A stretch of 27,370 bases of DNA from assembly GCA_016839765.1 (NCBI GenBank), contig JAEOTP010000041.1, forward strand, positions 1 to 27,370, in the 5' to 3' direction. Every line of letters starts with the position of its first letter. Positions within the stretch are counted from its first letter, which is position 1. The position numbers were made by a program, and so were the translations under genes. A model generated the notes under the pieces. It saw only the letters and a program-made list of their open reading frames with translations. It made no database searches and was not told the origin of the DNA. Source of the stretch: Promethearchaeota archaeon. GTDB taxonomy: Archaea; Asgardarchaeota; Lokiarchaeia; Sigyniarchaeales; SOKP01. Shown here in pieces: positions 1 through 27,370 of the stretch.

Positions 1-1481
1 TCATAATAAGGACATGAGTTATTATTAAACTCATTTCCTATGCAATCATCTTCACTGATACAGACACTATTTCCAATTAAAATATTTTCCAAAATGGTGT
101 TATTATTACTAGATTGTAATAATATCCCTATCTCATTGAAATTTGCGGTGTTTCCTGTAATATTGTTATGATCACTACCATATACGGGATTCCCTACAGA
201 ATACACTCCAAATAAATATATCCCCACATGGCTGTTGTTGTTAGCAAAATTTCCCGATATGAGGTTATAAAGACAATATAGTAGATATATCCCATGATAT
301 CGATTGTAACTTGCAATATTTCCCCAAACTACGCTAGTAAAACAATTATATAAATGTATTCCACTCACACTATTATTATATGCAATATTTTCCGAAATAG
401 CATTGTCATTACTAGATTGTACATCTATCCCATACAAATTGTAATTTGGAGTGTTTCTCGTAATATTGTTATAATTACTGGCTAGTAAATATAACCCGTG
501 TAAATTGTAATTTGCAACGTTTCCCGAAAAAATGTTATAATCACTAAACAATGAATATATCCCTATCTCATTGAAATTTGCGGTGTTTCCAGTAATAGAG
601 TTATAATCACTAAAAAATAAATCTATTCCTTCCAAATTGTAATTTGCTGTGTTTCCTGTAATATTGTTGTAACGACTCCTCGATACATAAATCCCTTGAA
701 AGTTGTAATTTGCAGTGTTATTGGATATAAAGTCGTTATTACTATAATGCAAATATGAAAAATAATTGTTGTTAATTCCTGTGTTTCTCATTATTGTATT
801 ATAATCACTAAACCGTAAACGTATCCCATAATTATTGTTATTAATTATGTTTTCGAATATCAGGTTGTTATTACTATTATCTAAAAAAACTCCATTATTG
901 CTATTATTATTTGCGGAGTTTCCTGAAATTTCGTTATTATCACTATACAATAAATAAATCCCTGCATAAGGGTTGTTATTTGCAGTGTTTCCCGAAAAAG
1001 TATTATTATTACTATACTCTAAACGGATTCCCTCGAAATTAGAGGAGCAATTGTTATTAATTATGTTGGAATTGCTAACATTTAATAATTGGATTCCCGC
1101 ATTGGAATTAACTAATAATGAATTAAAAAGGGTACAACTTTCAATTTTAAAGTACACATTGGAATTTTCAACCTTTATGCAACTTCCCGCACCTCCTCCA
1201 TTTATTACTAAATCTTCAATGATATAAGGGTTGTAATAAGTACCATTCCCTGTACATATACCAGCATCTTTAGCCGCAGACCAATTGTTATCAATATGAA
1301 TCATTCCCCATACTTTTGCGGGTTTCAAATTGTCCTTTTCTGAAATGGTATTATTATAATAAAGCGCGCTTTTATTCTGTTCTCCCGCATAAAAATTAAG
1401 ATTATTGGCAAAGATATGGGATAAAGCCAAAAAAATCCCTAAAATCATTAAGACTAGATTTGCTTTAGATTTTGTTTTCAT
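1..1481 (-). CDS. Secreted NosD-like right-handed parallel beta-helix repeat protein; C-terminus runs off the left edge (not in ORF track)
   Basis: Manual translation from ATG at 1481: MKTKSKANLVLMILGIFLALSHIFANN (signal/TM), then IHIDNNWSAAKDAGICTGNGTYYNPYIIEDLVI, then many ~22-aa repeats such as SDYNSITGNTANFNEIGI and SNNNTFSGNTANNN. No stop is reached before base 1. Confidence 0.9.
   Translation of the reverse strand, partial: MKTKSKANLVLMILGIFLALSHIFANNLNFYAGEQNKSALYYNNTISEKDNLKPAKVWGMIHIDNNWSAAKDAGICTGNGTYYNPYIIEDLVINGGGAGSCIKVENSNVYFKIESCTLFNSLLVNSNAGIQLLNVSNSNIINNNCSSNFEGIRLEYSNNNTFSGNTANNNPYAGIYLLYSDNNEISGNSANNNSNNGVFLDNSNNNLIFENIINNNNYGIRLRFSDYNTIMRNTGINNNYFSYLHYSNNDFISNNTANYNFQGIYVSRSRYNNITGNTANYNLEGIDLFFSDYNSITGNTANFNEIGIYSLFSDYNIFSGNVANYNLHGLYLLASNYNNITRNTPNYNLYGIDVQSSNDNAISENIAYNNSVSGIHLYNCFTSVVWGNIASYNRYHGIYLLYCLYNLISGNFANNNSHVGIYLFGVYSVGNPVYGSDHNNITGNTANFNEIGILLQSSNNNTILENILIGNSVCISEDDCIGNEFNNNSCPYY
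122..590. repeat. Exact 34-bp direct repeat (122-155 and 557-590) inside the beta-helix gene
   Basis: atatccctatctcattgaaatttgcggtgtttcc occurs twice and encodes GNTANFNEIGI on the minus strand. Confidence 0.9.
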
Positions 1482-1575
1482 ACTTTTCTACATAATTTTT
1501 TCATTCCATGCTTTTTATACCTATCCTTAACTAATCCTGTTCATAAATCTAAATATCAATTGAGTAATCTAAAAA

Positions 1576-1716
1576 ATGTTTATTAGAAATATAAAAATAG
1601 CCATATTTGTGATCGTTCAGCAGTTTACATTTCTTGGGATTTTTCATTATATCTTATTCTTTGCATTATTTGGTCTTTCTATCACCCTAATTGTACTTGG
1701 AATGAGAAAAATGTAA
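1576..1716 (+). CDS. Possible 46-aa hydrophobic membrane peptide or gene remnant
   Basis: ATG 1576 to TAA 1716: MFIRNIKIAIFVIVQQFTFLGIFHYILFFALFGLSITLIVLGMRKM. It fills an otherwise empty gap. Confidence 0.3.
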   Translation: MFIRNIKIAIFVIVQQFTFLGIFHYILFFALFGLSITLIVLGMRKM

Positions 1717-1737
1717 CTATTTAAATCTCACTTTTTT

Positions 1738-2196
1738 TTAAAAAAATATGCTAAACTTGCATATATCATCCCCAGATCCCTTGGATTTTTCCAGATTAAC
1801 GTCTACTTGTTTTTTAAGCAACATTTCAAAAACTTTTTTTGCCCATCCTAAAGAACAATAACAAAAAGTTCCGTTAGGTATTACAATTTTATTTCTAATA
1901 AGAGGACATCCACATTCAAGACATGTGGAACTGATTTTATTCCCCTCCAATTTCCATTTACCACACCAAGGAACTTGATCATTAACTTTAGCAATAATTT
2001 CTTCTATATCAGTTGTTTCTTCTGCGATTTTTTTAGCTATTTTAAAACTCCCTGCTAAAGCACACGTTTCTCCGCTTTTTTCCATTATTTTTTTTCTGGT
2101 TTCTAATGGGATTTCTTCTAAACTCCTTATAATTGAATTTATAACTCTACCTGCTCTCTCTAATAATGATTTTGTATTATTATACTTATTATATAT
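1738..2196 (-). CDS. DUF6144/V4R-like Cys-rich small-ligand-binding protein; probable start at ATA 2196 (first ATG at 2085)
   Basis: Motifs CLECGCP, FCYCSLGW.K..FE and KS.GSGDDICKFSI. The frame is open 37 codons upstream of the ATG, to an ATA preceded by an SD-like GAGGTGA. Confidence 0.7.
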   Translation of the reverse strand: MYNKYNNTKSLLERAGRVINSIIRSLEEIPLETRKKIMEKSGETCALAGSFKIAKKIAEETTDIEEIIAKVNDQVPWCGKWKLEGNKISSTCLECGCPLIRNKIVIPNGTFCYCSLGWAKKVFEMLLKKQVDVNLEKSKGSGDDICKFSIFF

Positions 2197-2249
2197 GAGT
2201 TTATCACCTCAATTTATTTACTTAGAATTTAATTTCATACTTTTTTTAC

Positions 2250-2780
2250 TTAATTGGGATTTTTATAAAAAATTGTGGCTGGACAACAACTACATTTAGT
2301 CATGTATGGACATTCCTTGCAATTTGCTCCACAAGGACTGATGTTGGTTAATTTTTCTGGAATTCGGAGTTTTAACTTTTTAGGATAATATACATTTTCT
2401 AAAAAAGTAACTTTAGCGTTTTTGAATCCAAATGTATCACTTGGATGTTTTTCAATATCTTCAATCCACCATTTTTGCCTTCTTGGAAGGAAAAATATTG
2501 CATACAGCTGGTCATCTACAGTTGTCATGAGGTTGATATATATGGGCAATTTTTATAGTTAGCTGCTATTTCTATAACTTGTTTTTCAGTCTCTGCTCCT
2601 CCAAATAGTAATGCACATATTAAGTTTTCTTCTATCGCTCTTTCACCATATTATTCCATTTTCTATACAAATCCCATAAAATAGCAGTAGGACATGCTGT
2701 TTCTGTCTCATTTCCATTAGTATTTATTTAATCAATGGATTTCTTAATATCCATCCTTCTTTAATCTATTTGGTTTTCAT
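2250..2780 (-). pseudogene. Disrupted gene for a protein with a C-terminal Cys cluster (PCGANCKECPY..KC.CCPAT)
   Basis: ATG at 2780 is followed by TAG at codon 5. Coding-like segments lie in different frames (ETACPTAILWDLYRKW / ERAIEENLICALLFGGAETEKQVIEIAANYKNCPY / INLMTTVDDQLYAIFFLP). An extra AT in the ATATATAT run at 2536-2543 explains the last frameshift. Confidence 0.65.
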
Positions 2781-2868
2781 TTACTATTTAAATTTTTCTT
2801 TCTTATTATAGATAATCTAAAATCTATTTTTTCTTCTTTACACTGAATAATTATTAATTAACAATTCT

Positions 2869-3066
2869 TTAGATTAAATTCTGTCTGACTTCTCCATTAG
2901 GTAGCATATTATCCGGATGTTCTATATTATTTTTTTCCATATGATACCTAATACAATTTTTATTTCCAACTAAGCAATATTCTTCAATCCATTTTCTTTC
3001 GAGTTTACCACTTTCTACAAAATATTTTATCGGACAACAAGAATACCACTTACAAACTTTTGGCAC
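2869..3066 (-). CDS. Small conserved Cys-rich protein (CKWY..CP...C......C.RY...HPD.MLP.G); this family is often auto-labelled uracil-DNA glycosylase, probably wrongly
   Basis: GTG start, 65 aa, recognisable Cys/HPD/MLPNG pattern. Confidence 0.75.
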   Translation of the reverse strand: MPKVCKWYSCCPIKYFVESGKLERKWIEEYCLVGNKNCIRYHMEKNNIEHPDNMLPNGEVRQNLI

Positions 3067-3195
3067 AGTTTCATTACCAAATAATTATTGAAATATTCTA
3101 AATAAAATATAAATATATAACAAAAATCTCTTAATTTTATTAAGTACTTTTGAAATATTAAGAGTTGGTAATCCTTGCGAATACCAAAATTTATA

Positions 3196-3669
3196 ATGAA
3201 GGAATTGATAAAAGTATCTGTTTCGAATAAATACATTCATATTAAAATGAAAATTGGAATACCCAGTCAACCTTTAAGGAGAAGTTTGGAAGATTTAATT
3301 ATAAAATTAGGTGATACTACAGTTTTTGACACTTATTTATATCATAATGATTATCATATTAGGTTGAATGGTCAATTATATCACAATAGAGATTTAAATC
3401 AAATTCAGGGAAGATTTATTAGCTCAGGTGACAATTTAGAGATAATAATTGCTAATAGGTTAAAAATTTCTCCTGGAGAGTATAAACTCTCATTTAAAAA
3501 TAGAGATTTTAAGGTTGGAGCTACAGCAAAATTAAAGGTAATTCCTGAAATGGAATATAGTGAAAACCCATTAGTAATTAAATATTGTAGTAGTTGCGGT
3601 GTTAAGATATCAAACAATGATCAAAAATATTGTGAATTTTGTGGTGCAAATTTAAGATTTATCAATTAA
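3196..3669 (+). CDS. Hypothetical protein with C-terminal double zinc ribbon
   Basis: C-terminal YCSSCG...YCEFCGANL. ATG 3196 is preferred over TTG 3175. Confidence 0.8.
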   Translation: MKELIKVSVSNKYIHIKMKIGIPSQPLRRSLEDLIIKLGDTTVFDTYLYHNDYHIRLNGQLYHNRDLNQIQGRFISSGDNLEIIIANRLKISPGEYKLSFKNRDFKVGATAKLKVIPEMEYSENPLVIKYCSSCGVKISNNDQKYCEFCGANLRFIN

Positions 3670-3895
3670 ATTCTAGAATTACTTGTTGACATATAATCGT
3701 TTTCTTTATTTTAACCTAATTTTTCTGAAAAATTATGTTAGATATAACTCTTTTAAAAAAAATACCCTAATGTTGAATTAAGCAAATATTAAATAATAAA
3801 TTGTAATAATTACCTTTAGTAAAAGCTAATTTGATTGAATAAATTTATATGAACTAATTATAATTTCATATAAACTATTTAATATCTTTACTATA

Positions 3896-4108
3896 ATGAG
3901 AAAAAGAAGTATAGGTTTTTTTCTAATGGGATTGGCAGCTATCATTTTTTTAATACCTATTCCTTGTTATTTCATGACTCCCGCGTATTACGATATTTTT
4001 GGAGAACCTATGCCAATAGTAACTATATTTTTAACGTGTTTTATATCAAGTTTTGTTCTTCTTTGTGGAGGAGTGATTTTTTTATGGCTAAACTATGAAA
4101 GAGCGTGA
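3896..4108 (+). CDS. Small two-TM membrane protein
   Basis: 70 aa, basic N-terminus, two hydrophobic stretches. Confidence 0.65.
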   Translation: MRKRSIGFFLMGLAAIIFLIPIPCYFMTPAYYDIFGEPMPIVTIFLTCFISSFVLLCGGVIFLWLNYERA

Positions 4109-4205
4109 AACAATAATCATCTTCTCAAATAAAGCTTAATTTAAATATATAATCTAACACGTTGAGTTGCAGTTACTAATCATATAATTAGCACTATAGC
4201 TTTCT

Positions 4206-5204
4206 TCATATATTATTATTTAATAAGTATAATGTTTTATTTGGTAATTTCCTACTGAACACATAGTTAAGTCTTTCTAATTTCCCAAGATATTTATTTA
4301 GTGTATTAGGATGTATGTGAAGATTTTTTGTGAGATTGTATTTAGAGCATCCATCAAGGTGAAGTTTTAGATATCTCAGGATTTTCTGTGTTTTATCCAG
4401 GGTGATAAAATGTAAGTAATCTACTTGGTTAGGATTTAAGGTATAATCAAAATAAATCTCACGGTTTTCAAATTTTCTTTTTTTGACTAATTTGAACTTT
4501 AACAGCATAGTTATATGCCATTTTACGAGATATATCGACATACCTAATGAAGTCACTAATCTCATAAAATGTATGCCAGGATTATCAATTATGGTTTTAT
4601 AGACAGCTAACCTATTTGGATTTTCAAGTATAGTTTCTATAGTAAATTTAGATCTATTAACTATTAAGTTTTTTTTAAGAAGTTGATCTACTGCTGCTTC
4701 TATTCCATTATGATTTAAACCGTCTGAGTTTTTTGAACACCTGGATTTAATCAAGGGGACTATTTTTTCTTTTTCTAATGTCCTATTTTTTGAAAGGTAA
4801 TCTTGAATTATATTAAACACAATTATTTCTCGATCTGATAAATTGTTTAATCTGTTAAGATTTATATCAATTTCATCGTCATTATTGCTCTTTCTCTGTT
4901 TCTTAAAGATTATAACTATTTCTATTGTTAATGTGAGGGTCAGAAAACTAGTGCAATAGGAAAAAAGATCCTTTTGTAGAAATTCTGAAATGGTAATTTT
5001 TAGAGCAATATAATAATTCCTATTAGGCAATAGGTTAATAGGTTCATTGGGTTCAGAAGGTTCATTGATATTTAATAAATTAAGATTACTGTCTCTATTT
5101 TCATAATCAGTATAGATGAAAATATTTATAAAAACTAATACAAATCCTATTATTATAATATATTTTGCCTTTTGCTTCTTATTAATAAGTTTAGAGAGAT
5201 TCAT
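4206..5204 (-). CDS. Membrane-anchored winged-helix transcriptional regulator (tandem ArsR/MarR-like wHTH)
   Basis: Two N-terminal hydrophobic segments. ILENPNRLAVYKTIIDNPGIHFMRL...VKWHITML and a second HTH, CSKYNLTKNLHIHPNTLNKYLGKLE. Confidence 0.8.
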   Translation of the reverse strand: MNLSKLINKKQKAKYIIIIGFVLVFINIFIYTDYENRDSNLNLLNINEPSEPNEPINLLPNRNYYIALKITISEFLQKDLFSYCTSFLTLTLTIEIVIIFKKQRKSNNDDEIDINLNRLNNLSDREIIVFNIIQDYLSKNRTLEKEKIVPLIKSRCSKNSDGLNHNGIEAAVDQLLKKNLIVNRSKFTIETILENPNRLAVYKTIIDNPGIHFMRLVTSLGMSIYLVKWHITMLLKFKLVKKRKFENREIYFDYTLNPNQVDYLHFITLDKTQKILRYLKLHLDGCSKYNLTKNLHIHPNTLNKYLGKLERLNYVFSRKLPNKTLYLLNNNI

Positions 5205-5410
5205 GAAGTGTTTAATGCTAATTTTAAGGTTATTTAATTACGAATCCAATTTAATGCTTTCTTGGCTTAAATAAGATTTTACATAATATTATAAATAATC
5301 ACCAATAAGGAAATTGAATAGGTATATAACTTTCTTTTCTTTGATTTTTAATGGGACTTAAGTAATATTTCTTAAATTCAAATTTCATCAGCAAGGTTTT
5401 CCTTTTAAAA

Positions 5411-6082
5411 ATGATAGACCCAATAGAACTGTCTATACAAGTTAGGAATCAAGTAAGTAAAAATGATAAACGTAAGTATTATCGTTTTCGAAAAACAAGA
5501 TTTTATGCAGGTTGCGCTACAGCAGATTGCTTAGGCTGCAATTTAAGGTGTGCCTACTGTTGGGGACAGAAAAAAGTTTGGAACCCAAATAAATATGGAG
5601 AATATTACACATCAACAGAAGTTAATCAAAAACTTGTCAATATGAAACTACCTCTCGTGAGACTCAGTGGGGGTGAACCTACCATTTCTAAAACGCATCT
5701 TCTTAGTTTAATATCTTTAATTCCAGAAGAGACTTTATTTATACTTGAAACTAATGGAATCCTCTTAGATGAGGATTTTGTGGAGAAACTCAGTCAATTT
5801 CATAATCTCTATGTTAGAGTATCTTTAAAGGGAGTAGATGAGCTCACTTTTGAAAAAATAACTGGAGCTAAAGGAATATATTTTCACAATCAAATTAATG
5901 CTTTAAAACTGTTAAAACAATATAATGTAAAAAACAGAGCGGCTCTTCTCCCTGATTTTTTTACTGATGAGCAGATAAAAAGTTTAGGTATTCTGAATTT
6001 AGAGTATGAACAATTAATAGCATATCCTTTTGTAGTAAAAAATCTAGAGAAAAAAGGAATCAAGATAATTAGAAATTCATAA
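5411..6082 (+). CDS. Radical SAM protein (uncharacterised archaeal Fe-S oxidoreductase, COG5014-like)
   Basis: CNLRCAYC (CxxxCxxC), RLSGGEPT, LETNG, RVSLKG, and N-terminal RKYYRFR..FY.G.ATADC. Confidence 0.9.
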   Translation: MIDPIELSIQVRNQVSKNDKRKYYRFRKTRFYAGCATADCLGCNLRCAYCWGQKKVWNPNKYGEYYTSTEVNQKLVNMKLPLVRLSGGEPTISKTHLLSLISLIPEETLFILETNGILLDEDFVEKLSQFHNLYVRVSLKGVDELTFEKITGAKGIYFHNQINALKLLKQYNVKNRAALLPDFFTDEQIKSLGILNLEYEQLIAYPFVVKNLEKKGIKIIRNS

Positions 6083-6089
6083 CCAAGAT

Positions 6090-6431
6090 TCAGATGAGCT
6101 TTACTATGCTAATTATTTCAATAATTATACCCCACATATGAACACTAAATAACCCCTCTCTTTTTATGGCAATTAAAAATATTCTTAAACCATCTATCCT
6201 AAAATTGTATGGTAAATTTAGCGGGTCATATTTTTCACCATTATCCCCGAGAATTCCATAAAAACCTCCTTCAAGATTAATATATTTAATGGTTCCTGAG
6301 GTAATTATGTATTGCTCATCTCCATTATTATAATCTTGATTATTTGCATATACATTCAAGCCCAGAATTAATATAACTATACTTATAATACCAAATGAAG
6401 CGAGAATATATTTTTTCGATTTTTTATTCAT
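6090..6431 (-). CDS. Membrane-anchored/secreted small beta-barrel (OB-like) protein
   Basis: N-terminal TM, then the conserved-looking GTIKYINLEGGFYGILGDNGEKYDPLNLP...HMWGIIIEII. Confidence 0.8.
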   Translation of the reverse strand: MNKKSKKYILASFGIISIVILILGLNVYANNQDYNNGDEQYIITSGTIKYINLEGGFYGILGDNGEKYDPLNLPYNFRIDGLRIFLIAIKREGLFSVHMWGIIIEIISIVKLI

Positions 6432-6532
6432 TTTTATTTAATTATTATTATTTCGTATTTCACCAAAATTTTCTAGCATAATTTCATTTATAAATTTTTT
6501 ATACATAATTGTTGGATTTTTAGTTATATTGA

Positions 6533-7477
6533 TTAAGAAAAATTATTCCTATCTTCTTTTAATTCAAATGAAATTATTGCGTTATGAGTTATTCCCATTT
6601 TTTCACCAATTTTTCTAATATATCTATTTCTGTGATTCCTAATAAGATCATTACATATTAACGCTGGAATTAATGAGATAATTAAGTAAAATGGTAATCC
6701 TAGCCATAGAATTAAACTTGGAATATTTAGAAGTAGCCCTGGAGATCCTATATTATCAATGTAGTACCTTATAAAATCATAAATTAGGAGGATATAAGTT
6801 ATGAAGGCTCCTATTCCTGCATAACTTTTTAAGATTGTTTGATACCAATCACCTATAGATTTGAAGATAAATTGCTCTTGAGAATGTTCTACTTTTTCCT
6901 TGTTTGAATAAATAATCCCTGAATCTCTTAGGAACCACACTGGAGAGAAAAAAAATGTGGCTAAGCCAAATGTGATTATCAATAAAACAGATTCAGCGAG
7001 TAAGCGCGTTAAAGTTTGATTCCGTAAAGTATTTTCAAACTGCGCAATAACGTCTGCATGTAAAATATATCCCATTATTACAGGTGTCAAAAAAAGGGAT
7101 GATAAATTAATAGCCATTAGAACTGGAAAAAATCCACGGTTAAAAATCTTTTGTGAGGCAATTCCGGATTTTTTTTGAATCCCATAGAACATTTTTGACC
7201 CAATTATTTTTTTATGTAAAACTAATATGATAGGAGTTATAAGATAACCTCCTATAAATAATCCTAACAATGCAGATAATGGAAGAATGAATATAAATAT
7301 AAGAGCTAGTTCTGTTAGTAAATCATTTATCGGTATAAAACGTGTCAAATCAATAGGGGCTTTTTCTGTAAATATATTATTCAATATAGCTGTTAGAATC
7401 AACCAAAATATGATATATATAATGTAAATTAATATTAAATTTCGATATTTTGAATTTCTCTTTATTTTGAATTCCAT
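6533..7477 (-). CDS. Multi-pass membrane protein of unknown function
   Basis: 314 aa with about 6 hydrophobic helices and the motif PVWFLRDSGIIYSN. Confidence 0.8.
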   Translation of the reverse strand: MEFKIKRNSKYRNLILIYIIYIIFWLILTAILNNIFTEKAPIDLTRFIPINDLLTELALIFIFILPLSALLGLFIGGYLITPIILVLHKKIIGSKMFYGIQKKSGIASQKIFNRGFFPVLMAINLSSLFLTPVIMGYILHADVIAQFENTLRNQTLTRLLAESVLLIITFGLATFFFSPVWFLRDSGIIYSNKEKVEHSQEQFIFKSIGDWYQTILKSYAGIGAFITYILLIYDFIRYYIDNIGSPGLLLNIPSLILWLGLPFYLIISLIPALICNDLIRNHRNRYIRKIGEKMGITHNAIISFELKEDRNNFS

Positions 7478-7618
7478 AGATAAAAATAAAAAAATCTGAT
7501 ATATTTAAATTTTGATAGATTTGAATCTATTTTTCAGGTATTGGATCATTTATCTCTAAATACTTCTCAGTTTCGCTTAGAATTAAATATTGTAATTATA
7601 TTTAAAAAAGAGAGAAAC

Positions 7619-8167
7619 TTATTTTTTAACTTTTTTTAGCCTATATAAAAATCCTGGAATCCATAAAACAACTCCTAATATCGCACCGAGTAAAAAAGTA
7701 ATAGGATCATTCCAAAGAAATATTTTGTAAATTGTGGTTATAATGAGGACTACTATTCCCATTATAAGTCTTAATGGATATTGGGCTCTGTTATTGACTA
7801 CTTGATGAGGTAAATAAAAGAATAATATAATTGCGTGGCCGCTAAATGGAATGGTGATAATATATCGCATAAAAGCCAAAATGGCAACACTGATACATTC
7901 AAAAAGCAATAAAATGCAAATGGCTCGTTCTTTTTTTTCATTCCATGTCCAAATCACCTCTCCTATTAATATCCCATAGGGAAGAAAGATTGAAATCATG
8001 TATAATGGAGGGGTAACAATATTTAGCGTTTCAGTAGCAGTATTAACGAGGGGATACCCTCTTATACTGAAAAATATAGCTGAAAGAATAGTTATTATCA
8101 CTCCTGTAGCATAAACAATAAGTGGTTCCTTTAGGGAAGGGTTTAAAATATTTCTCTTACCTATCAT
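7619..8167 (-). CDS. Multi-pass membrane protein
   Basis: 182 aa, 5-6 hydrophobic segments, PFSGH motif reminiscent of PAP2-like proteins. Confidence 0.75.
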   Translation of the reverse strand: MIGKRNILNPSLKEPLIVYATGVIITILSAIFFSIRGYPLVNTATETLNIVTPPLYMISIFLPYGILIGEVIWTWNEKKERAICILLLFECISVAILAFMRYIITIPFSGHAIILFFYLPHQVVNNRAQYPLRLIMGIVVLIITTIYKIFLWNDPITFLLGAILGVVLWIPGFLYRLKKVKK

Positions 8168-8296
8168 ATCTTAATTATTATTAATTATACGTAATCTCTT
8201 AAATTAATGCCTTCTAAACCAATAAAACTTAATATTAATATTATATATGTTATAATGCTAAGAAAGCATTAAATTCTTATTAGATTCAAATTAAAA

Positions 8297-8674
8297 GTGA
8301 GAATCGTGCCAAAAATAATACATTTTGAGATAAATGCCGATGATCCTTTACGCGCAAAAGGATTTTATGAAAAAATATTTAACTGGACTATTGAAAAATG
8401 GGACGGACCAATTGAATATTGGAATATTGTTGCGGGAGAAGAAGATGAGGAGGGAATTAATGGAGGTATTCAAAGACGTGAAGCCCCAAATGATCAAATC
8501 TTTAATTATATAAAAGTAAGTTCTGTTGATGAATTCAAGAAAAGAATAGAAGAAAATGGGGGAACTATAGTTACTCCAAAAATTACAGTTCCAGGGGTAG
8601 GTTATTTTTATATGTTTAAGGATACTGAAGGAAATAAATTAGGTATAATACAAGAAGATGAATCTGCTAAATAA
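8297..8674 (+). CDS. VOC/glyoxalase family protein
   Basis: IIHFEINADDPLRAKGFYEKIFNW, GINGGI, GG.IVTPK..VPGVG, FKDTEGNKLGI. The start may be the GTG at 8306. Confidence 0.92.
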   Translation: MRIVPKIIHFEINADDPLRAKGFYEKIFNWTIEKWDGPIEYWNIVAGEEDEEGINGGIQRREAPNDQIFNYIKVSSVDEFKKRIEENGGTIVTPKITVPGVGYFYMFKDTEGNKLGIIQEDESAK

Positions 8675-8736
8675 AATCTAAATTTTAATCACTATTTTTT
8701 ATTAATTTATGGTCTTGTTAAGAAAATATGGTTTGT

Positions 8737-8997
8737 TTAGCCCCAATCACTTCTATATCCTGTTCCTCCATTTGGCCAACTAAAAAAAATTGCATTTTCT
8801 TCACAAGCATACCAACATACAGCACATTCCATACAATGATCCAATGATTTTATTTTTGCTTTTTTTCCTGAAATCTCAAAGCATTCTGCAAGGCATACAT
8901 TAACACAATTTGCGCATCCAGTACATTTTTGACTATCAATTGTTATAAACTTTCCTGCATCTCCCTTCCATTCAACTCCTGGAAATTTATCTGATAT
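8737..8997 (-). CDS. FixX-like 2[4Fe-4S] ferredoxin (not in ORF track; no ATG/GTG/TTG at its 5' end)
   Basis: Manual translation: (ATA)SDKFPGVEWKGDAGKFITIDSQKCTGCANCVNVCLAECFEISGKKAKIKSLDHCMECAVCWYACEENAIFFSWPNGGTGYRSDWG*. It has two CxxCxxCxxxC motifs and a FixX-type W-P-x-G-G-x-G tail, and abuts the FixC-like stop codon. Confidence 0.9.
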   Translation of the reverse strand: MSDKFPGVEWKGDAGKFITIDSQKCTGCANCVNVCLAECFEISGKKAKIKSLDHCMECAVCWYACEENAIFFSWPNGGTGYRSDWG

Positions 8998-8998
8998 C

Positions 8999-10693
8999 CT
9001 AATCTTTAATCACCTTAGATGTATTAGTAAATACCATAAAAGTTAAAGGATCGGCTCTATCTATAAAATCAATTAAATTTCTACTTATTTTATCTGCCCA
9101 AGGATCCATTAGTTTAACAAGTGCTAAATATACTGGTTCTAAAATAACAGATATTTTTTTCAAGAAATTATTAGCTGAACGTGAAAAGGGTAATAAAATC
9201 CATTTAATTAATCTCTTTAGGTGTAGAAACAGTTTTATAATTGAATCAATTGAAAAAATACCAAATTTAAATACTTTTTCTTTAAATTTTGGGCGTTTAA
9301 CATTCTTATTCAGAATATTTTTAGGTTTTGAATAATCATAGGATTCATGTAGCCAATTTTGATAATATCTGAAATACATTTTAATCCATTTTACAATAAT
9401 TCCTGGATCTTTTTTTATGTAAGAAAACAAGACTTTTAGTAATGGGGTAGTAAAATGAGTTAATGCACCTAATCCCCAGCCATTATGGATATATTTCTTT
9501 AATTTTTTCTCATCATGTTGTTCTTGAGCAAATCTTAGGTTATAACGATTTTTCCCTGATATCGACCACTGAATTATTGGATGAGATTTAACTCTATCAT
9601 TATATTCTTTTAGAATTTTTTTAGAAAAATCATTATATTTAATGGCTTTAATTGCAACCTCGGCAGCAATTTCAGCAGAAAACCAAGCTGCAGGTACACC
9701 ATCACAAAGTTCCGTACTTTCAAGTCCAGCTGCATCCCCTATAAGGATCATTCCGTCAGTATAAATTGGTAAATCTTTTAGTTTTTTATCCAATCCGACA
9801 TAAATTTCAAAACCTTCCCACATTCTCGCTCTTAATTTAATATAGGGTTCTACTTGGTTCTTCCACCAATTTAATTTTGAAATAATGTTTTTATGATATA
9901 AATAAAATAATTTTTTAAGATTGGGGACGTGATCCCCAATTTTTAAGCATTGATCTTGCATAAAATGTAAACTATTTCTATAAGGCCACACCATTAACCC
10001 ATTCCCATATCCTAATGGTGGTGCAATTTTTTGCTCGTCAAAAGCCCAACACATCTTCACAGAATATCCAAATACTCTATCTATTATTTTTTTAGGCATT
10101 TCATAATCATATGTATCAGCAAGTGAGATGGTTTCGGGAGGATATTTTTTTCTCATTCCTGCTTTTACAGCAAGTAACCCTTGTGAACCTTCAGCATCAA
10201 TTACAATTTTACACCTAATTTTATCTCCTTTATCAGTAATTATCCCTTTAATTACATCATTTTCTTTGATTACATCTATTACTGTAGTTGAAGTTCGTAA
10301 CTCAACTCCTGCTTCTATTGCTTTATTAGTCTCCCACTCACAAAAAGGTTTACAATAAGTATGATAACCAAATGCAATTATAGGTCCTAAAGGTTTAGGA
10401 ATTTTTAGAGAATCATCAATTTCTATATCATTTATATCAATGTCCTTTATAATATAATTTACTATACCATCCGCAGGTCTTTCGAAAGGTGGATTTCCAT
10501 CTCTAATGAAATCAGGTCCAAACAAGAACCCATAAAAAGGTATCGTTAAACCTGATATAACTTTTTCTCCAACATTTTCAGACCTCTCAATCATTAAGGT
10601 TTTTAATCCCGCATTAGCGCACAATTTTGCTGCTATAGGACCACCAAACCCTGCACCTATAACAATGACATCGTATTGATTATTCAAAATCAA
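8999..10693 (-). CDS. FAD-dependent oxidoreductase, FixC/geranylgeranyl-reductase family, with C-terminal extension
   Basis: YDVIVIGAGFGG Rossmann motif, IDAEG, ILIGDAAG; coupled to the downstream ferredoxin. Confidence 0.85.
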   Translation of the reverse strand: MILNNQYDVIVIGAGFGGPIAAKLCANAGLKTLMIERSENVGEKVISGLTIPFYGFLFGPDFIRDGNPPFERPADGIVNYIIKDIDINDIEIDDSLKIPKPLGPIIAFGYHTYCKPFCEWETNKAIEAGVELRTSTTVIDVIKENDVIKGIITDKGDKIRCKIVIDAEGSQGLLAVKAGMRKKYPPETISLADTYDYEMPKKIIDRVFGYSVKMCWAFDEQKIAPPLGYGNGLMVWPYRNSLHFMQDQCLKIGDHVPNLKKLFYLYHKNIISKLNWWKNQVEPYIKLRARMWEGFEIYVGLDKKLKDLPIYTDGMILIGDAAGLESTELCDGVPAAWFSAEIAAEVAIKAIKYNDFSKKILKEYNDRVKSHPIIQWSISGKNRYNLRFAQEQHDEKKLKKYIHNGWGLGALTHFTTPLLKVLFSYIKKDPGIIVKWIKMYFRYYQNWLHESYDYSKPKNILNKNVKRPKFKEKVFKFGIFSIDSIIKLFLHLKRLIKWILLPFSRSANNFLKKISVILEPVYLALVKLMDPWADKISRNLIDFIDRADPLTFMVFTNTSKVIKD

Positions 10694-10834
10694 ATCCCAA
10701 TTAAATCAAAAATTATTTATATCTTCTCTCTCATTGAATTTAAACTTTAGATCTCTGACCATAAGAAAAAAATATTTATGTATATAAAATCAAAATCAAT
10801 TCCGAATAAAAAAGGAATTCCAAAAATACAATCC

Positions 10835-11575
10835 CTATTCTATTTCATATCCAATTTTTATTGTAATAGAAATAGATTCGTCAAATGCTTGTCCCTCAAT
10901 AAAACATGCACAAGATAATTCTTTGGATTTGAATAATTCGATAAAATAACCCAACCAATATTTAGAATATCGTTTATCCTGTCTATGATGAAATAACATA
11001 TGATATTCATCTTCACTTTCTTTAGTTATATCAATTTTATAGAAATAATTAGCAACAACCCAGATTTTTTGAATAGTTTTCATAATTTCTTCTATTGTAA
11101 GATGTTTTAACTGACGTGAATTATTATACCACATAATTATATCTAATGAAACATTCCTTTTATGTGGCATTTCCACAGCTTTTTTTGGTTCTTCTGCCGC
11201 AGCTATCAACTGATTAAAAGTTGTCTTACCGATTAGCATCATTTTCATTTCTTCGCGAAGGCGTAAGAATAAATCTCTATCAAGATCTTTTTGGTCTCCA
11301 TAAAATTGAATTGCCTTCTGCAAAAATGATACAATGCTCTCATTCTCTTCTTTATGTTTATTTATTACGGCTTGTATCTCAGGAGCCATCGCATTATATT
11401 CATCATACATTTTTATAGCATTAGCAATTAAGTTTGAGATTGTCATTCCTTTTTCATCTCTGTATTTATCAATAATGGTTCGAGTTTCATCTGAAACCTT
11501 TACATATATAGGTTTATCTTTAGTTTCATCAATTTTTTCTTCATCATTTTTCTCTGTTTCATTGCTTTTTGCCAT
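10835..11575 (-). CDS. Ribbon-helix-helix regulator with C-terminal alpha/beta (V4R/NitrOD-like) domain
   Basis: KPIYVKVSDETRTIIDKYRDEKGMTISNLIANAIKMY fits an RHH. The C-terminus has FHH...YSKYWLGYFIELF. ATG 11575 or GTG 11584 could be the start. Confidence 0.7.
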   Translation of the reverse strand: MAKSNETEKNDEEKIDETKDKPIYVKVSDETRTIIDKYRDEKGMTISNLIANAIKMYDEYNAMAPEIQAVINKHKEENESIVSFLQKAIQFYGDQKDLDRDLFLRLREEMKMMLIGKTTFNQLIAAAEEPKKAVEMPHKRNVSLDIIMWYNNSRQLKHLTIEEIMKTIQKIWVVANYFYKIDITKESEDEYHMLFHHRQDKRYSKYWLGYFIELFKSKELSCACFIEGQAFDESISITIKIGYEIE

Positions 11576-11925
11576 AATAATCACAATTTGTATTCTTAAA
11601 CCTCGATTAAATTTAGTGATATCTAAAAAATATAATTCTTATTCAAATATATATTATTTTATATTAATAAAAATTGCTCTCATAAAAAAATAATAATAAA
11701 GGAGCAGTAAAACTATCTTATAGATATATATATTTATATCTGCTATTTAAAAGGAATTTGTATATACATATCTATATTGAAATATTTATTCTATATATTA
11801 CTTTATAAAGTCTTTAAATCATTTTTGTAAATTAAAGTCTTGAAACGAAACTTTTAAATATACACTTGTATAATAATATATTGAAAAATAGTTGGATATA
11901 TTAAAATATATAAAAAGAGGTAAAA

Positions 11926-12306
11926 ATGCATCAAAGGAATTCCGCTGCTGGAATAGTTATATGCTTAATTAGTTTCGTATTATTCGGATTGTTTTTCGGT
12001 TTACGACCCCTTGTAGGTTTTTCATTTTTTCCAATGTTTCCCGCGATTTTCATTTTTATATTTATTATAATAGCAGCAGCAACGAGCGTTGAAAATTCAA
12101 AAAATAGACATAAGAATTATTATAATAACCAAGACTACTCTCAGGCACCCTTAAAAAATCCTTATATTATACAAAATACGAGAAAAATAGAGATCCAAGA
12201 AGATACAAAAGAAATAATTCGAGCCCAGTATTGCCAATATTGTGGAGTAAAAATTGACAGAGATGCGAACTATTGCCATAATTGTGGAACTAATTTATCC
12301 GAATAA
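11926..12306 (+). CDS. Two-TM membrane protein with C-terminal double zinc ribbon
   Basis: Hydrophobic N-half, YCQYCG...YCHNCGTNL, SD-like GAGGT upstream. Confidence 0.85.
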   Translation: MHQRNSAAGIVICLISFVLFGLFFGLRPLVGFSFFPMFPAIFIFIFIIIAAATSVENSKNRHKNYYNNQDYSQAPLKNPYIIQNTRKIEIQEDTKEIIRAQYCQYCGVKIDRDANYCHNCGTNLSE

Positions 12307-12364
12307 TTTTTTTTTGTATTAAAAAAATAAAATAAATAATATTATAGGTGACGATTGAAAAAAA

Positions 12365-13195
12365 ATGAAAAAGAATTGCCACATATTTGGAATAGTATTA
12401 ATTGTTATGATATTATTTCCTGGCATGGCATATCTTTTCACAAATACAATTTCTGATATTAAGTTTAATGGCAAAAATCATAGGGAATTAACTTCGGGAT
12501 TAAAGTCTAGTGTATCAGGCAGTTTAAACTTACCATATAATGATTATTATACTTATTACTGGTTTGCAGCAAATAAAATTGAATGGAATTTTACAGGAGA
12601 ACCAATAAATATCTCCATATTTCTCTTAATTATGGATGAAAACACTTATTATTATTCATTCATAAATGATACGATAAATTACGGTCTTAATATTACATTG
12701 TATTATTTATATTTTGATTATATTGTTTCAATGAATACCTCAAGTAATTCTGGAACCTATTTTCCGCCTCATCCTGATTATTGGTATATAGTATTTGTTA
12801 ATTTTGATGTGATACACCAATCAACTACTATTATCAACTTTAATATTGATTTCGATCCCTATGATCCTGATCCTAATTACGAGATATTCCCTTCATTTTC
12901 TCTTTTAAATATTTTCTTTATCATTTTCGCAAGTTTGATTGGTACAATGATTATTTTAATGATTTATATAGGAGTTAAGAAAAGATATAGTGCTTATAAA
13001 TCCCCTATGATATCACCATATTCAAATAGACCAAAAACACAACCAAAAAAGCCTTATATAGGACAACTTAAGGAGCATCCAATTAAAATAACAGAGCGAA
13101 CAGATTTACCCAAACCTAAATATTGTCCATATTGTGGAGCACCAAGAGATATAGATGCAATATATTGCCACCAATGTGGTAGTAAATTGGAATAA
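12365..13195 (+). CDS. Single-pass membrane protein: signal/TM, extracellular beta-sandwich (GOLD-like?), TM, Pro-rich linker, double zinc ribbon
   Basis: IEWNF...IFLLIMDE...SGTYFPP..DYWYIVFVN, then a TM segment, then YCPYCG...YCHQCGSKL. Confidence 0.85.
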   Translation: MKKNCHIFGIVLIVMILFPGMAYLFTNTISDIKFNGKNHRELTSGLKSSVSGSLNLPYNDYYTYYWFAANKIEWNFTGEPINISIFLLIMDENTYYYSFINDTINYGLNITLYYLYFDYIVSMNTSSNSGTYFPPHPDYWYIVFVNFDVIHQSTTIINFNIDFDPYDPDPNYEIFPSFSLLNIFFIIFASLIGTMIILMIYIGVKKRYSAYKSPMISPYSNRPKTQPKKPYIGQLKEHPIKITERTDLPKPKYCPYCGAPRDIDAIYCHQCGSKLE

Positions 13196-13235
13196 TAAAA
13201 TTTTAAAAATTAAAAAAAGAATAGGAAGAGTAAAA

Positions 13236-14264
13236 ATGGATTTATATGATATTTTTTTTAATATATGTCTAGGCCTGTTTATTGGAGGCATTATATTTTC
13301 AATTATTTCGGTATTCCTTGCACATATGGAAGCACAATCAGGAGGCGCCGAAGTTGATACAGACGTGGATATTGACGCAGAAATAGATGTCGACATCGAT
13401 GTTGATGTTGATGTGGACGTCGATATTGATGTAGATTTAGATGTTGATGTGGATTTAGATGTAGGGGCGGAGTTTGATGTTGATGCTGTAGATGTTGATG
13501 CAGATTTGGATGTGGGGGTAGATATTGATGCAGAAGTGGATGTTGAACTAGACATCGATACAGATGTGGATGTTGACATCGATTCTGATATAGATGTGGA
13601 TACAGATGCCATTGGAACTACCACTACCCCCGCTCCTATTTTGTTATTAATTTCAGCGTATCTTTTAGTCTTTGGTATGACAGGCATCCTTTTTAGTAGC
13701 ATACCGATTGATTATCGATTTATCACATTCATAATTACACCTATAGTAGCTTATATTTCTGCCAAATATCTAAATGTAGCTTGGAAAAAAATCGCAAAAT
13801 CAAAATACTATAAAATTTCTAGCACCCAAAATTTAATTGGTAAGGAAGCTGAGGTTGTTTTACCTGTGGATAAAAGGGGAGGTGTAGTAAGGATAAATTC
13901 TAACACACCCATGAAATATGAGAAAGTCCATGTAAAACCTGTAAATAGTGAGCATTACTTTGATAGAGGAACTAAAGTGTATATTGTTGATGTAAAGGAT
14001 GATTTTCTATTAGTTGATATTAATAAAAAGATAATTAAAAATAAAAAAAAAAAGGAGGTGGTAATAGAAGTGAGCATGAGTGAGAGTGTTTCTGAGGAAA
14101 AGCAAAAGGATATAGTTTACTTTCATGGAAAGAATATTAATTCAAAGAAATTTCAAAAACGAATTCATAAAAAAGCCAGCTTAATTCGTGCCATTTTGAT
14201 TAATACCACGATTATTATAACATCTATACTTATCATATGGGTATGCATAATGTTTACTGGGTAG
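13236..14264 (+). CDS. NfeD/YqiJ-like flotillin partner with long Asp-Val repeat and an extra C-terminal TM module
   Basis: N-terminal TM, acidic repeat, two TMs, then an OB-fold (LIGKEAEVVLPV...GGVVRI...GTKVYIVDV). It lies directly upstream of the SPFH gene. ATG 13236 is preferred over 13155, which overlaps the previous gene. Confidence 0.85.
   Translation: MDLYDIFFNICLGLFIGGIIFSIISVFLAHMEAQSGGAEVDTDVDIDAEIDVDIDVDVDVDVDIDVDLDVDVDLDVGAEFDVDAVDVDADLDVGVDIDAEVDVELDIDTDVDVDIDSDIDVDTDAIGTTTTPAPILLLISAYLLVFGMTGILFSSIPIDYRFITFIITPIVAYISAKYLNVAWKKIAKSKYYKISSTQNLIGKEAEVVLPVDKRGGVVRINSNTPMKYEKVHVKPVNSEHYFDRGTKVYIVDVKDDFLLVDINKKIIKNKKKKEVVIEVSMSESVSEEKQKDIVYFHGKNINSKKFQKRIHKKASLIRAILINTTIIITSILIIWVCIMFTG
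13350..13607 (+). repeat. 86-codon (D/E-hydrophobic)n dipeptide repeat
   Basis: EVDTDVDIDAEIDVDIDVDVDVDVDIDVDLDVDVDLD...; degenerate GATGTN hexamers. Confidence 0.95.
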
Positions 14265-14375
14265 CGAAATCCATAAGTATAGAATGTTTTCAAAATTTAG
14301 TTTGAAATCCAAATCTAAACAAAAAATAAAGAAATTGTAAGTTAATTACATAATTGGAGGTTAAAGAGAGAAAAA

Positions 14376-15551
14376 ATGTTATTTCAAGAGTTTTCTGGAT
14401 TAATAATCGGTATAGTTGTAACTTGTTGTATAATATTGTTTTTATTCATAATATTTCTTGCAGCAAGATATAGGAAATTCAAAACGAACCAATTTGTTAT
14501 TCATTTACGAAATGGTAAGGTTAAGTCGGCTGGATTGGGCGGTAGCCTTTGGCTCCTTCCTTTAATTGACGAATATATTGTAATTCCAACTACAAGCATT
14601 CAAACCGTCGTTGAAGCGCACGAACAGGTCGTTTCAAGCGAATACCAGAATATAGAAATTGAGGGTTTGCTGATTTGGAAGGTAATTGACCCTGAAAAGG
14701 CTTTTAGTGCAGTTTCTTGGAATATGAGAGATGAAAACTACGTAGAAAAAATACTCAAGGGTGCAACTGAAGCGATCATACGTACTACATGTGCTAATAT
14801 GCCACTGGAAAAGATTATTAGAGAACGAAGAGAAATAATTGATCACCTTGAGAAAGATTTACATGAATTAACAGCTGACTGGGGTATAGTAATCGAATCC
14901 TTAGAAATAATAGAAGTTATTATTGTAGAAACAGAACTAAAAAAAAATATGGAAGCGACTAAGAAAGCAGAAGAATTTAGAAAAGCAAGGATTGCAAAAG
15001 CAGAAGCAGAAAGAGAATCTCGGTTACGTGAATTAGAAGTCTCCAATGAAGTGGGAACTCAAGAGCAAATGGTTCAACGTGAAATTGAATTGAGAAGGAA
15101 GGATAAAGAGATTGCAATTGCACAACAAGAGAGAGAACGTAAAAAAATCGAAGCAGACGGTGAAAGACTGAAGAAAGTTATCGAAGCAGAAGCCGATGCA
15201 TCTGCAATTAAAAAGAGGTTGATAGCTCAAGCTGAAGGTGAGGCTGAAAATATTAAGCGGCAAATGTTAGCTCAAGCTGAAGGGTTTCAAAAACAAGTAG
15301 AAGCCATGAGTGCAGCAGATCAAAGATTCCTAGCAGTACAATTAACAAATATTTTACCTGAGATATTCAAGAATCTAAGCCCGGATAAAATGTTCATAAT
15401 GGGAAATGGGGATGAAGCTTTCAGTAGTCTTTCAAAGGCAATTTTACCATTCTTACAACTATTACCTGAATATTCTGATAAGATAAAAAATTTCCTTGGC
15501 AATGGAAATCTCTCGAACATCAAGGAGTTATTAGTTCAGAAAGAGCATTAA
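14376..15551 (+). CDS. Flotillin-like SPFH/band-7 protein
   Basis: N-terminal TM, SPFH domain (WKVIDPEKAF, IRTTCANMPLEKIIRER, WGIVIESLEI), Ala/Glu-rich coiled coil (AEAE, AEGEA), SD GGAGGT. Confidence 0.93.
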   Translation: MLFQEFSGLIIGIVVTCCIILFLFIIFLAARYRKFKTNQFVIHLRNGKVKSAGLGGSLWLLPLIDEYIVIPTTSIQTVVEAHEQVVSSEYQNIEIEGLLIWKVIDPEKAFSAVSWNMRDENYVEKILKGATEAIIRTTCANMPLEKIIRERREIIDHLEKDLHELTADWGIVIESLEIIEVIIVETELKKNMEATKKAEEFRKARIAKAEAERESRLRELEVSNEVGTQEQMVQREIELRRKDKEIAIAQQERERKKIEADGERLKKVIEAEADASAIKKRLIAQAEGEAENIKRQMLAQAEGFQKQVEAMSAADQRFLAVQLTNILPEIFKNLSPDKMFIMGNGDEAFSSLSKAILPFLQLLPEYSDKIKNFLGNGNLSNIKELLVQKEH

Positions 15552-15638
15552 ATTAATTTTTTTTTTATTTAAATTTCGTTTTTATTATAAAAATCAAGTA
15601 GAGAATTCTATTAAAATTGAATTAAGGTTGAAATAAAA

Positions 15639-16556
15639 ATGATTGATATTAAGGAAATATTGTTAGAGGGAAATAATAGATATCAGTGGAAAATTATACA
15701 AGGCACAGAAAAATTAGGAAATAATAAAAAACAAAATAACCCTCTATTATTTTTAACCTGTATGGATCGTCGCATTGACGTTCATCGTATATTTCAATTA
15801 AATCCTGGAGATGCTTTTATTTTAAGAAATGCAGGGAACATATATACTGAAGACGTTCTGCGATCTATTTTAATTGCGATTCATGAATATAATATTAAAT
15901 ATATTATCGTATTAGGGCATTTAGATTGTGGTATGCCTAAAATTCATTTAAGTAGGTTGAGAAACAAATTATCTAAACCTGCCTTAGCAAAAATATGTCG
16001 AAATGGGACAAATATAGAATTAAATCTTCAGAGGTTTTTTAAAATATTCATTGATGAACTTAAAAATATAAATAATCAAATAGATTGGCTAAAATCAGTA
16101 AAAGAAATTCCTTCATCTGTACAAATTATTGGATTATTATATGATCCTAATTCAGGATGGGTCTTTCATCCACAAGAATTTGGACAATATCAATTTATTC
16201 AAAATTTCATGCATGATTATAAAAAAATCATTGAAAAAAAAAGAATTGACTTAATTGATTATTTTGAGTCTATAGAAGAAGAAATTATTGGAGAATCCAT
16301 TGAGGAATCCATAGAAGAACCATCTAAGTTAATAGGAGATCTTTCTGTTAGTGAAAAAGAATTAGTACAAAGGGATCAGATTGAGGACAATGTTCAAAAA
16401 AGAACAAAGGTGAATTTAATTAAAAATGAGAAACAGATAACAGAAGTTTATCAAACTACTCCATTATCTATTCCAAAAATAAAAATTCCTAAAATATATG
16501 TTCCAAATATGAAAGTTAAAATCCCAAAAATTTATGGGATTGGAACAAAAAATTAA
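15639..16556 (+). CDS. Beta-class carbonic anhydrase with acidic linker and IPKI-repeat tail
   Basis: Zn-ligand/dyad motifs LTCMDRR, LRNAGN, VLGHLDCG, and GLLYD. Confidence 0.9.
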   Translation: MIDIKEILLEGNNRYQWKIIQGTEKLGNNKKQNNPLLFLTCMDRRIDVHRIFQLNPGDAFILRNAGNIYTEDVLRSILIAIHEYNIKYIIVLGHLDCGMPKIHLSRLRNKLSKPALAKICRNGTNIELNLQRFFKIFIDELKNINNQIDWLKSVKEIPSSVQIIGLLYDPNSGWVFHPQEFGQYQFIQNFMHDYKKIIEKKRIDLIDYFESIEEEIIGESIEESIEEPSKLIGDLSVSEKELVQRDQIEDNVQKRTKVNLIKNEKQITEVYQTTPLSIPKIKIPKIYVPNMKVKIPKIYGIGTKN

Positions 16557-16720
16557 AAGATTACAAGTTTAAAAAAATAATAAAAAAAAATTTTTTTCTT
16601 TTTTTTATCGCTATTTTTGATTAAGATAAATTTTTCAACGAAATATTTGCTTAATTTTAAAGATTAAAAAAATTTTTAATTTAATAATTATTAGTAAGAT
16701 TATTAGATAATTTATTACAC

Positions 16721-16823
16721 GCCTCGGTGGCTTAGCTGGTAGATAAAATAGCATTTAGCAACTTTAGCTAAGAGCATTGCCTTGGTAAGGCAAAGGTCGC
16801 GGGTTCAAATCCCGCCCGAGGCT
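16721..16823 (+). tRNA. tRNA-Thr(GGT) with a 30-nt D-arm intron (16743-16772, position ~22/23)
   Basis: Acceptor GCCTCGG/CCGAGGC, anticodon arm TTGCC-TTGGTAA-GGCAA, T arm GCGGG-TTCAAAT-CCCGC. Intron removal gives a 73-nt tRNA with the standard AGCTGGTAGAGC D arm. Confidence 0.95.
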
Positions 16824-16833
16824 TTGATACGAT

Positions 16834-16969
16834 GCCGGTGTGGCTTAGCTGGTTATAAAGCATTTGAAATATTCGTATGCTTAATAGGCGCCAGACTCAT
16901 AATCCTTCTGAAGAATTGGGTCAGACAGATGATCTCTGGAGGTCGTGGGCTCAAATCCCACCACCGGCA
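16834..16969 (+). tRNA. tRNA-Met(CAT), elongator type, with two introns (16858-16887 in D arm; 16903-16934 in anticodon arm)
   Basis: Acceptor GCCGGTG/CACCGGC, anticodon arm CCAGA-CTCATAA-TCTGG after splicing, T arm GTGGG-CTCAAAT-CCCAC. The mature length is 74 nt. G1-C72 and no three G-C anticodon-stem pairs argue against an initiator. Confidence 0.9.
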
Positions 16970-16970
16970 C

Positions 16971-16983
16971 TTTTTTCCTTTTT
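16971..16983 (+). terminator. Oligo-T terminator after the tRNA pair
   Basis: ttttttccttttt just after tRNA-Met; typical archaeal U-tract. Confidence 0.55.
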
Positions 16984-17027
16984 AATAGTTTTATTGCCTT
17001 CTTTACTACACAAATTGGTAAAAGAAA

Positions 17028-17492
17028 TTATTTACTTCTTCTTTTTTTAGCACTTTCTTGAAATTCGAGATATACTCCCAAAAGATCTAAAGTGTCAAAA
17101 TACAGTACATTAACAATTCCAGTTGTTCCTTCATGCACGATTTCAAATCCCTTATCTAAAAATAGTTCTCTAATTGGCGCTAATTCCTTTACAAATATGC
17201 CATAATGATGAAGCCCCTCTTTTCCTGCGTTGATAAATTCACTGAAAATACAATCTCCTTCAATTAACTGAATTAATTCAATTTGAAGGCCTACACCTTT
17301 ACTAAGAGCAATAAGATTCCAGTATTTTGTATCTTTACCTCTATATTTATATGTGCCTTGAAATTTGTTTTCAAAATAGGCAAACTTAGGCACTCCTAGT
17401 CTAAATTCTAAGAGATTGGCCTGATTTTTAATATCTTTATAGATATATCCTAGTTGAGTAATTTTATATTCTCCTAAATTAACATTCAACAT
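17028..17492 (-). CDS. VOC family protein (methylmalonyl-CoA epimerase-like)
   Basis: ITQLGYIYKDI, QIELIQ, EFI..GKEGLHHYG, YFDT...LGVYLEF. Confidence 0.88.
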   Translation of the reverse strand: MLNVNLGEYKITQLGYIYKDIKNQANLLEFRLGVPKFAYFENKFQGTYKYRGKDTKYWNLIALSKGVGLQIELIQLIEGDCIFSEFINAGKEGLHHYGIFVKELAPIRELFLDKGFEIVHEGTTGIVNVLYFDTLDLLGVYLEFQESAKKRRSK

Positions 17493-17722
17493 ATTTAATC
17501 AATTTTTTTAATTCTAGTTAACATAATGTTTAACTCATTAAAGCTTCAATGGGCAAATTTTTTACTAATTTATAATTTTTCAATTTTTTCTTTTTTACCT
17601 GTTAAATAAAGTAAAATCTTTTTTCTGCTTATTAATAAGGAAAATGAAAAATTCTTTTTTTAATTTGATTTTCAAAAGGAAGTAATAATCCTTTTTTATT
17701 TCAATAACTTAATTTAATTGTT

Positions 17723-19288
17723 ATGGAGGGATATAATTCTGAAAGGATTACTTCTGAAGAGATGACAATATTAGATAATAATTCTGAATGGCTAGGTATA
17801 GACAAAGCTCAATTAATGGAATGCGCTGGTTACTCATTCGCAAGTGAAATTTTCACTAAATATAATCTGGACTCTTATTCTAAAGTTCTAATTTTTTGTG
17901 GCACAGGTAATAATGGAGGAGATGGTTTTGTTGTTGCTCGTCATTTAAATTCGTTGGGAATAAAAACGATGGTCATTTTAGTAGGTGATCCTGAGAAAAT
18001 TAGGACAAAAGAAGCAAGGTCAAATTGGAATATTATAAGAAACAATTTAAATCATTTAATAGAAGTTGAGATTTTAAAAGATTCAACTGATATTGGAAAA
18101 ATTGGAGTATTACTAGACGAGGATAAAAATTTTGAATTAATAGTTGATGGATTATTAGGTACGGGGATTAAAGGGAAAATTAGAGAACCGATTGCTACGG
18201 TTATAGATTTTATAAATGAAATTAACATCCAATTTAAAATTCCAGTTGTTTCCATTGATGTACCATCCGGCTTAGATCCAAATACAGGTGAGGTTTTAGA
18301 TAAATCGATTAAGGCAGATTTAGTTATTACGTTTCATAGAATAAAGGAAGGTTTACATCCTAAAACTGAATATATAAATGAATTATTAATTAAGTCGATT
18401 GGAATTCCTCATGAAGCTAGCTTACTTATTGGAAGAGGTGATCTATTACCTACCTTAAAAATAAGAAAGAAAGACGCCCATAAGGGACAATTTGGAAGAA
18501 TATTAGTAATTGGAGGTTCAAAAAATTATTCTGGAGCTCCTGCGTATTCATCGCTTACATGTATTAATTTTGGCTGTGATTTAGTCATAACTTATGTTTC
18601 TGAAGTTGTTGGAGAAGTTATTAGGAGTTATTCTCCAAATTTAATTGTAAGAACTAATCCGGGGGATTGGTTAACAAATAGCTCGTTTGAAGAGTTAAAA
18701 TCTTTAATAGATTGGTCAAATACATTAATAATAGGTCCAGGTTTAGGTTTAGAAGAAGAAACTGAAAAATTATTGGTACAAGTTCTTGAATATCTAAAAA
18801 TTAATAAAAAAAGGTATGTGCTTGATGCAGATGCGTTAAAATTAATTAAGAAACACCTTAATTTAATTAAAAACGAAGATGTTATCTTAACTCCTCATGA
18901 GGGAGAATTAAAAATCTTAACCAATATTGATTTACCCCCTTATGATGATATTGAAGAAAGAGGTCGGAAAATTTTCAAGTTAGCAAAAAAGTTAAAAGTA
19001 AATCTGTTAGTTAAAGGTCCTTATGATTATGTTAGTGATGGTGTTAAATTAAAGATTAATAGAACTGGTTGTCCAGAAATGTCAATTGGAGGAACAGGAG
19101 ATGTTTTGGCAGGACTTTGTGGTTCCTTTTTAGCCATCAATAATGATATTTTTCAGGCTGCTTGCTCTGCAGCATTTTTAAATGGATATATTGGTGAGTA
19201 TTGCAAAAAAAACATAGGACCGCGATTTACAGCGATGAATATGATTGAAAATATAAATAATGCAATTTTAACACTAAAAAAAGTTTAG
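17723..19288 (+). CDS. nnr: Bifunctional NAD(P)H-hydrate epimerase/dehydratase (NnrE-NnrD)
   Basis: LMECAG, CGTGNNGGDG, DGLLGTG and IDVPSG (YjeF-N); HKGQFG, IGGSKNYSGAP, IGPGLG, LDADAL, TPHEGE and GGTGDVLAG (dehydratase). Confidence 0.97.
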   Translation: MEGYNSERITSEEMTILDNNSEWLGIDKAQLMECAGYSFASEIFTKYNLDSYSKVLIFCGTGNNGGDGFVVARHLNSLGIKTMVILVGDPEKIRTKEARSNWNIIRNNLNHLIEVEILKDSTDIGKIGVLLDEDKNFELIVDGLLGTGIKGKIREPIATVIDFINEINIQFKIPVVSIDVPSGLDPNTGEVLDKSIKADLVITFHRIKEGLHPKTEYINELLIKSIGIPHEASLLIGRGDLLPTLKIRKKDAHKGQFGRILVIGGSKNYSGAPAYSSLTCINFGCDLVITYVSEVVGEVIRSYSPNLIVRTNPGDWLTNSSFEELKSLIDWSNTLIIGPGLGLEEETEKLLVQVLEYLKINKKRYVLDADALKLIKKHLNLIKNEDVILTPHEGELKILTNIDLPPYDDIEERGRKIFKLAKKLKVNLLVKGPYDYVSDGVKLKINRTGCPEMSIGGTGDVLAGLCGSFLAINNDIFQAACSAAFLNGYIGEYCKKNIGPRFTAMNMIENINNAILTLKKV

Positions 19289-19455
19289 CTCTTTTTAGGT
19301 TAATAATGGGATAAAATTATACTCCATATTTGTAATATTAATTTACACAAAATAATATCTGAAGATAAAAATTTATTAATTCATTACCTATTATTATAGT
19401 AAAAAGTTATCTTTGTTTTTATAATGATAATGATACTCGGTTGAGGAATAATAAA

Positions 19456-20304
19456 ATGACACAAGTTTTCAAAATTAATATGGACGGGACAACAAGCGAA
19501 CTAAAAACTGAAGGGTCCATTAAAGATATCTTAAAAACCGAAGAATGCTATGTTTTAGTGTCAGATGAAGTTCGGAAAGTGTATCTATGGAAAGGCGTAG
19601 AAAGTAATGTGAGATCAAAATTTATTGGGGCAAAAAGGAGCCAAGAAATACGTGGACAAGTTGGTATGCATTATGCTGTTGTACCTCAAGACGAGGGCGA
19701 GGAAGAAACAGAGTTTTTAAAGTTAATTGGTGGAAAAACAGAAGGCGGGATTGCAAAAGAAATAAAAGCTGACGAAAAACCGGCAACTAAAGCGGCTCCT
19801 GCGGTACACCCCTTTAGGGAAAAAGATCCTTTTGGCGCTCCAAGACCTGCTGAGGGAATGAATATAGCAGGAAGTAGAGATCATGCTTCTCAAAATACTG
19901 GCCCACTTTATACTGGTAAAGAATCCTTAGCAACCCTTATGCAGGATGAAACACATGTAAACTTTGAACAAATTATGCAAAAGCTGGAAGAAATTAAGAT
20001 CCCTGATGGTTTTGAAAGAGAATTGATTATTATTGGCAATCATGCGTATTCAGTCGTTGAAAAGGTTCAAACATTTTTAGGAAAGAAGGAAGTTTCAAAA
20101 GAGATTTCTAAAGTAGGAACTGTACCTGAAGGAGTCTTTTTTGCCGAAGATTATTCACCACGAATATTATCTGAAAATGGTAAAATTCTAGCCATTGAAT
20201 TTTTAAAACGAGCTGGAGGACCTGAAGGTACATCTATTGAATATAAATCTAAAAAAGAAATTTTAAAAGATCAAATTAAAACACAATTAGAAAGCAAAAA
20301 ATAA
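19456..20304 (+). CDS. Gelsolin-domain protein, Asgard one-domain gelsolin plus C-terminal X domain (1DGelX-like)
   Basis: L.TEECYVL...KVYLWKG.ESNVRSKFIGAKRSQEIR...QDEGEEETEFLKLIG matches the gelsolin repeat consensus. A linker and C-terminal domain (IPDGFERELIIIGN) follow. SD GAGGA precedes ATG 19456. Confidence 0.85.
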   Translation: MTQVFKINMDGTTSELKTEGSIKDILKTEECYVLVSDEVRKVYLWKGVESNVRSKFIGAKRSQEIRGQVGMHYAVVPQDEGEEETEFLKLIGGKTEGGIAKEIKADEKPATKAAPAVHPFREKDPFGAPRPAEGMNIAGSRDHASQNTGPLYTGKESLATLMQDETHVNFEQIMQKLEEIKIPDGFERELIIIGNHAYSVVEKVQTFLGKKEVSKEISKVGTVPEGVFFAEDYSPRILSENGKILAIEFLKRAGGPEGTSIEYKSKKEILKDQIKTQLESKK

Positions 20305-20448
20305 ATTCTTTTTTTAATCTCATCCCTTTTAATTTTACAACCTATCTTAAAGTTAGGATTAGAAATATAAATTTTTAAGTCTAAAGTTTTTATTAATTAT
20401 TAATTATATAAAAATATCTAATTCAAAAAAATAACCAGAGTTATTTAT

Positions 20449-20838
20449 ATGAGTGATTTAAGCCCAGAAGAAGCTCATAGCTTATCTAAATTTCTTGGAA
20501 GCATAACTGAATACACAGAATTAGAAGCCCTCGCGTTAGTTACTCGTGATGGTCTAAGGCTCGCTTTTTCTTGCATTCCAGATTATGAAGTAGACCCCGA
20601 TTTATTTTCTAGCTTAAGTGCTGTAGTAATGCAGAGCGGTCAAGATGCAATTGATTCACTTGGATATACAGATCTACTTGAAGTTGTATTAAGAGGAGAA
20701 GATGCATTTATAATACTAAGTGCAGCAGGTAGATTTTTCCTTATGGGTGCGAGTCGTAAAATTGAAGATTTAGGAAAAATTGTTTCCGTGTTTCGGTATT
20801 ATTCAGCTGAAATTTCGAAAAGATACCCTCTCATATAA
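20449..20838 (+). CDS. Roadblock/LC7 (MglB/LAMTOR-like) domain protein
   Basis: 129 aa; LEALALVTRDGL...VDPDLFSSLSAVV...LLEVVLRGEDAFIILSAAG is the Roadblock pattern. Confidence 0.9.
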   Translation: MSDLSPEEAHSLSKFLGSITEYTELEALALVTRDGLRLAFSCIPDYEVDPDLFSSLSAVVMQSGQDAIDSLGYTDLLEVVLRGEDAFIILSAAGRFFLMGASRKIEDLGKIVSVFRYYSAEISKRYPLI

Positions 20839-20942
20839 TTTATGGTTATTTTAAAATGAGATTACGTTTATTGATATATCTTTAAGAAGGGAAATAAATA
20901 CACATATTTTTATACCAGAATATAATAAATTATTGATGGACA

Positions 20943-23090
20943 ATGTCTGAATTAAAAATTTTTGTTGATGTTAATGAAAATACCACTGGAAAAGTGGTTA
21001 TATGTCAAGAAAATGCGAATAAATTGGGAGTATCTAATGGAACATCAGTTGAAATAGAAAATCCAGATAATAATACGAAGACTTCAGGCACTGTAGAAAT
21101 TTCAAATATGGTTTTAGATTTTGCGGCTCAAATCTCTAAAAATATTATAGATCAGCTTCAATTTAGTGGAGTAGAATTAATAATAAGACCTATGAGTAGT
21201 ACTGGTTTAGTAGCTCCTAAATTACAGATACCAAAAGTACCTGCTCCGCAACCAGCTCCTCAACAACAACCCCAAACCCAACCAGGACTAACGCCGCTTC
21301 CAATACCTCCTCCTAGACCTACTCCACAACCAACTCAAGCTCCAACACCTCAGTCAGCTTATACTCCACCCCCTCAACCCACTCCAACACCTCAACCAAC
21401 ATATACTCCACCTCCACAACCTACACCAGCACCAACGCCACCACCATCATCTATCCCCCCTCAACCAATACCCCAACCAATGCAACCATCAATTACAGGA
21501 CCAGATTATGGTGCTCAAGCGCCAACAGCAGAACCATACCCCAATAGAATTGATGTATACATGCTTCAAAGTCAAAAGGGAGGTATTATCCTAACGCCTG
21601 TTATTGATAATAATATTGAAGGAGGGAGAATACAACTTAATAGTAATATTATTCATCAATTGGGACTTGGTTCTGGTTTACTTGTAGCATGGGAAGACCC
21701 ACTAACTAGAACAATGGGTTCTGCTAGAATTGATGAAGCTATGATAAGTCCTACCGAAATACGAATGAGTAGAAATACTAAAGAAGATACGAATATTCAT
21801 GCCCAACAAGTAGTTGTATATTCTACTGAACCTCCCATCCAAAAAGCATCTGAAATTATGCTGGAAGTCCATTCTCAACCTAATCTATTAGGTTATTGCT
21901 ATGTAACCCCCAGAACTCAATATACATTATCATTAAACCCAAATGATATTTTAGCTTTTGAAGATGAACTTACTGGGGCTATTGGAGCCGCAAAAGTCGA
22001 AATCTCTGAAGCTACTCCAGCTAATTCGATTACTATTGATAGTGAAATATTAGAAGCTTCTGGAATTGGTAGTTTTGAGGTCAAAGTATATAAAAATCTC
22101 CGTCCAGTTATCCCCTTACAAAATGTAGCCCTTGGTATCTCTCCTATTAGTGGGGAGAATATGTGGGAAATTATTAGCACGGCACGTCAAAATGTAGATT
22201 CTTTAAAAGGTTGGTTAGCCAATTATATCATCTTCAAAGGTATTAAATTGAGATGGAGCGCAGTTAATATCGCATGTTCTTTATTAAATACCATTCCAGA
22301 TCTAACTGGTGATATTTTTGCTCAAATTACTGGAAATACTGCGATTAATTTAACTCCAACTGGCCTAATACCATTCAATGCTATATTAATCATTGATATA
22401 AGCCGTTCGATGATGGCGAGGGATGTATTTGTTACTAATATCGCCCCTGCTATCGAAGGAATTAAAGCAGCAATGGAATCACGTGAAATTCAGGAATTTC
22501 TTGTCCATTTCAAACCTGGAGTTAATATCCCTAGACGTATCGCTGCGGCATTTGCGGCAGTTTTATTTCTAAGCGAAAAGGTAGGTAGAGGATTTGGAGA
22601 AAAAGTCTCAGTAATACGATTCGCAGACGAGTCTCAAATATTACCATTTACGGACACCTTTTATATGGACTCTGCCAGTGGAAAAAAAGGTGTGCTTGAA
22701 GATGCAGCGCGTATGATTGTAGACCGTATTGGAAATGCTTATGGTCAGGCGACTAATATGGGATCAGCAATGGCAAAAGCGCACCAAGTTCTTACAGAAT
22801 TTGATAAAATTAACCCCGATCAGCCTACTATGGTTGTTCTCCTCACAGATGGAGTTCCCACCGATGGTGATGACTTCTTTAAATCAGTTAAACTCTTTGC
22901 AGAAAATCCAAACGTAGTCATTTATATTGTAGGTCTTGGAAATCCTGATCGTGAACTGATGATCCGTGCTGCTTCTTTATGTGGTGGAGAATATTTTGAA
23001 CCAGAAGATGCGGGAGAGTTATTGATTTGGTATTCAAAGAGAGCTCGTGATTTAACGGTTAAATTGAAAGCCCATAAACACGAATTATAA
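20943..23090 (+). CDS. vWA-domain protein with three Cdc48-N-like double-psi beta-barrels and a Pro/Gln-rich linker
   Basis: MIDAS DISRS (22395-22409), ATNMG and LLTDG; VYIVGLG; A...GGEYF. Three repeats resemble G.(V/I).I.......LG...G..V..E.P/E. Confidence 0.85.
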   Translation: MSELKIFVDVNENTTGKVVICQENANKLGVSNGTSVEIENPDNNTKTSGTVEISNMVLDFAAQISKNIIDQLQFSGVELIIRPMSSTGLVAPKLQIPKVPAPQPAPQQQPQTQPGLTPLPIPPPRPTPQPTQAPTPQSAYTPPPQPTPTPQPTYTPPPQPTPAPTPPPSSIPPQPIPQPMQPSITGPDYGAQAPTAEPYPNRIDVYMLQSQKGGIILTPVIDNNIEGGRIQLNSNIIHQLGLGSGLLVAWEDPLTRTMGSARIDEAMISPTEIRMSRNTKEDTNIHAQQVVVYSTEPPIQKASEIMLEVHSQPNLLGYCYVTPRTQYTLSLNPNDILAFEDELTGAIGAAKVEISEATPANSITIDSEILEASGIGSFEVKVYKNLRPVIPLQNVALGISPISGENMWEIISTARQNVDSLKGWLANYIIFKGIKLRWSAVNIACSLLNTIPDLTGDIFAQITGNTAINLTPTGLIPFNAILIIDISRSMMARDVFVTNIAPAIEGIKAAMESREIQEFLVHFKPGVNIPRRIAAAFAAVLFLSEKVGRGFGEKVSVIRFADESQILPFTDTFYMDSASGKKGVLEDAARMIVDRIGNAYGQATNMGSAMAKAHQVLTEFDKINPDQPTMVVLLTDGVPTDGDDFFKSVKLFAENPNVVIYIVGLGNPDRELMIRAASLCGGEYFEPEDAGELLIWYSKRARDLTVKLKAHKHEL
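21231..21543 (+). repeat. Pro/Gln/Thr-rich low-complexity linker with two YTPPPQPTP units (21360-21386, 21402-21428)
   Basis: PKVPAPQPAPQQQPQTQPGLTPLPIPPPRPTPQPTQAPTPQSAYTPPPQPTPTPQPTYTPPPQPTPAPTPPP. Confidence 0.9.
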
Positions 23091-23184
23091 TAAAAAACCC
23101 TTTTATTTCTCCTAATAATTATGTAGTAATAATTATACAGATTTAAGACAAAAAATGTATTTAAAAAATGAATGATGAATTTAA

Positions 23185-23487
23185 ATGGATAAAGAATCCT
23201 TAGCTATCTTATCTCTAGTATTTGGCATCATTGCCTGCGTCGCTACATATTATATAATAATTGCTACGATTTTTTTCACTGACGATACTTATTCTACAAT
23301 TACTTTTATCCTTATTCAATTCCGTTTCGTGCTTCAATTAATATCGATGGTTTTATCGATGACCTCAATTGTTCTAGGCATAATTTCTATAGCCATGAAG
23401 CTAAAAAGGGGAGTCTCCATAGCTGGTGTGGTATTAGGAGTTGTTTCTCTAATCAGTTTACTTGGACATTATTTGATATTTGATTAA
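23185..23487 (+). CDS. Small three-TM membrane protein
   Basis: LAILSLVFGII...SIVLGIISI...SIAGVVLGVVSL, a DUF4190-like pattern. Confidence 0.75.
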   Translation: MDKESLAILSLVFGIIACVATYYIIIATIFFTDDTYSTITFILIQFRFVLQLISMVLSMTSIVLGIISIAMKLKRGVSIAGVVLGVVSLISLLGHYLIFD

Positions 23488-23503
23488 ATAAGATTCAAAT
23501 TAA

Positions 23504-23692
23504 GTGGAAAGTTACCACTTGTTTAGGAAAACCGTTATACAGAATTTAGCAGATCAAAATTATATTGAAGTATTTGAAATAATGACCAATGGAGAAATCA
23601 AGATATTTGATGAAGACAAGTTAACAAAGGGGATTTATATCATGAAAAGTAGGAAAGAGTTTGAAAAACATTATTTCAGAGATGAACTTTAG
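23504..23692 (+). CDS. Short hypothetical protein or fragment
   Basis: GTG-start 62-aa ORF filling a gap; no motif recognised. Confidence 0.3.
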   Translation: MESYHLFRKTVIQNLADQNYIEVFEIMTNGEIKIFDEDKLTKGIYIMKSRKEFEKHYFRDEL

Positions 23693-23750
23693 GAATGGTT
23701 GGCACTGAATTTCATCTTTAACTGTTTACTTTGTTGAGACAAACACTATT

Positions 23751-24236
23751 TCACAATATTCTAGAATCACTTGTTGGAGGATCTATTTCTCCTTTATTTC
23801 GGTTAAAAAGATCAACCATAATATCATAGAACGCTGCTTTTCTTTGTAGAAAGTGAGCTTTATCTTCCCTCTTATTTTTTTTTAATACCATTTTCCAATC
23901 TAGCAATTTTGGATTTCCTTTTTTATCTACTATTAACTTTCCCTTCTTTCGTTTTTTTACTGTTATTAATAATACACCATCACTCTTTCGAGTAATACCA
24001 TGTACGTCGTGCCATCGCACCCATCTACTTTTTCCTGCGTAAAGACCTGCATATGGACTCATCTGTGATTTTATTCTCCATGCAAATCCCTTATTACTGG
24101 CAATTAAGAAACCCTGATCATCACGACGTCTGCATTTAGAGGTTATTATTGGATCGCCTATTGAATCCGTTCTCATCATTTTTTCAAATTTATCTACCCT
24201 ATCGGGAGAGACTTCCCATCCTTTAATTATTGTTAT
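23751..24236 (-). CDS. Basic PH-like-fold protein; probable ATA start at 24236 (first ATG at 24179)
   Basis: GFLIASNKGFAWR...WVRWHDVHGIT...GVLLITV plus a C-terminal helix, as in PH/GRAM-like folds. The frame extends 19 codons upstream of the ATG (ITIIKGWEVSPDRVDKFEK). Confidence 0.7.
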   Translation of the reverse strand: MTIIKGWEVSPDRVDKFEKMMRTDSIGDPIITSKCRRRDDQGFLIASNKGFAWRIKSQMSPYAGLYAGKSRWVRWHDVHGITRKSDGVLLITVKKRKKGKLIVDKKGNPKLLDWKMVLKKNKREDKAHFLQRKAAFYDIMVDLFNRNKGEIDPPTSDSRIL

Positions 24237-24531
24237 ATATCATCACTTTGCTTTTTTTTAATTATAATAAATTTTGTCTTTAATATTCTATATATTATCA
24301 GATTATTTATAATTTTAATATTTGAAGATAATTCGTTCTTTGGGCTTTTTTTTATTAGAAGTAACAGGAATTGGTTATATTTAAGATAATGAACTGATAT
24401 GGTGAATGTGAGCATAAGTAAAAGATTTAAGTAGAACAATTTTTTTTATACTACTTTCAATAGGTTTGTATAAAATTTTTATATTTGAAACTTAATAATA
24501 ATTATAACTAAAATTACAATAAGTTGATTCT

Positions 24532-24933
24532 ATGAAAGAAGTTAGAGTGATTACCATTGACAATAGAGGTCGAATTGTAATTCCTCAGCTAATTCGAAAG
24601 AGCTTGGGTCTCACTACGAACTCACAGTTAATGCTCGTAGCAGATTCGGAAAGTAAAGAGATTAAGATTACGCCCATAGGTTTAGCTGATGAGAAAAATC
24701 CAATTAAGCTTCGGATCACGATGAGAGACGTTCCTGGGGCGCTTGCTAAACTTGCAAATACATTTGGAGAACAAGATCTAAGTATGATGTATAGTGAAGC
24801 AGTGATTATAGAAAAAGATAAAACTGCTGAATGGACTGTTATTTCAGAGAGTCCTGCTAATCTCGAAAACCTTAAAAGAATTCTGAAAGAAAAAGGTGAT
24901 GCCCTCAAGATAGAGGTTCTTCCATTAGATTAG
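24532..24933 (+). CDS. AbrB/SpoVT DNA-binding domain fused to ACT domain (amino-acid-responsive regulator)
   Basis: ITIDNRGRIVIPQLIRKSLGL (AbrB) and LRITMRDVPGALAKLANTF (ACT). Confidence 0.9.
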   Translation: MKEVRVITIDNRGRIVIPQLIRKSLGLTTNSQLMLVADSESKEIKITPIGLADEKNPIKLRITMRDVPGALAKLANTFGEQDLSMMYSEAVIIEKDKTAEWTVISESPANLENLKRILKEKGDALKIEVLPLD

Positions 24934-24961
24934 GTTAAAAAAAATTTGTTGATTAATTCAA

Positions 24962-25699
24962 ATGGCTAAAAAAAAGAAGAAAGATAAAAAGAAAGAAAAA
25001 GACGAGGTATCTAATTATACTCTAGATACTGCTTTAAAAAGTTCTAAAAAAACAGAAACCACTTTACAGGGTTTACTTAAAGCCTTTTCAGAAGATACTG
25101 GATATGTAGCTCCTAAGGAAGAAAAGAAAAAAATTGAACCTCAGCTTTCATATGAAACTAAAAAAAAGATTGCTGAGGATTACATGATGGAAGAAATTCC
25201 ATTATCAGAACGAGGGCAGACGAAAGAAAGAACTCCACTAAAAGCAATAGAGGACGAAAAAATAAAGATACTTCCAAAAGAAGAAAAGGAAGAAGAAACG
25301 CTTAAAACCATAAAAAAACCTTCACTTTCTAAAAAGGATAATATTTATCTTGATTTAGCGCAGTTCTTTGAAAAAGTATTTCAAGGTTATGGTGATCGTT
25401 ATGGAATGTGGGAAAATTCAATTTCATCAATTCTAGCAATTTTAAGAAAAATGAGAAAAATAACAAAGAAAAATACAGAGGATTTAGTTAATACAATTAA
25501 CACATTACATGAAAAAATTCAGTTTAATTTAGGACAGTTTAAAATTAAGCGAGATGAAGTTGAAAAATTAACGGATGTTGACATTGAATCTATGTCGAGT
25601 GAGTTTAAAAAAGTGTTAGGCTTATTGGAATTACAAATTAAGGAATATCAACTAAAAAGACTCGCGGATGATTATGTTCATCAACAAAGACCCATCTAA
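24962..25699 (+). CDS. Lys/Glu-rich protein with C-terminal coiled-coil helices
   Basis: 245 aa, charged disordered N-half and heptad-rich C-half; in an apparent operon with the ARP. Confidence 0.8.
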   Translation: MAKKKKKDKKKEKDEVSNYTLDTALKSSKKTETTLQGLLKAFSEDTGYVAPKEEKKKIEPQLSYETKKKIAEDYMMEEIPLSERGQTKERTPLKAIEDEKIKILPKEEKEEETLKTIKKPSLSKKDNIYLDLAQFFEKVFQGYGDRYGMWENSISSILAILRKMRKITKKNTEDLVNTINTLHEKIQFNLGQFKIKRDEVEKLTDVDIESMSSEFKKVLGLLELQIKEYQLKRLADDYVHQQRPI

Positions 25700-25747
25700 G
25701 GATATATTATTAAATAATACTCTTAACTAAAAAATTGAAGATTTTTT

Positions 25748-26893
25748 ATGTCCTCGAAACCAAAAGACCAAACACGTCCTTTAATTCTTGATTTCGGTTC
25801 GGCTATTTCAAGGATAGGATGGGCAGGTGATGATTTTCCAGACATAATTGCTCCGAGTGTATATGTAGATATTTCTGACTATATATTCACTTCTGATATT
25901 ATTGAAGGATTAGAAGAATTATTTCTCAAAGAAAGTCCAATTACACATCTAGTAGGTCATCAAGCGTTAAAATATCAAAATATCTTACGAATTCATGAGT
26001 TTAAAAAGGAAAATAATTTCAATATACTGCTTAAATTTTTTTTGCATTATTATCAAGAACTGAAAATTGATGAGCAATATCAATTTCGGCAACCACTAAT
26101 TATCCTAACGCCATTTTTCATATCTGATTTAGAGAAATCAAAATTACAAGAATTATTTCTTAATTCATTAAATTTTCCTTCACTTCTTTTCTTACATGAA
26201 AGTCAGGCGATTCTTTCTACATTACAAAAATCTAGTGGCGTGGTTGTAAATATGGGTGAATCTACTACTTACATATCAACAATTTTTCATGGATTTACTA
26301 ATATAATGGCCCGAGATGTTTTTCCTATTTCTGGAAAACAATTAACAGATTATTTCTTAAATCTAATTTTAACTCGAATTGGGACTAAAAAAAGCATTTA
26401 TATTGATAATTCAATTGCAAAAGAAATTAAAGAAAAATTGTCCCTATGTTTATTAGATCCTAAAGAGGAACAAAAAAGAGTAAAAGAAGGATTGACTAAA
26501 TATGATAGAATTATTGATCTTCCAGATGGATCTAATTTAAAGCTTAATTTAGAACGCTTTTTATTAACAGAACCCCTATTTAATCCAAGATTAGCTCATG
26601 TTGATTATATTGGGTTAGCAGAAGCTGTTTCAAAAGTAATAAAGACATGGGAGAGAGAGAATTGGGAGGAATTAATCCCTAATATTATTTTATCTGGCGG
26701 TGGAAGTCTAATCCCCGGATTAGATAAAAGATTAGAATTTGAGTTACAAGCATTTTTCTCAGAAAAATTAAAAAACAAAATTAAAGTAATTGCTGCCTCT
26801 GGAAGAGATAATATGGGCTGGATAGGGGCTTCAATTCTATACTCAAAAGAAAAATTAAATAAGGGTTGGGTAGAAAATCCAAATTTAAAATAA
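25748..26893 (+). CDS. Divergent actin-related protein (Asgard ARP; not the conserved lokiactin)
   Basis: LILDFGS..SRIGWAGDD.P....PS, QAILS, IAKEIKEKL, LPDG....L..ERF...EPLFNP, NIILSGG.SLIPG...RL..EL, WIGASIL. Confidence 0.93.
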   Translation: MSSKPKDQTRPLILDFGSAISRIGWAGDDFPDIIAPSVYVDISDYIFTSDIIEGLEELFLKESPITHLVGHQALKYQNILRIHEFKKENNFNILLKFFLHYYQELKIDEQYQFRQPLIILTPFFISDLEKSKLQELFLNSLNFPSLLFLHESQAILSTLQKSSGVVVNMGESTTYISTIFHGFTNIMARDVFPISGKQLTDYFLNLILTRIGTKKSIYIDNSIAKEIKEKLSLCLLDPKEEQKRVKEGLTKYDRIIDLPDGSNLKLNLERFLLTEPLFNPRLAHVDYIGLAEAVSKVIKTWERENWEELIPNIILSGGGSLIPGLDKRLEFELQAFFSEKLKNKIKVIAASGRDNMGWIGASILYSKEKLNKGWVENPNLK

Positions 26894-26911
26894 TATAAAA
26901 TTTCAAAAACC

Positions 26912-27370
26912 ATGACTGTTCATTTATCTACAGAAAGTACTTTTTTAGAGGTTTTCCAACAAAAAATTATACAGAGTAGGCGTTTATTGCAATTTGGTAA
27001 TCATAGATGGGCAGATAGACTATTAACCGATTTATATTTCGAGATTGAAAAAAACGAATGGTTAGACATCCAAAAGAAGCACCAGTTAATAATGGTAATT
27101 TCAAATTCTTGGTGGATGTACATTAATTCATTGATTCATAGAACTGAAGGAAAAATAGATATTGATATGATTAAATATATTGATGCCTATAAAAGATTCT
27201 TTTCATTTCTATCAAAATTGGATGATTTTTATATTTTTAATAATTTTGTAACTAACCTTCTAAAGTCATTCATAACTATGAAAGATTTATCTCAATCAGG
27301 TATTACTAAATTTATAAATTCTTATTGTGTAAAAGTTAGTGAAAGAAAAGACTATCAGAAGTTAATAGAA
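26912..27370 (+). CDS. Alpha-helical hypothetical protein, truncated by the right edge (not in ORF track)
   Basis: ATG 26912, open to the window end: MTVHLSTESTFLEVFQQKIIQSRRLLQFGNHRWADRLLTDLYFEIEKNEWLD...; starts 18 bp after the ARP stop. Confidence 0.8.
   Translation, partial: MTVHLSTESTFLEVFQQKIIQSRRLLQFGNHRWADRLLTDLYFEIEKNEWLDIQKKHQLIMVISNSWWMYINSLIHRTEGKIDIDMIKYIDAYKRFFSFLSKLDDFYIFNNFVTNLLKSFITMKDLSQSGITKFINSYCVKVSERKDYQKLIE

Follow-up and report, generated by a model that had tools for sequence, protein, structure and literature searches.

What does a protein built only from eukaryote-style interaction domains do in the genome of a Lokiarchaeon? The question is raised by a 715-residue open reading frame on the 27,370-nucleotide stretch of Promethearchaeota DNA analysed here, the whole of which we call the window. 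Its product, the target, is present in single copy in its genome. Few Lokiarchaeial proteins whose role is unknown are as strongly conserved, with orthologues found throughout the class at 46–100% identity (70–100% within the family, 46–60% across the class). A first, sequence-only reading had described three Cdc48-N-like barrels and a vWA domain lacking any AAA ATPase, and had proposed a stand-alone Ufd1-like adaptor or scaffold for an AAA+ segregase.

Results

Three related barrels, a Cdc48-type N domain and a MIDAS vWA domain

The AlphaFold2 model of the target, built from a 76-sequence alignment, has a mean pLDDT of 87, exceeding 95 in the folded parts, and gives all three barrels (Table 1) the double-psi order strand-strand-helix-strand-strand-strand-helix-strand. 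Self-BLAST finds no internal repeats in the target; profile-profile comparison with hhalign relates N1 to N3 with 98.4% probability (E 8e-15), N2 to N3 with 98.5% (E 2e-15) and N1 to N2 with 93% (E 2.5e-7), and the Nc-like subdomain, compared with each barrel as an internal control, gives no match. The three barrels are homologous to one another, at these probabilities of 93–98%, and the three similar beta-rich repeats noticed earlier are double-psi barrels by modelled topology.

Because N3 is followed by a second subdomain, N3 and Nc together resemble a full N domain of the Cdc48/NSF type, and they align with the whole N domain of an AAA+ protein (8rhn_E) over 191 columns with a TM score of 0.65 on the target and an rmsd of 4.7. 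The model and this alignment agree with the Cdc48 Nc-like segment seen after the third repeat; Pfam CDC48_2 matches none of 59 relatives. Modelled alone, the core of N3, Nc and vWA reaches a pLDDT of 93 and a pTM of 0.84, and we therefore regard the N domain and the vWA domain as one rigid unit. At the sequence level, Pfam CDC48_N matches the equivalent barrel in 15 of the 59 family members with a best E of 3.8e-7, all matches falling under the curated cut-off of 35.1 bits, and N1 weakly matches both CDC48_N and Molydop_binding. Against PDB sequences, a family profile reaches designed double-psi barrels at 2e-4, the Cdc48 N domain (residues 43–116) at 7e-4 and DEPDC5 residues 37–124 at 2e-3. 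A profile of the N domain only (28 loci, A6) attains just E ~0.6 to the designed barrels, so the barrel's sequence signal depends on alignment depth.

The C-terminal part has a vWA fold with the complete residue set of a MIDAS vWA domain (DxSxS, T, D): D485, S487 and D636 are invariant among the 59 relatives and S489 and T604 are at least 90% conserved, so that the MIDAS is intact as first described, with all five residues in place. ESM Atlas returns generic vWA clusters only. No further domain follows, the chain stopping 10 residues past the vWA. Pattern searches of the target find neither the Walker A motif, whose absence had been noted before, nor Walker B, and no AAA family of Pfam matches the target or its 59 relatives; the target is a protein without a recognisable catalytic domain.

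The linker between N1 and N2 is Pro/Gln-rich, as first noticed, and is disordered, its 114 residues comprising 39% Pro, 15% Gln and 13% Thr, and its coding sequence carries a tandem repeat at 21340–21433 (2.2 copies, period 42 bp; TRF). Orthologous linkers span 64–236 residues and are mostly Pro-rich, with 30–39% Pro in most Lokiarchaeial ones. Neither sequence nor length is conserved, some orthologues having Thr-rich or charged linkers, and the wider family has none.

Table 1. Position of the target, its parts and its two conserved upstream neighbours in the window
Feature	Residues (aa)	Position	Strand	Description or basis
Gelsolin-family gene	287 in all	19441..20304	+	First gene of the conserved trio
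Roadblock/LC7 gene	129 in all	20449..20838	+	Middle gene of the trio, adjoining the target on its 5' side
Target ORF	715 in all	20943..23090	+	Barrel, Pro-rich linker, barrel, barrel+Nc, vWA
Barrel N1	1–85	20943..21197	+	Double-psi beta-barrel; AF2 pLDDT 93–98, double-psi strand/helix order
Linker	87–200	21201..21542	+	Disordered, Pro/Gln/Thr-rich; pLDDT 38–52, composition
Barrel N2	205–295	21555..21827	+	Double-psi beta-barrel; AF2 pLDDT 94–97
Barrel N3	304–385	21852..22097	+	Subdomain that opens both the Cdc48-N-like domain and the conserved core; AF2
Nc-like subdomain	390–472	22110..22358	+	Alpha/beta; AF2 pLDDT >90
vWA domain	479–705	22377..23057	+	Family-specific insertion after first strand; conserved motif EKVGRGxGEK
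MIDAS motif DxSxS	D485, S487, S489	22395..22409	+	Residues verified
MIDAS partner	T604	22752..22754	+	
MIDAS partner	D636	22848..22850	+	

A nearly Asgard-only core family

The conserved core, comprising the third barrel, Nc and vWA, defines an unnamed family that is nearly confined to Asgard archaea, with further members from MAGs bearing the names Heimdallarchaeota and Thorarchaeota; we found no description of it in the literature searched. Fusions among the relatives place an N1-type barrel on a Ras-family GTPase (P0189) and on multi-pass membrane proteins (P0208, P0236), a ubiquitin-family domain at the C-terminus of P0177 (named Sigynarchaeota; E 3e-5) and P0182 (9e-6), and the core on a ligase in one relative (P0222). 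The analysis found no relative fused to an ATPase, nor any fused relative longer than 1253 residues, the latter being weak evidence. One protein of 932 residues (P0121), whose vWA runs on into unrelated sequence that seems to contain membrane segments, was set aside as a possible assembly chimera.

Gelsolin and Roadblock genes accompany the target

In Lokiarchaeia, the order gelsolin, Roadblock, target is kept in 26 of 26 loci with enough flank. A profile of nine orthologues of the gelsolin gene matches Lokiarchaeota 2DGel (7whg_G, 4e-10), Asgard ProGel (7c2f, 5e-7) and 2DGel3 (3e-6). The second neighbour is a Roadblock protein, as had been proposed: Pfam Robl_LC7 matches it above the cut-off (E 1.8e-6; 28 bits against 23), its profile matches the Roadblock structures 7f8m (9e-5) and 9jue (2e-4), and in 26 loci, with 52–98% identity, it immediately precedes the target gene. 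This Roadblock protein is not a longin. The Roadblock link of the core is restricted to Lokiarchaeia; a gelsolin-like gene also adjoins a group of hydrolase, core and ligase genes in a non-Lokiarchaeial lineage (L049). An actin-related protein (ARP) gene lies 2.7 kb downstream of the target, a placement kept in one family only. A predicted complex of full-length target and Roadblock protein scored 0.00, which gives no verdict and weighs neither for nor against binding.

The wider core family travels with a ligase and a hydrolase

Core, X1, ligase and hydrolase genes are contiguous, in that order, in six loci of four families (L025, L026, L028, L053, L054, L055). In another lineage the hydrolase adjoins the core in five loci (L034, L045, L046, L048, L051), and two further loci have the order hydrolase, core, ligase (L049, L050). 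Across the same 400 genomes, the presence and absence of core and ligase are identical at family level, with 16 listed families, the same for both, lacking them altogether (0/31, 0/19 and 0/12 among them); because the source genomes are related, this linkage and co-occurrence represent only a handful of independent events. The phyletic distribution, suggested earlier as a check on the Cdc48 connection, turns out to be patchy and to track the YbdK-type ligase across these genomes, not Cdc48.

By family assignment, the ligase is a predicted YbdK/GCS2-type ATP-dependent carboxylate-amine (amide) ligase: it matches Pfam GCS2 above cut-off, the YbdK structure 1r8g at 4.5e-5 and the NCBIfam YbdK family at 5e-12. 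The hydrolase is an Amidohydro_2-type amidohydrolase, and the X1 profile, with no match among PDB sequences, Pfam or NCBIfam, shows no recognisable fold or family. In the target's own genome X1, ligase and hydrolase stand together on contig C96, and in its family the set lies 9 kb to several hundred kb from the target or on other contigs; with the set drifted away to this extent, the target need not be directly co-expressed with it in that family. Unrelated metabolic genes surround many core-type homologues, and the neighbours of several (ADH, HAD, radical SAM, Alba, iPGM) form no recurring pattern.

Discussion

Combining structure prediction, profile comparison and gene neighbourhood, our work leads us to suggest, with the chances about evenly balanced, that the target serves a gelsolin-linked ligase/hydrolase system as a multivalent, non-catalytic docking scaffold, and is not an enzyme or motor. 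A scaffold or adaptor role, which the sequence-only reading shared, fits because no catalytic domain is recognised; the AAA+ segregase and the Ufd1-like role that had been attached to it find no support in the genomic context. We posit that a rigid core, in which a Cdc48-type N domain packs against a MIDAS vWA domain, would offer two classical protein-binding surfaces, namely the N-domain groove and a metal ion capturing a partner's carboxylate. The core family would work together with the YbdK/GCS2-type ligase, the Amidohydro_2-type hydrolase and X1, and the ligase/hydrolase set may make and remove an amide bond on a putative substrate, protein or small molecule. In Lokiarchaeia, the core appears to have gained two extra barrels on a long, flexible Pro-rich tether. 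Since gelsolin and Roadblock share the same gene string, the scaffold probably couples amide chemistry to actin and small-GTPase regulators. Three points are inferred: that the scaffold binds these proteins, that ligase and hydrolase have a protein as their substrate, which could instead be a small molecule, and that gelsolin, Roadblock or a GTPase is recruited through the tethered barrels. Taken with the ligase fusion and the gelsolin neighbour, the tight co-variation with ligase and amidohydrolase points, whatever the ancestry of the core, to an Asgard system so far undescribed, in which reversible amide-bond chemistry may be linked with regulators of the cytoskeleton or of GTPases. Lokiarchaeia are in culture and recombinant reagents for Asgard actin and gelsolin are available, so that this coupling can be tested directly.

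A different view of the core, possible but rather unlikely, takes it as an archaeal relative of the NTD-SABA part of DEPDC5/Iml1, the GATOR1/SEACIT scaffold, which together with Roadblock would organise a regulator of Rag/Gtr-like GTPases. As ancestry, this is compatible with a docking scaffold; as function, it is a rival. For both models, the top Foldseek matches are DEPDC5 (9xzy, 9o5e_H, 7t3a_A, 7t3b_A, 9v0j_C, 9o5a_B, 8fw5_A) and yeast Iml1 (8adl_W, 8ae6_W, 9h4q_X), with E from 4e-13 to 7e-10 over 415–444 columns, covering the whole 420-residue core at TM 0.40–0.43 and rmsd 7.6–8.8. AAA+ N-D1 chains come after them (TM ~0.31, rmsd 17–33), but with E values just 1–3 orders of magnitude weaker, and a TM of 0.43 is attainable by fitting mainly one domain. 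The NSF-N-like NTD and Sec23-trunk-like domain characteristic of DEPDC5/Iml1 are thus found in the core at the level of architecture only. The family profile adds its alignment to the DEPDC5 NTD given above, and the order of the core agrees with a review that likens this NTD to the Sec18/NSF N domain and SABA to Sec23 (PMC8534245). Both VIA-align searches were filled by single-domain vWA matches and so bear on single domains only.

The genomic setting speaks on both sides. The target has a Roadblock gene next to it, and Roadblock folds are abundant in the Rag/Ragulator system; in the genome, about 30 matches to Gtr1/RagA-like GTPases exceed the Pfam cut-off, the fusion in P0189 joins an N1-type barrel to a Ras-family GTPase, and the core reaches the MAGs named Heimdallarchaeota and Thorarchaeota. 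Yet none of the Gtr1/RagA-like genes, many as they are, lies near the target, Pfam IML1 matches neither the target (whole-genome search, E<=10) nor its 59 relatives, and SHEN, DEP and the C-terminal domain of DEPDC5/Iml1 are absent from the target. NPR2 (PF06218) was not found in the target's 96%-complete genome, and outside Lokiarchaeia, to which the Roadblock link is limited, the companions of the core are ligase and hydrolase, neither of which has a counterpart in GATOR1. Earlier work reported NPRL2-like longins and Rag-like GTPases in archaea (bioRxiv 10.1101/2020.10.19.343400), and DEPDC5/Iml1 is the one GATOR1/SEACIT subunit for which the literature searched yielded no report of an archaeal relative. 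Speculatively, and well short of an even chance, the Asgard core may be a forerunner of the DEPDC5/Iml1 NTD-SABA that already served as a docking subunit joining Roadblock, gelsolin and a reversible amide-bond system. Should the resemblance be due to descent, a further part of the Rag-TORC1 nutrient-signalling scaffold would date from before eukaryotes.

It is improbable, in our estimate, that the target is a Ufd1/Rpn10-like adaptor through which substrates, possibly bearing a ubiquitin-like tag, reach the proteasome or an AAA+ unfoldase of Cdc48 type, the direction in which the sequence-only reading had pointed. The Cdc48-N/UT3-type fold of the target would suit such an adaptor, the genome encodes four canonical Cdc48-type ATPases, and the C-terminal ubiquitin-family domains of P0177 and P0182 lend the ubiquitin side of that proposal some substance. 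Against this, neither the window nor any conserved neighbourhood contains an AAA+, proteasome or ubiquitin-system gene, which together with the lack of ATPase-fused relatives leaves the AAA+ partner unsupported; all four Cdc48-type genes are on other contigs. The Ufd1-like identity likewise finds no support, with no match to UFD1 in the target or 59 relatives and none to the UIM family. Cdc48 is near-universal in archaea, whereas the core family is patchy and follows the ligase.

Still less probable is an actin-assembly factor working in concert with gelsolin, anchored by its structured domains and recruiting profilin-actin through the Pro-rich tether, much as formin FH1 or VASP segments do. 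The long Pro-rich linker of most Lokiarchaeial orthologues, the strictly conserved gelsolin neighbour and the nearby ARP gene all invite this reading, but the linker varies in sequence and length, is in places Thr-rich or charged and does not occur in the wider family; ARP is linked in a single family, and the target shows no detectable actin-binding element such as WH2 or FH2. Lokiarchaeial profilins, moreover, reportedly do not bind polyproline. We consider it very improbable that the target is a regulator under phosphorylation control, comparable to the vWA protein ArnB of Sulfolobus, where a beta-sandwich and a C-terminal helical domain follow the vWA (PMC12852372), since the target shares the vWA but lacks both these domains, carries a Cdc48-N-type domain ahead of the vWA and has neither an FHA/zinc-finger partner nor a kinase in its conserved neighbourhood.

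Comparison with known systems

The target can be set beside several known systems. With the N domain of Cdc48/p97/VAT, NSF, Pex1/6 and SPATA5 it shares a double-psi barrel and, by structural match, a second small subdomain. Unlike these proteins, it continues into a vWA domain instead of an AAA+ ATPase, lacking the D1/D2 modules of Cdc48/p97-type ATPases, and its barrel is triplicated; its Cdc48-type score is 12 bits, against 72–91 bits for the four real Cdc48 genes of the genome. The UT3 domain of Ufd1 is of similar fold type, yet UFD1 and CDC48_2 remain without a match in the target family. ArnB-type regulators have only the vWA in common with the target, and each of the classical MIDAS vWA proteins ArnB, Rpn10, TFIIH p44/Ssl1 and ITIH1 has flanking domains different from those of the target, whose family is further set apart from classical vWA domains by an insertion of about 45 residues after the first strand and by the EKVGRGxGEK motif.

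By analogy only, the Asgard set may be likened to pupylation, which we take to combine the ligase PafA and the deamidase Dop with a docking ATPase: in both, a GS/GCS-like carboxylate-amine ligase would be paired with a bond-reversing enzyme and a protein bearing substrate-docking barrels. In contrast to pupylation, the Asgard hydrolase is of Amidohydro_2 type and not a paralogue of the ligase, no Pup-like tag or ATPase has been identified with the set, and a protein substrate is putative.

The closest architectural parallel is DEPDC5/Iml1, where an NSF/Cdc48-N-like domain and a vWA-type (Sec23-trunk-like) alpha/beta domain follow one another in a single chain in the same order as in the core, a layout otherwise seen only at the front of this eukaryotic nutrient-signalling scaffold. 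The target differs from it in its intact MIDAS, in a genome in which no NPRL2/3 partners were found, and in a vWA that, taken alone, is structurally nearer to classical vWA domains than to SABA. It differs also in its genomic partners, which are ligase, hydrolase and gelsolin.

Architecture and fold of the target protein

The AlphaFold2 model of the target, the 715-residue protein considered here, draws on 76 relatives, has a mean pLDDT of 87 that rises above 95 in the folded parts, and contains three barrels (N1, N2 and N3), an alpha/beta subdomain (Nc), a vWA fold and a disordered linker. Each barrel follows the order strand-strand-helix-strand-strand-strand-helix-strand of a double-psi barrel. 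BLAST of the target saw no internal repeats; profiles cut from the family alignment matched N1 to N3 (98.4%, E 8e-15), N2 to N3 (98.5%, E 2e-15) and N1 to N2 (93%), and the Nc segment, serving as internal control, matched none of the three. Our assignment of the barrels to the Cdc48 type has three grounds: of 59 relatives, 15 are hit by Pfam CDC48_N (best E 3.8e-7); the family profile finds the N domain of Cdc48 as well as designed double-psi barrels; and N3 together with Nc aligns with an entire AAA+ N domain (8rhn_E; TM 0.65 on the target, rmsd 4.7). Molydop_binding, another double-psi barrel in Pfam, matches 13 of 59. Modelled alone, the core (N3, Nc and vWA) reaches a pLDDT of 93 and a pTM of 0.84, and its N domain and vWA are therefore predicted to be a single rigid body. 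No catalytic domain was recognised in the target, and the arrangement described by the sequence-only reading, Cdc48-N-like barrels followed by a vWA domain with no AAA ATPase, is confirmed.

Features of the target protein, its neighbours and related loci
Feature	Position	Strand	Remark
Target ORF	20943-23090	+	715 aa encoded
Barrels N1, N2, N3	aa 1-85, 205-295, 304-385		AlphaFold2 model
Disordered linker	aa 87-200		AlphaFold2 model
Nc alpha/beta subdomain	aa 390-472		AlphaFold2 model
vWA fold	aa 479-705		AlphaFold2 model
NAD(P)H-hydrate repair enzyme gene	17723-19288		bifunctional (YjeF_N + Carb_kinase); upstream of gelsolin gene
Hydrophobic protein	23185-23487	+	100 aa, hydrophobic throughout; between target and AbrB-ACT gene
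Basic protein	23751-24179	-	142 aa; between target and AbrB-ACT gene
AbrB/MazE-ACT, lysine-rich coiled-coil, actin-family and helical proteins	24532-27370		downstream of target; actin-family is actin-related (Pfam Actin 4e-48)
X1, YbdK-type ligase, Amidohydro_2-type hydrolase	own genome (G000), contig C96, ~22292-26775 (L035, L036)	-	side by side
Long ORF with ligase	L049:8463-12026	-	

Distribution and variants

The target is single-copy in its own genome, and the sequencing runs containing the window's DNA are marine-sediment metagenomes. The window is AT-rich, with a GC content of about 29%, and the first kilobase of the target gene has 40% because of its proline codons. Among 5.8 billion clustered proteins the target has 440 matches, the best 120 of which are all at least 80% identical across residues 195-715 and bear names that go no further than "VWA domain-containing protein". 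When 1.84 billion representatives were searched exhaustively, 267 relatives emerged and defined N3, Nc and vWA, about 410 residues, as the conserved unit; this core stands alone as proteins of 410-500 aa in MAGs named Thor-, Heimdall-, Sigyn- and Korarchaeota. Of 400 genomes of the phylum, 255 have a hit: the window's class has the full barrel-linker-barrel-core architecture throughout, with identities of 46-100%, lineages outside it have the core only (32-41%), and 16 of the listed families have no hit (for example, 0/31, 0/19 and 0/12). The family is real, strongly conserved, nearly restricted to Asgard archaea and so far undescribed; its novelty lies in the arrangement of domains that are themselves known.

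Variants join these modules to others. The core carries a C-terminal ubiquitin-family domain in P0177 (named Sigynarchaeota; E 3e-5) and P0182 (E 9e-6), zinc ribbons in P0175 and a YbdK-like ligase in P0222. The metagenomic P0189 (261 aa), a Ras-family GTPase (Pfam Ras, 5e-32) followed by a C-terminal barrel 63% identical to N1 of the target, is a direct fusion of an N1-type barrel with a small GTPase, and in P0208 and P0236 N1-type barrels on proline-rich linkers are joined to multi-pass membrane proteins. No ATPase was found in the target's relatives. P0121, a metagenomic protein of 932 aa, shares 67% identity with the target as far as mid-vWA; beyond that point its sequence is unrelated and has apparent membrane segments, and an assembly chimera is the probable explanation.

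Genomic companions

The companion set comprising X1, the carboxylate-amine ligase and the hydrolase is older and wider than the link to gelsolin and Roadblock. The ligase is recognised by Pfam GCS2 above cut-off, by 1r8g (4.5e-5) and by the NCBIfam YbdK family (5e-12); X1 has no recognisable family and no solved relative. In the long ORF at L049 and similar non-Loki ORFs (~1140-1200 aa), a YbdK-type ligase forms the N-terminal third, and the remaining ~750 aa have no family match. Six loci, drawn from four families of the class, have the three genes directly behind the target; in another lineage, five loci place the hydrolase next to the core; and two further loci have the order hydrolase-core-ligase, one with a gelsolin-like gene next door. 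In the target's own genome the group and the target sit on separate contigs, and sister genomes of its family often have the ligase on the target's contig at a distance of 9-105 kb, suggestive of an ancestral cluster that is eroding. Across the 400 genomes the family-level presence and absence of ligase and core are identical, the same families having both and the same 16 neither, a pattern that amounts to a handful of events, since related genomes are not independent. Taken with the P0222 fusion, this co-occurrence makes the core-ligase association a strong one.

Genes for gelsolin, Roadblock and an actin-family protein lie near the target; together with the names under which near-identical proteins are recorded, they place it in a Lokiarchaeia-type Asgard archaeon (Promethearchaeota). 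Every one of the 26 loci with sufficient flank in our genome searches keeps the gene order gelsolin-Roadblock-target, and these loci include two families of the taxonomic order in which protein identity is only 40-58%. Gelsolin is securely assigned, its profile matching Lokiarchaeota 2DGel (7whg_G, 4e-10), and the assignment of Roadblock is backed by Pfam and two solved Roadblock proteins. The YjeF_N + Carb_kinase gene precedes gelsolin in each of the four more distant loci that were compared, which extends the conserved string to yjeF-gelsolin-Roadblock-target. Downstream, two further genomes of the window's family keep the four-gene order from AbrB/MazE-ACT to the helical protein (40-68% identity), and at this place the neighbouring family in the taxonomic order does not have these genes. 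The intervening 100-aa and 142-aa proteins have no family match and were not recovered at the other loci compared. In the target's own genome about 30 matches to Gtr1/RagA-type GTPases exceed the Pfam cut-off; many of them fall in ORFs 300-500 aa long, and none within the window.

Discussion

With no catalytic domain recognised and with two structured modules that both serve to bind proteins, the target is most economically read as a multivalent docking scaffold, whose partners would be held by the N-domain groove and the MIDAS metal. We suggest that its ancestral partners were the ligase and hydrolase set, a putative system for making and removing amide bonds, and that the Lokiarchaeial extension, with two extra barrels and a flexible proline-rich tether, may recruit the gelsolin and the Roadblock protein encoded beside it and, as the barrel-Ras fusion hints, perhaps a small GTPase too. 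The sequence-only reading had instead proposed a Ufd1-like adaptor or scaffold for an AAA+ segregase. That mechanism finds partial support: the target does resemble a scaffold, yet nothing links it to an AAA+ partner. Besides fold similarity, the sole remaining support for such an adaptor comes from the two relatives fused to ubiquitin-family domains. The four Cdc48 genes of the target's own genome are unlinked to it.

For both models of the target, Foldseek ranks highest the scaffold subunit of GATOR1/SEACIT, known as DEPDC5 and, in yeast, Iml1, with alignments co-linear across the whole core (E 4e-13 to 7e-10, TM 0.40-0.43, rmsd ~8); the next matches are AAA+ N-D1 chains (TM ~0.31, rmsd 17-33). 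The NTD of DEPDC5 is described as Sec18/NSF-N-like and its SABA domain as Sec23-like (PMC8534245), the same fold pair as in the target core. The match is limited to the level of architecture. The target vWA by itself is far closer to classical vWA domains than to DEPDC5, which falls outside its top 50 in rigid alignment; Pfam IML1 gives no match to the target or to its relatives, the target lacks the later domains of DEPDC5, and NPR2 was not found in its own genome. An earlier study of Asgard archaea described NPRL2-like longins and reported no relative of DEPDC5 (bioRxiv 10.1101/2020.10.19.343400), and the recent structure-based surveys searched make no mention of DEPDC5, Iml1, GATOR or vWA. 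We consider descent of the target core and DEPDC5/Iml1 from a common ancestor a rather unlikely but by no means negligible account of the fold pair that they share.
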